From contig JAZLBO010000016.1 in the NCBI GenBank assembly GCA_045613765.1, forward strand, positions 40,265 through 104,264: a stretch of DNA of 64,000 nucleotides, given 5' to 3'. How positions within the stretch are numbered: position 1 is the first letter of the stretch; each line of letters opens with the position of its first letter. This DNA is from Clostridia bacterium. GTDB taxonomy: Bacteria; Bacillota; Clostridia; Christensenellales; CAG-917. The notes beneath the pieces are model-generated. The model was given only the letters and a program-made list of their open reading frames with translations, was not told the origin of the DNA and did no database searches. A program made the translations under genes and the position numbers. Shown piece after piece: positions 1-64,000 of the stretch.

Positions 1-360
1 GTATGTGCAGTGGGCAACAATGGGGAGGGTAATGTCAAATCTCCTGCAATCAGTGATGAAGTCATATCGGTTGGCGCAGTTGATGACGAGTATATGCAAG
101 CCAAGTTTTCTTCATTTGGCACGTATCACGGCATATATCGTCCTGACGTCTATGCAAGGGGTGTGCGAGTGAAAGGTGTTGACGCCTACGGCACATATTC
201 ATATATGAGTGGCACGTCGGTGTCTGCGCCATACGTTGCAGGAGTATGTTTGCTTTTGCACCAAAAATACAAGCATCTCAATCCATACCAAGCCAAAAGA
301 TTGATTTTGTCCTTGACAAAGGATATAGACGGCAAAAAAGTCCTTGATATAAATATTTGA
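1..360 (+). CDS. S8 subtilisin-like serine peptidase, C-terminal part (truncated by window edge)
   Basis: Frame open from base 1 (VCAVGNNG); PDVYARG and catalytic-Ser motif SGTSVSAPYVAG. Confidence 0.85.
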   Translation, partial: VCAVGNNGEGNVKSPAISDEVISVGAVDDEYMQAKFSSFGTYHGIYRPDVYARGVRVKGVDAYGTYSYMSGTSVSAPYVAGVCLLLHQKYKHLNPYQAKRLILSLTKDIDGKKVLDINI

Positions 361-387
361 CACATATCAATTGACGATTTGCAAAAA

Positions 388-415
388 TAAAATCCACTTA
401 AAGTGGATTTTTTGT
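388..415. terminator. Bidirectional intrinsic terminator
   Basis: AAAATCCACT-TAA-AGTGGATTTT hairpin with T tract between convergent genes. Confidence 0.7.
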
Positions 416-459
416 TTTATTGTTCTGTCATGAATAAGGCTTTCATAGTTTGCCTTATT

Positions 460-1578
460 TTACAAAGAGTGTTTTTTTAGTTTTATGATATATCTTTCAA
501 CGGCGTCAAGGAGAGTGATCATATCTTTTTCGTTGTTGTCCACCCCAAAACTAACACGGACAGCCCCTTGACTTTCAGTGCCAAGGCGTTTGTGTATTAA
601 TGGTGCGCAATGAACGCCACCTCTTGTGGCAATATTCTTTTGGTCAAGATACGTGGCAACTGTCTGCGATTCAATCTCGCCAAGGTTGAAAGTGACAATG
701 CCAGACACAAATTCCTTGTTGTACACCGTTGCACCCATATTTGCCAAATTATATGCAGTTTCCTTTGCAAGTTTTTCAATATGTGAGCGTATTTCTCGCA
801 CGTGGTCAAAAGTCCAAATCGCACCTTCGCAAAAAGCACGAATACCACCCGAAAACATAGTGCCTGCTTCAAGGCCTTCGGGTATGGTTGTAGGTTGTAA
901 AGGACTGAAAGACTCTGTGCCTGTGCCACCATAAACCAAAGGTTTAAGTTGAATATCATCATTGAAAAGTAGCACCCCAACTCCTTGTACGCCGTGTAAA
1001 CCTTTGTGTCCGGGCAGTGCCAACATATCTGCCGACCGTCCGTCAACAGGCAAATATGGTACGCCTTGCGCTCCGTCAACAAGTATCTTGACATTGTGCC
1101 CAACAAGAGCCTTTTTCAACTGTTCAACATCCAAACTTGATCCAAGGACATTACTTACAAGGCTTACAACCACCAAGTCTGCGCCTTTGCAAGCGCTCAC
1201 AAGGTCGTCAAAGGGGATATAACCGTCTTTAACGGGAATTGTGAGCAAGTTTATTACCCCGCGGCGTTTCAATTCATACAAGGGCCGCAGAACGCTATTA
1301 TGCTCATTTTCTGTTGTCACAACGGTCATGCCGTCTTTGACAAAGCCGAAAATTGCCAAATTTAGAGCCTCAGTGCAACTTTTTGTAAAAACTGCATTGT
1401 CAAAAGAAAATACTTCTTTGAAGTATGACCGACTTCGTTCAACGGCAAGAGCAGTGGAAATTGATGCTCTATGGCCACTGCGCCCACCGTTTGCCGAGTT
1501 TTTGATGTCATCAACAAGAGCGTCAATGACACACTTTGGCTTAAATCGTGAAGTTGCTGCATTGTCAAGATATATCAT
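460..1578 (-). CDS. Cysteine desulfurase-like class V aminotransferase (PLP)
   Basis: MIYLDNAAT, EHNSV, DGAQ, PGHK(G) PLP lysine, RGGVHCA. Confidence 0.9.
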   Translation of the reverse strand: MIYLDNAATSRFKPKCVIDALVDDIKNSANGGRSGHRASISTALAVERSRSYFKEVFSFDNAVFTKSCTEALNLAIFGFVKDGMTVVTTENEHNSVLRPLYELKRRGVINLLTIPVKDGYIPFDDLVSACKGADLVVVSLVSNVLGSSLDVEQLKKALVGHNVKILVDGAQGVPYLPVDGRSADMLALPGHKGLHGVQGVGVLLFNDDIQLKPLVYGGTGTESFSPLQPTTIPEGLEAGTMFSGGIRAFCEGAIWTFDHVREIRSHIEKLAKETAYNLANMGATVYNKEFVSGIVTFNLGEIESQTVATYLDQKNIATRGGVHCAPLIHKRLGTESQGAVRVSFGVDNNEKDMITLLDAVERYIIKLKKHSL

Positions 1579-1719
1579 AGTGTACTATATGCGCACATGC
1601 CACCATATTGCAATGAGTATTGGGGATTATGTGATATAGGTCAAAATCACGCACAAAAATTGCAGAAAAATAATAGAGTAGAATAAGGGTACGGATACAT
1701 ATATTAGGAGTGGCAGATT

Positions 1720-1968
1720 ATGAGAGAGTTTTTTATTGTTTTCCGTTCCCGATCAGAAGCGGCACGCTACTATGAGCAACTTGCAACCTACAGAATACCA
1801 TCCACATTGATAAATACGCCATCTTCGGCATCAAGTGGATGTGGATTGTCGGTGAAGTGCCTTGTCCGCAACCTTCCTCAAGCCATGCAAATTCTCGAAA
1901 GGGGACGTTATAGTTCTATCGCAGGCAGATTTTATGTGGGCAAAGATGGAAAAAGCATCAAATTTTAA
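1720..1968 (+). CDS. DUF3343-like small protein
   Basis: SD AGGAG; F-x-S-x-S-E-A and TP...GCGLS pattern; adjacent to cysteine desulfurase. Confidence 0.7.
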   Translation: MREFFIVFRSRSEAARYYEQLATYRIPSTLINTPSSASSGCGLSVKCLVRNLPQAMQILERGRYSSIAGRFYVGKDGKSIKF

Positions 1969-2036
1969 GGAACTTTGGCGTGGAGTTCCTTATTGCACTT
2001 GAAAAATGTCAATCAAAGTGCTATTATTTTATTACT

Positions 2037-2663
2037 ATGAAAAGAACAAACGAAGAAATTTACAATATTTTGTCCACACTTCACAGTGATGCACAGTGCG
2101 AACTGAATTTTACAACGCCATTTGAACTTCTTGTGGCAGTGATTTTGTCTGCACAATGCACCGACAAAAGAGTGAATATCGTCACTGAACAACTTTTCAA
2201 AATTGCATCCACCCCCAAGGACTTTGTTGATATGCCAATCACGGAACTTGAGGAACATATCAAACCTTGTGGATTTTATCATAACAAAGCCAAATCATTG
2301 AAGGAAATGGCGTCTTCAGTTTTGGCACTTGGCAGAGTGCCAGACACTCGTGAAGAATTGATGAAACTCAGTGGAGTAGGGCGCAAAACTGCCAACGTTG
2401 TCAGCGCAGTTGCATTTGGCAAAAATGCAATCGCAGTGGACACTCACGTCTTTAGAGTTTCCAACCGGCTTGGCATTGCAGATGGCAATACTCCAGACAA
2501 AGTTGAGGAGCAACTTATGGCAGGATTTGATGAAGAAATTTGGTCAAAACTTCATCATTATCTCATCTTCCACGGAAGATATATGTGCAAGGCCCAAAAA
2601 CCAAATTGTGCCGATTGCCCCTTGAAAAACCACTGTAAGTACTATAAAAACAATAAAAATTGA
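2037..2663 (+). CDS. nth: Endonuclease III
   Basis: LVAVILSAQCTD, HhH GVGRKTANVV, VDTHVFR, C-x6-C-x2-C-x5-C Fe-S motif; start placed at ATG 2037 after TTGAAA-17-TATTAT promoter. Confidence 0.95.
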   Translation: MKRTNEEIYNILSTLHSDAQCELNFTTPFELLVAVILSAQCTDKRVNIVTEQLFKIASTPKDFVDMPITELEEHIKPCGFYHNKAKSLKEMASSVLALGRVPDTREELMKLSGVGRKTANVVSAVAFGKNAIAVDTHVFRVSNRLGIADGNTPDKVEEQLMAGFDEEIWSKLHHYLIFHGRYMCKAQKPNCADCPLKNHCKYYKNNKN

Positions 2664-2702
2664 GAATACTTTTACAAAAATAAACAGTTTTTAGAGCAAA
2701 CT

Positions 2703-3530
2703 ATGGCAGAAAAATTTGAAATTTTGGCAAAACGCAATTTGTGTGACAAAGTCAACGAATACGTCATATATGCACCTCTTGTTGCAAGGCATTGTAAGGC
2801 AGGACAATTTATAATCCTTCGTACAGATAGCCGTGGCGAGAGAGTGCCTTTTACCATTTGTGATTATTCACGTCAAGATGGCACAGTGTCAATTATGGTG
2901 CAAGAAATTGGCGCAACAACAATGCGCCTTGCCTCTATGAATGTGGGGGATTGTCTTCAAGATTTTGTTGGTCCACTTGGCAATCCAACTGACCTTGGAG
3001 AGTACAAAAATATCCTTCTTGTCGGCGGTGGAATTGGCTCTGCAGTCATCTATCCTCAAGCCAAACAATTGCGAGCAGAAGGCAAAGATTTTGACATAAT
3101 TTTGGGGGCAAGAAACAAGGATTTATTTTTCTATCTTGATGACTTCAAATCCTTTGCGCCCACACACATTGTCACAGACGACGGAAGCCTTGGAGAAAAG
3201 GGTTTTGTCACTGACAAAATTGCAAATCTCATTGAAAATGGCAGAAAGTTTGACGTGATTTTCTCTGTTGGTCCACTTCCTATGATGAAATTTGTCACTG
3301 CACTTGCCACTAAATACGGTATAAAGTCAGTTGTCAGCATGAATTCACTTATGGTTGACGGCACAGGTATGTGTGGCTGTTGCAGATTGACAGTTGACGG
3401 CAAGGTCAAATATGCATGTATAGACGGCCCAGAATTTGACGGAGCAAGTGTAGATTTTGACGAGGCAATTTTGCGCTCATCAACATACAGAGATGCAGAA
3501 AAAAATCACGTCTGCAACATAAGGGGGTAG
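2703..3530 (+). CDS. Sulfide/dihydroorotate dehydrogenase-like FAD/NAD-binding subunit (NfnA-type)
   Basis: GQFIILR, ERVPFTI, GPLG, MVDGTGMCGCCR, ACIDGPEF. Confidence 0.9.
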   Translation: MAEKFEILAKRNLCDKVNEYVIYAPLVARHCKAGQFIILRTDSRGERVPFTICDYSRQDGTVSIMVQEIGATTMRLASMNVGDCLQDFVGPLGNPTDLGEYKNILLVGGGIGSAVIYPQAKQLRAEGKDFDIILGARNKDLFFYLDDFKSFAPTHIVTDDGSLGEKGFVTDKIANLIENGRKFDVIFSVGPLPMMKFVTALATKYGIKSVVSMNSLMVDGTGMCGCCRLTVDGKVKYACIDGPEFDGASVDFDEAILRSSTYRDAEKNHVCNIRG

Positions 3531-3531
3531 T

Positions 3532-4899
3532 ATGGATAGAATAAAAATGCCCACACAACTTCCAGAAGAAAGAATTTGCAACTTCAAAGAAGTTGCACTT
3601 GGCTTTACAGAAACTCTTGCAATAGATGAGGCAACTCGTTGTCTTAATTGCAAAACTGCTCCTTGCACCAAAGGTTGTCCTGTTGGTGTTCAAATCCCTT
3701 TGTTTATATCAAAAGTCAAAGAAGGAGATTTTGAAGGTGCATACAAAGTCATTTCAATTGACAACAATCTTCCTGCAGTATGTGGCAGAGTTTGCCCCCA
3801 AGAAAACCAATGCGAAAAGCAATGTGTTAGACGTGAAAAACTTGGTGGATCTGTTGCCATTGGCAACCTTGAAAGATTTGTGGCAGATTACGCACTTAAA
3901 AAGGGTATAGATCCTGAAAAGCGTGATTCTAACCAATTCAAAGTTGCAGTTGTAGGCAGTGGCCCTGCAGGTCTTACTTGCGCAAGTGACCTTGCAAAAG
4001 CAGGTGTTGACGTGACTGTATATGAGGCACTTCACTCTGCAGGTGGTGTCCTTGTTTACGGCATACCCGAGTTTAGACTTCCAAAAGTACTTGTTGAAAA
4101 GGAAATTGAAAAGTTGACAAAACTTGGTGTCAAGATTGAAACAAACGTTGTCATTGGCAAGACGTTGTTCATTGATGAACTCCTTGAAGAAAATGATGCA
4201 GTTTTCATTGGCTCGGGTGCAGGACTTCCTATGTTCTTGGGTATCAAAGGTGAAAATCTCAATGGTGTTTATTCTGCCAACGAGTATTTGACCCGTGTCA
4301 ACCTTATGAAAGCCTACGAAAGCGACTCATCAACACCAATCTTGCGTGGCAAATCTGTTGTTGTAGTCGGTGCAGGCAACGTTGCAATGGATTCTGCAAG
4401 AACTGCACGCCGTATGGGTGCAGATGTGACAATCGTCTATAGACGAAGCAGAGCCGAAATGCCTGCAAGAGAAGAAGAAATCATCCACGCTGAAGAAGAA
4501 GGCGTCAAATTCAATCTTCTCACAAACCCCGTTGAAATATTGGGTACAGACGGCAAAGTTTCATCAATGAAACTTGTCAAGATGGAACTTGGAGAGCCTG
4601 ATGCAAGTGGTCGCAGACGCCCTATTGAAGTTGAGGGCAGTGAGCACACAATTCCTTGCGATCAAGTTATCGTAGCACTTGGCACATCTCCCAATCCTAT
4701 CATCAAAAATAGTATGCCCAACCTTGAACTCACTCAAAGGGGTACAATCAAAGCAGACGAAGACGGCAGAACGTCAATTCCACGCTTGTATGCAGGTGGA
4801 GATGCCACAACAGGCGCAGCAACTGTCATTATGGCAATGGGCGCAGGCAAAAAGTCTGCAAAAGCAATACTCAACCAATTGCAAATAGATGAAAAATAG
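3532..4899 (+). CDS. NADPH-dependent glutamate synthase small-chain-like / NfnB transhydrogenase subunit
   Basis: EATRCLNC..PC..GCP, CGRVCPQE.QCE, GSGPAG, GAGNVAMD; paired with NfnA-like gene. Confidence 0.9.
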   Translation: MDRIKMPTQLPEERICNFKEVALGFTETLAIDEATRCLNCKTAPCTKGCPVGVQIPLFISKVKEGDFEGAYKVISIDNNLPAVCGRVCPQENQCEKQCVRREKLGGSVAIGNLERFVADYALKKGIDPEKRDSNQFKVAVVGSGPAGLTCASDLAKAGVDVTVYEALHSAGGVLVYGIPEFRLPKVLVEKEIEKLTKLGVKIETNVVIGKTLFIDELLEENDAVFIGSGAGLPMFLGIKGENLNGVYSANEYLTRVNLMKAYESDSSTPILRGKSVVVVGAGNVAMDSARTARRMGADVTIVYRRSRAEMPAREEEIIHAEEEGVKFNLLTNPVEILGTDGKVSSMKLVKMELGEPDASGRRRPIEVEGSEHTIPCDQVIVALGTSPNPIIKNSMPNLELTQRGTIKADEDGRTSIPRLYAGGDATTGAATVIMAMGAGKKSAKAILNQLQIDEK

Positions 4900-6200
<1,301 letters not shown>

Positions 6201-6201
<1 letters not shown>

Positions 6202-6850
6202 AAACTGCGCTATTTAGCGCCTGACTTCGGCAGATGCACCCACACGATTCTCACGTACGACAAGTACGCTGCGACCCGTGTAGGTTTTTCTTTCTCGTCA
6301 TCCATCCAAATATCGCAGTTTTACACGTTTCTAAATTGGCAGAGAGCAAACATATACCATATAAATTTGCGCTATTTAGCGCCCGACTTTGTTAGATGTA
6401 CTCACACGATTCTCACATACGACGAGTACGCTGCGACCCGTGTGGGTTTTTCTTTCTCGTCATCCATCTAAATATCGCAGTTTTTACACGTTGTTGAATA
6501 AGTTTACAGTGAAATCAAACAAAATCTTGGCTATTTAGCGCCTGACTTTGGACGCGATTGACGGCAAAGCCGTAGCAATGCGCTATTCCGTCACTTCATT
6601 CCTTACAGATTCAAGTCCACTACGTCAGTACGCTGCGACCCGTGTGGGTTTTTCTTTCTCGTCATCCATCTAAATATCGCAGTTTTACACGTTTCTAAAT
6701 CGGCAGAGAGCAAACATATACCATATAAATTTGCGCTATTTAGCGCCCGACTTTGTTAGATGCAACTCACACGATTCTCACGTACGTCAGTACGCTGCGA
6801 CCCGTGTTGGTTTTTCTTTCTCGTCATCCATCAAAATAATCGCAGTTTTT
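6201..6850. repeat. Array of four ~122-bp palindromic repeat units (approx. 6201-6322, 6363-6485, 6521-6686, 6727-6850) with ~35-40-bp spacers
   Basis: Units share GCTATTTAGCGCC(C/T)GACTT...AGTACGCTGCGACCCGTGT..GTTTTTCTTTCTCGTCATCCATC..AATATCGCAGTTTT; ends are inverted repeats. Confidence 0.95.
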
Positions 6851-6913
6851 CGCAATACTTTTATCAAAGGATTTATATTAAATAATTTTCAAAATTTAAC
6901 CAATTTTCTATAA

Positions 6914-6947
6914 TAAAAAAACCACACTCTGTGTGGTTTTTATTTTT
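6914..6947. terminator. Bidirectional intrinsic terminator
   Basis: AAAAACCACAC-TCT-GTGTGGTTTTT. Confidence 0.75.
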
Positions 6948-6951
6948 GCGT

Positions 6952-8400
6952 TTAGTTGGCGAGTTGTTCGTTTTCTATAGGTTGATTTTGCTCATTGTCA
7001 ACTTGATCTTCTTCAACCGTGGTGTCCTCGTTGCTTTCTGCAAGGGACTCTTTTATTTCTTCCAGTAGCATTTGTTTCTTTGTGCGCTTTCTAAACACTG
7101 CATAGATGCTGATTGCAATGATGAAGACAACTGCTTCTGTAACCACGTATGAGATCCACACGCCGGGCATTTCCAAAAGGAAAGAGAACAGATATACAAA
7201 AGGTATGATAAGGATCAATCCTTTGAGCAGTGTAATAATTTGTGAAGGCAATGGTTTTTCGATTGCCGCAAAATAACTTGAGAAGATGGCGTTGAAACTT
7301 GCAAAGATAGAGCCTGCAAAATAGATGATCAAGCCAAGTTCTGCAATGCGAGCGAGTTCTGCGATATTTTCACTGTTGAACACTGCAGTGATTTGCTTAT
7401 TTAGGCAAGCAATAAGGATATAGATAAGGATAGATGCCACGCCACCTGTTGTGAGAGAATATCTCAAAAGGGTGTCTTTTGCTTTCAAATCCTTTCTTCC
7501 GTGTGCTTGACTGACCAATGGTTGTGCGCCACTTGCAACGCCTGTGTACATAGAAAGGACAACGAAGGCGATATTTGCCACAATGCCGTATGCCGACACA
7601 CCAATGTTGCCTGCAAGGGACATAATGATGGCGTTGAAGACTATGACAACAAATCCACCCGAGAACTCTGTCACGAGAGAAGGCAAGCCCAATGCAGAAA
7701 TCAAAAGGGCAGTCTTTGCTTTGATTTTGCTCTTTTCAAGTTTGACGGCATTTTTCTTTAGTATCCAATGGAAAGAAAGGATGATCAAACCAAGGACGGG
7801 AGAAACGCCTGTTGCCAAAACTGCGCCAAGCATACCCATGTTCAAGGGGTAGATGAGAATATAGTCAAAGACTATATTGAAAAGACTGCTTATGAGTGTT
7901 GCAAGCATAGAAAGACGGGGATTGCCGTCATTTCGTACAAAGCAAGCGATTGTCGTTTGGAAAATAAATGCAGGGGCAAAGAAAAGGACAATCTGCAAAT
8001 ACAAGCGTGTCATTTCAAAGACGTCGCTATCCTTTGCGCCAAGCAATATTGCAAGGGGCTTTGATGCAAATGCACCAAGCAACACAAATATTGCAGAGAA
8101 GATTGTGCCAAGAAGAAGGGATGTGGCAAAAATATTGTTGGCTTCTTTTTGTTCGCCTGCAGCCTTTGCCACTGCGTACTTTATGCCCCCACCAACGCCA
8201 AAGAGCATTGCAATACCTTGTATAAAACTGAACACAGGCACTGCAAGATTGAGAGCAGTAAGCCCCAGTGCGCCCACACCATTTGAAACAAAAAACGTGT
8301 CTGCCAAAACATAGCAAGAAATACCCAACATACCAAGCACGTTGAGTGAAACATATTTTGCAAATGGTTTGAGATAAGGACGATTCTTCTTCATAGTCAT
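6952..8400 (-). CDS. MATE family efflux transporter
   Basis: ~12 hydrophobic segments, DTFFV..G.G..GLTALN, RNDGNP, LGAVLAT; acidic C tail; start uncertain (8394/8400). Confidence 0.9.
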   Translation of the reverse strand: MTMKKNRPYLKPFAKYVSLNVLGMLGISCYVLADTFFVSNGVGALGLTALNLAVPVFSFIQGIAMLFGVGGGIKYAVAKAAGEQKEANNIFATSLLLGTIFSAIFVLLGAFASKPLAILLGAKDSDVFEMTRLYLQIVLFFAPAFIFQTTIACFVRNDGNPRLSMLATLISSLFNIVFDYILIYPLNMGMLGAVLATGVSPVLGLIILSFHWILKKNAVKLEKSKIKAKTALLISALGLPSLVTEFSGGFVVIVFNAIIMSLAGNIGVSAYGIVANIAFVVLSMYTGVASGAQPLVSQAHGRKDLKAKDTLLRYSLTTGGVASILIYILIACLNKQITAVFNSENIAELARIAELGLIIYFAGSIFASFNAIFSSYFAAIEKPLPSQIITLLKGLILIIPFVYLFSFLLEMPGVWISYVVTEAVVFIIAISIYAVFRKRTKKQMLLEEIKESLAESNEDTTVEEDQVDNEQNQPIENEQLAN

Positions 8401-8549
8401 AAAAAAGGCACTATGCTCACAATATGCCGAGTCAGTGCCAAATTTCACCATCTGGTGAAAAAGATATTATATTTTGCATAATGGATAGTACACTTTTTGT
8501 TTGATAAAGTCAAGCAAAAGCCCAACCCAACTGCAAATACGTCAAAATT

Positions 8550-9224
8550 TTACAAGATCTTTTTGATTTCATCAAGTTTCTTTACAGTGTATGAAGACGT
8601 GATGCCTTGTGGCAAACTTTCGCCACGTCTGTCAAGCCAAATGGTCTTGATGCCGTATGTTTCCCCACCTTTGATGTCTGCAGTAGGGGAGTCGCCAATG
8701 AGCATAACTTCATCTTTTGACACGGTTAGATTGCTGAAACAGTAGTCAAAGAACTCTTTGCTTGGTTTTTCTGCGCCAACTTTTTCGGATATAAAATAAC
8801 CGTCAAAATACTTGTCAAATCCTGCATTTTTAAGCCTTGAAATCTGTTGATCGTATGTGGCGTTGCTTGTTGCATAGATTTTGTATTTTTGTGACAAATA
8901 TTGAAGCAGATCTTCTGCACCATCAATGGTCACTGCATACTTGTGGAGATAGTGTTTGAAACGGTTTTCCATATCTATGCCGTCATACTTGATGCCTATG
9001 CCTGCAAGAACGGTTGCCCAACGAATTTTGAAAAGTTGTTCCTTTGTGATGATTTTCTTTTCAAGACAGTGCCAAAGTGAGAGATTTATTCTCTCAAAAG
9101 TGGCAAACATATCATCATCAAAAGGCAAGTCACAATCTTCAAAAGCAGACTTCATAGACAAGTATGCGCACCTGTCAAAATCTAAAAGAGTATTGTCAAT
9201 GTCAATGAATATTGTTGTTGTCAT
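8550..9224 (-). CDS. HAD hydrolase, YjjG-like noncanonical pyrimidine nucleotidase
   Basis: FIDIDNTLLDF, TSN, EKP, IGDSPTADI. Confidence 0.9.
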   Translation of the reverse strand: MTTTIFIDIDNTLLDFDRCAYLSMKSAFEDCDLPFDDDMFATFERINLSLWHCLEKKIITKEQLFKIRWATVLAGIGIKYDGIDMENRFKHYLHKYAVTIDGAEDLLQYLSQKYKIYATSNATYDQQISRLKNAGFDKYFDGYFISEKVGAEKPSKEFFDYCFSNLTVSKDEVMLIGDSPTADIKGGETYGIKTIWLDRRGESLPQGITSSYTVKKLDEIKKIL

Positions 9225-9511
9225 AATCCACATTTCCAAATTTATTGCATAAATTATACCACAATTATTCAAGATAGTAAACCTTGAAAATGCATTTCTC
9301 GTCTTTTGTCAAAATCAGTTTAATCTGGCAATTTCACAAATTTTATATGTAACGTTTGTTGAACGGTCAAAACTTTGTGTCCCAATAACACTTAAACTCT
9401 TGAAATATCCATGCATTTAGTGTATAATGTCTTAAATCGCAGGATTTAATGAAATAAATCCTATACTTGAAAGGTAAATCATCATCAAGTATGTATGCGT
9501 GGAGGCAAAGG

Positions 9512-10297
9512 TTGGAAAATAAGTCAATAGGCAAATTTATATCCACATTGAGAAAGGCAAGTGGTATGACACAAAAGGATCTTGGGGACAAACTTTTTGT
9601 TTCTGACAAGACCATAAGCAGGTGGGAGAGAGAAGATTCTGCACCTGAAATATCGCTGTTGCCTGCAATCGCTGAAGTGTTTGGAATAACCGTAGATGAA
9701 CTTCTTCATGGCGAGCGCAACATCTTTGATGTTGAAGAAAAGGTTGAAGCAATTGAACCCAAGGAAGAAATCAAACCTCAAATCAAATCAAAGACAAGTG
9801 CCGTCAACAAGCCTTTGCTCATCAAACTCCTTGCAATCTTTGGATGTATTTTGATTTTGCTCAGTGTTGGACTTGCTGTTGTCAACAATGTTGAGTTTAC
9901 AACCAACGAAAGATACAGCACTTTTGCCGATCTTAAACAAACCGTTGAAGACGACTACGATCAATGGGTTGAAACAAATTACGGCTCTGCCAATGTTGAA
10001 CTCAATAACATAAATAGGGAATATAAAGTCCAAGAAACAATCTACATACCCACTGCAACCCAAGGGGAACAATATATTGAGTATTACTATCACAAGGACC
10101 ATTATAAAAAAGTCTATATCGTCAGAGAAGATAAAACGTACGAGTATATAGCAGTCCGTGTGGGCAGTGACGGAGTCAAGTCGGCAAACATAGCACTCTG
10201 GACACTCCTCGGCATTAGTGTTATCCTTCCTGTCGTGTTGTACTTCGTCTTGGCAAACAAAAAGAAACCTACAACCGATCCCAATCCAGAAAACTAA
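9512..10297 (+). CDS. XRE-family HTH regulator with two C-terminal membrane segments
   Basis: GGAGG SD then TTG; IGKFISTLRK..GMTQKDL...VSDKTISRWE; two hydrophobic stretches. Confidence 0.85.
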   Translation: MENKSIGKFISTLRKASGMTQKDLGDKLFVSDKTISRWEREDSAPEISLLPAIAEVFGITVDELLHGERNIFDVEEKVEAIEPKEEIKPQIKSKTSAVNKPLLIKLLAIFGCILILLSVGLAVVNNVEFTTNERYSTFADLKQTVEDDYDQWVETNYGSANVELNNINREYKVQETIYIPTATQGEQYIEYYYHKDHYKKVYIVREDKTYEYIAVRVGSDGVKSANIALWTLLGISVILPVVLYFVLANKKKPTTDPNPEN

Positions 10298-10332
10298 TCC
10301 AACAAACAAATATAACCTAATACATCAACCCC

Positions 10333-10360
10333 AAGCCCTTGCACTCAAGGGCTTTTTTAT
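10333..10360 (+). terminator. Intrinsic terminator
   Basis: AAGCCCTTG-CACT-CAAGGGCTTTTTT. Confidence 0.75.
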
Positions 10361-10380
10361 TTCTCATATTCAAATTAGAT

Positions 10381-10428
10381 AGCACAAAGTCCCAAGAAAA
10401 AGAAAAACACCGAGAAACTCGGTGCTTT
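10381..10428 (-). repeat. Distal partial copy of the tRNA-Leu-linked repeat (terminator + GGGACTTTGTGCT)
   Basis: AGCACAAAGTCCCAAGAAAAAGAAAAACACCGAGAAACTCGGTGCTTT nearly matches 11560-11608. Confidence 0.85.
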
Positions 10429-10513
10429 GAATGTAAATACCTATTTTGATACAATTTGCGTACAGTTTACCTCAAATGCGTACAATTAAACTCACCGATA
10501 AATTGGAATTTGA

Positions 10514-11167
10514 TTATCTTTTCTTATAAATCACGAGCTCGGGGTTCTCACCGTTTTCCTCATACGTGCATACGAGAAGGAAATCCATGTTGGCGACAAT
10601 TCCATAGCATTTTGGTTCTCCCTCGAGCTGACTGCCAAGATAGGTCTGCTTATCGTCAAGGAATTTTACTTTTTCTCCGTTTGGAAGTGTGTATTCCATA
10701 TTGACAAATTCACCGGGCAGCACGTTTAAATTCTCTACTTTCGGCAATCCCTCGATATGCAAAAGTGTGTTGAATTCGTTTACCAGCTGCTCTTTGAATT
10801 CTTCGAGCTTTTCTTTTCCACCGATTTCGGCATATCGCTTCCAAATATCGAGAGTGTATTCACCGTCGGAATAGCACCATTTGCAGTATTCCTCATTGAA
10901 ATTGCCATCTGTTTCTTTACTGATATTACAGTCCTCAAGAGGCATACCACAACACTCACAAACAAGTTCTCTCGGAGATCCAAGGAGCGTGTTGATAGAC
11001 ACATTAAACAACTGTGAAAGAAGCTTGAGAGTATCTATGTTCGGTATAGTTTCTCCGTTTTCCCATCGAGACACTGCCTGCCTTGTCACGAATATCTTTT
11101 CTGCAAGTTCCTCTTGTGAGAGTCCTTTTTTCGTTCTTAATTCGTAGAGTATATCTTTCGTTTCCAT
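10514..11167 (-). CDS. XRE-family HTH regulator with zinc-ribbon domain
   Basis: LRTKKGLSQEELA..VTRQAVSRWENG; CECCGMPL...YCKWC. Confidence 0.9.
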   Translation of the reverse strand: METKDILYELRTKKGLSQEELAEKIFVTRQAVSRWENGETIPNIDTLKLLSQLFNVSINTLLGSPRELVCECCGMPLEDCNISKETDGNFNEEYCKWCYSDGEYTLDIWKRYAEIGGKEKLEEFKEQLVNEFNTLLHIEGLPKVENLNVLPGEFVNMEYTLPNGEKVKFLDDKQTYLGSQLEGEPKCYGIVANMDFLLVCTYEENGENPELVIYKKR

Positions 11168-11224
11168 AAAATCACCGCCTTATATTTTATGGTTATAATT
11201 TAACATAGGAGGTCGTAGTTGACA

Positions 11225-11241
11225 AGCAACTCGCCGTTGCT
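11225..11241. promoter_or_regulatory. Palindromic operator next to the -35 of the XRE/zinc-ribbon gene
   Basis: AGCAAC-TCGCC-GTTGCT immediately upstream of TTGTCA (minus strand). Confidence 0.5.
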
Positions 11242-11354
11242 ATCTGATTATCAAATCCTTATTTATGTTCGTTTTATTAAAGCATAAAAATCACATTTTC
11301 CCACGCGTTCACCTACTGTATAACCAAAAACTTTTGTTCCGTGGATACACCTAA

Positions 11355-11607
11355 CACGTATGGGTTCACACGCAAAGCGTGGTGCGATAGCACAAAGTCC
11401 CGAGATAAAAGAAAAACACCGAGAAAACTCGGTGTAATGGTGCAGTCGAAGGGCTTGTAGCAAACGTAGTGAGCGTAATAGCGAGAACGGTATGCTCGCA
11501 TACGTAAGGTCGAGCGCCAGCCATACACGTATGGGTTCACACGCGTAGCGTGGTGCGAAAGCACAAAGTCCCGAGATAAAAGAAAAACACCGAGAAACTC
11601 GGTGCTT
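11355..11607 (-). repeat. tRNA-Leu-linked tandem repeat, ~170-bp period, with duplicated tRNA 3' end at 11438-11453
   Basis: TGGTGCAGTCGAAGGG at 11438 and 11608; block CGTATGGGTTCACACGC..GCGTGGTGCGA.AGCACAAAGTCCCGAGATAAAAGAAAA.CACCGAG present twice. Confidence 0.9.
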
Positions 11608-11690
11608 TGGTGCAGTCGAAGGGACTTGAACCCATACGGTCACCCACTGGAACCTAAATCCAGCGCGTCTGCCAATTTCGCCACGACTGC
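11608..11690 (-). tRNA. tRNA-Leu (TAG)
   Basis: GCAGTCG..TGGCAGACGC, anticodon arm CTGGA-TTTAGGT-TCCAG, variable arm, GGTTCAAGTCC, encoded CCA. Confidence 0.95.
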
Positions 11691-11823
11691 GTTTATTTGC
11701 ATTGATAATTATAGCATAATACCAAAAAAAGTAAAGTCAATAGCATATTTCAAGAAAATTTTTAGAAATTTTGTAAAAATAGTTGCATTTTTCTAATTTC
11801 AGTGATATAGTTATCAATGCTGT

Positions 11824-11898
11824 GCGGGAGTGACTCAGTGGTAGAGTGTCACCTTGCCAAGGTGAAAGTCGCGGGTCCGAATCCCGTCTCCCGCTCCA
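11824..11898 (+). tRNA. tRNA-Gly (GCC)
   Basis: GCGGGAG acceptor, TCACC-TTGCCAA-GGTGA, CCA end; T-loop reads TCCGAAT. Confidence 0.93.
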
Positions 11899-11915
11899 CA
11901 GACCCATAAAATTGT

Positions 11916-11991
11916 GCGTCCTTAGCTCAGCTGGTAGAGCAACTGACTCTTAATCAGTGGGTCCCGGGTTCGAATCCCTGAGGACGCACCA
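11916..11991 (+). tRNA. tRNA-Lys (CTT)
   Basis: GCGTCCT acceptor, ACTGA-CTCTTAA-TCAGT, GGTTCGAATCC, CCA end. Confidence 0.95.
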
Positions 11992-12243
11992 AAAGCCACC
12001 GAAGTATCGGTGGTTTTTTCTTTATCCCAGGTCTTTATGCTGTCGCATTTTGCTGCGCAATCGAACCCGGGTGTCCCGGCTGACGCTCGGCTTTATTGAA
12101 CAAGTTCATCGCCTTGCTATTACACGAATCCCCGAGGACGCACCAAAAGCCACCGAAGTATTGGTGGTTTTTTCTTTGCTCAGGTCTTTATGCTGTCGCA
12201 TTTTGCTACGCAATCGAACCCGGGTATTCCGGCTGGCGCTCGG
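11992..12243 (+). repeat. tRNA-Lys-linked tandem repeat, ~154-bp period, with duplicated tRNA 3' end at 12125-12145
   Basis: CGAATCCC(T/C)GAGGACGCACCA + terminator GCCACCGA..GGTGGTTTTTT + CAGGTCTTTATGCTGTCGCATTTTGCT.CGCAATCGAACCCGGG present twice. Confidence 0.9.
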
Positions 12244-12313
12244 TATTGCTTTGCAGTGTGATGTATGGTATAATTTGTTGAAAGTAAGATAAAAAGGTTG
12301 GGGAGGGCTTAAA

Positions 12314-12664
12314 TTGATTTTCAAGGGTATTGCAAAAGAGTTTTCGTTGTTGAACGATGATCAATACAACACAATTGGCGATTTTTGGGATGAAATGGCT
12401 TTGATTTATGGTTTAGAAAATCTGCAAGGGCTTGGATACAAGTGGGCAGACGGCAAAATTTATTATGCCATAGGCTTGAAAGTTGGCGAGATAAGGGATT
12501 GCGACTTCACCATTGAATTGCCTGACGTTGGTTGGACTGTTGTCAATGGCAAAACAGGCGATCTCAAAGAGATTTACAACGAAATATACAAAAACGGCGC
12601 ACTCACATACGAAATAGAAACCTTTGACAACGACGGCGCTTGCCAAATCAAATATTATAGATAG
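12314..12664 (+). CDS. Small hypothetical protein, possibly GyrI-like effector-binding fold
   Basis: GGAGGG SD + TTG; IGDFWD..., YYAIG, IYNEIY, YEIETF pattern. Confidence 0.6.
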   Translation: MIFKGIAKEFSLLNDDQYNTIGDFWDEMALIYGLENLQGLGYKWADGKIYYAIGLKVGEIRDCDFTIELPDVGWTVVNGKTGDLKEIYNEIYKNGALTYEIETFDNDGACQIKYYR

Positions 12665-12683
12665 TCAAACATTTTATACAAAC

Positions 12684-12714
12684 AAAAAAGCACTTGGTTT
12701 CAAGTGCTTTTTTA
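12684..12714. terminator. Bidirectional intrinsic terminator
   Basis: AAAAAAGCACTTG-GTTT-CAAGTGCTTTTTT. Confidence 0.75.
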
Positions 12715-12738
12715 TATGTAAATTTGAATTTGAGTAGG

Positions 12739-13905
12739 TTAGATAATCTGTAATATGAAAAATTTGAGATAATTCGTTTCGTCTGCAGACACCAATGATG
12801 GATGATCTGGAGATTGTGTTTTGAACTCGACTTGACGGACAATTCTGCCACTTTCTCTTGCAGAATCTGCAAGCATTTTTTGGAAGTTGGGCAAGGTCAT
12901 ATAGTGTGAGCAAGATGCTGAAATCAAAAATCCACCCGATCTCACCAACTTCATGCCAAGTGTGTTTATATCTTTATAGCCACGATATGCGTCTTTCACT
13001 TCAGATGCGCTCTTGCAAAATGCAGGGGGATCAAGGATGACAAGGTCAAATTGCTTGTTTTCCTTTTTGAAAGTGCGTAGCACTTCAAATACGTCTCCTT
13101 GCAGTGTGGTTATATTGTCTATGCCGTTGAGTTTTGCATTTTCATTGACGTTGTCAAGAGCAAGTTGAGATACGTCCACTGCAGTCACTGACTTTGCCAC
13201 TGTTGAACAGTTCAGTGAAAAACCACCTGAATTGCAGAAACAATCAAGGATGTCGCCGCCTTTTGCATAGCGTCTTGATGCGTATCTATTTTCCTTTTGA
13301 TCAAGGAAATAGCCGGTTTTTTGCCCATTTTTCACGTCAACGGCCATTTTCAAGCCATTTTCAGTGATAATAATCCTATCTGGCACTTCGCCGTACAAAA
13401 TCCCTTTGGTTTCGGTCAAACCTTCTTTGATGCGCACTGCAACGTCACTGCGCTCATATATGCCTTTGGGGGCAAAAAGTTCCACAAGGCACTCTACAAT
13501 GAGATTTTTGACTTTGTCAATGCCAAGAGAAAGGAATTGTACAGAAAGATATTGGTCATATTTGTCAACGATAAGTGCAGGAATATTGTCTGCCTCGGCA
13601 AAAACCATACGATAACAGTTATCAAAGCCGAGATTTACTCTAAAATTGTTGGCTTCTTTGAGTTTTTCAAGATAAAAAGGCTTGTCATCAACTTGATTTT
13701 CATCATGGATGAAGACACGGACGAGAATTTTGCTCAAATGATTGATGTATCCTTTGCCGATAAATCTGCCATCGTGTGCAAAAACTGATGCAAGAGAGCC
13801 GTTTTTGTCTTTTCCTTCAATTTTTGCCACTTCGTTTGCATAAACCCATGAGTGTCCTGCAATAATTCGCTTTTCTTCGCCTTTTTTGAGATAAACAGAG
13901 TACAT
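12739..13905 (-). CDS. RlmI/RlmK-type class I SAM-dependent rRNA methyltransferase
   Basis: PUA-like N-term GHSWVY, GQKTGYFLDQ, LDCFCNSGGF, ILDPPAF, SCS. Confidence 0.9.
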   Translation of the reverse strand: MYSVYLKKGEEKRIIAGHSWVYANEVAKIEGKDKNGSLASVFAHDGRFIGKGYINHLSKILVRVFIHDENQVDDKPFYLEKLKEANNFRVNLGFDNCYRMVFAEADNIPALIVDKYDQYLSVQFLSLGIDKVKNLIVECLVELFAPKGIYERSDVAVRIKEGLTETKGILYGEVPDRIIITENGLKMAVDVKNGQKTGYFLDQKENRYASRRYAKGGDILDCFCNSGGFSLNCSTVAKSVTAVDVSQLALDNVNENAKLNGIDNITTLQGDVFEVLRTFKKENKQFDLVILDPPAFCKSASEVKDAYRGYKDINTLGMKLVRSGGFLISASCSHYMTLPNFQKMLADSARESGRIVRQVEFKTQSPDHPSLVSADETNYLKFFILQII

Positions 13906-13994
13906 AAATCACCTTGCGTAGTTCTTTTTCTATAATTTTAGTGATAGAAAAGACATTGTGCAAGCGATTTGACATATTTCATTTGTCAAATGAC

Positions 13995-14843
13995 CTAAAA
14001 TTTCTTGTCATCATCACTTTTTTCATCCAAACCATCTTTTTCCAATGCGCCGACATTATTTTCGTTTGGTGCGCTTGAGTTTAGCCCTGCAAAAAATTCC
14101 TTGAAATTCTGCCTTTGACTTGGCATATCTTTTCCAAGTGGAGATAGAGAAATAATCGCAAGCAAAAGAGCAATACTTCCAAAAATCAAATAGTAAATTT
14201 TCAGTGGTGTAAAGAAGGCAGTGGAGAGCAGTACAACCCCTGAAAACATCAAGCCTTTGAAGTTGCTTTTTGAGATGAAAATTGCAGGCAAATCTTGAAG
14301 ACGGAAAGTGCGTTTTTTCTTCAAATCAGGGAGCAAATTGTGCTTTTTCAAAAGTTTATAAATTGGCTTGATTTTGACAATAGTGATATAAATTCCGTAG
14401 GTTTCAAGAAGGCGCAAAGCCTTTCTTTCTATCCCCCTTGCAAAGAGAAAAACTCGGGTTTTTCCACATTTTTCAGCAGTGGAATATATGTTTGGCAAGT
14501 CGTTTATGGTTACGCTTCCAAATTTGAAATTTACGTAAAAAAGGGCATTTTTCACTGAAATATAGTTGAAACCACTCTCAAAAGTGTGATTTTTTAGAAT
14601 AGTTTTGAGATTTTCAATCAAAAATGACGGCCCACGAACAGAAAGTTCAAGTGCAAGACGGTCATAAGCATAGGGCTTTTCTTCTCTACTGCGCAATGCG
14701 TGTGCCACAACAAAAAATCCCCCTGTGATTGCAAGGGAAATGACAATAGACAAGGCGACGTCTTCAAGGATTAAACCCACCCAAACGAAAGATAAAAATG
14801 CAATGATTACACCTATGCTTATTAGGTCAAAAATTTTTGTCAT
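13995..14843 (-). CDS. Hypothetical membrane protein
   Basis: 282-aa ORF, two N-terminal and two C-terminal hydrophobic helices. Confidence 0.7.
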   Translation of the reverse strand: MTKIFDLISIGVIIAFLSFVWVGLILEDVALSIVISLAITGGFFVVAHALRSREEKPYAYDRLALELSVRGPSFLIENLKTILKNHTFESGFNYISVKNALFYVNFKFGSVTINDLPNIYSTAEKCGKTRVFLFARGIERKALRLLETYGIYITIVKIKPIYKLLKKHNLLPDLKKKRTFRLQDLPAIFISKSNFKGLMFSGVVLLSTAFFTPLKIYYLIFGSIALLLAIISLSPLGKDMPSQRQNFKEFFAGLNSSAPNENNVGALEKDGLDEKSDDDKKF

Positions 14844-15023
14844 AAATAGATTTTTGCCACTGAAAAAATATTTATTCTTTGAAAGTTTTTTGCCTGTAAA
14901 TTCATATTAGAATAGGGGGTATTCTCAAGTGTAAAATTGTTCATTTTCATATATGCGAAAATAAACATATTAGAAATGAAATTGCCTCTTGAAATTTTTA
15001 TATTATTTGGTATAATATAATAT

Positions 15024-16145
15024 ATGAAAACTGTTGTATTTGGTGGCGCATTTGATCCACCACACCTCGAACACAGCCGATTGACAAAATTTGCTTGTGA
15101 TTTTTTGGGGGCAGAACGCCTTGTAATTGTTCCAACCCAACAGCCACCACACAAAAGTTGTGGCACTTTGTCATTTGAACACCGTGTGGCACTGTCAAAA
15201 ATCGCATTTGAAGGTTGTGCACAGGAAGTCATCATAGATGAAATTGAACTTGAAAGAGTAAGACGTCACAAATACAACTATTCAAGCGAGGTTTTGCCCG
15301 TTTTGAAGGCAAAATATGGCGAAATCGTATATCTTATTGGTGGGGATAGTCTTGAATATTTCCACACTTGGCACAAGCCTGAAGATATTGTAAAAATCTG
15401 TCCTATTGCAGTGGTTGGCAGGGCAGGATATGACGATATAAATGAAAAAATCGCACATCTAACCAAGTATTTTGGTGGGGAATTTATACCTTTGGACTTC
15501 AATGGAGAAGATGTAGCATCATCTTCAGTCAAGGCAAAACTCCTTCTTCAACTGAAACCTGATGGCATTGCAGATGATGTGTATGACTATATCAAGAACA
15601 ATCATCTGTTTGACAAGTATATTCCTTGGCTTGAAAAGTTGAAAGAGTTTGAATCTGCACCTCTTTACAGCCATACTGAAAACGTTGTGCTTCGTGCAGT
15701 GCATCTCAACTCGTTGCACAACTTAAAGCAAGACTTTGACAAAGTGTTTCAATCTGCCCTTTTGCACGATAATGCCAAGGAAAGACCATCTTTAGATGGT
15801 CTAAACGTGCCAGATGATGCAGTTGGCACATCTGTTTTGCACCAATTCCTTGGTGCAGAAAAGGCAAAGCGCGATTTTGGCGTAGATGATGAGGACGTAC
15901 TTTCTGCAATCGCAGTTCATACAACTGCTTGCAAGGATATGACAACACTTCAAAAACTCATCTACACTGCAGATAGCACGTCTTATGATAGAGAGTATCA
16001 ACCAATCCCCGATCTTCGTGAAATTGGAGATAGAGATTTTGAAGAAGGTTTTAGAGCAGTCCTTGACTACACTTACCAAAAACTCATCAAAGCGGGAAAG
16101 AGCATTTATCCATTGACTCTTGAAGCAGTGGAATCTTATTTATAA
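15024..16145 (+). CDS. nadD: Nicotinate-nucleotide adenylyltransferase fused to YqeK-like HD domain
   Basis: FGGAFDPPH, LIGGDS..F.TW, SSSVK; C-terminal ALLHD.AK, LH..LGA, AIAVHT, IYTAD. Confidence 0.88.
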   Translation: MKTVVFGGAFDPPHLEHSRLTKFACDFLGAERLVIVPTQQPPHKSCGTLSFEHRVALSKIAFEGCAQEVIIDEIELERVRRHKYNYSSEVLPVLKAKYGEIVYLIGGDSLEYFHTWHKPEDIVKICPIAVVGRAGYDDINEKIAHLTKYFGGEFIPLDFNGEDVASSSVKAKLLLQLKPDGIADDVYDYIKNNHLFDKYIPWLEKLKEFESAPLYSHTENVVLRAVHLNSLHNLKQDFDKVFQSALLHDNAKERPSLDGLNVPDDAVGTSVLHQFLGAEKAKRDFGVDDEDVLSAIAVHTTACKDMTTLQKLIYTADSTSYDREYQPIPDLREIGDRDFEEGFRAVLDYTYQKLIKAGKSIYPLTLEAVESYL

Positions 16146-16179
16146 TACAACGCACAATTTGTGCAAAAATAGGAGAAAT

Positions 16180-16539
16180 ATGGAATCTAATCAACTCAAA
16201 AACTTAATTTGTAAAGAACTTGACGAACGTAGAGCCGTTGATATCACGGTGCTCAACGTTGAACATCTCACAGTTGTTGCAGACTATTTTATCATCTGCA
16301 CAGGCAAGTCAAACCGTCAAGTCAAAGCACTTGCAGAATATCTTGAAGATACTCTTGACAAGAACTATGAAGTCAAGTGCTTGCGTATGGATGGTGTCCA
16401 AGAAGGCAAGTGGGTAGTCCTTGACTACGGTGGAGTTATCGTCCACATTTTTAACGACGACACTCGTATGTTCTATTGCCTTGAAAAACTTTGGACAGAC
16501 GGCGACAACGTAGAATTCTACAAAGGCGAAGAAAACTAA
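16180..16539 (+). CDS. rsfS: Ribosome silencing factor
   Basis: AGGAG SD; ADYFIICTG.S.RQVKAL, WVVLDYGGVIVHIF..R.FY.LE.LW. Confidence 0.95.
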   Translation: MESNQLKNLICKELDERRAVDITVLNVEHLTVVADYFIICTGKSNRQVKALAEYLEDTLDKNYEVKCLRMDGVQEGKWVVLDYGGVIVHIFNDDTRMFYCLEKLWTDGDNVEFYKGEEN

Positions 16540-16601
16540 TTGTCAATCAACTTGCAACTTTTTGCAAGATTTCAGTGGAGTATATAGGTTGTGACCGAGC
16601 A

Positions 16602-16952
16602 TTATGCTCGGTTAATAGCCATTTCAAGTAGCAGTGGTTTTTCTTCATCACTTACTTGATCCATGGCACGAAAGAGTTCCATGTCATAGGACACAATGAC
16701 TTTGTCCGTTGACAAACTCAATTCTTCTGCGACAGTCCATTTTATGGACTGCAATAAGTCTTGTCTTTCTTTTTGTGAGAAGATGGGGCAGGTCAACACT
16801 GCAACAACCACATATCCATCGTGGTCAAAAGTGCGCGCTGCAACAACTTGATTGTAGTTGAGGGCAACGTATTCTGCGACGTCCCCTTGAGATTGTATTG
16901 TGAACATAACTTGAGTGTTGCCTATCTCGACAAATCTATTCACTGAAACCAA
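16602..16952 (-). CDS. Hypothetical protein, weak resemblance to YhcN/YlaJ sporulation proteins; start uncertain
   Basis: 116-aa ORF filling the gap; VVVAVL...KVIVSYD; in-frame TAA shortly upstream. Confidence 0.45.
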   Translation of the reverse strand: MVSVNRFVEIGNTQVMFTIQSQGDVAEYVALNYNQVVAARTFDHDGYVVVAVLTCPIFSQKERQDLLQSIKWTVAEELSLSTDKVIVSYDMELFRAMDQVSDEEKPLLLEMAINRA

Positions 16953-17076
16953 GGCAAAATTGATTGCATATTGATTGGGCGTGGACTTTTAGACGGCAAA
17001 TATACGGCAGAAATCCATTGTTTTCATCGAAAATCAAAGCAAATTAAAACAAAAATTTGTTTTATGCCGTGAGATG

Positions 17077-17105
17077 TTGACATAACTTGAAGAAAAGAAT
17101 AAAAT
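17077..17105 (+). promoter_or_regulatory. SigA promoter
   Basis: TTGACA-17 bp-TAAAAT directly upstream of riboswitch. Confidence 0.8.
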
Positions 17106-17108
17106 ATC

Positions 17109-17222
17109 AATGCTTCGGGGCAGGGTGAAATTCCCTACCGGTGGTATAGTCCACGACCACGCTTGCGTGCTGATGAGGTGCAATTCCTCAACCGACGGTA
17201 CAGTCCGGATGAAAGGAGCAAT
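17109..17222 (+). ncRNA. FMN riboswitch (RFN element)
   Basis: CTTCGGGGCAGGGTGAAATTCCCTACCGGTGGTATAGTCCACGA...GGTGCAATTCC..ACCGACGGTACAGTCCGGATGAAAGGAG. Confidence 0.97.
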
Positions 17223-17230
17223 TTTGTTTC

Positions 17231-17256
17231 CCCCGAGAATAATTCTTGGGTTTTTT
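17231..17256 (+). terminator. Riboswitch-associated intrinsic terminator
   Basis: CCCGAGAAT-A-ATTCTTGGG followed by T6. Confidence 0.75.
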
Positions 17257-17277
17257 AATGCCCGAAAGGATATTCTT

Positions 17278-18552
17278 ATGACAGAAAAGAAAGATTTAAT
17301 CAATGATTTGGACACAGAAAAAGTCTTTACACAAGAAGATTTTGCATTTGTGGCCAACAATGAAAATGTCGTGGCAGACACAGAAAGTGCCACACCATCA
17401 ACTGACAATATCACTGATGATGCCAACAATGTTGATGACAACAATCAATGCGATTTGAGTGATAACAACGAGGCAGAATACGGCGAAGAAGACAAGAGCC
17501 AAGGCGAAAACAATGAAAATGAGTTTTCTAATAGAAAACTCGCAAAGAAGAAAGGCTTGCCGACAAGAAAACTTTGTGGCATGGCAGTGCTCACGGCACT
17601 TTCAATCGTCCTTGCTTGTACGTTGCATATACCAGTTCTCCCATCTGCACCTTTCTTGGAGTATTCTCCAAGTGACGTACCAGTGCTTATTGCATCATTT
17701 ATGTATGGTCCTGTGTGGGGATTGGTTATCACTGCAATCGTATCACTTATACAAGGCTTGACGGTCAGTGCAGCAAGTGGTTGGATTGGCATTGCAATGA
17801 ACTTCCTTTCAACGGGCGTATTCGTGTTGAGCGCAGGGCTCATCTACAAATTCAAGCATGACATCAAAGGAGCAACAATAGGTATTGTGGTCGGTTTTGT
17901 TAGTGGTGTTGTGACAATGATACTTTGGAATATTCTCATCACACCTCTTTATATGGGTGTCACAAGAGAAGTTGTCATAGCAATGATACCCACAGCATTT
18001 TTGCCTTTCAACCTGTTGAAATATGCAGCCAACGGCGCAATGACCTTCTCGCTTTATAAGGCAACAGGCAAATTTTTCAAAATGGCTTTCAAAAACGTGC
18101 CAGACAAGACGGTGGACGAAGATACCATTGAAGGCAAGCATACATCACGCAGTGTAGAGGACACAACAAAACTCGCCACACGCATTGCAGACACTCTTGA
18201 AGGTGGCGAAGTAATTGTGCTTGATGGCGACCTTGGAGCAGGCAAAACAACCTTTACAAAAGGTTTGGCAGAGGCTTTGGGGATCAAAGATCAAGTGACA
18301 AGCCCCACTTTCACCATAATGAACGTCTATGAAGACGGCAAATTCAAACTCAATCATCTTGATATGTATCGCATTGAAAGTGAAGACGAGTTGTACGAAT
18401 TGGGCGTAGAAGATGCCATGACCGAGGATACCATTACAGTTATTGAGTGGAACAAGTTGGCACTTGAAGGCAAAAAAGTCATCAAAATCAATATCACAAC
18501 AGACAAAAACAAAAGGATATTCACAGTAAAACATGAAAATACTTGCAGTTGA
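17278..18552 (+). CDS. tsaE: Fusion: acidic N-terminal region + ECF riboflavin S-component (RibU-like) + t6A ATPase TsaE
   Basis: PFLEYSPSDVPVLIASFMYGP..G, PFNLLK (ECF-S); GDLGAGKTTFTK, VTSPTFTI, HLDMYR, IEW (TsaE) in one frame; start after AAAGGA SD. Confidence 0.9.
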   Translation: MTEKKDLINDLDTEKVFTQEDFAFVANNENVVADTESATPSTDNITDDANNVDDNNQCDLSDNNEAEYGEEDKSQGENNENEFSNRKLAKKKGLPTRKLCGMAVLTALSIVLACTLHIPVLPSAPFLEYSPSDVPVLIASFMYGPVWGLVITAIVSLIQGLTVSAASGWIGIAMNFLSTGVFVLSAGLIYKFKHDIKGATIGIVVGFVSGVVTMILWNILITPLYMGVTREVVIAMIPTAFLPFNLLKYAANGAMTFSLYKATGKFFKMAFKNVPDKTVDEDTIEGKHTSRSVEDTTKLATRIADTLEGGEVIVLDGDLGAGKTTFTKGLAEALGIKDQVTSPTFTIMNVYEDGKFKLNHLDMYRIESEDELYELGVEDAMTEDTITVIEWNKLALEGKKVIKINITTDKNKRIFTVKHENTCS

Positions 18553-19105
18553 CACAACATCAACAATCTTTACGGCAGTGCTCGTAGATGGAGAGAAGAC
18601 ACTTTCCACATCATTTGAAGTGGGAAAGTCAGGTCACTCATCTCTCATTTTGCCCACCATAAGTGAACTTATGGATATTGCCGACACCAAGTCTGAAGAT
18701 CTTGATGGTGTTGCAGTTGTGGTCGGCCCCGGCTCATTTACTGGCATCCGTATTGGCGTGTCTGCAATGACGGCTATTGCCTACGGCACAGGTGCAAAAA
18801 GGATTGCAGTCAACTCATTTGAACTTCTTGCATACAATAGAGAAAATGCGCTGTGTGCCATTGATGCAGGACACGGACACACATACGTTGCAAAGGTTGA
18901 AGACGGCAAGATTATATCCACGGATTTTGTTGAAGAAAAGGACAAAGACACCTTGCCCAAAGATATGGTCACTACAACAAGTTGTAGTGCAGTGGAAGCA
19001 CTCGACAAGGTTGTGCGCAATAAGTGGGAAAATGGCGACTTTGTAAACGTCTTTGAACCATACTATATGCGCAAGTCACAAGCAGAGAGAAACAATGAGA
19101 TTTGA
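18533..19105 (+). CDS. tsaB: t6A biosynthesis protein TsaB
   Basis: MKILAVDT, HS, GPGSFTGIRIG, P.Y.RKSQAE. Confidence 0.93.
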   Translation: MKILAVDTTSTIFTAVLVDGEKTLSTSFEVGKSGHSSLILPTISELMDIADTKSEDLDGVAVVVGPGSFTGIRIGVSAMTAIAYGTGAKRIAVNSFELLAYNRENALCAIDAGHGHTYVAKVEDGKIISTDFVEEKDKDTLPKDMVTTTSCSAVEALDKVVRNKWENGDFVNVFEPYYMRKSQAERNNEI

Positions 19106-19526
19106 ACCCTTGAAATACGAGCATCTCGCCCAAATGGCAGAGATTGAAAGAGAGGCTTTTGACACGCCTTGGACAGTGGCAATGTTCATCCCCGAACTAT
19201 GTTCGGCAGATGCCTTTTACACTGTTGCAGTCCGTGGGGACGAGGTTTTGGGGTACGGTGGCTTTCACAAAGTTCTTGACGAAGGGCATATAACTAATAT
19301 AGCAGTCAAGAGCACCGAAAGAGGCAAGGGTATCGGCAAGTTTTTGATGGCAACTCTCATAAGCAAGGCAAGAGAGCAAGGCATAACCCAAATGACTCTT
19401 GAAGTCAATGTCAACAATGCAAGAGCAATACACCTATATGAAAGTTACGGTTTCAAAGGGGTAGGCGTACGTAAGAAGTATTACAACGGACGTGACGATG
19501 CCCTTATAATGTGGCTTGACGTGTAG
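19095..19526 (+). CDS. rimI: Ribosomal-protein-alanine N-acetyltransferase
   Basis: IE..AF..PW, EGHITNIAV...RGKGIG, LEV...N..A..LY...GF, RKKYY..DALIM. Confidence 0.93.
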   Translation: MRFEPLKYEHLAQMAEIEREAFDTPWTVAMFIPELCSADAFYTVAVRGDEVLGYGGFHKVLDEGHITNIAVKSTERGKGIGKFLMATLISKAREQGITQMTLEVNVNNARAIHLYESYGFKGVGVRKKYYNGRDDALIMWLDV

Positions 19527-20232
19527 GAGGGGGACAATAAACTATACAGTTTTAGGCGACGGCATAAACGTAGTATTTTTACATGGCTGGGGCGGTGACG
19601 CTTCTGCCTTTTTATTTGTCGCAGAACGGCTCAAAACATTTGCAAAAAGCATAGTTGTAGATTTCAACGGATTTGGCAAAACACCAGAGCCAGATAGACC
19701 TTATTCGGTTGGAGATTATGCAGGGGAAGTTCTGTCCGTCATTGAAAAAGAAGGGGTGGAAAAAGCGATAATCGTAGGGCACTCATTTGGTGGCAGAGTG
19801 GCAATGGAAATTGCCGCCAAATTCCCCGACGTTGCCAGTGGACTTGTCCTTGTGGACAGTGCAGGCATAAAACCACGGCACAATCTTTTCTATTATATCA
19901 AAATTGCAATACACAAACTAATGAAGAAACTCGGTATGAAGGGACTAAAAGGTTCAAATGATTACCGAGTTCTTTCATTAATAATGAAAGAAACTTTCAA
20001 AAAAGTAGTGTCGTACGACCAGAGTTATCTGTTGAAAGACATATCCGTGCCCACTGCTATATTTTGGGGTAAAAAGGACAAGGATACCCCACTTTATATG
20101 GCAAGAAAACTGTCTAAAAACATCAAAGATAGCAGTCTATTTTTGCTTGACGGTGGACACTATGCATACGTTGATGATCTTGAGAAATTTGTCAGTATTT
20201 TGACTGCCTTTGTGCAACAAGTGGGGGAATAA
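19516..20232 (+). CDS. Alpha/beta hydrolase
   Basis: FLHGWG, GFG, GHSFGG nucleophile elbow, D..TP, GGH; start uncertain. Confidence 0.9.
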   Translation: MTCRRGTINYTVLGDGINVVFLHGWGGDASAFLFVAERLKTFAKSIVVDFNGFGKTPEPDRPYSVGDYAGEVLSVIEKEGVEKAIIVGHSFGGRVAMEIAAKFPDVASGLVLVDSAGIKPRHNLFYYIKIAIHKLMKKLGMKGLKGSNDYRVLSLIMKETFKKVVSYDQSYLLKDISVPTAIFWGKKDKDTPLYMARKLSKNIKDSSLFLLDGGHYAYVDDLEKFVSILTAFVQQVGE

Positions 20233-21815
20233 TGTTTATACGTGGAGATTGGTTTTTTGTTTTGTTATCCTTGCTTACAACTGCCTTTATGGCAAAGCCC
20301 TACATATACGCCATGCAACAAGACAATTATCGTCTGCAATGTGTGTTCAAGAGCAAAACTATAAGGCGAATATTCCTTGTGGATATGATGGCAATGCTTG
20401 TATTTATTGGCATATATATTGGTGTCAGTTATCTTCACTCAAGAGCCTTTTGGGGATTTTTGGTGGCAATGTTTTTCTTCGTGGCAGAAACGGTGCTATA
20501 TTTTGCAGAAGATGGCGACAAAAAGAAACCATTGAAATACACCAAAAGGGCAGTCCGTGGCTTTGGTGCGATTATACTCACTGAAACGGCAGTGATAACT
20601 GCAATATTGTTTCATTTAAGTGGCATATTTGATGATGACAACGCCTTCTTTAGATATGTAGGATTTTTGATAATTCCAGTATTCTATCCACTTGTTTTGC
20701 TCTTGACAATGAGTGTTGTCAACCTGTTTGAAGGTCTAAATAATCGCAGATATGAAACAAAGACAAAAAAGGCACTTGAAAAAAGCGACACACTGAAAAT
20801 CGCCATCACGGGAAGTTATGGAAAGACAAGTGTCAAAAACTTCTTGAAACACATCCTTGCAGTCAAATATCACGTGTTGGCAACCCCAGAAAGTTACAAC
20901 ACACCAATGGGAATATCCAAAACAGTGAAAGGGCTCGATTTGACTCATCAAATTTTCATAGCAGAGATGGGTGCAAGACGAGTTGGAGATATCAAAAGGT
21001 TGATGAAAATTGTGCAACCGGACATATCTGTCCTTACAGGCATCAACTCTCAACACCTTGAAACTTTCAAAACTCAAGACAATATCATCAAAGAAAAACT
21101 GCAGGTTGCCACAATGTTGCAAGAAAATGGAAAAGTTATGATAAACGGCAATCTAAAAGGGTTAATTGAAGATTTTGCCCCTCAAATATCTGCGCAAATT
21201 GTCTATGCAGGAAGAGAGAGCGATCAAGTTTTTGCAAGTGATATACTGCTGACAGATGATGGTTGCACCTTCAATCTTCACTTTGGAGATGAAGTGTATA
21301 GTGCCACGACACAACTTATCGGTTCGCATAATGTTGAAAATATTGCAGTGGCATCTTCGGTGGCTTATGCACTTGGAATATCTCCAAAGCATATAGTGGA
21401 AAGAATTGCAACCATAGAACCTGTGCCACACCGATTGCAACTGATACAAAGGGATGTTATCAACATAATTGATGACACTTTCAACGGCAACCCTGACGGC
21501 GCACGTGTGGCACTTGAAACCCTTGATTGCTTCAAAGGGAGAAAGGTTGTCATAACCCCGGGGCTTGTTGAATTGGGGGACAGAGAAAAAGATGAAAACA
21601 TTTTGCTTGGGGAAAGGATAGGCAAAGTGGCAGACGTTGTTGTGCTTATTGGTGGCAAACGAAGTGAGCAACTAAAACACGGACTACGAGATTTTCAAGG
21701 GGAAGTATTGCACTTTCAAACCTTGAAATTGGCAGAGCAGTCATTCAAGGATTTTATACGAATTGGCGACACCATTTTACTGCTCAATGACTTGCCAGAC
21801 GTGTATGAAGAATAG
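20232..21815 (+). CDS. murF: UDP-MurNAc-tripeptide:D-Ala-D-Ala ligase with N-terminal membrane domain
   Basis: ~5 N-terminal TM helices; ITGSYGKTSVK, SYNT, EMGA, QHLETF, DDTFN.NP, TPGLVELG. Confidence 0.88.
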   Translation: MFIRGDWFFVLLSLLTTAFMAKPYIYAMQQDNYRLQCVFKSKTIRRIFLVDMMAMLVFIGIYIGVSYLHSRAFWGFLVAMFFFVAETVLYFAEDGDKKKPLKYTKRAVRGFGAIILTETAVITAILFHLSGIFDDDNAFFRYVGFLIIPVFYPLVLLLTMSVVNLFEGLNNRRYETKTKKALEKSDTLKIAITGSYGKTSVKNFLKHILAVKYHVLATPESYNTPMGISKTVKGLDLTHQIFIAEMGARRVGDIKRLMKIVQPDISVLTGINSQHLETFKTQDNIIKEKLQVATMLQENGKVMINGNLKGLIEDFAPQISAQIVYAGRESDQVFASDILLTDDGCTFNLHFGDEVYSATTQLIGSHNVENIAVASSVAYALGISPKHIVERIATIEPVPHRLQLIQRDVINIIDDTFNGNPDGARVALETLDCFKGRKVVITPGLVELGDREKDENILLGERIGKVADVVVLIGGKRSEQLKHGLRDFQGEVLHFQTLKLAEQSFKDFIRIGDTILLLNDLPDVYEE

Positions 21816-21822
21816 GGGGAGT

Positions 21823-22956
21823 ATGAAAAAGAAAATTGCACTTATATTTGGTGGCAGATCAGTTGAAAGAGATATATCAATCATCACTGCATTTCAAACA
21901 AAAACTGCGTTAGATAACCAAAAATACAATGTTTTGCCTATATATTTGTATGAAGGGGATTTTTACACGGGGGATATGAAAAGCATCAAGGATTTTGCTT
22001 CATTTTTGCCTTCTGCAAACAAAAAATTGGTGCTATTCAGTGGTGTATTTTGCCTTTTGAAAAAGAACAAATTGACACCACTTTTCAAGCCTGATGTGGT
22101 TGTAAATTGTTGCCATGGTGGAGAAGGAGAAAATGGGACGATTGCAGGTATTTTGGAGTATAATGGATTTCCTCACACAAGCCCTGATCTATTTCAATCG
22201 GCTCTTTGTATGGACAAGACAGAAAGCAAGGTGATTTTTGACAGTATGTTTCTTAACACTGCAAAATCAATATCGTTTTTCCGTCACCAATATGAAAATA
22301 ATGTTGATGCTATTCTTGAAAAAATTGAAAGTAGGATAGAATATCCTATGATAGTCAAACCATCTCATTTGGGCAGTAGTATTGGAATTGGCATTGCCAC
22401 CAACCAAGATCAACTGAAAAGTGCCATTGCCGTTGCCGTTGAGTTTGATGAAAAAATACTTGTAGAGCACAAACTGACTGACTTTGTTGAAGTAAATTGC
22501 GCAGTGTATAGGGGTGTGAACGGGATTGTTGTGTCAACAACAGAGCAACCTTTGTCAAAGAGTGATTTTTTGTCCTTTGAAGACAAATATTCAACGGGCA
22601 AAATGAGTGGTGGTGGACATATAATACCTGCACCAATCGGCAATCTAAACGGGCAAATTGAAGAAATCACGGCAAATATTTATGACAAATTAGGATTGAA
22701 AGGTGTTGTGCGCATTGACTATCTTGTTGACATTGAAAGGGAGAAGATATACGTCAATGAAATCAACACCGTGCCGGGATCTCTTGCACATTATCTCTTT
22801 GAAAGAAAGGGTATATCCTTTGGAGATATGCTTGACGACATAATTGAATATGTTGAAAGGGAGTACCTTGACAAAAAATCACGGATTCGCAGTTTTTCAA
22901 CAGGTGTTCTTGACAACTTCAAGGGTGGAACAAAATCTCAAAATTTGAAAGGATAA
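21823..22956 (+). CDS. ddl: D-alanine--D-alanine ligase
   Basis: FGGRSVERDIS, HGGEGENG, MDK, KP..LGSSIGI, EDKY, EINTVPG. Confidence 0.93.
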   Translation: MKKKIALIFGGRSVERDISIITAFQTKTALDNQKYNVLPIYLYEGDFYTGDMKSIKDFASFLPSANKKLVLFSGVFCLLKKNKLTPLFKPDVVVNCCHGGEGENGTIAGILEYNGFPHTSPDLFQSALCMDKTESKVIFDSMFLNTAKSISFFRHQYENNVDAILEKIESRIEYPMIVKPSHLGSSIGIGIATNQDQLKSAIAVAVEFDEKILVEHKLTDFVEVNCAVYRGVNGIVVSTTEQPLSKSDFLSFEDKYSTGKMSGGGHIIPAPIGNLNGQIEEITANIYDKLGLKGVVRIDYLVDIEREKIYVNEINTVPGSLAHYLFERKGISFGDMLDDIIEYVEREYLDKKSRIRSFSTGVLDNFKGGTKSQNLKG

Positions 22957-22964
22957 GGGAAAAG

Positions 22965-22992
22965 AAAAAGCACTCAATCGAGTGCTTTTTTT
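22965..22992. terminator. Bidirectional intrinsic terminator
   Basis: AAAAAGCACTC-AATC-GAGTGCTTTTT. Confidence 0.75.
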
Positions 22993-23007
22993 GTTTGTTT
23001 TGTTTGG

Positions 23008-23817
23008 TTATTCTTGTGCCACAACATATTCGCCGTCAATCTCAATAGTGTCCTTAAGTTCAACAGGAATATACAATCTTATTTGGGCTTCAATGGTGTT
23101 TTCTTCCATCAGGAAGAACAACATTTTTGCCACACTATCATCAGCATCAATGGTGGGCTTTGCATTTTCTGTGATCTTCACTGTGCCGCCAATATAATTG
23201 ATTGTCAACTGACCAGAAAAAGTTTCATATCCTTTGACGGACACAAAATCATCATCTTCGGTGTAGATAACCACCACGTTTTTGCCGTCCAAATTAAGTG
23301 AAATTCTTTCTATGGGCTTGTCGGGGTTGGTTGTGTCATATTTTACGTCATAGGTCTTTGCTTGAGCATTGTAGCCGTGCGACACACGATATTCCCCAAT
23401 TTCACTGCGCCAATCATCAGGGGATATTGCGCCAAGCCCTGCAGATATAAGGATAAACACTGTGCCAACTGCCATAACTATCAAGCAAATGTTTTGATAT
23501 GAAATGCTCATCTTTTTTTCTGTGGCAACGGTGGTTTTTGCAGGAGCAGGAGTTTCATCAACGGACTTTGCAAAGCGTTTTGCATACTTGAGATATACGT
23601 CAATGAGCAAAAGCCCCACACCGATGGACAAAACTGCCACGCCAAACATAATAAGGAAAATCATTGCAGACTCAAGAGCAATGTATCCAACAGATGCATA
23701 CACTGTGGCAAAAATCCCAAATGCAAACAATCCAATCATAAGGATTATGAGCAAAGGGAAGGGGACGTATGACAATCCCTTCAAAAATTCATCTTTTGTG
23801 ACCTTCTTCTTTTCCAT
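23008..23817 (-). CDS. Hypothetical membrane protein
   Basis: Three hydrophobic helices then a beta-rich soluble domain; TTGACA-18-TAAAAT promoter 6 nt before ATG. Confidence 0.75.
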   Translation of the reverse strand: MEKKKVTKDEFLKGLSYVPFPLLIILMIGLFAFGIFATVYASVGYIALESAMIFLIMFGVAVLSIGVGLLLIDVYLKYAKRFAKSVDETPAPAKTTVATEKKMSISYQNICLIVMAVGTVFILISAGLGAISPDDWRSEIGEYRVSHGYNAQAKTYDVKYDTTNPDKPIERISLNLDGKNVVVIYTEDDDFVSVKGYETFSGQLTINYIGGTVKITENAKPTIDADDSVAKMLFFLMEENTIEAQIRLYIPVELKDTIEIDGEYVVAQE

Positions 23818-24050
23818 ATTTTCATTTTACAATAACATGACACTTTGTGTCAAACACTTTCATCAACCACTTTGGCTTGCAAAATCTTTTCATTTATATT
23901 TTCTTTTGGAGTGTATTTTTGTCAAAAGAAATCTGCCGTGTTCTAAACCGTTTTGTACATGCGTAATTTATCTCTATAGACGAAGTGCGAACTTTTACGA
24001 CATTATATTTCATTTTTTGTCAAAGCAGTTGGTCTAATATGGGGGTGAAG

Positions 24051-24818
24051 ATGTTTCTTGTTGTAAAAAGGCAAAACATACTTTTCTATTGTGCCGTAGT
24101 AGTGGCAGTGGTTGTCCTTTGTCTGTGCATATCTTTTTCATCAGTTGCAGGTGTCTATTTTGGCGAAACAACTCGCAAAATCCCAGTGTACCGAGTGGAT
24201 ATGGCAGAAGAAGACAAAGTCATAGCCCTAACCTTTGACGCTGCTTGGGGTGCAGACAAAACGCTGAAAATCATAGAAATACTCAAAGAGTATGGTGCAA
24301 ATGCCACATTCTTTTTGGTTGGGTTTTGGATTGACAAATACCCCGAAGAAACAAAAGCAATTTCCCAAGCAGGTTTTGACATTGGCAATCACTCTGAAAA
24401 TCATCTTAATATGCCACGATTATCTTCAAGCAAGATGGCAGAAGAAATTACTTCCGTCAACAAGAAGATATACAACCTTACAGGCAAATCCCCCGTCTAT
24501 TTTAGAGCCCCGTTTGGCGACTATGCCAACAATCTTATGACTTGCATCGAAGATCTCGGCATGGTGGGCATACAGTGGTCTATAGACAGTCTGGACTGGA
24601 AAGGACTGGGTGTCAAAGAAATTGCTGAAAGGATAGTGCCCAAGGCAAAGAGTGGGGATATAGTCTTATTCCACAACAATAGCGACCATATCCTTGAGGC
24701 GTTGCCGGTGGTATTGGAGGCACTGAAAAACAAGGGTTTCAAGTTTGTGGCATTAAGTGAAATGGTGATGACGGACAACTATTATGTGGACTCACAAGGC
24801 GTCCAGCGAAAAAGATAA
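24051..24818 (+). CDS. Polysaccharide deacetylase, PdaB-like (sporulation)
   Basis: N-terminal TM; ALTFDAAWG, ATFF, GNHS..H, FRAPFG, WSIDSLDW, IVLFHN. Confidence 0.9.
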   Translation: MFLVVKRQNILFYCAVVVAVVVLCLCISFSSVAGVYFGETTRKIPVYRVDMAEEDKVIALTFDAAWGADKTLKIIEILKEYGANATFFLVGFWIDKYPEETKAISQAGFDIGNHSENHLNMPRLSSSKMAEEITSVNKKIYNLTGKSPVYFRAPFGDYANNLMTCIEDLGMVGIQWSIDSLDWKGLGVKEIAERIVPKAKSGDIVLFHNNSDHILEALPVVLEALKNKGFKFVALSEMVMTDNYYVDSQGVQRKR

Positions 24819-24853
24819 ACGGAAAATACAATTCAACATACAAGGAGAAATAA

Positions 24854-25468
24854 ATGAGTTACGATCAACTTGAAAACAACAAAGTCTATCTATGTGGCAC
24901 AGTGGCAGATGCCCCCGAGTTTTCCCACGAAGTTATGGGAGAAGGTTTCTACGACCTTACACTTGACGTGCAAAGGCTCAGTGGTCAATACGACAAAATT
25001 CCTTTGACAATATCCGAGCGACTTATGGGAGATATCCCCCTTGATTGCGGGGAGAAACTGGGAGTATATGGTCAACTGCGCAGTTATAACAAAGTGGTTG
25101 GGGATAGAAGTAAACTTGTGCTCAAAGTGTTTGTCCGTGAACTTGGCGAAGGAGATGAGCAAAACCCCAACTATATAGAAATCGAAGGATACGTGTGCAA
25201 ACCCACCGTATATAGAACAACGCCCTTTGGCAGAGAGATATGCGACGTTCTTCTTGCAGTCAACCGAGCCTACAACAAATCAGACTATATCCCCTGTATT
25301 GCTTGGGGAAGAAATGCAAGATATGCAGAGTCCTTTGAAGTGGGGGACAGAGTTCTTGTGTCTGGGCGCATCCAATCAAGAGAATACCAAAAGGCACTTG
25401 AAGACGGATCTTATGAAAGCCGTGTTGCCTACGAGGTGTCAATCAACAAAATAGAAAAGACCTTGTAG
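24854..25468 (+). CDS. ssb: Single-stranded DNA-binding protein (tandem OB, clostridial type)
   Basis: FSHEV.GEGFY, RLS...D.IP, GQLRSYN, YRTTPFGREI, SDYIPCIAWGRNA, GRIQSREY. Confidence 0.9.
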   Translation: MSYDQLENNKVYLCGTVADAPEFSHEVMGEGFYDLTLDVQRLSGQYDKIPLTISERLMGDIPLDCGEKLGVYGQLRSYNKVVGDRSKLVLKVFVRELGEGDEQNPNYIEIEGYVCKPTVYRTTPFGREICDVLLAVNRAYNKSDYIPCIAWGRNARYAESFEVGDRVLVSGRIQSREYQKALEDGSYESRVAYEVSINKIEKTL

Positions 25469-25668
25469 CACTTATAATGCAAAAGACACATAAGCACAAG
25501 ACAATTTACACATAGGGGGGATCTACATATCTGCACAAAAAATGCAATATGGAAACAAATTATCCCACTTTCTTGCAAAATGTGGTATTTACAATCAGCA
25601 GAAAGTCGTGTATAATGTTCGTATGCTATTATGCGCACGCCGTGTGTGTACGTACGAAAGGGGGAATT

Positions 25669-27360
25669 ATGAACGTAAAAGATTATGTGCTCAAAGTCAT
25701 ATATGAGTATGATGGACAGACAAGATGGTTGATTGACGAAAATGACGAAATCCTTTCTTTTGCTGAAACGGGGGATGAAAGTCATATAAAACTGACCGTA
25801 CACGCAACAGCACCTGTCAAGATACAACGTGCAGAACTTATTTATGACCATCACTTTGAAAGCGAAGAATGGTTTTATGGCGGCGGATATCAAAGTTGGT
25901 CAACGTCAAGAGAGTACAAAAGGGGAGATAGACAATATGGCTTGCGTTTCCCTTGCAACTTTATCCCCCTTGCCAAGACGTATGCAGCAGCATCTGGCGA
26001 TTCATACTTTGCAGAGTATGGCAAGGATTTGTACCACTCAAATACATACACATATTTGCGCAAAGGGGAGCACTTGGACTTCTTTGGCACTCTCAATGAT
26101 AGAACTGGATACACAGTGTTCTATGCCGATATGAGAGAAAACATTTTCGCCATTGAAAAGGACGTTGAAGGTGTCACAATTCAAGGGGAATATGAACTCT
26201 TTGACATAATGTACTGCAATGGCACTTATGACCAAGTATTTGACAAGTACTTTGAAGAATACCCAAGAAAAGCAACAGGTAGAGTTGATCATCTTGCCGG
26301 CTATACATCTTGGTACAATTATTTCCAAAACATAACCGAAGATATTATTATCCGTGACCTTAACGGACTTTACGAAAAGGCAGGGGACAAAGCAAATATT
26401 TTCCAAATTGATGACGGCTATGAAAGTATGGTGGGCGATTGGCTCACACTCAAGCCCGAATTCCCCAATGGTATGGGTTATATTGCCGACGAAATCCACA
26501 AAAAAGGATACAAGGCAGGCATCTGGCTTGCACCTTTTGCAGCGCAATTCAAGGCACAACTTGTCAAGGATCATCCCGACTGGTTCTTGAGAGATGAAAG
26601 AGGCAAGATGCTCATTGGCGGTTTTGCTTGGAACGGGTTCTATGTCTTAGACATAGAGAAACAAGAAGTGAGAGAATATATCAAGCACGTATTTGACGTT
26701 GTGTTCAATGAGTGGCACTATGATATGGTCAAACTTGACTTCTTGTATGCAGCGTCAATTCAACCTCGTTTGAACAAATCTCGTGGCCAACTTATGCACG
26801 AGGCAATGGACTTCCTTCGTGAGTGTTGTGGAGATAAGATTATACTTGGCTGTGGCGTGCCTTTGAGTGCAAGTTTTGGCGTGGTTGACGCTTGTAGAAT
26901 AAGTTGTGACGTGGAACTTTCTTTCAAGGACAAATTCTACACAAAGATAACCAATCCCGAAATCATATCTGCCAAGATGGCAATGAACAATAGTATTTTC
27001 CGTAGGCACTTAAACGGCAGAATATTCGCCAACGATCCTGACGTTTTCTTCCTTCGTGATGACGGCATGAAACCTGCCGAATACACTTGGGGACAAAAGA
27101 AACTTCTTGCTCGCATAAACAATATGTTTGGCTCTGTGTTGTTTGTCAGTGACAATGCAGGGGAATATAATGACGACAAAGTGGAAGTGCTTCATAATTC
27201 CTTCAAGAAGTTTGAAGGCAAAGTGCTTTCAGCAGAATACGTCACCAACAAGGCAAGTGGCGAAGAATTTATCGTCATCATTTATCAAGAAAATGATGAA
27301 AAGAGATGCCTTATGTACAACACACTCACTGGCAAAAATACCGATTATCCAGTAAAATAG
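25669..27360 (+). CDS. Alpha-galactosidase, GH36-like
   Basis: GYTSWYNY, FQIDDGY, GIWLAPF, KLDFLY, RISCD, NDPDVF. Confidence 0.88.
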   Translation: MNVKDYVLKVIYEYDGQTRWLIDENDEILSFAETGDESHIKLTVHATAPVKIQRAELIYDHHFESEEWFYGGGYQSWSTSREYKRGDRQYGLRFPCNFIPLAKTYAAASGDSYFAEYGKDLYHSNTYTYLRKGEHLDFFGTLNDRTGYTVFYADMRENIFAIEKDVEGVTIQGEYELFDIMYCNGTYDQVFDKYFEEYPRKATGRVDHLAGYTSWYNYFQNITEDIIIRDLNGLYEKAGDKANIFQIDDGYESMVGDWLTLKPEFPNGMGYIADEIHKKGYKAGIWLAPFAAQFKAQLVKDHPDWFLRDERGKMLIGGFAWNGFYVLDIEKQEVREYIKHVFDVVFNEWHYDMVKLDFLYAASIQPRLNKSRGQLMHEAMDFLRECCGDKIILGCGVPLSASFGVVDACRISCDVELSFKDKFYTKITNPEIISAKMAMNNSIFRRHLNGRIFANDPDVFFLRDDGMKPAEYTWGQKKLLARINNMFGSVLFVSDNAGEYNDDKVEVLHNSFKKFEGKVLSAEYVTNKASGEEFIVIIYQENDEKRCLMYNTLTGKNTDYPVK

Positions 27361-28032
27361 ATGATAGACCTTGATGCACTCAAAAAAGTTAGAGAGCAGG
27401 TGGCAGAGCAAGGGAGAGAAATCACTCTTGTTGGTGCAACCAAAACACAGGACAAAACCATAATCGACGAATTTATGAGGATTGCCCCCGATTTTGTTTT
27501 GGGCGAAAACCGTGTTCAAGAACTTTTGGAAAAGTATGACAGTGCATATAAGTGGCATTTTATTGGAAGACTGCAAAGAAACAAGGTCAAGTACATCATT
27601 GACAAAGTGGAACTTATCCACTCTCTTGACAGCATTTCCCTTGCAGACGAAATTGAAAAGCAAGCCCAAAAGCACTCAAAAGTGCAAAGTTGCCTTGTTG
27701 AAATCAACATTGGTGGCGAAGAAAGTAAAGGTGGCATTGCCCCCGAAGAAGTGGAAGGATTTATCCGTTCACTTGCAAATCATACACACATAAAAATCGA
27801 AGGAATTATGTCCGTCCTTCCAAATGTAAATACAACCGAACTTGAAACACTTTACGACAAACTTGATGATGTTTTTGACAAAGTCAAAAAGATTGAGCAG
27901 TCAAATGTAGAAGTGAAGCATTTGTCTGCTGGTATGAGTGGAGATTATGAAATCGCTCTCCACCACAAATCAAATGTTTTAAGGCTCGGCAAACTTATAT
28001 TTGGCGAAAGAAACTATACGCCGAGCGTGTAG
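27361..28032 (+). CDS. yggS: YggS/PLPBP pyridoxal phosphate homeostasis protein
   Basis: GATK, GENRVQE, WHFIGRLQRNK, SAGMSGDY. Confidence 0.93.
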   Translation: MIDLDALKKVREQVAEQGREITLVGATKTQDKTIIDEFMRIAPDFVLGENRVQELLEKYDSAYKWHFIGRLQRNKVKYIIDKVELIHSLDSISLADEIEKQAQKHSKVQSCLVEINIGGEESKGGIAPEEVEGFIRSLANHTHIKIEGIMSVLPNVNTTELETLYDKLDDVFDKVKKIEQSNVEVKHLSAGMSGDYEIALHHKSNVLRLGKLIFGERNYTPSV

Positions 28033-28038
28033 GGGACT

Positions 28039-28419
28039 ATGGATAAATTTCAAAGAAATTACAACGATTCATTTAAGGAATTGCCACGATCAAAATATCG
28101 CTCTGAAAACACGGCAGGCTCACGTATGGGGTGGCTACTCAAGGAGCAAAGCAACGAGCAATACATATCTCAAGGCACGGTCATATTCACACCCAAGTCC
28201 TATGATGATGTGGGCAGACTTATTGACCATTTGAAGCGGGGAGAACAACTTATTGTAGATTTTTCTACAACAAATCAAGGTGTTGTTGCAAGAATACTTG
28301 ACTTTATGAGTGGTGCGATATATGCTCTCGGTGGCTCGGTTAGAAAAATTACACAAGACATATTCTTGTTTGCACCCGGATTTGTCACTGTTTCCAGTGC
28401 AGGCAGTATAGGAAAATAA
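28039..28419 (+). CDS. sepF: Cell division protein SepF
   Basis: P.SYDD, RILDFMSGAIYALGG...I...IFLFAP; follows yggS. Confidence 0.85.
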   Translation: MDKFQRNYNDSFKELPRSKYRSENTAGSRMGWLLKEQSNEQYISQGTVIFTPKSYDDVGRLIDHLKRGEQLIVDFSTTNQGVVARILDFMSGAIYALGGSVRKITQDIFLFAPGFVTVSSAGSIGK

Positions 28420-28432
28420 TAGAAGGATACAT

Positions 28433-29188
28433 ATGAAAAAGATTTTGGACTTTGACAAAGTCAAAGACTACTTCAAAAATTCAATCAATCAACTGAAAAC
28501 TGACAAGAAGGCATTGCGCAATTTTATCATAATCACTTGCGTAGAAGTTATCCTTCTTGCTCTCACCATCGTACTTGATCTCATTTCGAAGAAATGGGCA
28601 GTGGATTTTCTTGCAACCCAACCCGGTTGGAATAGCGTCGCAATCAAAGGTTTTCTTGACTTTACCTACTCCCAAAACACAGGGGCAGGTTTTGGCATGT
28701 TCAAAGACGGCACACTTGCCCTTACAGTCATCACTTCAATAGTAATTTCACTCATATTTATCTTCTTGCTTTTGTATCCAAGAAAAGAAGTTTGGTTGCG
28801 CTTGGCACTTGTATTTATTGCCGGTGGTGGAATTGGCAACCTTGTTGATAGAACACAACTTGGGTATGTTCGTGACTTCTTGGAATTCACGTTTACAGAC
28901 AAATGGGCAATATTCAACGTGGCAGATTGCTTTGTCACCGTCGGTGCAGTGATGATGGTTGGTTATCTCATTTATATGGTAATCGAAGAATTTATGTCAA
29001 ACAAAAAGAAAAATGATGACATCAATGCAAATATAGACGAAAATGGCAATCTAACCGATCAAAATCAAGAAAATATTGAAAAAAGTTCTTGTGATGAAAG
29101 CGTAGAAAACTGTGAAAATATCGTAGATAACGACGAAGCCGAAGAAGTTGCAGAGCAAGAAATAGGCACAATAACCGAAGAAAAATAA
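28433..29188 (+). CDS. lspA: Lipoprotein signal peptidase II
   Basis: D..SK, NTGAGFG, GGIGNLVDR, VRDF, FNVAD; acidic C tail. Confidence 0.93.
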   Translation: MKKILDFDKVKDYFKNSINQLKTDKKALRNFIIITCVEVILLALTIVLDLISKKWAVDFLATQPGWNSVAIKGFLDFTYSQNTGAGFGMFKDGTLALTVITSIVISLIFIFLLLYPRKEVWLRLALVFIAGGGIGNLVDRTQLGYVRDFLEFTFTDKWAIFNVADCFVTVGAVMMVGYLIYMVIEEFMSNKKKNDDINANIDENGNLTDQNQENIEKSSCDESVENCENIVDNDEAEEVAEQEIGTITEEK

Positions 29189-29199
29189 TCAACAGAATT

Positions 29200-30105
29200 A
29201 TGGCAAAATACATTGTAAACGAGCAGTCAAGGGTTGATATTTTCCTTGCCAAAGAAACAGGGCTTTCACGCTCTAATCTTAAAACCGTCATTGAAAGTGA
29301 CGGCGTTTTAATCAATGGTATTTTGCGTAAAAAGAGTGGCTTTGAAGTCAAGGAAGGCGACGAGATAGATTTGGTCTTGCCAGAGCCTAAAACCCTTGAC
29401 GTAGAGCCAAATAGCGACATAAAATTGGATATTGTCTTTGAAGACGAGCATTTTGCAGTTATAAATAAGCCTCAAGGCATGGTTGTGCACCCTGCAAGCA
29501 GTTATACAAAAAATGATACCCTTGTCAATGCACTTCTTGCAGATCTTGACAAGTTGAGTTCAATCAATGGTGTAATCCGTCCGGGAATTGTCCATAGACT
29601 TGACAAAGACACTTCTGGGCTTATCGTTGTTGCCAAAACTGATGAAGCACACAAATCCCTTGCATCACAGATTGAAAAGAAAACTGCACGAAGAATTTAC
29701 TATGGCCTTTGTGACGGCAATTTCAAGGAAGACAGCGGCACGATTGATGCCCCCATTGCAAGAAACAAAAGAGATAGAAAGAAAATGGGTATAGACCCTG
29801 ATGGAAGAAGAGCAGTCACTCACTATCAAGTTCTTGAACGATTTGGCAAGTACACTCTCGTTCGTTTTGAACTTGAAACGGGACGCACCCATCAAATCCG
29901 TGTGCATTCATCTCATATACACCATCCAATAGTGGGGGATGAGGTTTACGGTGGCTCGACTGCACTCTACAAAAACGGTCAGTTGTTGCACGCAAAACGC
30001 CTTGTTTTATCCCATCCAATCACAAAAGAAACAATGGAATTTGAGGCAGATTTGCCCGAATATTACGTTTCAGTTTTGGAAAAACTTCGCAAATTGCAAA
30101 AATAG
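29200..30105 (+). CDS. rluD: RluA/RluD-family pseudouridine synthase
   Basis: S4 domain, NKPQGMVVHP, GIVHRLDKDTSG, ETGRTHQIRVH. Confidence 0.9.
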   Translation: MAKYIVNEQSRVDIFLAKETGLSRSNLKTVIESDGVLINGILRKKSGFEVKEGDEIDLVLPEPKTLDVEPNSDIKLDIVFEDEHFAVINKPQGMVVHPASSYTKNDTLVNALLADLDKLSSINGVIRPGIVHRLDKDTSGLIVVAKTDEAHKSLASQIEKKTARRIYYGLCDGNFKEDSGTIDAPIARNKRDRKKMGIDPDGRRAVTHYQVLERFGKYTLVRFELETGRTHQIRVHSSHIHHPIVGDEVYGGSTALYKNGQLLHAKRLVLSHPITKETMEFEADLPEYYVSVLEKLRKLQK

Positions 30106-30206
30106 AGAAATTGATCAAAATTAGTCAAAATCAATGAAAATCAAGCCAAATTATTCTAAAAAATCATATTTTGTGTAATAGTTTGGCAAAATCTACAGGT
30201 TTTTAG

Positions 30207-30548
30207 GTGTATAATGAAGAAAGTCACGATAGAAATTTGGAAAAATATTTAGCCGACAGATACAAGGGTTGGGCAACTGATCAAAGGATGTTCTTGAAAC
30301 TTGTGGAAGAACTTGGCGAGGTTTCAGAAATCATCAATATGAAAGCAGGCATTAAGTCTTGTGACAAAGAAAATTTGGACAGAGAATTGGGCATTGAACT
30401 TGCCGATATGATCCACTATATTGTTGCAATCGCTGCATTAAATGACATAGATTTGAATTCTATAATTTTGGAAAAAGATAAAGTTGCATCTGTAAAATAT
30501 AATCACACAATCAACTTGGAAGAATTTATGGAAAGAGAACAAGAATAA
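30207..30548 (+). CDS. MazG-like nucleotide pyrophosphohydrolase, possibly frameshifted near its start
   Basis: KLVEELGEVSE, ELADMIHY, KY.H; alternative ATG 30214 in another frame. Confidence 0.8.
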   Translation: MYNEESHDRNLEKYLADRYKGWATDQRMFLKLVEELGEVSEIINMKAGIKSCDKENLDRELGIELADMIHYIVAIAALNDIDLNSIILEKDKVASVKYNHTINLEEFMEREQE

Positions 30549-30594
30549 AAATAACCCTCGAGATGATCGAGGGTTTTTTGTTTGATTATTGTTA

Positions 30595-32292
30595 TTATGC
30601 TTTGAGTTCCGTGTGGTCGTTGGGGACGGCAAGGGCAGTCTTATAGTTTACATATATCACTTGACCGGGATGTCCATTTGGCATACGTTTTACATTGCGT
30701 CTTTCAGTATAATCCACATTTTGACTTCCCTTGAAGTCGGAGCAAGCGATTTCGGCTGCGATTTTGATTGTTTCATCAGGAACTTTCTTGCCTTCTGTCA
30801 AAATTATGACGTGTGCGCCGTGTCCGTTTTTGACGTGCAACCAAAGATCACTGCCAGAAGCAACACGGAAGGTAAGTTCATCATTTTGCAAGTTATTTTT
30901 GCCTTTCAAGATTGTAAATCCACCGTATTGATATTTGTGGGGTGGCTCACTCTTTTCTTTACGAACTTTGCCTTTTGACGATTTCTTTCTCAAGACACCA
31001 AGTTTTTCAAGTTCTTCTTCTATGGCAACGGTGCTACTATCGTAGGGGAGTGTTGCAAGTTCGTTTTCTATTGACAGAACATAGTCCAAAAGATTTTGGT
31101 CATTGACAAGCTTTTTCTCTGTAAACTCTTGTTGTCTTTTGAGTTTATTATACTTTGTATAATAGTATTTGCTATTTCCAGAAGGTGTCAACGTTTCATC
31201 AAGTTTGACAATCATTTCTTCCCCTGTGTAATAGTTTTCGCAGACAAGTTGTTTATCTCCTTTTTTGATGCGATATATGTTTGAAACAATCATTTCACCA
31301 CACAGGCGATATTCTTCCATATTCTTACATTCTTCAAGGCGATCAAGGTCAATGCTAATATTTTTTTCAACCTTGTTTTTGAGGTGTTTTACAGTGGTAT
31401 TCAAGGTTTTGAGTCTTGCCTTATTTCGTATTTCAGTGTCAGTCACTGAAAATAGGGCATCATAAGCCTCGCTCATTGTTGTAAAGGTGCAAGAATCCTT
31501 GTCTTTCAGTACATCATAGTGATATGGAAGGACATCTTTTCCATTGAGCAAAGCAGGGGAATAAAAGTCCTTTTCGGTTATATTTCTAAACTCATCAATG
31601 ACAGACAAAAGTTTGTCTTTTTCCGTGGTTGAAAGTGCGGAAACTGTGTTTGTTTCCAATCCACATTTGTGGAGAATTTCTGACACCGTCACCCCCGAAA
31701 AACCTGAAATATTTTCAATGATATATTTGTGCAAATCCCCACCATTGAAAGTGTCAAAGACATCATTACAGTTGGTTAGATAGCTGGTTTTCTTTTGAGC
31801 AACAGGCTCATACTTGACGCCACGGAGCACAACGTGATCTCTTGTTGCATCAAGGGGCAGATGCTTGACGGCATCCAAAATTGTCAAATTTTCGTCAGTG
31901 AAAACAATGTTTGAATATCTGTTCATAATTTCTGCAAAGAGATAATAGATGGCATCATCTTTCATTTCTGTGCGAGCCTTGAACTTGACTTGTATGATAC
32001 GATCATTGTTGAATACGCTGACGCTTTCAATGTTGCTTACTTGCAAGTGTTTGCGAAGGAGCATGCAAAGAGAAGGAGCGTTGATGGGATTTTGCTTTTT
32101 GCTATTTGTGATGTGAATACGTGGCGCACCTGCATTACAGGACACGCAAAGGCAGAGGTTTTTCCCGTTGTTGCGAAGGAAAAATCTCAATTCATCGGGG
32201 TCGGGTTGCACAATTTTGTCAACTCTTGCTCCCGAAAGCGCAGTATTCAATTCGTTTGAAAGGGCAGATAATGCCACCAAATCGCTTCCCAT
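30595..32292 (-). CDS. rqcH: NFACT family ribosome quality control protein (RqcH/FbpA)
   Basis: KIVQP, MLLRKHL, DRI, EIMNRYSNI, YY.KY.KLK, GKNNLQND.LT, WLH...GAHV, VDYT. Confidence 0.92.
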   Translation of the reverse strand: MGSDLVALSALSNELNTALSGARVDKIVQPDPDELRFFLRNNGKNLCLCVSCNAGAPRIHITNSKKQNPINAPSLCMLLRKHLQVSNIESVSVFNNDRIIQVKFKARTEMKDDAIYYLFAEIMNRYSNIVFTDENLTILDAVKHLPLDATRDHVVLRGVKYEPVAQKKTSYLTNCNDVFDTFNGGDLHKYIIENISGFSGVTVSEILHKCGLETNTVSALSTTEKDKLLSVIDEFRNITEKDFYSPALLNGKDVLPYHYDVLKDKDSCTFTTMSEAYDALFSVTDTEIRNKARLKTLNTTVKHLKNKVEKNISIDLDRLEECKNMEEYRLCGEMIVSNIYRIKKGDKQLVCENYYTGEEMIVKLDETLTPSGNSKYYYTKYNKLKRQQEFTEKKLVNDQNLLDYVLSIENELATLPYDSSTVAIEEELEKLGVLRKKSSKGKVRKEKSEPPHKYQYGGFTILKGKNNLQNDELTFRVASGSDLWLHVKNGHGAHVIILTEGKKVPDETIKIAAEIACSDFKGSQNVDYTERRNVKRMPNGHPGQVIYVNYKTALAVPNDHTELKA

Positions 32293-32457
32293 GCTTTTAT
32301 TATACACAAATTTTTTCTGTTTTCAACGATAATTGAAGGAAAATACCTTTGAAAGCAAGGTTTTTTTGTTTGCTTTTTGCGCTTGTTTGTGATATACTCT
32401 TTCATACTTTATGAAAATATTTATATGCCGTACAAATTCGGCAATATGGAGGACATA

Positions 32458-33849
32458 ATGAGTTACACATTCGAAAAACTTGAAAAGAGTCAAGTCAAAT
32501 TCCAATTTGATATCGATTCAACCACTTTTGCAGATGCAATCAAAGAAGCATACCAAAAGACAAAGCACAAATTCCAAATTCAAGGCTTCCGCAAAGGTCA
32601 CGTTCCTATGAATGTTATCGTAGGAATTTATGGCAAGGAAGTATTTTATGAAGATGCAATGGATATCGTTATACCCAGAGCATACGGCGAAGCACTTTCA
32701 AAAGAAAATCTCGACGTCGTTTCACAACCCGAACTCACAGCATTTGATTTCAAAGAAGATGGTGGCGCAACATTTGAACTTATCGTCACAGTAAAGCCTG
32801 AAGTGGCACTTGGACAATACAAAGGTCTTGAAATCGCAAAGAAAGTTGACAGAATCACAGCAAAGCAAGTTGACGAAGCAGTTGAACAAAATCGTCAAAA
32901 GCAAGCACGTCTTGTTGACACAGACAAGGCAGCAGAAATGGGCGATATCGTTGATATCGACTTTGTTGGTTCAGTTGATGGCGTCAAATTTGAAGGTGGC
33001 GCAGCAGAACATTATGAACTCGAACTTGGCAGTGGTCAATTTATCCCCGGCTTTGAAGAACAACTCGTTGGCGTAAAAGCAGGCGACAACAAAGCAGTCA
33101 ACGTCAAATTCCCCGAAGAATACCATGCAGAAAACCTCAAAGGTCAAGATGCAGTATTTGAATGTACAGTTCACGCAGTGAAAGTCAAGGAACTCCCTGC
33201 ACTTGATGACGATTTTGCAAAAGACGTTTCAGAATTTGACACTCTTGCAGAATATAAGAACGACATCAAAAATAAAATGAAAGAAGATGCAGAACTCCGT
33301 GCAGAACGTGCATACGAAGACGCACTTGTTGAAGCAATCGTCAAAAATGCAACAGTTGAAATCCCCGAAGTTATGATTGACAACGAAGCAGAAGATATGG
33401 TTGCAGAATTCGAATATCGTCTTATGTACCAAGGCATCAAACTTGACGACTATCTCTCATACGTCGGCATGGACAAGGATGCACTCAAGAAGGAATACAA
33501 GGCACAAGCAGAAAACAGTGTCAAAGTCCGTCTTGTCATGGAACAAATCGTAAGAACAGAAGATCTCAAGTTCAGCGACGAAGAAATCGACGAAAAACTT
33601 TCAAAGATGGCAGCAGACGCAGGCAAGGATCTCGATACATACAGAAAGTCACTCCGTAAAGAACAAATCGACTATATTGTCAACCAAATTCTTTCAGACA
33701 AATTGATGGCACTTCTTAAGAAGGAAAATAGTGCAGTTTCAAAGGCAAGTGCAAAGAAGGCAGCAGAAGAAACAACAGAAACAGCACCTGCACCCAAGAA
33801 AGCACCTGCAAAGAAAACAACAAAAAAAGCAGAACAACCCGAAGCATAA
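32458..33849 (+). CDS. tig: Trigger factor
   Basis: GFRKGHVP, FKBP domain IDFVG..DG..FEGG, FIPGFEEQL; GGAGG SD. Confidence 0.96.
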   Translation: MSYTFEKLEKSQVKFQFDIDSTTFADAIKEAYQKTKHKFQIQGFRKGHVPMNVIVGIYGKEVFYEDAMDIVIPRAYGEALSKENLDVVSQPELTAFDFKEDGGATFELIVTVKPEVALGQYKGLEIAKKVDRITAKQVDEAVEQNRQKQARLVDTDKAAEMGDIVDIDFVGSVDGVKFEGGAAEHYELELGSGQFIPGFEEQLVGVKAGDNKAVNVKFPEEYHAENLKGQDAVFECTVHAVKVKELPALDDDFAKDVSEFDTLAEYKNDIKNKMKEDAELRAERAYEDALVEAIVKNATVEIPEVMIDNEAEDMVAEFEYRLMYQGIKLDDYLSYVGMDKDALKKEYKAQAENSVKVRLVMEQIVRTEDLKFSDEEIDEKLSKMAADAGKDLDTYRKSLRKEQIDYIVNQILSDKLMALLKKENSAVSKASAKKAAEETTETAPAPKKAPAKKTTKKAEQPEA

Positions 33850-33873
33850 TTTTGGGTGAAGTTGGAGAATAAT

Positions 33874-34464
33874 ATGAACAACACACTTATTCCGTATATT
33901 GTAGAGCAAACGGGACGTGGCGAACGTTCCTACGACATCTATTCACGCTTGTTGGAAGATAGAATTATCTTCCTTACTGGCGAAATCAATGATGCAGTTG
34001 CAAATACGGTTGTTGCACAACTTATTTATCTTGAAGGAAAAGATGCAGGCAAAGACATCAGTCTTTATATCAACAGCCCCGGTGGTTCAGTGTCTGCAGG
34101 TATGGCAATCTATGACACAATGAACTATATCAAGTGTGACGTGTCAACAATCTGTATCGGTATGGCAGCATCAATGGGCGCATTTCTTCTTTCAAGTGGT
34201 GCAAAGGGCAAGAGATACTCATTGCCCAACTCAAAGATTATGATTCACCAACCTTTGGGTGGCGCACAAGGTCAAGCAAGTGATATCGCAATCGTTGCAG
34301 AAGAGATTCTTAAGACAAAGAAGAAACTCAACACAATCCTTGCATCCAACACAGGACAATCACTTGAAAAGGTGGAAATAGACACAGACCGTGACTATTA
34401 TATGACTGCTGACGAAGCACAAAGTTACGGTATTGTTGACAGAATTTTCACAAATCGTCTGTAA
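33874..34464 (+). CDS. clpP: ATP-dependent Clp protease proteolytic subunit
   Basis: [31 protein letters not shown]. Confidence 0.97.
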
Positions 34465-34582
34465 TTTGACTGCAAGTTCAAATCTACGATTTGAATTTGA
34501 TGAGAGCCTTGGCATATCCAAGCAAAATTTAGCATAACGTTTCAAGGGCAAAATTTTTGCCCTTGAACAGTTTGGAGTAGAA

Positions 34583-35827
34583 ATGGATTATCAAAAAATA
34601 GTACACTGTTGTTTTTGTGGACGTAGTGGCGATGAGGTGGCAGATCTCGTTGCAGGACCAAATGACTTGTTCATTTGTAATGAATGTATTGAACAAGCAT
34701 CTTTTGTCCTTGAAAGAAAAAATGGCAACACAGGAGATGTCGTTTCACTCTACACCCCCCAACAAATCAAGGCAAAACTGGATGAATATATCATCGGTCA
34801 AGACAGCGCCAAAAAGGTTCTGTCCGTTGCCGTGTACAATCATTATAAGAGAGTTAACCACGCAAAGAAGCACAACGTTGATGGCGTAGTGCTTGAAAAG
34901 AGCAACGTCCTTCTTCTTGGCCCTACAGGCAGTGGTAAAACTTTGCTTGCAAAGACGTTGGCACAAATCCTTAATGTTCCTTTTGCAGTTGCAGATGCAA
35001 CCACATTGACCGAAGCAGGTTATGTTGGCGAAGATGTTGAAAACATCTTGTTGAAACTCATCCAAGCAGCAAACGGAGATATTAAGAAGGCAGAAGTTGG
35101 CATAATCTACATTGACGAAATCGACAAAATTGCTCGCAAGAGTGAAAATGTGTCAATTACACGTGACGTCAGTGGCGAAGGTGTCCAACAAGCACTTCTT
35201 AAGATCATTGAAGGCACGGTGGCAAGCGTGCCCCCTCAAGGTGGCAGAAAGCACCCAAATCAAGAGTGCTATCTTCTTGATACAACAAATATCTTGTTTA
35301 TCTGTGGTGGTGCATTTGTTGACCTTGACAAGATCATTGACCAAAGAAAAGATAGTTCTAAACTGGGATTTGGCAGTTCAGTGAAGGGTACACTTGACTA
35401 TCACTATGATGAGCTTATTGCAGCACTTCAACCTTCTGACCTTATCAAATTCGGTCTTATCCCTGAATTTGTTGGCAGAGTGCCTATTGTTGTAGGTTTG
35501 AACGCTCTTGATGAAACGGCACTTGTCAAGATTTTGTCAGAACCCAAAAATGCTCTCACTAAACAATACAAAACACAATTCAAGATTGATGATGTTGACC
35601 TTGAATTTGAAGAAGATGCCTTGAAGGCAGTTGCAAATAAGGCAATCCAACTCAACACAGGCGCACGTGGACTTCGTGCAATCCTTGAAGACTTGCTCCT
35701 TGATATGATGTATGACATCCCCAGCGACAAGTCCATTGAAAGAGTTGTGGTCAATGCAGATTGTATAACTTCAAAGGCAAAACCACAAATTATACGCAAG
35801 AGCAAAACTCAAGCAGAAACAGCATAA
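34583..35827 (+). CDS. clpX: Clp protease ATP-binding subunit ClpX
   Basis: C4 zinc finger, [30 protein letters not shown] loop. Confidence 0.97.
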
Positions 35828-35880
35828 CAACGACAAAAAACAGCACTCTAACGTGCTGTTTTTCACAAAAGGTAAATTTT

Positions 35881-36465
35881 ATGATCATCAAAAATGCAAA
35901 GTTTGTCACCTCTGTGGCAGATGCAAAATCACTTTACGACACACAAACGAGCGAGATTGCCATTGCAGGCAAGTCTAATGTTGGCAAGTCATCTTTCATC
36001 AACTATATTTGCAACAACGGAAAACTTGCAAGAACGTCTGGCGATCCCGGTAGAACAAGATTGCTCAATTACTTTGAAGTCAACAATGGCGAATTTTACT
36101 TTGTAGATTTGCCCGGTTACGGCTATGCAAAAGTTGCCAAAGATGAAAAGGCAAAGTGGGGTGCAATGATAGAAGGGTATTTGACAGGCAGTGAAAGATT
36201 GAAGAACGTCTTTGTCCTTCTTGACATCCGTCACAAGCCCACAGACGACGACAAGATGATGGTAAACTTCTTGTTTCATTACAATATTCCTTTCACTCTT
36301 ATTGCAACAAAAGCAGACAAATTGAGCCGTATGCAACAAATGAAAAACAGACAAATGCTTGCCTCTGAAATGGGAGTAGGGGTGGACAACGTCTATCTTA
36401 CGTCGTCTTTGAATAAAACTGGAAAAGAGGCAATTTTTGATAGAATTGGTCAAATTTTGGGCTAA
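35881..36465 (+). CDS. engB: Ribosome biogenesis GTPase YsxC/EngB
   Basis: GKSNVGKSS, PGRT, DLPGYG, TKADK. Confidence 0.95.
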   Translation: MIIKNAKFVTSVADAKSLYDTQTSEIAIAGKSNVGKSSFINYICNNGKLARTSGDPGRTRLLNYFEVNNGEFYFVDLPGYGYAKVAKDEKAKWGAMIEGYLTGSERLKNVFVLLDIRHKPTDDDKMMVNFLFHYNIPFTLIATKADKLSRMQQMKNRQMLASEMGVGVDNVYLTSSLNKTGKEAIFDRIGQILG

Positions 36466-36615
36466 ATTACTCTAAAATATGTGAAAATTTAGAATACTTT
36501 GGCAAATTTTGGCAAAAATTTACTGAAATAAGCAAAATTAAAAACTCGCAACAACTTGTATTTTCAAGGGTTGCGAGTTTTGTTTTTCAATTAAGTTTTT
36601 TTGTTCTTGATTTTG

Positions 36616-37305
36616 TTATAAAACTTCGACAAGCTTGTTGCCGACAAGGTCGCAGGAAGTCAAATGATAGGGGATGCTGTTCTTTTCAATGATTGGATTA
36701 ACCCTTGCGTTTTTGCCGTGTAAATGGCCGTACAGCACTTTGTCAACCTTATATTCTTCAAGGAGTGTAGTGACTTCGCTTTCGTTGAATAAAACGTCAA
36801 ATGGTGGGAAGTGAAGGAGAGCAATGACAACGTCTTCATCTGTGCGTTGATCCTTCATGGCGTCAAGGCTCATTTTAAGGCGTATAAGTTCACGTTGGTA
36901 TATTTTGTTGTCTTCTTCGGTTGTTTCGTTTGTAGGGATTGTCCAGCCTCTTGAGCCTACAATGAGAACGTTGCCAAGGCGTATGCAGTTGTTCTGTAAG
37001 AACAAGAAGTCAGGAAACGCTGTACGCATTTTTCCAAGAGAGTTCCAATAGTAGTCATGATTGCCACGGAGTACAACTTTTTTCCCGGGTAGAGCAGAAA
37101 GCAATGCAAAATCGGGGGCTGCCTCCTCTATGGAAATTCCCCAAGAAATGTCCCCACCAATAAGGACTATGTCATCATTTTGCACTTTCGCAGTCCAGTC
37201 GGCAGTTATTTTTTCAAAATAATTGTCCCAACCCGGCCCAAAAATATCCATAGGCTTGTTGACTGCAGATGACAAATGTAAATCACTGATTGCAAAAACT
37301 TTCAT
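36616..37305 (-). CDS. Metallophosphoesterase
   Basis: ISDLH, GDISW, GNHD, HFPP, GHLH. Confidence 0.92.
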   Translation of the reverse strand: MKVFAISDLHLSSAVNKPMDIFGPGWDNYFEKITADWTAKVQNDDIVLIGGDISWGISIEEAAPDFALLSALPGKKVVLRGNHDYYWNSLGKMRTAFPDFLFLQNNCIRLGNVLIVGSRGWTIPTNETTEEDNKIYQRELIRLKMSLDAMKDQRTDEDVVIALLHFPPFDVLFNESEVTTLLEEYKVDKVLYGHLHGKNARVNPIIEKNSIPYHLTSCDLVGNKLVEVL

Positions 37306-37359
37306 ACCAATATATTAACACAATATTTCAACAATTTCAAATATTATAATTGTAAATAA

Positions 37360-37521
37360 TTAAAATGGTGGAGACTGCCATTGCTTGGGCAGGCCTGTGA
37401 CAGCACGGAAAGACGGCAAACAACACTAACAAAGGAGGCAGTCCTATGACAAAGAACGAAAGAAAGCAATTTAAGGCAGGTAAATGCTTGGAAAAAGGAC
37501 GGCGTTTTGCCGTCCTTTTTC
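37360..37521 (+). ncRNA. Candidate structured small RNA (unidentified)
   Basis: GC-rich island in AT-rich intergenic DNA after TATAAT (37345) and ending in a strong terminator; internal complementarity. Confidence 0.35.
37491..37521. terminator. Bidirectional intrinsic terminator
   Basis: GAAAAAGGACGGC-GTTTT-GCCGTCCTTTTTC. Confidence 0.85.
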
Positions 37522-37530
37522 GAGTTTTGA

Positions 37531-38172
37531 CTATTGGTTGCAGGTGGGGAAGAGTGGTAGATCAAATACCCCTTGGCATGCCTCTTGAGTGAAAGGCGTG
37601 CACTCTGGGATACGGCAATAGCCGTAAGAGGGTATAAGCAATTCTACATCTGCCTCAACTTTAAGTACAACTGTCACACAAGCAGTGATTGAGAAGGTGT
37701 TGTTGCCTGTGTAAGTGCCGTTGGGGCTTGCCATATTGACCCTTGCGCTCAATTCAACGGGGAACACACTGCCTGTGGGTACACACATGACCACGTCAAG
37801 TGGGTAGGAAACAGTGCCTGTGCCACTGCCTGCAACGCCGTTTGCGTCGGTGTAGTTGATGACAACTGGGATTGACACTGTGGCTTGAACTCTTGATAGA
37901 CCTTGCCTATCGGCAAGAGGTGTCACTGTGAGAGAAGTGATTGTGCCGTTGCTGCTTGTTGACTGACCACTGACAAAAGTCAAGGGCAGAGTGGGATCTG
38001 CAGGTGTAAGATTTGTCAAAGTTACACTTGTTGTTTCAAGGGTTGACTGGGTCATGCAAGCGTCAAAGACTTTACGTACAGTCACGCACACTTTTTCACA
38101 CAGTCCATTGATTGGGTTTCCGCTGATATTCCCGGGGCATCTATCAGCGCCGTTGTTGTTGCAAAAAGACAT
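37531..38172 (-). CDS. Cys/Thr-rich hypothetical protein, probable spore coat/exosporium component
   Basis: AAGGAGG SD; CEKVCV.V.KVFDAC and LLIPSYGYC motifs; SigK-like promoter. Confidence 0.7.
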   Translation of the reverse strand: MSFCNNNGADRCPGNISGNPINGLCEKVCVTVRKVFDACMTQSTLETTSVTLTNLTPADPTLPLTFVSGQSTSSNGTITSLTVTPLADRQGLSRVQATVSIPVVINYTDANGVAGSGTGTVSYPLDVVMCVPTGSVFPVELSARVNMASPNGTYTGNNTFSITACVTVVLKVEADVELLIPSYGYCRIPECTPFTQEACQGVFDLPLFPTCNQ

Positions 38173-38200
38173 CTTTTTACCTCCTTTTTATTGACGCTAC

Positions 38201-38228
38201 ACAATATGCTTTTGTGAAAAATTTTGTG
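38201..38228 (-). promoter_or_regulatory. SigK-type promoter
   Basis: CACA-16 bp-CATATTGT on minus strand. Confidence 0.6.
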
Positions 38229-38410
38229 ATAGAGCAAGATCTTTTTGTCAAAATAATCATTTCAATGATTGATAGTTGAAAAATTTTGAAACGTCGCATC
38301 CTGCAGTTTTTATCTTTTGCGACCAAAAATTCGCAAAAAAATAGCGCAAAAACGGTATTTTGCATATAGTTTACAAGTAAACCAAAAAAAAGTTGAAAAT
38401 CAGACAAAAT

Positions 38411-38444
38411 AGTGGTTGACAGTGGTCGGTATCTATGATACAAT
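38411..38444 (+). promoter_or_regulatory. SigA promoter of dcw operon overlapped by MraZ-type GTGG repeats
   Basis: TTGACA(38416)-17-TACAAT; AGTGGT at 38411 and 38421 (10-bp period). Confidence 0.65.
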
Positions 38445-38472
38445 ACTCTCGAATAAAGGAAACAGGTGATTT

Positions 38473-38934
38473 ATGTTCGATTTTATGCTCGGAAATGTTC
38501 GTCATCAACTTGACGAAAAAGATAGAATGAGAATCCCTGCCAAGTACCGTGAGGCACTTGGTGGCACTTCTTATATTCTTCCCGGCAGAAAAGTGGACGG
38601 CAATCACTGTTGCTTGTACGTCATTCCCTATGACAAGTTTGAAAAGGTCTTTGCAAAACTTGACAGTGATGAACTTTATGGCGGTGACGAAAGAGTTGAC
38701 GCAGCAACCACAATCTTGGGTGCAGCAGAGAAGTTGACTGAAGACGGTCAAGGCCGTGTGAGATTGTCAAAGGAACTTTGTTCTTGTGCATCAATCGAAA
38801 AGGACATGGTCTTCGTTGGAAAGGGTACATACCTTGAACTTTGGTCGGCAGAAGTCTGGGACGAAAGATACAGCATCCTCAACAAGTCAAATCTTGACAA
38901 AGTCCTTGACAACTTGAAGAAGCACGGAGTGTAA
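38473..38934 (+). CDS. mraZ: Transcriptional regulator MraZ
   Basis: LDEKDRMRIPAKYR, DGQGRV, LELWS; first gene of dcw. Confidence 0.9.
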   Translation: MFDFMLGNVRHQLDEKDRMRIPAKYREALGGTSYILPGRKVDGNHCCLYVIPYDKFEKVFAKLDSDELYGGDERVDAATTILGAAEKLTEDGQGRVRLSKELCSCASIEKDMVFVGKGTYLELWSAEVWDERYSILNKSNLDKVLDNLKKHGV

Positions 38935-38935
38935 A

Positions 38936-39871
38936 ATGGAATTCTCTCACGTATCCGTTCTGCTTGATGAATGCATTGACGGACTGAAAATTAAAAGTGA
39001 CGGCATTTACGTTGATGGAACTCTTGGTGGTGGTGGCCATTCACTTGAAATAGTCAAACGACTCGGTGAAAATGGAAGACACATTGCAATCGACAGAGAT
39101 GCAGATGCATTGATGGCAGCAGGAGAAAGACTTCACGCACACGCGTCAAAAATAACATACGTGCACGACGACTTCAAAAACTGTTGTTCAGTCCTTGATG
39201 AACTGGGAATAGAAGAAGTTGACGGAATACTCCTTGACCTTGGTGTCAGTTCATATCAACTTGACAACGCAGAACGTGGTTTCAGTTATATGAAGGATGC
39301 CCCCCTCGATATGAGAATGGATCAAAGTCAATATCTCACAGCATTCAATGTTGTAAACGAATTTACAGTGAGCCAGTTGACAAAGATACTGTATGAATAT
39401 GGCGAGGAAAAACTTGCTCCAAGGATTGCAGAAAGAATTGCAGCATACAGAGATAAACAAACAATTTCAACCACATTGCAACTTGCAAAGATTGTTGAAG
39501 AAAGTTATCCTGCAAAGACAAGATGGAAATACGGACATCCAGCAAAAAGAACATTTCAAGCCGTTAGAATATATGTTAACAACGAATTGACTGGTCTTGG
39601 CGAAACCGTAACAAACATGGCAAGACGTCTTAAGAAAGGGGGAAGAATGGCTGTCATCACCTTCCACTCACTTGAAGACAGAATTGTAAAAACAGCATTT
39701 AAGGATATGGCAGCAACCTGCACATGCCCACCAAATTTCCCCGTGTGTGTATGTGGAAAGGTCAAAGAAGTGGAACTTGTCACAAAGAAACCCATTGTTG
39801 CCTCCGAAGAAGAACTTAAAAGAAATTCACGTGCAGAAAGTGCAAAACTGCGCATAGTCGAAAGAGTATAA
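38936..39871 (+). CDS. rsmH: 16S rRNA m4C1402 methyltransferase
   Basis: HVSVLL, DGTLGGGGHS, DLGVSS.QLD, RTFQA.RI, ITFHSLEDR. Confidence 0.97.
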   Translation: MEFSHVSVLLDECIDGLKIKSDGIYVDGTLGGGGHSLEIVKRLGENGRHIAIDRDADALMAAGERLHAHASKITYVHDDFKNCCSVLDELGIEEVDGILLDLGVSSYQLDNAERGFSYMKDAPLDMRMDQSQYLTAFNVVNEFTVSQLTKILYEYGEEKLAPRIAERIAAYRDKQTISTTLQLAKIVEESYPAKTRWKYGHPAKRTFQAVRIYVNNELTGLGETVTNMARRLKKGGRMAVITFHSLEDRIVKTAFKDMAATCTCPPNFPVCVCGKVKEVELVTKKPIVASEEELKRNSRAESAKLRIVERV

Positions 39872-39884
39872 GAGGAGATAAATT

Positions 39885-40637
39885 ATGGCCATCACACTTG
39901 ATGAATTGCTTGGCATGAATACAAAAACGAGAAACGACGAGCAACCTATTGATCGTTTTCCGTCATATGATGATTTTGCAAGAAGAACACGTTCATACTC
40001 AAATGAAGAACGTTCTTCATACAACGGATTTACATCTGTGCCTCAATCAAGTAGTGGTCGCAGTGTTGAATTCATGAGAGAACATGAAGCAGCACGTCCT
40101 TATGCTCGTCCTACACAAAATGAATATCAAAATTTCGACTATAGTTTTGAAAACCTTCGCACTCGTAGAGAAGCACCTGTTGCAACATACGTAGAGCCTG
40201 TCCAAGTTGAAGAAAGTGTTGACACACTTTACGGCTATGCACGTGCAGATAAAGACAGACCTTCTGATCGTGAACTCTATGACAGACTTGCATCAACAGG
40301 CACAGCAGTGCGTCCCGTTGAAACTGTCAGAGAAGAAAAGGCAACAGCACAAAAAACAAGCATCTTTACACATGTTAAAACAAGACAACACAACGACACA
40401 GAAAAGAAAGCACGCCTCAACACAAAGGGCAAAATTCTTCTTGGTGTTTACGTTGCAGTGATTATACTAGTTGCCGTGTTGATTATTGTCAACGCAGGCG
40501 CACTTAATAATGGTTCCGCCACCACGCCTTCCTCCTCCATCTCTGGTGTGGTGTCTGCGGACGCAAATTCAAGTAATATTGCAGACGTGCCGGCAATAAA
40601 CTTTAACTATGGCACACATACAATCCAAATCCAATAA
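39885..40637 (+). CDS. Bitopic membrane protein at the ftsL position
   Basis: AGAGGAG SD; long hydrophilic N-term, single TM (ILLGVYVAVIILVAVLIIV), short C-term. Confidence 0.7.
   Translation: MAITLDELLGMNTKTRNDEQPIDRFPSYDDFARRTRSYSNEERSSYNGFTSVPQSSSGRSVEFMREHEAARPYARPTQNEYQNFDYSFENLRTRREAPVATYVEPVQVEESVDTLYGYARADKDRPSDRELYDRLASTGTAVRPVETVREEKATAQKTSIFTHVKTRQHNDTEKKARLNTKGKILLGVYVAVIILVAVLIIVNAGALNNGSATTPSSSISGVVSADANSSNIADVPAINFNYGTHTIQIQ
40596..40624 (+). promoter_or_regulatory. SigE-type promoter for spoVD inside upstream gene
   Basis: ATA-18 bp-CATACAAT. Confidence 0.55.
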
Positions 40638-40671
40638 AAATTTCAATAACAAATTTCAATCCTATCTTCCA

Positions 40672-42426
40672 ATGAAAAGACTGCCCACTATAATCCTGTT
40701 GGCAGTTTTTTTCTTTGCACTTATTTTTGCAAAACTCATATATGTGATGATCGTTGAAGGGGAAGAACTGCAAGTTAGGGCACTTGACCAATGGACAAGA
40801 GATCTTCCAACTGATGCTCCCCGTGGGCAAATACTTGATAGAAACGGAGAAATCCTTGCAGGCACTACGACAAGATACAATATTTACGTCCGTCCAAATT
40901 CTGTGGGGGACAAAGAGAAGGTTGCATCAGTTATAGCAGAAGTTTTGGGTTTCGAAAGAGAAAAAGTCCTTGAAAAAATATCAAAAAAAGTATCCGAAGT
41001 CACCATTGCAACAAAAGTGACAAAGGAGCAGATGACATTGCTTTTTGAAAGTGGGGTTGAAGGGGTTTATTACACAGAAGACAACTTTCGTTATTATCCA
41101 AACGGGAATTTTATGACACAAGTTTTGGGGTTTACCGGCGCAGATGGCAACGGACAAACGGGGCTTGAAAGTTATTACGATAAATACCTTACAGGTATTA
41201 ATGGTTCAATTATCACTGAAACTGACTTGATTGGCAGAGAGTTGGAAAGTGGAAAAAGTTATTATTTGCCATCTATAAGTGGACTGAATTTGCAGACCAC
41301 ATTAGATGGGCGCATACAAAGAATTGTTGAAGGCGTTGTTGAAAAAGCAGTGGCTTTGTACAATCCCAAAGCAGTGGCTTGTCTTGTGATGGACTATACA
41401 AATGGCGAAATCATATCCCTTGCAGAATATCCGTCCTTTGACTTAAATAATGTGCCTCGTGATGACCTTCAAAAACTTTTTGCATCGTCAAAAAGTATGC
41501 TTGTGTCTTCGGTGTATGAGCCCGGCTCAACGTTTAAGATTTTAACTGCTGCATCTGCTCTTGATATGGGTGTTATGTCAACATCTAATAGGTTTTATTG
41601 CTCTGGATCGAGGGTGGTTGACGGCAAAAAAATACGCTGTTGGAAGACGAAAGGTCACGGCTCAATCGACTATGGTCAAGGGGTGGAGAGCAGTTGCAAC
41701 TGCGTGTTTATGGACAGTGCTTTGGCAATGGGCACTGAAAAGTTTTATGACTACTTGCAAGATTTTGGATTGAAGTCAAAGACTGGCATTGATATGACAG
41801 GGGAAACGAGTGGATTGTTTATCGCAGAGAATTTGGTGAAAACTGTTGACCTTGCTCGCATAGGATTTGGGCAAGCAGTGGCAGTGACGCCTATCGGTAT
41901 GATGAGTGCTTGCTCGGCAGTGGTCAATGGTGGCACAACAGTGTATCCACATCTTGTAAAACAAGTGGTTGATGACAAAGGCAATTCAATAGACAATGTT
42001 TATACAATTAGAGAAAGCAAGCGTGTCATCAAAGAGTCAACCTCCAATACAATGCGAGAACTTTTGGAAAGAGTTGTAAGCAACGGCAGTGGAAAAGGGG
42101 CAGGTGTCAATGGATATTCTATTGCAGGAAAGACGGGCACTGCACAAAAATACGAAAATGGCGCAATCGCACAAGGCAAGTATATCTCATCATTTTTGGG
42201 ATTTTCCCTTGAAAGTGGTGCGCCATACGGTGTTCTTTTGATTGTTGACGAGCCACAAGGATATGTCTATTACGGCTCGCTTGTTGCTGCACCATTGGTT
42301 GGGGATATATTTAGAAGTGTATTTGACCTTCTTGAAATCCCAGCATCAAACAATCTTGACATTGAAAGTAGTTTCAACCCTGATGATGTTGAAGAATATA
42401 TAGATTACGTTGAATATTTGGAGTGA
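40672..42426 (+). CDS. spoVD: Class B penicillin-binding protein, SpoVD-like (no PASTA domain)
   Basis: RG.ILDRNG, RYYP, EPGSTFK (SxxK), SCN, GKTGTAQK. Confidence 0.85.
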   Translation: MKRLPTIILLAVFFFALIFAKLIYVMIVEGEELQVRALDQWTRDLPTDAPRGQILDRNGEILAGTTTRYNIYVRPNSVGDKEKVASVIAEVLGFEREKVLEKISKKVSEVTIATKVTKEQMTLLFESGVEGVYYTEDNFRYYPNGNFMTQVLGFTGADGNGQTGLESYYDKYLTGINGSIITETDLIGRELESGKSYYLPSISGLNLQTTLDGRIQRIVEGVVEKAVALYNPKAVACLVMDYTNGEIISLAEYPSFDLNNVPRDDLQKLFASSKSMLVSSVYEPGSTFKILTAASALDMGVMSTSNRFYCSGSRVVDGKKIRCWKTKGHGSIDYGQGVESSCNCVFMDSALAMGTEKFYDYLQDFGLKSKTGIDMTGETSGLFIAENLVKTVDLARIGFGQAVAVTPIGMMSACSAVVNGGTTVYPHLVKQVVDDKGNSIDNVYTIRESKRVIKESTSNTMRELLERVVSNGSGKGAGVNGYSIAGKTGTAQKYENGAIAQGKYISSFLGFSLESGAPYGVLLIVDEPQGYVYYGSLVAAPLVGDIFRSVFDLLEIPASNNLDIESSFNPDDVEEYIDYVEYLE

Positions 42427-42552
42427 AATTTGCAAGAAAATTGTTGAAATAATTTTGCAAAAATTTTCCGTTTGTGACTACTTTTGCGATCCTATTGACC
42501 GTGGAATATACACTTATTAAAATAAGTGTACAAAACACTTTGGAGGCAAAAT

Positions 42553-43995
42553 ATGACACTGGAAAAATTACTTGACGGATTAAAAGTTTTAAGCACAAAT
42601 GTAAACCTCGAAAAAGACATTAAAGATATAAAAATCAATTCGCAGACAGTGGAAGATGGGGATATTTTTGTTTCCATGAAGGGACTGAAAGATGATGGAA
42701 ACAAGTATCTTGATCAAATCAAGAAAGATTTTGTTGCCATCACAGAAATAAAACCTCAAAACCAAGAAATTAAATACGTTCAAGTTGATGACGTGCGCAA
42801 AGCCTATGCGCTCATTTCGTCAAACTTTTTTGCACACCCATTGGAAGGCATGAAGTTTGTTGCAATCGTTGGCACAAATGGAAAAACTTCCACGGCACAT
42901 TATATCAATTCTATTTTGACAAATTGTGGATTCAAAACGGGTCTTATTGGCACAGAAGGGCATTATATCCTTGGAGAAAAGGTTGCTCACAATTTGACAA
43001 CCCCTGATCCTTACGAGTTGAACTCTTTGCTTTTTAAGATGAGAGCAAAGGGTGTTGAAGTTGTCATAAGTGAAGTGAGCGCTCACGCCATATATCTTAA
43101 GAAAGTTGTAGGCTTGAAAGCAGATATGGCAGTGCTTACAAACATATCTCAAGATCATCTTGATTTTTTCAAAGATTACAAGGAATATGAAAGGGTCAAA
43201 CTTGACTACTTTACCGAAGAAAACGTAAAAAAAGCCATTGTCAATATTGACGATAATGCAGGCAAAAGACTTGCATCTCGCCTTGAAAAATCAAATGTGG
43301 AACTTGTCACTTTTGGTCTAAACAATCCTGCAGATTGCTTTGCAATAGATATATATGAAGGCATAGACGGGATTCATTTTGTTGCCAATTTGTGTGATGA
43401 CTTGGTGGATATTAGATCTTCACTTTATGGGGAATTTAATGTCTATAATTTGCTGGCATCAATTTCTGTGTGTGCCGAACTTGGTGTCTGTGGCGAAACT
43501 CTTGCAAAGGCAGTGCGCAAAGTGAAAAATGTCAAAGGTAGATTTAGTGTTTTGCGAGCAGAAAAGGGAACTATAATCATAGATTATGCTCACACGCCTG
43601 ACGGACTGCAACAACTACTCAAAACTGCACGAACAATCACAAAATCTCGCCTTATAACTGTCTTCGGTTGTGGTGGCGAAAGGGATACTGCCAAGCGTGC
43701 GCTTATGGGTGAAATTGCCGAAAATTACAGCGACTATGTTGTTGTGACAACGGATAATCCCCGTGGGGAAAATGCAGAAAGCATACTTCACGATATAGAA
43801 ATGGGATTTGCAGGGCGCAATTATAAATGTATCGCCGATAGAACGGAGGCAATTATCCACGCAATCGGCGAAATGGTTGAAGGGGATACCGTTGTTATTG
43901 CAGGCAAGGGAAATGAGGAATATCTTGAAGTAAAAGGCAAAAAAATTCCATATAGCGACTTTGAGATTGCAAGAAGGTGGGGACAAGCAAGATGA
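42553..43995 (+). CDS. murE: UDP-MurNAc-dipeptide:meso-DAP ligase
   Basis: GTNGKTS, TTPD, EVSAH, DHLDF, DYAHTPD, DNPR (DAP-type), AGKG. Confidence 0.95.
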   Translation: MTLEKLLDGLKVLSTNVNLEKDIKDIKINSQTVEDGDIFVSMKGLKDDGNKYLDQIKKDFVAITEIKPQNQEIKYVQVDDVRKAYALISSNFFAHPLEGMKFVAIVGTNGKTSTAHYINSILTNCGFKTGLIGTEGHYILGEKVAHNLTTPDPYELNSLLFKMRAKGVEVVISEVSAHAIYLKKVVGLKADMAVLTNISQDHLDFFKDYKEYERVKLDYFTEENVKKAIVNIDDNAGKRLASRLEKSNVELVTFGLNNPADCFAIDIYEGIDGIHFVANLCDDLVDIRSSLYGEFNVYNLLASISVCAELGVCGETLAKAVRKVKNVKGRFSVLRAEKGTIIIDYAHTPDGLQQLLKTARTITKSRLITVFGCGGERDTAKRALMGEIAENYSDYVVVTTDNPRGENAESILHDIEMGFAGRNYKCIADRTEAIIHAIGEMVEGDTVVIAGKGNEEYLEVKGKKIPYSDFEIARRWGQAR

Positions 43996-44987
43996 CACCT
44001 TCTTTGACACTATTTTTGTATTTTGTGGGGGCGTTTGTTCTTTCGGTTTCTGTGGGTATGCCCATAATCAAAGGACTGAAACGCCTTCGTGCAGGGCAAA
44101 ACATATTGGAATATGTTGTGCAACACGAGGCAAAAGCAGGCACGCCGACTATGGGGGGAGTGATATTTATTATCCCCATAGTGATTGTGTGTCTTATTGA
44201 GTTTACACCTGTATCACTCGTTGCAATGAGTTTGACACTTGGCTTTGGCTTGGTGGGTTTTCTTGATGACTTCATCAAAATCAAATTTGGCAGAAATCTT
44301 GGGCTAAAAGCCTACCAAAAAATCATTGCACAACTTGGGCTCAGTGCAATAGGTGCATATTTTGTCTTTGCATCAAAATATATTGGCACTTCAATCAATT
44401 TCCCCTACGTCGGTCAGTTGGACTTAAACTGGGGGATAATTCCTTTTGTTATATTTTTGTATCTCGCCACAACAAATTCCGTCAACTTGACTGACGGAAT
44501 TGACGGACTTGCAGGGTTGACATCGGTGGGATATTTTATCGGGCTTTCAGTTATATTGATTTTTCAGTATTTTAACACCCTTGAGCAAAGTCCAGAAATG
44601 GCAGAGCAATTATTTTCTTTGACTGCAATATCCGTATCGGCAGTTGGTGGACTTTTGGCGTATTTAATTTTCAACATATCTCCAGCCAAAATCTTTATGG
44701 GGGACACCGGCTCACTTGCTCTTGGCGCAACGGTTGCAAGTGTTGCAATTATGAGCAAAAATCCATTGTTTATTGCCACTTCAGGCATAATGTTTGTGTG
44801 GTCGAGCATATCTGTTATAGTACAAGTTTTATCCTTCAAACTCACAAAGAAAAGAGTGTTTTTGATGGCGCCCTTTCATCACCATCTTGAGATGAAAGGG
44901 ATGAGCGAGAGTAGAATTGGCATTTTGTATTTTGCCATAACTCTCGTTGGTGGCGCATTGAGTATTGTACTTGCAGGGGGAATATGA
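43992..44987 (+). CDS. mraY: Phospho-MurNAc-pentapeptide transferase
   Basis: KAGTPTMGG, GFLDD, NSVNLTDGIDG, FMGDTGS, MAPFHHH. Confidence 0.96.
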   Translation: MTPSLTLFLYFVGAFVLSVSVGMPIIKGLKRLRAGQNILEYVVQHEAKAGTPTMGGVIFIIPIVIVCLIEFTPVSLVAMSLTLGFGLVGFLDDFIKIKFGRNLGLKAYQKIIAQLGLSAIGAYFVFASKYIGTSINFPYVGQLDLNWGIIPFVIFLYLATTNSVNLTDGIDGLAGLTSVGYFIGLSVILIFQYFNTLEQSPEMAEQLFSLTAISVSAVGGLLAYLIFNISPAKIFMGDTGSLALGATVASVAIMSKNPLFIATSGIMFVWSSISVIVQVLSFKLTKKRVFLMAPFHHHLEMKGMSESRIGILYFAITLVGGALSIVLAGGI

Positions 44988-46273
44988 ATATTCGTGGAAA
45001 AAATGTAGTGGTTTACGGCGGTGGCATAAGTGGATTGTCTGCTTATGAACTCATCAAAGAAAAAGGTGGACGAGTGATGATCTATGACGACAACAACCGT
45101 CCACACACAACGTCATCAACAGGGGTATTTGCCATGGCAGACATCATTGTATTAAGCCCCGGCATACCCAGTGGAAATCCTTACGTTCTTGATGCAAGAC
45201 TTGAAGGCAAGATTGTTGTAAGTGAAATTGAACTTGCATCAAGTTTTTGCCAAGCAGAGCAAATTGCAGTCACAGGGACAAACGGAAAAACTACAACGGT
45301 CAAACTTATAGATCACATATTGAAGTGCGCACATCAAAATTCTCATGCAGTGGGCAATATTGGTGTGGCATTTTCATCTATTTGCGACAGACTTGATTCA
45401 ATGGATATAGCAGTGGTAGAAGTGTCAAGTTTTCAACTTGAAAGTGTCAAAAACTTTTCTCCAGATTATGCAGTTTTGTTGAATATCAAAAATGACCATA
45501 TTGACAGACATGAAACCTTTGAAAGATATGTTTCTGCCAAGTCAAATATTTTTATGCACCAATGTGAGTGTGACGTTGTGGTTTACAATGACGATGATGA
45601 TGCCATAACTGGATTAGTGCCATATATGAAAGGGCAAAGAGTGCCTTTTAGTATGACTCACCCTGTTGATGGTGCATATATTTCATCAGGGTTTGTCTGC
45701 TACAAAGGTTTGCCAATAATTGAAGTTGCAGATCTTGACGCCAAAGGTGCAGAGATAGAAAACGTCCTTGCTGCAGTGGCAGTGACAATGCACAAGGGAA
45801 TAAGCAAATATACTGTATCAACAGCGCTTTGTTCATTTACAAGACCACAATTTAGACGTGGAAAGGTTGCTCAAATTTGTGGTGTTGAAATCTTCAACGA
45901 TAGCAAGGCGACCAATATTGCATCAACGGTTTCTGCCATATCGGCAATGGACGGCGATACTGTCTTGCTTGTTGGTGGCTCAAAGAAAATGGAAAACTTT
46001 GATGACTTGTTTTCGGCTATTGACAAAAAAGTCATAAGCGTATTTGCCTATGGCGAAAATAGAGAAGAAATTGCACTTTCTGCAAAGAAATTTGACGTTG
46101 ACTTGACTGTTGCAGGCGACCTTGAAGATGCAACGAGAAAGGGCTTTGATTTTGCCAAGATGATTGGCGCAAAGAATTTGTTGTTTTCCCCTGCAAGCAA
46201 AAGTTTTGATGCGTTTTCAAACTATGAAGAACGTGGTCGCTTTTTTGACAAGGTGGTCAAAACTCTAAAATGA
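44984..46273 (+). CDS. murD: UDP-MurNAc-L-Ala:D-Glu ligase
   Basis: SPGI, TGTNGKTT, EVSSFQL, DHIDRH, NDSKATN, SPA..SFD.F.NYEERG. Confidence 0.95.
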   Translation: MNIRGKNVVVYGGGISGLSAYELIKEKGGRVMIYDDNNRPHTTSSTGVFAMADIIVLSPGIPSGNPYVLDARLEGKIVVSEIELASSFCQAEQIAVTGTNGKTTTVKLIDHILKCAHQNSHAVGNIGVAFSSICDRLDSMDIAVVEVSSFQLESVKNFSPDYAVLLNIKNDHIDRHETFERYVSAKSNIFMHQCECDVVVYNDDDDAITGLVPYMKGQRVPFSMTHPVDGAYISSGFVCYKGLPIIEVADLDAKGAEIENVLAAVAVTMHKGISKYTVSTALCSFTRPQFRRGKVAQICGVEIFNDSKATNIASTVSAISAMDGDTVLLVGGSKKMENFDDLFSAIDKKVISVFAYGENREEIALSAKKFDVDLTVAGDLEDATRKGFDFAKMIGAKNLLFSPASKSFDAFSNYEERGRFFDKVVKTLK

Positions 46274-47406
46274 AACGCAAAATCTTTGATTTTGACATAT
46301 CAATAGGCATAGGTGCATTGGTTTTGTCTTTGCTTGGGCTTTTGTTCATATATGATGCATCGTCATACTCGGCAGAAGTCCAACTCGGCGACGCCTTTCA
46401 CTATGTGAAAACGCAGGCTGTTGCACTTGTCATCGGTCTTGTTTTGATGGTTGCCATAACCCTTGTTGATATGCGTAATATCAAGAAGTATGCGTTGTGG
46501 ATTTACATAGTATCTTTGATTTTGTTGGCGCTTGTATTTGTGCCTGTCCTTGGGGTTGAAAGTTACGGGGCAAAACGGTGGCTTAATCTTGGCTTTTTTA
46601 CAATTCAACCCAGTGAATATGCAAAATTTGGACTTGTGATTTTCCTTGCAAAACTTTTGGCAGACAAGGGCGTCGGCACGTTTCCTAAATTGTTGCTTAT
46701 GTTTTTGATTGGTGGGGTGGTGGCAGTTTTGCTACTGCTTGAACCAAATATGTCAATTACAATCTGCGTCCTTCTTGTCACCATTATTATGATTTTTGCC
46801 GGTGGCGCAAAAATTAAACATCTTGTGACATTGGGAGTTCCGTTGCTTGGGGCAGGTGTTGGACTTATTCTTGCAGAGCCATATAGGGTTAGACGGCTTT
46901 TTGCATTTATTGATCCTTGGGCGTCGCCACTTGATGAAGGTTATCAGTTGATTCAATCATATTATGCCCTTGGGTCAGGGGGACTGTTTGGAATTGGCAT
47001 TGGCAATTCAAGACAAAAATATTTATTTTTGCCTTTTGCAGAAAGCGATTTTATATTGTCGGTTATAGGGGAAGAAGCAGGGCTTGTTGGCATTATGCTT
47101 TTGGTCGGCATATTCCTTTTCATAGTCATCAAAGGTTGGATGGTTGCCAAACGGGCAAAGGACAGATTTTCTTGCTATGTTGCAACAGGCATTAGTGCAG
47201 TGATTGCAGTGCAGACGGCACTGAATATCGCAGTTGTTTGTGGTGCAATTCCACCCACGGGCTTGCCGTTGCCTTTTATAAGTGCAGGTGGCAGTTCGCT
47301 TGTGGCATATATGGTTGCAGTTGGGATACTTATGAATATATCTCGTCAATCGAGAAGTGGTGTTTTGGATTCAATAAACAAGGTGGAGATTGATTATGCA
47401 AAATGA
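46270..47406 (+). CDS. SEDS glycosyltransferase FtsW/SpoVE
   Basis: GAKRW, QPSE.AK, GYQ..QS..A.GSGG, LP..ESDFI, P.TG..LPFISAGGSS. Confidence 0.92.
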   Translation: MKRKIFDFDISIGIGALVLSLLGLLFIYDASSYSAEVQLGDAFHYVKTQAVALVIGLVLMVAITLVDMRNIKKYALWIYIVSLILLALVFVPVLGVESYGAKRWLNLGFFTIQPSEYAKFGLVIFLAKLLADKGVGTFPKLLLMFLIGGVVAVLLLLEPNMSITICVLLVTIIMIFAGGAKIKHLVTLGVPLLGAGVGLILAEPYRVRRLFAFIDPWASPLDEGYQLIQSYYALGSGGLFGIGIGNSRQKYLFLPFAESDFILSVIGEEAGLVGIMLLVGIFLFIVIKGWMVAKRAKDRFSCYVATGISAVIAVQTALNIAVVCGAIPPTGLPLPFISAGGSSLVAYMVAVGILMNISRQSRSGVLDSINKVEIDYAK

Positions 47407-48649
47407 AATCTTTGAAATAATAGGTGGATCAAAACTTGGTGGCACAACAAAGGTGTATTCTGCCAAAAATGCAGTTTTGCCTATGCTCGCAGGGGCAATG
47501 CTCACAAAGGAAAAAGTGACAATCAAAGATTGTCCTTTTATCACAGATATTGACAATATGTTCAAAATTCGTGATTGTCTTTCTCTTTCAACTGTTTGGG
47601 AGGGGAGAAATATTGTGGCATCCGGTGGTGTTGAAAACAATCATATTCCAGAAAGTCTTGCAGGGGTGATGAGATCATCAATTTTTATGCTTGGCCCTTT
47701 GCTTGTTGAAGCGGACAAGGTTAGATTGCATTTGCCCGGCGGTTGCAAAATTGGGGCAAGACCAATTGATATACACCTTGACGGGCTTTCAAAAATGGGT
47801 GCAAAGATTGAAGTTTTTGACAATGGTGTTCAATGTGAGGCAGATAGACTTCAGGGGGCAGAAATTATCTTGCGATATCCAAGTGTGGGTGCAACGGAAA
47901 ACTTGATTTCTGCAGCAGTGAAGGCAAGGGGCGAAACGACTTTGATTGGTGTTGCAAGAGAACCGGAAGTGGTGTCTTTTGCAGAAATGCTTGTATCCAT
48001 GGGGGCAAAAATCAGTGGTATTGGCACGCCTGTTGTAAAAATCAAAGGTGTTGACTGTTTGTACGGTACAACCATTAAACCTGTAATGGACAGAATTGTC
48101 ACGGGCACAGTTATTTTTGCCACTGCGCTTGTCGGTGGTAGGGTGTTTATTGACGGAGGCAATATCCGTCATATTGGTGCACTCGCAACAAAACTCGTGT
48201 CAAAAAATTGCGAGATTGTAGAATTTCATGACGGCATCATAATTGAGAGTGATGGAGAAGTGAGCGCATTTGATTTGTCCAGTGGCCCATATCCCAAATT
48301 TCCCACAGACTTGCAACCTATTGCAGTGTCTGTGCTTTGCCAAATGAAAGGTCATAGCATTGTTGAAGAAAACGTGTTTGAAAATAGATTTTCATACACA
48401 GATGAACTTGTCAAAATGGGTGCAAAAATATCTTTGATTGAAGACAAAGCAATTATAGATGGGACATCTCTTGTTGGCAGAAACGTGGTCGCCAAAGATC
48501 TTCGTGGTGGAGCAGGTCTTGTTGTTGCATCTCTCAAAGCAAATGGCACAACTTGTGTGTCTGGAGTGGAACATATAGACAGGGGCTATGAAAATATCGA
48601 AAAAATCTTTTCATCATTGGGTGCAAAAATAGTTAGAAAAGTACTTTAA
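47396..48649 (+). CDS. murA: UDP-GlcNAc 1-carboxyvinyltransferase
   Basis: AKNAVLP, PGGCKIGARPIDIH, SVGATEN, PTDLQ, ENRF, DLRGG, RGYE. Confidence 0.95.
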   Translation: MQNEIFEIIGGSKLGGTTKVYSAKNAVLPMLAGAMLTKEKVTIKDCPFITDIDNMFKIRDCLSLSTVWEGRNIVASGGVENNHIPESLAGVMRSSIFMLGPLLVEADKVRLHLPGGCKIGARPIDIHLDGLSKMGAKIEVFDNGVQCEADRLQGAEIILRYPSVGATENLISAAVKARGETTLIGVAREPEVVSFAEMLVSMGAKISGIGTPVVKIKGVDCLYGTTIKPVMDRIVTGTVIFATALVGGRVFIDGGNIRHIGALATKLVSKNCEIVEFHDGIIIESDGEVSAFDLSSGPYPKFPTDLQPIAVSVLCQMKGHSIVEENVFENRFSYTDELVKMGAKISLIEDKAIIDGTSLVGRNVVAKDLRGGAGLVVASLKANGTTCVSGVEHIDRGYENIEKIFSSLGAKIVRKVL

Positions 48650-48796
48650 TTTACTTTGTAAATTAAAAATATCAAAAAAAGATAAAAATTTATCAAAAAA
48701 TCCTTGACTTATTTCTATTATAATATATAATAAGTAATAGAATAATATAACGTATGCGTGTATGTGCGTAGCGCGTACACGAAAACAAGGGGATTT

Positions 48797-49966
48797 ATGG
48801 CAAATATTTTTACCAAAGACATCGTCGTGCTTGACGTAAGTTCTCGTCTTATCAGCGCAATGGTCGGTATGAAAAAGGCTCAAAGTGTCTTTTGCATAAA
48901 GTCTGTTGCTGAAAGAGAACACGCCGGTTATGAGCAAGGCGAATGGTTTGATGCAGATGATACAAGAAGTGTTGCCATATCAGTCTTGAAAGAAGCAATG
49001 CGCAATGCCGAATCTCGCTCAAAGAGAATTTTTATCGGTGTGCCTGCAGAGTTTACTACAGTCGTGAAAAAAGATGTGGCAATCACCTTGGATAGAGAAC
49101 GCAGAATTATTGATGCAGATATAGATTTTCTTTTGAAGAAAGGGGACACTTTTGAAGGTAGCAATTACGCTCTTATCAACAGTTCAGCAATTTCATTTTC
49201 AATCAACACTTCAGACAAACTTTATCGTGACGTAAGAGGGCTTGTTGCCTCAAAGGTTGTTGGCACAATATCCTACATCCTTTGCGAGAAAGGTTTTGTG
49301 AGATTTTTTGATGAGATCGTTGCATCTCTTGGATTCAAAGATGTCAAATATATTTCAACTGCTTGGGCAGAAGGCATCACACTTTTTGAAAAAGAAGAAC
49401 GAGATGAGCCTTATGCATTGGTTGACATTGGCTATATCTCATCATCAATGATTATCGGCAGAGGAGAAGGCGTTGAAGTGATGAAATCTTTCTCTCTCGG
49501 TGGTGGACACATATCTGCAGATATGTGCGAAGCAATCGATATTGACTTCGAGTTGGCAGAAAAGGCAAGAGAACTTGTTGATCTCAATCTCAACTATCAA
49601 GACAATGAAATTTTGGTTGGCGACGGCGAGCAAGTCATTTATGGTGTTGAAGCAAGCGAAGTTGTCAAGGCAAAACTTGATTTGTTTGCAGAGATCATCT
49701 ATGGCATACTTGAAGAATCAAACGTCAAATTGCCACCTTATGCACCTTTGTATTTGACAGGGGAAGGCGTGGCATCAATCCGTGGAGTCAAGAAATATCT
49801 CAGTTCAACTCTCGGTATGAACGTAGATATCGTGATGCCCAAATTGCCCGGCTATGCAAAGCCTTGCAACTCAACAAAGATTTCACTGTTGGTAATTGCA
49901 GAAACACTTTCCAACTCTAAAGTTGGTGGATTTTTTAAACGTATATTAAACGGAGGTAACTTATGA
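48797..49966 (+). CDS. ftsA: Cell division protein FtsA (divergent)
   Basis: Actin-like motifs VLDVSS, VDIG, LGGGHIS.D, LTGEG; directly upstream of ftsZ. Confidence 0.8.
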   Translation: MANIFTKDIVVLDVSSRLISAMVGMKKAQSVFCIKSVAEREHAGYEQGEWFDADDTRSVAISVLKEAMRNAESRSKRIFIGVPAEFTTVVKKDVAITLDRERRIIDADIDFLLKKGDTFEGSNYALINSSAISFSINTSDKLYRDVRGLVASKVVGTISYILCEKGFVRFFDEIVASLGFKDVKYISTAWAEGITLFEKEERDEPYALVDIGYISSSMIIGRGEGVEVMKSFSLGGGHISADMCEAIDIDFELAEKARELVDLNLNYQDNEILVGDGEQVIYGVEASEVVKAKLDLFAEIIYGILEESNVKLPPYAPLYLTGEGVASIRGVKKYLSSTLGMNVDIVMPKLPGYAKPCNSTKISLLVIAETLSNSKVGGFFKRILNGGNL

Positions 49967-51378
49967 TAGATTTTGACAAATTCGGTCTCAATGATATTCC
50001 CGAAACCAATGAAATTGAACAAGAAGATGACGGTATTCTTGAACAAACTTTTGATGACGTAGTTGAAGAAGTGCAAAGTTTCAAGGAAGAAAAGCCCGTT
50101 GTCCATCAAGAACCTGTTTCAAGAAAGACACCCGGCAAGGCAAATATCGTAGTCGTCGGTGTTGGCGGTGGTGGAAACAACGCAGTCAACAATATGGTGC
50201 GTGCAGGCATCAAGAGTGCAAGTTTTGTTGTTATGAACACAGACCTTCAAGCACTCAACATGTCACTTGTACCCCCTCAATGCAAAATTCAACTTGGCAA
50301 CTCACACACCGGTGGTCTTGGCGCAGGCTCAGATCCTGAAGTTGGCAGACTTGCAGCAGAAGAATCTCGTGAAACCATCAAAGCAGCACTCAAAGGTATT
50401 GACCTTTTGTTTATCACTGCAGGCATGGGTGGTGGCACAGGCACAGGCGCAGCACCTGTTATTGCAGAAATCGCAAAATCAATGGGTATTTTGACAGTTG
50501 CAGTTGTCACAAAACCCTTCAATTTTGAAGGCGCACTTCGTATGAAAAATGCAGAAATGGGCATTAGAAACCTTCAAAACTTTGTGGATACATTGCTTGT
50601 TATCCCCAACCAAAAACTTATTGAAGTTCTTGACAAAAACGTTTCATTTAAGCGTGCATTTGAAATCGCAGATGACGTTCTCCGTCAAGGTGTCCAAGGC
50701 GTCAGTGACGTTATCGCAAATCCCGAACTCATCAACCTTGACTTTGCAGACGTAAGAACAGTTCTTCGCAACAAAGGTCTTGCACACATGGGTATCGGCT
50801 ACGGCAAAGGCGAAAAGAGAGTTATCGAAGCAGTTCGTGGTGCAGTTTTCTCACCCTTGCTCGAAACAGATATCGAAGGCGCAACAGGTATTATCGTCAA
50901 CATCAGTGGTGGCGAAGATATGCTTCTTAGCGAAGTCACTGAAGCATGTGATATCGTCAAACAAGTTGTTGATCCCACTGCAAACATTATTCTCGGTACT
51001 GCATTTATCCCCGACAAGAAAGATATCGAAATCACAATTATCGCAACAGGCTTTATGGATAAAAACGCAGCACCTGCACGTAGCGTAGGCTCAACACCTA
51101 TAGTCAGTGGCAAACCTGTGGCAGCAGCACTCTCAACAGCAGAAGAAGTTGCAGCAACAGTTGAAGAAGAAGTTGCACCTGAAATCGTGCATGAAGAAGT
51201 TGTCATCCAACGTCCTGTCTTCACACGTCCCGAACCCGTCGTTGCACCTGCTCCTGCACCTGCACCCGTAAGCGAACCTGCACGTGAAGAAGAAATCCAA
51301 TCATCACGCATTGACTACACAAGAAGTGGCAGACAAGTTCCTGCTTTCCTTCGTAGAATAAGAGGCGACCGTCAATAA
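49963..51378 (+). CDS. ftsZ: Cell division protein FtsZ with acidic N-terminal extension
   Basis: GVGGGGNN, NTD, GMGGGTGTG, NLDFAD, C-terminal VPAFLRR. Confidence 0.97.
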   Translation: MIDFDKFGLNDIPETNEIEQEDDGILEQTFDDVVEEVQSFKEEKPVVHQEPVSRKTPGKANIVVVGVGGGGNNAVNNMVRAGIKSASFVVMNTDLQALNMSLVPPQCKIQLGNSHTGGLGAGSDPEVGRLAAEESRETIKAALKGIDLLFITAGMGGGTGTGAAPVIAEIAKSMGILTVAVVTKPFNFEGALRMKNAEMGIRNLQNFVDTLLVIPNQKLIEVLDKNVSFKRAFEIADDVLRQGVQGVSDVIANPELINLDFADVRTVLRNKGLAHMGIGYGKGEKRVIEAVRGAVFSPLLETDIEGATGIIVNISGGEDMLLSEVTEACDIVKQVVDPTANIILGTAFIPDKKDIEITIIATGFMDKNAAPARSVGSTPIVSGKPVAAALSTAEEVAATVEEEVAPEIVHEEVVIQRPVFTRPEPVVAPAPAPAPVSEPAREEEIQSSRIDYTRSGRQVPAFLRRIRGDRQ

Positions 51379-51399
51379 TCTAATCCTGTAAATACACAA

Positions 51400-51428
51400 A
51401 GGAAGTCCAATAGGGCTTCCTTTTTTTA
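51400..51428 (+). terminator. Intrinsic terminator
   Basis: AGGAAGTCC-AATA-GGGCTTCCT + T tract. Confidence 0.8.
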
Positions 51429-51626
51429 TAAAAAATATGGTTAGAATACCGAAATATTTGTTTTTACAATAAAGTTTCAACGAAATTCTATTTTATATGA
51501 AAGATGATTATTCTGTGAAAGATTTATATTAATTTGCTTTTGTTTTAGTCAAATTGCAATGAAGTTTTGTGCCGAAGATGACACCAACGGAAAGATTTTT
51601 TGATCTATTTCAAGTATGATCAACTC

Positions 51627-52385
51627 GTGACGGTGTATGTTGAAGTTGTAATATTCAATAATTTGTGCATTGACTTTTTGTTGGGCTTGACAACTTGTCT
51701 ATGTCGCAGGCGAAAAGTAAAAAAGTTGCAACAAATTTTGTCGGCAATGTTGGGGTCGATTGTTGCAGTGTGTTATCTATTGATGCCGACTGTTTGGCAG
51801 ATTATCACAAAAATCCTTCTTGCATTTGTTCTTGTTGGAATTTTGGACAAATATATGTCTTTCAAGGATTATATGACGTCGGTTGCCATCTACGTGTTGC
51901 TTACATACGCCCTTGGTGGCATAGTTTACGGCATAAGTTATTTAATTGGCGTTGACATCAAAGGCTATGCTGTTTTAGGCGTTCTAACAATGTCGATTGC
52001 AATACTTGAACTGGTTGTTTGGTTTGTTGTATTCAAAAAAGCCGATCAATCAAAGGAGTATTTTGATGTATCTGTCAAGTATAAAGGCAAAATATATTGG
52101 CTCAAAGGCTTTTATGACACAGGCAATACTTTGACAGATACTTTGACAGGAAAACCCATTGTATTATTGTCAAAATCTGTTGTTGACAGTTTCAAGGCGC
52201 AACAACAAATCATATATGACGGATTTGTTGAAATCAAAACTGTCAACGGAGAAAGCACCGTGCCAATTGTTGAACTTGATGAAATCAAGTGTGGAAAATC
52301 TACTTATCACGGGTTTGGAGCAATCACTGACCAAAATATAAAAGATTGTGACTTGATATTGCAAAACACGTTGAAGTATAAATGA
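51627..52385 (+). CDS. spoIIGA: Pro-sigmaE processing peptidase
   Basis: VYVEVV..N, multiple TMs, DTGN.L.D..TGKP; upstream of sigE. Confidence 0.88.
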   Translation: MTVYVEVVIFNNLCIDFLLGLTTCLCRRRKVKKLQQILSAMLGSIVAVCYLLMPTVWQIITKILLAFVLVGILDKYMSFKDYMTSVAIYVLLTYALGGIVYGISYLIGVDIKGYAVLGVLTMSIAILELVVWFVVFKKADQSKEYFDVSVKYKGKIYWLKGFYDTGNTLTDTLTGKPIVLLSKSVVDSFKAQQQIIYDGFVEIKTVNGESTVPIVELDEIKCGKSTYHGFGAITDQNIKDCDLILQNTLKYK

Positions 52386-52404
52386 TTTGGAAAGGGTAAT
52401 GATT

Positions 52405-53112
52405 ATGTTGAAAGATTTGATCAAAAAAATACTGAAATTATTTGGAATTGGTGCATCTAATACAGTGGATTACATATCTTTAGGGGAAAGTTTGCCCACA
52501 CCATTGACCCCTGAAGAAGAACAAGAAGTGGTTTCGAAGATGTTGGCAGGTGATGAAAATGCAAGACTAACACTCATTGAAAGGAATTTGCGTCTTGTTG
52601 TGTATATTGCCAAGAAGTTTGACAATACAAGGGTTGAACTTGATGACTTGGTGTCAATCGGCACGATAGGGCTTATAAAGTCAATATCAGGCTTTGATCC
52701 AACCAAGAATATAAAACTTGCCACTTTTGCATCTCGCTGCATTGAAAATGAAATTTTGATGCATTTAAGAAAGACAAGTAGGATGAAGGTTGAAGTTTCG
52801 CTTTACGAGCCATTGAACGTTGACTTTGAAGGTAACGTGTTGATGCTCAGTGATGTTCTTGGCAGTGACCCTGATGAGATTTATCACGGCATTGAAGAAC
52901 AAGACGAAAAGGATATGTTGCTTGAAACGTTTTCTAAACTTGGAAAACGTGATAGAGAAATAGTTGAAAAGCGTTTTGGACTTGGTGGACAAGAAGAAAT
53001 GACACAGAAGGAAATTGCCGATATGATGGGGATTTCGCAGTCATATATATCTCGTCTTGAAAAGAAGATTTTGACACAACTTAAGAAGGAAATTTTGAAA
53101 TTAGGCACATAA
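52405..53112 (+). CDS. sigE: RNA polymerase sporulation sigma factor SigE
   Basis: Pro-sequence, LIERNLRLVVYIAKKF, KLATFASRCIENEILM, TQKEIAD.MGISQSYISRLEK. Confidence 0.96.
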   Translation: MLKDLIKKILKLFGIGASNTVDYISLGESLPTPLTPEEEQEVVSKMLAGDENARLTLIERNLRLVVYIAKKFDNTRVELDDLVSIGTIGLIKSISGFDPTKNIKLATFASRCIENEILMHLRKTSRMKVEVSLYEPLNVDFEGNVLMLSDVLGSDPDEIYHGIEEQDEKDMLLETFSKLGKRDREIVEKRFGLGGQEEMTQKEIADMMGISQSYISRLEKKILTQLKKEILKLGT

Positions 53113-53188
53113 CTATTCTAAAAATGCTCAAAATATAGAATAATATCACTCTTTACATAGCAAATTTTGCTGTGTAAGGAGTTTTTTT

Positions 53189-53965
53189 ATGAATCGTGTA
53201 TGTATCACAGGAATTGACACGTCAACTCTGCCAAAGTTGACAATCAAAGAATCAAATGAACTTCTCAAAAGAATTTCAGTGGGGGATAGCGAGGCACGAG
53301 AACTTTTTGTGAGAGCCAATATGCGCCTTGTTTTGTCAATCATTGGACGGTTTCCAAGAGCCCAAGAAAATGCAGATGATATGTTTCAAGTGGGCATGGT
53401 TGGGCTTATCAAAGCACTCAACAATTTTGATTGTAATCTCGGTGTATGCTTTTCAACCTATGCAGTGCCTATGATTATTGGCGAGATCAAGCGTTGTTTG
53501 AGAGATAGAAGTGGCATCAAAGTTTCAAGAAGTATGCGAGATACTGCCTATAAGGCATTGAAAGCAAGAGAAATGCTTGAAGAAAATAATCGCCAGCCTG
53601 AACTTGTTGAAATTGCAGAAGAAATAGGTGTTTCATTGAAGGAAGTTGCTTGTGCGCTTGATGCCGTCAGTGACACTATGTCATTTTATGACCCTGTTTT
53701 TGGTGATGACGATGGAGAAGGAATGTTGCTTCTTGACCAACTTGCAGACCAAAAAGAGAATAGTGAAAGATGGACGGAACACATTGCTTTGTCAGAAGCA
53801 CTTAAATTAGTGCCAGAAAGAGAAATGAGTGTTGTTCGTATGCGATATTTTGAAGGAAAAACCCAAGTTGAAATAAGTCAAATTACAGGAATAAGCCAAG
53901 CACAAGTAAGCAGACTTGAAAAGTCTGCCATAAGCAAGTTGAAAAAGTGTTTGTCAAACGATTGA
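53189..53965 (+). CDS. sigG: RNA polymerase sporulation sigma factor SigG
   Basis: V.I.G.DTS.LP, NMRLVLS, FSTYAVPMIIGEI, GISQAQVSRLEK; follows sigE. Confidence 0.94.
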   Translation: MNRVCITGIDTSTLPKLTIKESNELLKRISVGDSEARELFVRANMRLVLSIIGRFPRAQENADDMFQVGMVGLIKALNNFDCNLGVCFSTYAVPMIIGEIKRCLRDRSGIKVSRSMRDTAYKALKAREMLEENNRQPELVEIAEEIGVSLKEVACALDAVSDTMSFYDPVFGDDDGEGMLLLDQLADQKENSERWTEHIALSEALKLVPEREMSVVRMRYFEGKTQVEISQITGISQAQVSRLEKSAISKLKKCLSND

Positions 53966-54250
53966 TCAGTTGTCTATATTGTCTTCAACTGAACAAACAC
54001 CGGTGCAACCGATAAGTTCAACCAAAATAACGTCGCTGCCGATCTTTATTATGTTGTTCCACGGGATAAAGATGTTGTCATTGTTGGTAAAAGACTTAAA
54101 GAAATTCTTTTTCCCGGGGACGACAAGCCCCATAATACGCCCTGATGCAGTGAAAACCATGTCACAGACGTGACCAAGTTCTTTGCCGTCTGCCATATTG
54201 ATTACACGGCGTGACGCTATTTCTTGAAAAGAGTATTGCTTGTTGTTCAT
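53966..54250 (-). CDS. YlmC/YmxH family PRC-barrel sporulation protein
   Basis: VINMADG..LG.V.D, IPWNNI.KIGSDVILV. Confidence 0.88.
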   Translation of the reverse strand: MNNKQYSFQEIASRRVINMADGKELGHVCDMVFTASGRIMGLVVPGKKNFFKSFTNNDNIFIPWNNIIKIGSDVILVELIGCTGVCSVEDNIDN

Positions 54251-54370
54251 ACCAAAACTTATGAATATGACTGTCGGCAATATACTAAATATTGTTTTTT
54301 TTCGATAAATCTTTACAAACTGCCCAATATGTTGTATAATCGTAGAGAATAATATACAAGGTGATGCAGT

Positions 54371-54859
54371 ATGAAATGTATTTATTGTGGATGTTTGGAC
54401 AGTAAAGTTGTTGACAGCAGACAAAATGAAGACGGCACTTCAATCCGTCGTCGCAGAGAGTGTATTGGTTGTGGAAAAAGATTTACAACTTATGAAACAA
54501 TCGAAAATACACCCGTTTTGGTTGTAAAAAAAGACGGTAGCCGTCAAATTTTTGACATCAACAAGGTCAAGTTGGGCATTATGAAGGCTTGCGAAAAGCG
54601 TCCCATCTCAATGACTGCAATCGACAGACTTCTCACAGATATTCAACGTAAAATTCTCAACAGTCTTGAACAAGAAATTCCTTCAACCCAAATTGGCGAG
54701 TTGGTTATGGAAGGGCTCAAGGACGTTGATGACGTTGCATACGTAAGATACGCATCTGTCCACCGTCAATTTAAGGACATCAATACATTGCTCAACGAGA
54801 TTGAAGAACTTGTCAAACTCAAGGATTCACTTGCATCATACGAGCAAAAGAAAAAGTAA
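54371..54859 (+). CDS. nrdR: Transcriptional repressor NrdR
   Basis: MKC.YC, VVDSR, IRRRREC..C.KRFTTYE, ATP cone, VAYVRYASV. Confidence 0.96.
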   Translation: MKCIYCGCLDSKVVDSRQNEDGTSIRRRRECIGCGKRFTTYETIENTPVLVVKKDGSRQIFDINKVKLGIMKACEKRPISMTAIDRLLTDIQRKILNSLEQEIPSTQIGELVMEGLKDVDDVAYVRYASVHRQFKDINTLLNEIEELVKLKDSLASYEQKKK

Positions 54860-55005
54860 CCTAAAACCCGACTTTGTCGGGTTTATTTTTTTGCTTATTT
54901 TGATATAGTATTTTTTTGAGAAATTTTCATCACAATTTTGCTGTGTAGAAATTGAAAAATATATTGGTTTTTTGGCAAAATTTGTCAAAGGTTGCCACCC
55001 TAAAA

Positions 55006-55013
55006 CATATAGT
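55006..55013 (+). promoter_or_regulatory. SigE/SigK-type -10 element for sigK
   Basis: CATATAGT about 20 nt upstream of start. Confidence 0.45.
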
Positions 55014-55032
55014 GTACAACATTGGGGGTTAT

Positions 55033-55728
55033 ATGGCGATCGAGGCTTTGATTTCACTGCTGAAAAATCTATTTATTTTTTCTTCCTACGTCATGGAAAA
55101 AAGTTCTTTTCCTATGCCTCTCACAAAGGAGAAGGAAAAGTATTATCTTGACAAGGCAGAAAATGGAGATGAAAATGCAAAAGAGATACTTATAAAGCAT
55201 AATCTGCGATTGGTTGCTCACGTTGCCAAGAAGTATGCGAATTATGGCGACAATGATGAACTAATTTCGGTTGGATCTATTGGGCTTATCAAAGCAGTGT
55301 CCACATATCGGCAAAATAAGGGCACCGGGCTTGCCACTTATGCATCAAGATGCATAGAGAATGAGATATTGATGACTTTACGTGCAACAAAAAAGCACAA
55401 AAACAACGTGTCATTATACGAGCCTATTGGCGTTGATAAGGACGGAAACGAGTTGACGGTCATAGATATGATTGCCGACGACAAAGACGTGATAGAGGAC
55501 GTTGAGCGTGGTATTTTGATGGATCGACTTAAAGAAATCACAAAACAATGTCTTGATGAGCGAGAATACGACATTATTAAGCATAGATATGGGCTTGAAG
55601 GCAATGGCGCATTGACTCAGCGAGAAGTTGCCACTATGTTTGGGATTTCAAGGAGTTATATCAGTCGCATTGAAAAGAAAGCACTTGAAAAGATACGAGA
55701 GCACGTGTCAAGGGAGGAACTCTATTGA
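55033..55728 (+). CDS. sigK: RNA polymerase sporulation sigma factor SigK (uninterrupted, no skin element)
   Basis: Hydrophobic pro-peptide, SFP.PL, HNLRLVAHVAKKY, PIG.DKDGNE, TQREVA..FGISRSYISRIEK. Confidence 0.95.
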   Translation: MAIEALISLLKNLFIFSSYVMEKSSFPMPLTKEKEKYYLDKAENGDENAKEILIKHNLRLVAHVAKKYANYGDNDELISVGSIGLIKAVSTYRQNKGTGLATYASRCIENEILMTLRATKKHKNNVSLYEPIGVDKDGNELTVIDMIADDKDVIEDVERGILMDRLKEITKQCLDEREYDIIKHRYGLEGNGALTQREVATMFGISRSYISRIEKKALEKIREHVSREELY

Positions 55729-55836
55729 TATTTAGTTCTTGTAAATTTTGATTTCATCAAAAATGTCAGAATATCTTGACAAAATCGACTTTCCGTGATA
55801 CTTTCACATAGGTCATAAAACACTTGAGAGGTAATT

Positions 55837-57234
55837 ATGAAAAACAAATATGACGTTTGTATAGTCGGCGCAGGCCCTTCAGGAATTTTTACGGCAATCG
55901 AACTTGTCCGTCTTGGCAGTACAAAAAAGATTGTTATTCTTGAAAAAGGTCAGCCTGTAGAAAAGAGAAGATGTCCCAAGGATAAGACAGGCGCATGCGT
56001 TCAATGCAAGCCTTACTGTCATATTACAACCGGCTTTTCTGGAGCAGGTGCATTTTCTGACGGGAAATTGTCATTGTCACAAGAAGTAGGTGGCGCATTG
56101 CCCGATCTTATTGGCAAGGATTTTGCCCAAGAACTCATTGACTATACCGACAAGATTTATCTTGAATTTGGCGCAGATGAGCATATCGAAGGCATTGGCA
56201 ACGAAGACAAGGTAAAAGAAATCCGTAAAAAAGCCATCAAAGCAGGCTTGAAACTTGTTGATTGTCCCATCCGTCACATGGGCACAGAAAAGGCACAACA
56301 AATCTATTACGGACTTGAACAATACCTTCTCAACAATGGCGTGGAAATGTATTTTGGCGCAGAGTGTGACAATATTATCCTTGAAGATGACGTATGCCGT
56401 GGCGTATACGTGACCATTGATGGCGAAAGACAAGCAGTCTATGCCGACAAAACTATCATTGCAACAGGCAGACGTGGTGCAGAGTGGCTTGAAAAGATGT
56501 GTGCAGAGCACAATATCGCCCACGCTCCCGGTGTTGTTGACATTGGTGTTAGAGTTGAAGTGCGCAATGAAATTATGGAAGAAGTCAATGAAGTGCTTTA
56601 TGAAAGTAAACTCATAGGCTATCCTGCACCCTTCAAAAATAAAGTCCGTATTTTCTGCCAAAATCCCGGTGGATTTGTTTCTCAAGAAAACTATGACAAT
56701 GCACTTGCAGTCGTCAACGGACACAGTTATAAAGAACTCAAGAGTCAAAATACCAACCTTGCAATACTTTGCTCACACTCATTTACAGAGCCTTTCAAGC
56801 AACCTATTGAATATGCAATCAAGATTGGCGAATTGACAAATATGCTTGGCGCAGGCAAGATTCTTGTTCAAAGATATGGCGATATTTTGGCAGGCAAACG
56901 CACATGGCCTAAAGAACTTGACTTTTCAAACGTCAAGCCCACGTTGAAAGATGCTGTTGCAGGGGATATCACTGCAGCAATGCCGTATAGAAGCCTTACA
57001 AACATCCTTGGATTTATCCAAGCAGTTGACCAAGTTGTTCCCGGATTTGCAGGATATGAAACTCTCTTGTATTCGCCTGAATTAAAGTTCTATTCCAATA
57101 GAATTAAGATGGATAGTTTATTAAATACTTCAATTGCAGGTCTTCATTGCCTTGGCGATTCAAGTGGTTGGACAAGAGGTCTTATGATGGCATCAATCAT
57201 GGGTGTCCTTATGGCAAGACAACTTGAAAAATAA
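55837..57234 (+). CDS. NAD(P)/FAD-dependent oxidoreductase
   Basis: GAGPSG, GAGAFSDGKL, FCQNPGG, VNGHS, GDSSGWTRGL. Confidence 0.9.
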   Translation: MKNKYDVCIVGAGPSGIFTAIELVRLGSTKKIVILEKGQPVEKRRCPKDKTGACVQCKPYCHITTGFSGAGAFSDGKLSLSQEVGGALPDLIGKDFAQELIDYTDKIYLEFGADEHIEGIGNEDKVKEIRKKAIKAGLKLVDCPIRHMGTEKAQQIYYGLEQYLLNNGVEMYFGAECDNIILEDDVCRGVYVTIDGERQAVYADKTIIATGRRGAEWLEKMCAEHNIAHAPGVVDIGVRVEVRNEIMEEVNEVLYESKLIGYPAPFKNKVRIFCQNPGGFVSQENYDNALAVVNGHSYKELKSQNTNLAILCSHSFTEPFKQPIEYAIKIGELTNMLGAGKILVQRYGDILAGKRTWPKELDFSNVKPTLKDAVAGDITAAMPYRSLTNILGFIQAVDQVVPGFAGYETLLYSPELKFYSNRIKMDSLLNTSIAGLHCLGDSSGWTRGLMMASIMGVLMARQLEK

Positions 57235-57365
57235 ATTTGAATTTGCAAATAAACGCCCCACATAGTGTGGGGCTTTTTTTATGATTGATTTGGGTTTTTA
57301 TTGACAAAAAGCACTTTCCAAAAATTATCTAAATAATATGTCCACAATAATTCCATACTAATGCT

Positions 57366-58418
57366 ATGAGAAAAAATAAATTGGCTATATTTTCCGTGAT
57401 CTTGTTTTGCCTTGTTGTAGGCGCAACTTTTTGTTGTGGCGAAAATATGGTGGCAGATGCACAGGGGAGTTATGTATATTTGGGTGGTTATCCCATAGGG
57501 ATAAGTGCAACTGCAAATGGACTTATTGTGGTAGAAGTGACAGACGTTCAAACTGAAAATGGCGTGGTAAAACCACTTGAAAATAAGGGCGTAGTAAAAG
57601 GGGATATCCTACAAGATATCAACGGTGTGCCCCTTTCAAACATTTACCTTTTGAAGAAGGTTTTAGACAATAGTGATGGGGAAGTGACTTTGACTGTTCG
57701 CCACAAAAATGGTGTACTTGAAAAAGTGACAACCACCCCTGCTGTTTGTAAGACAAACGAGAAAAAACTTGGTGTAATCTTGAAAGAAGATGTCAGTGGA
57801 ATAGGCACGGTGACCTTTGTCACTCTTGACAAGAGATTTGGCGCACTTGGGCACTATATCCTTGATAGTGAAAGTGGATTGTGTCAACAACTCAACACGG
57901 GCAAAATCTTCAATACAAGCATAAATAACGTTGTCCGTGGGCAAAATGGCAAAGCAGGTGGGCTTGTTGCATCATTGAACAAAACATCTGCGCCAATAGG
58001 GGAAATAGAAAGGAATACGAATATTGGCATATATGGTAGGTACAATGTCACACCCTACGGGCAACTGATTGAAGTTGCACAAAAGGGGTGTGCAACCATT
58101 GGAAAAGCACAAATTTATACAACGGTAGATGGAAATAAGCCACAATTTTACGATATAGAAATAGTGAAAGTGGTCGAGCAATCGACACCCAAAGAAAAAG
58201 GGCTTGTGATACACGTTTGTGATGAAAAACTTATTGAAAAAACAGGTGGAATTGTGCAAGGTATGAGTGGTAGCCCGATAATTCAAAATGGAAAACTTGT
58301 TGGTGCAGTCACCCACGTCTTCATTGATGATGCAACTCGTGGATATGGTGTGCACGCTCGATTTATGTATCAAATGGCAACAGAAAACATAGGGTTTCAA
58401 CAACAAAAAGTCGCATAG
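57366..58418 (+). CDS. spoIVB: SpoIVB peptidase (S55)
   Basis: GG.PIGI, PDZ GDI, GIGTVTF, GALGH, TGGIVQGMSGSPIIQ.GKLVGAVTHV. Confidence 0.93.
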   Translation: MRKNKLAIFSVILFCLVVGATFCCGENMVADAQGSYVYLGGYPIGISATANGLIVVEVTDVQTENGVVKPLENKGVVKGDILQDINGVPLSNIYLLKKVLDNSDGEVTLTVRHKNGVLEKVTTTPAVCKTNEKKLGVILKEDVSGIGTVTFVTLDKRFGALGHYILDSESGLCQQLNTGKIFNTSINNVVRGQNGKAGGLVASLNKTSAPIGEIERNTNIGIYGRYNVTPYGQLIEVAQKGCATIGKAQIYTTVDGNKPQFYDIEIVKVVEQSTPKEKGLVIHVCDEKLIEKTGGIVQGMSGSPIIQNGKLVGAVTHVFIDDATRGYGVHARFMYQMATENIGFQQQKVA

Positions 58419-58511
58419 TTTTCATGAATATTTTATAAGTAAAAGGACGCAGAAAATCTGCGCCTTTTACTTTTTTTGGCTTGGAAATTTATTAAAATCG
58501 ATATTCTAAAC

Positions 58512-58856
58512 CTATGTTTTCATTGCAAGGCGTTCAAGGGCTGTCAACAAAAACTGCTTGTTAGTGGGCTTGCCTTTGTCTTCGTCAAGGGTTTCGCCAA
58601 ACTCTCTATACAGTATGTCAACATTGCCACGCAGCCAAGCAGATGATATGGCATTTTGAATATCCTTTTCAATGCTTGCAGTGCTGACACCAAACTTTTT
58701 TGACAGCTCAACATAGCCAAAATATTTCAGTGGCATCACTTTTGTGCCGTTTTGAGCATACTCAATTAGAGATGCCAACAAATGATAACCTTTTAGGTTG
58801 GGTTGAAAGCCCATCTCAAGCAAATATTTTTTGATTTTCACTTCGTCTTTTTCCAT
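58512..58856 (-). CDS. Stand-alone Spo0A C-terminal DNA-binding domain protein
   Basis: L.EMG...NLKGY.LL, AW.RGN, FG.T....KGKPTN.QF; no receiver domain. Confidence 0.85.
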   Translation of the reverse strand: MEKDEVKIKKYLLEMGFQPNLKGYHLLASLIEYAQNGTKVMPLKYFGYVELSKKFGVSTASIEKDIQNAISSAWLRGNVDILYREFGETLDEDKGKPTNKQFLLTALERLAMKT

Positions 58857-58966
58857 GTGTTGATAATATCATTTTTCAAAGTGTAGAAAAGTAGAATTTT
58901 TGTCATAACTGATAGGAAAAACAAGTATTATTTGGTATGCGAGCAGTGAAAAGCAGATGGGTGTAT

Positions 58967-59521
58967 ATGATAAAAGACTTCTTGAATTTGCACAAGAAGT
59001 CCGTTTTGTGCTTTTCATTGCTATTTTTCATTGGAATTATTGTTGGAATTGTGTCTGCCGTAAATGCAGTCGGTGGCGAGTTTGAAAAAATATTGCAGAA
59101 AGATATGACCTTTGGAGCAGTCAAGGTATTCTTTTACTCTGCATTGTTTTTGTTGGTTGGATATTTTGTTGTGGCAGTGGCATCTTGTGTCAAAGGCACG
59201 TCATTTCTTGCAGTTTTGCCATTTATAGTCCTTGGATTTATGTTTGGCAAATACATTTGTATTCTTGTGGCAGTGTATGGTGGCACGGGGATTATGAATT
59301 TGATTTTTGTATATTTGCCATTTTACTTGTTGACGTTTTGTCTATTGCTTGTGGGTGGATCTGTTGCACTGCGACAGTGCAATATGTGTGCGAGCAGTGA
59401 TGCACTTTTGCGCCCGTCAATATCCACACTTTTGAAGGTTTTTGCCATAAATATACTTGCAAATTTCATTATATTTTTGCTCATTGGCAGTTTGACAAAA
59501 GTCATTGTTGTTGTGGTTTGA
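58967..59521 (+). CDS. spoIIM: Stage II sporulation protein M-like membrane protein
   Basis: F.IGII.G, several TMs, GFMFG, LP; position upstream of dacF. Confidence 0.6.
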   Translation: MIKDFLNLHKKSVLCFSLLFFIGIIVGIVSAVNAVGGEFEKILQKDMTFGAVKVFFYSALFLLVGYFVVAVASCVKGTSFLAVLPFIVLGFMFGKYICILVAVYGGTGIMNLIFVYLPFYLLTFCLLLVGGSVALRQCNMCASSDALLRPSISTLLKVFAINILANFIIFLLIGSLTKVIVVVV

Positions 59522-59563
59522 ATAATAAATTTCTCCTTGCACAAAATACACGAGAGGTGCAAT

Positions 59564-60799
59564 ATGAAAACACAAAATCGACTTAATTTGAATTGCAGAT
59601 TTTTCAAAAATAATAACAAAAATCCCCATCAAAATTTAATCAAAATCACGTTGGTTTGCGCAATGATACTTGTATTTTGCGCAGTGATTTTTGTCAATGT
59701 TTTACCTATAGGTAAAAATATCGCTTGTGCAGATGAAATTTCAGTGTCTGGTAAGGCTTGTTATCTTGTTGACACAGTCACAGGGACAGAGATGTATCAA
59801 AAGGATGCAGACAAAAGATTGCCCATTGCAAGTATGGTCAAAATTATGACATCACTTATTGCTTTTGAAGCAGTAGAAAGAGGGGATCTTTCCCTTGATG
59901 AAATGGTGTCAGTTAGCGAGGAATCTGCCAGTATGGGTGGATCACAAGTTTTTCTTGATGCAGGAAAGAAATATAAGGCAAGAGAATTGCTGAAATCCAT
60001 TGTTGTTGCATCTGCAAATGACAGTTGTGTGGCTATTGCAGAAAGGTTGTCGGGCAGTGTTGACGGTTTTGTAAATGATATGAACAAAAGAGCCAAGGAA
60101 CTTGGTATGACAAACACTCATTTTGCAAACTGCACAGGTTTGCCTGCTCCGGAAAACTATTCAAGCGCAAAAGACGTTTCAATTATGTTTAGACAACTGA
60201 TAAAGCACCCTGTATATTTCCAATTTGCAGGAATATGGCTTGAAGATTTTGTTCATCCAGATGGCCGTACAACGTCAATGACAAACACCAACAAACTTGT
60301 CAAGTTTTATGACGGTTGTGACGGTGGCAAAACAGGGTTTACAAGCGAGGCAAAATTCTGCTTGTCTGCAACGGCAGAGCGCAATGGTTTGCGAGTGGTG
60401 GCAGTTGTCATTGGTGCAGATAGTTCAAAGGAAAGATTTAGCGCAGTGAGCAACCTATTTGGCTACGCATTTTCAAACTACACATCAACGGTTATTCAAC
60501 CCAAAGGACAAGATATTGAAAACTCTATAAGAGTTGTTGGTGGCAAGGAAAAGACAATATCCATTGCAATGCAGGAAGATGTCAAAACACTTGTAAAAAG
60601 GGGAGATGACGGCGAGTATGAATTGCACTACAAATTGCCCGACAAAGTCAAAGCACCCATCAAGGTTGGGGATGAAGTTGGCAAGGCGTACTTGACAAGA
60701 AACGGCGAAGTTGTAAAAGAATATTCTGTCGTATGCAACAAGGATGTTGAAAAGGGCAATTTCTTTGACCTTTTGAAAGGTCTTGGCGAAAAGTGGTAA
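59564..60799 (+). CDS. dacF: D-alanyl-D-alanine carboxypeptidase (DacF-like)
   Basis: ASMVK, MGGSQVFL, SAND, NTNKL, GKTG. Confidence 0.88.
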   Translation: MKTQNRLNLNCRFFKNNNKNPHQNLIKITLVCAMILVFCAVIFVNVLPIGKNIACADEISVSGKACYLVDTVTGTEMYQKDADKRLPIASMVKIMTSLIAFEAVERGDLSLDEMVSVSEESASMGGSQVFLDAGKKYKARELLKSIVVASANDSCVAIAERLSGSVDGFVNDMNKRAKELGMTNTHFANCTGLPAPENYSSAKDVSIMFRQLIKHPVYFQFAGIWLEDFVHPDGRTTSMTNTNKLVKFYDGCDGGKTGFTSEAKFCLSATAERNGLRVVAVVIGADSSKERFSAVSNLFGYAFSNYTSTVIQPKGQDIENSIRVVGGKEKTISIAMQEDVKTLVKRGDDGEYELHYKLPDKVKAPIKVGDEVGKAYLTRNGEVVKEYSVVCNKDVEKGNFFDLLKGLGEKW

Positions 60800-60995
60800 T
60801 ATAGACTGAACGATATAATCAAATGTGCTCAAAGTGGGATATAATCCCCCTTTGGGCATTTTTATTTTGACTTTGTGAAAAAAGTGTGCTAAAATATCTC
60901 TACCTATGCGTGTGTGAGCGTAAAAACGTGCATGTGCTTGCTTGCACGAAACATACGGCAAGGCAAAAGATAAAATCTTCTTCCAGAGTGGACAA

Positions 60996-61910
60996 ATGGA
61001 AAATATTGAAAACCAAATCACTAGTGATTTGACTGTCAACGACGGTCAAGAAATAATCAAGGAAGACAACGTAACTGAGCAAAGCACTCAAGTTATTTTG
61101 CCTACAGAAAATCCTGTCACCGATGCAGAGTTTTTTACTGTACACTCAACAGTTGTCTATCATATCAGCGACTTCGATGGCCCTATTGATATGCTTCTTG
61201 AACTTGTCAAGAGCGCAAAAATTCGTATTGAAGATATTTTCATCAGTGAAGTCACCAAGCAATACGTTGAAATCATCAAAGCAACCCCAAGAGAAGAACT
61301 TGACTATGAATACGCAGGGGAGTTTATCACTTTTGCTGCAGAACTCGTCTATCTCAAGTCATTGAGAACATTGCCCAAAGAAGAAGATGATGCCGTTGAA
61401 GATGAATGTGATGAAAGAACAGCATTTATCAACAAGATCAAGGAATATGCGCTTCTCAAAGAGCAGGCAGACAAGATGCGCGATATGGAAACAATCAACC
61501 GTTTCGTCCGTGAGCCTGTGTTCACCGACAAGGATTATAGGGTTTGTCTTACAAACTTCTCACTGCCAAAACTGGTCGAAGCATTTGCAAGAGTCCTTGC
61601 CAACTCTGAAAGAGCAGTCCGTGACGCCCTTCCCAAAAAGGTTGTCAAAGATAGGTTCTCGGTCAATGAGCAAATGAACAACATCAAGGAACTCATTTAC
61701 TATCACGGCTCATTTGATTTTGAATTCTTGTTTGAGCCTGATTTTGACAGGGGGGACATTGTCATAACCTTCCTTGCAGTCCTTGAACTTATGAAGTACG
61801 GCATAATCACTGCAACACAAGACGAAGCATTTGGAAAGATAATTCTCTACAAAGTAGAGGGAAACGAAGATATAGCAATCGAGGAGAGCCAAGATGGAGA
61901 ATATAAATAA
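60996..61910 (+). CDS. scpA: Segregation and condensation protein A
   Basis: FDGPIDMLL.LV, A.L...KS...LP, TFLAVLELMK. Confidence 0.9.
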   Translation: MENIENQITSDLTVNDGQEIIKEDNVTEQSTQVILPTENPVTDAEFFTVHSTVVYHISDFDGPIDMLLELVKSAKIRIEDIFISEVTKQYVEIIKATPREELDYEYAGEFITFAAELVYLKSLRTLPKEEDDAVEDECDERTAFINKIKEYALLKEQADKMRDMETINRFVREPVFTDKDYRVCLTNFSLPKLVEAFARVLANSERAVRDALPKKVVKDRFSVNEQMNNIKELIYYHGSFDFEFLFEPDFDRGDIVITFLAVLELMKYGIITATQDEAFGKIILYKVEGNEDIAIEESQDGEYK

Positions 61911-62592
61911 TGTTGTTGAGGCAATAATTTTTTCAAGCGGTCAACCTATCGCAAAGAAAGATTTGTGCGAAAAAATCCCCGAACTCACCACACAAGAACT
62001 CAATAAAATAGTCAAGGAACTTCAAAAGAAGTACAGTGAAGAATGTGGTATTTTGCTTGTTGAATTCAACGGCAAACTTCAATTTACGTCAAATCCTCGC
62101 TACGGCGACGTGGTTGCAGATATTCTTACACCTCTCAAAGAAAAATCTTTGACCAAGACACTTCTCGAAGTTCTTGCCACAATCGCATACAAGCAACCTA
62201 TCACAAAACTTGAGATAGAAGATATGCGTGGTGGTGTCAACAGTGAATACGCCATCACAGGACTTTTGAAAGCAGGTCTTATTGAAGCAGTTGGCAGAAA
62301 GAAAGCAGTGGGCAATCCTATCTTGTACGGCACAACAGACGAGTTTTTGAAGAAATTTGAAATCACTTCACTTGAAGATCTTCCCGATCTTGTTGAAGTT
62401 ATGGAAAAAATCCAACTCATCTATGCACCCCCTCAAGAATCATTGTTCTCAACACGTACAATCATTGGCGAAGACGGAGAAGAAATTGAAATTATCGAAG
62501 AAATCGCCACAGACAATGAAGATATGGAAGACGCATTTGATGAAGAACTTCCTGAATTCCTTGAAGGAGAAGAATTCACTGTCTTTGAATAA
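61894..62592 (+). CDS. scpB: Segregation and condensation protein B
   Basis: EAIIF, LEVLATIAYKQPIT..EIE..RG, G.P.LYGTT..FL..F...SLEDLP. Confidence 0.93.
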   Translation: MENINNVVEAIIFSSGQPIAKKDLCEKIPELTTQELNKIVKELQKKYSEECGILLVEFNGKLQFTSNPRYGDVVADILTPLKEKSLTKTLLEVLATIAYKQPITKLEIEDMRGGVNSEYAITGLLKAGLIEAVGRKKAVGNPILYGTTDEFLKKFEITSLEDLPDLVEVMEKIQLIYAPPQESLFSTRTIIGEDGEEIEIIEEIATDNEDMEDAFDEELPEFLEGEEFTVFE

Positions 62593-62704
62593 TGAGCATT
62601 TGTCGTTGCAAAAAATTGGGACCGATGTCCCAATTTTTATAATATGAAATACTTATTGTATGTTGATTTGTTTTTCAAAATCATCATTCAAATGGAGTAA
62701 GTTT

Positions 62705-64000
62705 ATGAAACGTAAATTTTTCCCATCATTTATAACAACAATTTTGGTGGTTACAGTCACGTGTTTGTCATGCTGTGCCTTGTTTGTAGGTTGTGACCGA
62801 AACGGACATGAGCATATTTTTGCAGAATATGTATCCAACAATGATGCAACATTTTTTAAGGATGGATCAAAGACTGCAAAATGTGAGTTTGAAGATTGCG
62901 ATGCACTCGATACACGTGTTGACGAAGGCTCACAAATTATGACTGAATTGCCCATTTTCAGTATTAATACTGAAGGAAGTGTGGGTATTACATCAAAAGA
63001 TGACTATGTAAAGTGCAGTGTAAGTCTGTCAAATACAGATTATGAGTTTGCTTTTACAGACCTTGAGGCAAAAATCAAGGGTAGAGGCAATAGCACTTGG
63101 AGAGCACCTAAAAAGCCCTATAAACTCAAGTTTGATAAAAAGGTTGATTTGTTTGGCAATGGTGCTGCAAAAACATGGACAATCCTTGCAAATTATTACG
63201 ATAAGAGCCAAATAAGAAATTATCTTGCATTTGGTGTGGCAAGTTTGTTTGACAGCCAAAGCGCTTGCACGGCAACACATTTTGTCAACTTGTTTGTCAA
63301 CAATGAGTTCTACGGTGTTTACTTGATTGCAGAGCAAATTGAAGTTGATGACACCAGAATAGATGTTGATGAAAGTTATTCTACCATTGACACCGGCTAC
63401 TTGGTTGAGTTGGACGGCAGAGCAAGAGAAGAAGGTGTGTTGGACAAGGATTATTTCAATTTGAACGGCTTAGATTACGCAATTAAGTCACCCGACACAG
63501 AAGACGAGGACTTTACTGTTGAACATGTCAACTTTATAAAATCATACATGGCAGACGTCATGGAACTGTTTGGCGAAGACAAAGACTGGGATGAACTTTG
63601 CCAACTTATAGATGTGAGATCATTTGCAGAAAACTATATTGTAGAAGAAGTTTTCCACAATGCAGACGTTCGTTTCTCAAGTTTCTATATGTACAAAGAG
63701 GCACAAGGCAAGTTGTATGCAGGACCTGTGTGGGACTTTGATTTGAGTTCTGGCTTCTATATGTATGATATACCCGATTATTACTACAATGCTGAAGCAC
63801 ACTATGCTTGCAAAGTCAATGTTTGGTATGAAGGCTTGATGAAGTATGATGAATTCAAGCAACTTGTTGCACAGATCTTGGATGAAAAAGCAGAAGAAAT
63901 TGCAGAAAAGATCAACGAACTTACAACACTTGTGTTGTCACTCGAATCATCTTTTGTAAATGAATTTATGGTTTGGGAACAAAGTTCAATAGGTTGGAAT
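62705..64000 (+). CDS. CotH kinase family lipoprotein (truncated by window edge; absent from the ORF track)
   Basis: Signal peptide with lipobox FVGC; KGRGNSTW..PKKPY.LKF, W.ILANY.D.S..RN, GPVWDFD; frame open to base 64000. Confidence 0.9.
   Translation, partial: MKRKFFPSFITTILVVTVTCLSCCALFVGCDRNGHEHIFAEYVSNNDATFFKDGSKTAKCEFEDCDALDTRVDEGSQIMTELPIFSINTEGSVGITSKDDYVKCSVSLSNTDYEFAFTDLEAKIKGRGNSTWRAPKKPYKLKFDKKVDLFGNGAAKTWTILANYYDKSQIRNYLAFGVASLFDSQSACTATHFVNLFVNNEFYGVYLIAEQIEVDDTRIDVDESYSTIDTGYLVELDGRAREEGVLDKDYFNLNGLDYAIKSPDTEDEDFTVEHVNFIKSYMADVMELFGEDKDWDELCQLIDVRSFAENYIVEEVFHNADVRFSSFYMYKEAQGKLYAGPVWDFDLSSGFYMYDIPDYYYNAEAHYACKVNVWYEGLMKYDEFKQLVAQILDEKAEEIAEKINELTTLVLSLESSFVNEFMVWEQSSIGWN

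Follow-up and report, generated by a model that had tools for sequence, protein, structure and literature searches.

The locus that we describe here raises the question of what the gene-less repeats located behind two neighbouring tRNA genes are, and whether it is as RNA or as DNA that they act. The window, i.e. the whole stretch of DNA that has been analysed, is 64,000 nucleotides long and originates from the Clostridia bacterium CAG-917 (assembly GCA_045613765.1, contig JAZLBO010000016.1, positions 40,265-104,264 of the forward strand), whose genome we refer to as G000. The repeats occupy positions 11354-12243 of the window, where the tRNA genes have been located with ARAGORN and the repeats with a repeat search. 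According to the first-pass annotation, the same layout occurs about twice behind both tRNA-Leu and tRNA-Lys; the repetition is confirmed, with a spacing of 170-171 behind tRNA-Leu and of 153-154 behind tRNA-Lys, but each array consists of one full unit and one cut-off unit.

The unit is a gene-less repeat of approximately 150-170 bases, and each full unit contains four segments that are derived from the tRNA. Read in the sense of the tRNA, a terminator-like hairpin with a T tract is followed by an antisense copy of tRNA positions 58-67, by insert 1 and by an antisense copy of positions 49-57; after a short loop, there is a sense copy of positions 47-52, together with position 53 and T54, then insert 2 and, finally, a copy of positions 56-76 with the CCA. 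Insert 1 is composed of two mini-hairpins and is mostly 26-38 nt long, while insert 2, which replaces T55, has a length of either 41-44 or 54-62 nt. In the sense copy of the T-stem, the G of position 53 is changed to C in 68 of 84 units.

The host gene of the first array, tRNA-Leu(TAG), is located on the minus strand (11608-11690), and its array lies on the same strand, starting with a terminator-like hairpin and T tract (11578-11608). In the first Leu unit, the antisense copy of T-loop positions 58-60 and of the 3' strand of the T-stem (11566-11572) is followed by the two mini-hairpins of insert 1 (11540-11564), whose GNNA/GNA loops are found on the plus strand, i.e. the tRNA-antisense strand, and by the antisense copy of the 5' strand of the T-stem with loop positions 54-57 (11528-11539). 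The sense copy of the T-stem 5' strand (11520-11526), with G53 changed to C, pairs with this antisense copy, forming what we call hairpin B; insert 2 (11458-11519), in place of T55, carries an inner hairpin, a third hairpin and the conserved TGRCGYT ... CRCTATT scaffold, and is followed by the copy of positions 56-76 with the CCA, from which one base is absent (11438-11457). Past a second terminator-like hairpin and T tract (11408-11435), the second Leu unit (11354-11407) ends at the apex loop of hairpin B, beyond its antisense part. The second array is located on the plus strand, where tRNA-Gly(GCC) (11824-11898), which is internal to the operon and has no unit, precedes the host gene tRNA-Lys(CTT) (11916-11991) and its terminator-like hairpin with T tract (11991-12023). 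The first Lys unit consists of a degenerate antisense 3' half (12026-12031), the insert 1 hairpins (12037-12060) and an exact antisense 5' half (12061-12071), followed by the sense T-stem copy (12075-12080), insert 2 (12081-12124) and the copy of positions 56-76 with the CCA and one mismatch (12125-12145); after the second terminator-like hairpin and T tract (12145-12177), the second Lys unit (12178-12243) ends approximately 10 nt past T54, within insert 2.

The antisense T-arm matches that the first-pass annotation had reported hold exactly in both Leu copies (11566-11572 with 11528-11539, and 11395-11401 with 11357-11368) and in the 5' half of both Lys copies (12061-12071 and 12214-12224), but not in the degenerate Lys 3' half. 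The shared motif GGCTG(G/A)CGCTCG is likewise real, but its "GGC" belongs to the sense copy of the T-stem 5' strand (positions 47-52), the fourth tRNA-derived segment, which had been missed. A covariance model matches the two full units of the window with E-values of 7e-14 and 3e-13, both units having belonged to its training set, and the only Rfam family over the cut-off in positions 11200-12400 is tRNA; the RtT family (RF00391) has no match in the window.

Within G000, all 18 matches to the scaffold motif are located 89-468 nt behind a tRNA or tmRNA gene of the same strand and, therefore, they do not occur there by chance. A profile search of the genome has found 21 units behind 14 genes, with one to three profile matches, i.e. 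tandem copies, per gene, and one weak orphan match (E 0.037); when the units behind Tyr, Asn and Trp, which were read beside the profile matches, are counted, 17 of the 30 operon-terminal tRNA/tmRNA genes carry units. A covariance model of the 68-nt core matches 69 of 108 genomes of the family: units are present in all 11 other genomes of the same genus and in 46 of 52 genomes of another genus, while in an order-wide sample only six of 151 genomes have matches, just one of them outside the family. A scan of genome collections has returned 33 loci, of which five non-Clostridial chance matches were dropped; the remaining records are mostly labelled as uncultured Clostridia, Firmicutes CAG:475 or Christensenella sp., and some that are labelled as Bacteroidaceae or Butyrivibrio contain clear units too. 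Among 148 parsed units, 111 are located at most 600 nt from a same-strand tRNA or tmRNA gene, 23 are found at contig starts and 14 are more distant, several of the latter being situated behind islands that have displaced the tRNA end. In viral sequences, a first pattern scan gave 67 matches at about chance level, none with a tRNA, and a second scan gave three real units among 38, all at prophage ends behind displaced tRNA ends; hence, there is no sign of an autonomous form encoded by phages.

Related arrangements occur beside these units. The Ala(TGC) units, found at six loci (L114, L122, L134, L135, L142 and L146), are located inside an Ala-Ile tRNA operon and mostly have no antisense 3' half. 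Two further scaffolds, in which the antisense T-arm is unsplit and a copy of positions 56-76 is present, are interleaved with the split units in the trailers (L003:1966-2100, L011, L017 and L172; L205, L207, L235 and L285), and the GNA mini-hairpins of at least one of them apparently lie, like those of E. coli, on the sense strand. In G000, several tRNA terminators have another repeat behind them, a chain of hairpins (contigs C13, behind Pro and Gln, C20, behind Pro, and C21, behind Ala), and an element of about 120 nt is present in several repeats behind obgE in the window (6202-6850) and is kept in two related genomes, G002 and G007.

The shared scaffold with tRNA-specific arms, which had been proposed from the two arrays of the window, is borne out across the family, with the antisense segment tracking more than 20 tRNA types as well as polymorphisms within a type. 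When both antisense halves are compared together with all tRNAs, the own tRNA is strictly the best match in 61 of 90 units, ties in 14 and is worse in 15, where the misses include parse errors and near-identical T-arms. In the 84 cleanly parsed units, the identity to the adjacent tRNA is 0.89-1.0 for the antisense copy of positions 49-56, 0.79-0.96 for the sense copy of positions 47-52 and 0.91-1.0 for positions 56-64 of the 3' copy; for the antisense copy of positions 58-65 it is 0.79-1.0, falling to 0.5 by position 68, values that are inflated by best-match placement in 57 of the 84 units. At T-stem sites that vary within a tRNA type, the own allele is found in the antisense copy in 54 of 61 cases, as the proposed covariation with the adjacent tRNA predicts, and in the sense copy in 52 of 61. 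The 3' copy has its own tRNA as the strictly best match in 78 of 105 cases and extends to CCA76 in 55 of 78, the stop points of the early-stopping copies being scattered over positions 58-75. Related genomes are not independent in these counts, which overstates their significance.

The two T-stem copies follow the tRNA rather than each other: at positions 49-52, they drift jointly from the tRNA in only five of 40 discordant cells, and matches of discordant copies to the tRNA (21 + 14) exceed their matches to each other (5), while at positions 47-48 agreement with the tRNA is confined to the sense copy in 65 cases and to the antisense copy in three. The positions of the inserts in the T-loop (55; 57|58) are fixed across 20 or more tRNA types, and insert 1 is most alike within the same tRNA and stem, but is sometimes common to different tRNAs. 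These comparisons show that all four tRNA-derived segments track the cognate tRNA. Templating on the neighbouring tRNA, as earlier suggested, agrees with this tracking, but its strict form is countered by an exception, a Leu-type unit that is located behind tRNA-Gly on a short contig (L143).

The closest precedent is found in the tRNA-linked repeats (TLRs) of E. coli, i.e. the 178-bp repeats of tyrT and RtT, which are likewise gene-less tandem units behind tRNA genes that end in a copy of the upstream 3' end. According to PMC8144298, there are 22 such sequences, distributed over ten loci, whose last 18-19 bp (21 nt in the Clostridial units) repeat the 3' end of the upstream RNA; they are transcribed and processed, and no function has been known for them since 1978. 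For rttR, 10.1101/2024.07.17.603846 terms the mode of action unknown; other sources report covariation in RtT (PMC8250186) and list rttR as REP-containing (PMC12306157). We have found that in the E. coli tyrT/V, proK, serX and lysQ/V units, too, the antisense T-arm is split and is accompanied by a sense copy of the T-stem, both matching their own tRNA, and by GNA mini-hairpins, while in the shorter lys and arg units the antisense 3' half is all that is left of the antisense arm. PMC8144298 uses neither "T-arm" nor "inverted", and in the literature searched we have found no mention of an antisense T-arm or of DNA-type loops in TLRs, although Egan and Landy (1978), Rudd (1999) and Bosl and Kersten may mention them. 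The two groups differ in that the Clostridial units have two large inserts (at 57|58 in the antisense copy and at 55 in the sense copy) instead of one long insert and a 2-nt change, and in that their 3' copy starts at position 56 instead of 58-59. The RF00391 model recognises 17 places in E. coli K-12, but G000, G002, G007 and G020 contain no match to it at an E-value of 0.1. A described family with the same layout exists, but its model finds no unit in these four genomes. TLRs as a class lie within or behind tRNA or rRNA operons; located behind tRNA operons, in tandem copies, and with a 3' end that equals that of the upstream gene, the Clostridial units are, by their sequence layout, members of the TLR class and not of the RtT family.

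In hairpin B and the insert 2 hairpin, two-sided changes occur in all ten pairs and 83.5% of the cells are paired, versus 67.5% in shuffles, while the scaffold combines invariant bases with two-sided covariation in 10 of 15 pairs. The loops, in turn, distinguish the two strands. Among 130 insert 1 hairpins, triloops of the form c(G/A)NAg occur 73 times on the antisense strand and six times on the sense strand, with three at most in 500 base shuffles and a genome background of 5%; the antisense strand prevails in 20 of 23 tRNA types. The insert 2 loops of the antisense strand read gTTTAc (33), gCTTGc (14) or aCTTGt (7), together 54 of 68. Mini-hairpins of the type GCGNAGC/GCGNNAGC have, according to PMC13037366, a far higher stability in DNA than in RNA, and TTTA and CTTG are DNA tetraloops described in PMC9975016. 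Variable positions of the insert 2 stem show G.T on the antisense strand and A.C or C.A on the sense strand (47 and 28 of 84 units), while one invariant pair is of the opposite kind, with A.C on the antisense and G.T on the sense strand, and favours the latter; mismatches in the remaining stems have no G.T/A.C bias. The folding energy of the whole unit does not separate the strands (antisense better in 50 of 83 units as DNA and in 44 of 83 as RNA), and we have dropped it as an uninformative strand test. In E. coli RtT, the c(G/A)NAg triloops are located on the sense strand (26 versus 2), opposite to the Clostridial units, so that which strand folds is independent of the transcript. The strand bias of loops that are stable as DNA points to folded single-stranded DNA rather than to RNA. 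A bias of replication strand offers no absolute rule, with the Leu and Lys units lying in opposite directions at one locus.

The arrays change rapidly between closely related strains. In G002 and G007, the flanks are 95% identical and the tRNA block is 99.5% identical yet inverted, while the trailers differ completely; contigs of the sequencing runs X2 and X3 connect position 12244 with the Leu terminator and position 11353 with the Lys terminator, so the block is inverted there too. In all of these comparisons of the divergent Leu and Gly-Lys block (11354-12243, against L340 of G007 contig C2, L339 of G002 contig C17, and X2/X3), the inversion joints coincide with the trailer ends. The Lys unit is uncovered in run X3, where a contig gap is only a hint. 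Cut-off terminal copies end between -5 and +13 from T54 in 13 of 15 cases (one of the 13 being at +18 by the aligner and +10 by eye, and a further case having been excluded as a search-window artefact), i.e. spread over approximately 18 nt, with no single crossover base visible; at L181, L285 and L286, a different repeat starts directly after the TGA(C) of the TGRCGYT motif. The arrays at L285 and L286 are built from identical modules in shuffled order, genes are located between units at L156 and L225, and at L131, L206, L252 and L285 true islands have displaced units along with the tRNA end. Judged from these arrangements, i.e. the unit behind tRNA-Gly, the shuffled order, the interposed genes and the X3 gap, the units are mobile modules.

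Among the first downstream genes, a variety of accessory and defence types is represented. The Leu(CAG) array of G000 is followed by an HTH gene and a small gene that are located between direct repeats of a terminator (contig C6, 1400-2400; L092), and a similar pair lies between the Ser(CGA) units of L156. The Lys array of the window is followed by a small ORF (12314-12664) with no Pfam match, and a homolog of this ORF is located in another genome (L118) behind an array of the Val type, which suggests, as far as one shared ORF can, that cargo moves between tRNA sites.

The first-pass annotation had noted that no enzyme is encoded nearby, and it had also suggested looking for a co-occurring integrase, HUH transposase or reverse transcriptase (RT); the observation holds, none of these enzymes is linked to the units in G000 (97% complete), and none of the 89 first downstream ORFs that were scanned is a recombinase, transposase or RT (89 of 103, leaving out 11 near-duplicates, the RT described below and two long ORFs). 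In G000, no Y1 or IS110 transposase has been found, a GIY-YIG domain occurs only within a 630-aa frame, the single tyrosine recombinase is, from a reading of its sequence, presumably the housekeeping XerC, and the single serine recombinase adjoins tRNA-Val(CAC), which has no such unit. A stand-alone RT of 400 aa with a YSDD motif, below all NCBIfam cut-offs (contig C11, 21275-22477; L090:3776-4975), is convergent behind a tRNA-Ser(TGA) unit, has a 150-nt leader that looks structured and is possibly a defence RT; as the enzyme acting in trans it is ruled out by its distribution, as it is present in four of 108 genomes while units are present in 69. A link to Ssn-like GIY-YIG nucleases is ruled out at the 20 loci fetched, where the profile search finds no unit; one small GIY-YIG gene is closely followed by a tRNA-Arg that carries a divergent unit. 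Seven of these 20 genes (L323, L324, L325, L328, L331, L333 and L334), single-domain and Ssn-like, are flanked by a different, NTS/SRM-like hairpin repeat of their own, with the cGNAg loop style.

Integron attC sites and the CTX-phage attP are folded single-stranded DNA substrates of tyrosine recombinases, in which folding rebuilds a site. The Clostridial units resemble them in having inverted arms that are able to rebuild a duplex site from one strand, with a disrupted centre, and resemble integron arrays in combining empty and gene-bearing modules alongside variable accessory genes; they differ in that their arms copy approximately 25 different tRNA T-arms instead of one core, in that their inserts are multi-hairpin domains and in that no IntI-like or other linked recombinase has been found in G000 or among the 89 downstream ORFs. 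Prophages and genomic islands in tRNA genes are bounded by attL and attR with a duplicated tRNA 3' end, while the Clostridial units need no integrase or cargo and carry an inverted T-arm copy. Like Ssn/SRM and REP/RAYT repeats, they are non-autonomous hairpin repeats of a single-stranded DNA type, sharing the cGNAg loop style seen in this Clostridial family; those repeats, however, have a fixed sequence and flank their nuclease gene, while the units are tRNA-specific. Single-stranded DNA made by a retron or another RT differs in that no RT is generally linked to the units.

The explanation that we favour, at somewhat less than even chances, is that the units are Clostridial tRNA-linked repeats that act as a non-autonomous, attachment-like cassette of folded single-stranded DNA, inserted at tRNA 3' ends by a recombinase that would be supplied in trans. 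By analogy with attC and CTX, the antisense strand, once single, would fold back, and the inverted copy would rebuild a duplex T-arm from which both inserts bulge out of the 7-nt T-loop region, with three paired bases (58-60) beside the 3' stem; a single strand exchange with the template strand of the tRNA gene near 60|61, resolved by replication, would produce the observed order, i.e. an intact tRNA followed by units that each end in a 56-76 copy. Arrays would grow, shrink and shuffle through ordinary recombination between the repeats of 3' ends and terminators, and the cut-off ends would arise where copying comes to a halt at the folded domain. In favour of the folded cassette stand the anatomy, the tracking of the tRNA, the DNA-type loops of the antisense strand, the gain and loss at strain level and the cut-off ends near one motif; the identity of the 56-76 copy is equally compatible with homologous insertion. 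Against it, no dedicated enzyme has been found and one protein would have to accept approximately 25 different T-stems; furthermore, the folding energies are not strand-specific, one invariant insert 2 pair favours the sense strand, the stops of the 3' copies and the cut-off ends are scattered, and the sense strand of the E. coli unit is a detected RNA (PMC8144298 and 10.1101/2024.07.17.603846).

The refolding of the pre-tRNA by a read-through RNA, which had also been proposed, is indeed predicted by folding: in an RNA-level element of the RtT/RrA kind, read-through of the terminator would allow the antisense copy to capture the T-arm while the 5' acceptor strand of the tRNA finds its partner in the CCA copy further downstream, so that tRNA maturation would be down-tuned, or a CCA-ended small RNA or tRNA decoy would be released. 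Both transcripts of the window are predicted to refold (z -6.1 and -4.8), and in 39 of 44 first units the antisense copy is the main pairing partner of the T-arm, while the swapped acceptor stem reaches a probability of at least 0.42, likewise in 39; rebuilding of the T-stem in the downstream copy at the RNA level can be dropped, with a probability of at most 0.09. The allegiance of discordant copies to the tRNA instead of to each other, the transcription and processing of the E. coli TLRs and the Ala(TGC) units, which would be co-transcribed, as six of seven have no T tract within the Ala-Ile operon, all speak for RNA. Nevertheless, such refolding is a consequence of the layout and applies equally to single-stranded DNA, a T tract precedes 94 of the 98 other units, and the loop signature, with its strand flip between E. 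coli and Clostridia, favours DNA of the antisense strand and is left unexplained; in the RNA, the loop sequences become cUNCg/cUNUg and gUAAAc, which are not known as stable RNA loops, and the RNA runs, as contigs only, contained 0.05-0.07 of the words. We therefore regard an RNA element as rather unlikely.

The cut-off ends that cluster at the TGRCGYT motif, and the different repeat that begins directly after its TGA(C), are also what a REP- or SRM-like system would leave, where an HUH transposase or an Ssn-type nuclease recognises the antisense hairpins and nicks near the motif, with the T-arm copies guiding the repair into tRNA genes by base pairing or anchoring it by homology; Ssn cuts single-stranded DNA at hairpins, according to PMC11893778, and the Ssn-like genes of this family are flanked by repeats of the cGNAg style. 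Such a system is unlikely, given that G000 has no Y1 enzyme and its GIY-YIG domain lies only in the 630-aa frame, that none of the 20 small GIY-YIG loci has a unit and that the ends are not precise to a single base. A neutral origin, in which template switching by fold-back at the terminator hairpin duplicates and inverts the 3' half of the tRNA in tandem, the copies stay matched through quasi-palindrome correction and generic hairpin repeats are carried as passengers, would account for the direct-inverted-direct order centred on two hairpins, for the antisense sequence that reaches the CCA end in some units and for the fast gain, loss and inversion; it is already strained by the fixed T-loop positions of the inserts across tRNA types, by the invariant bases and covariation of the scaffold and by the sense copies at 47-48 that match the tRNA where the antisense copies fail, unlike the outcome of fold-back correction, and we consider it improbable.

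The earlier interpretation is, overall, partly supported. The units represent a sequence-unrelated Clostridial family with the four-segment T-arm design of the E. coli TLRs and with its stable-DNA loops on the opposite strand, a flip that makes the long-standing puzzle of the E. coli TLRs directly testable. A wider conjecture, which we regard as doubtful, is that the TLR/RtT repeats of enterobacteria and Clostridia form one undescribed class of programmable single-stranded DNA elements, in which two-strand T-arm guides surround a fixed scaffold and a single enzyme acting in trans may insert units, sometimes with cargo, at any tRNA or tmRNA gene, in the manner of an integron. If the DNA reading is true, the units would constitute a natural base-pair-guided system that reaches the tRNA genes, the main integration hotspots of bacteria, and would help to explain the rapid turnover of accessory and defence genes behind the tRNAs of gut bacteria.
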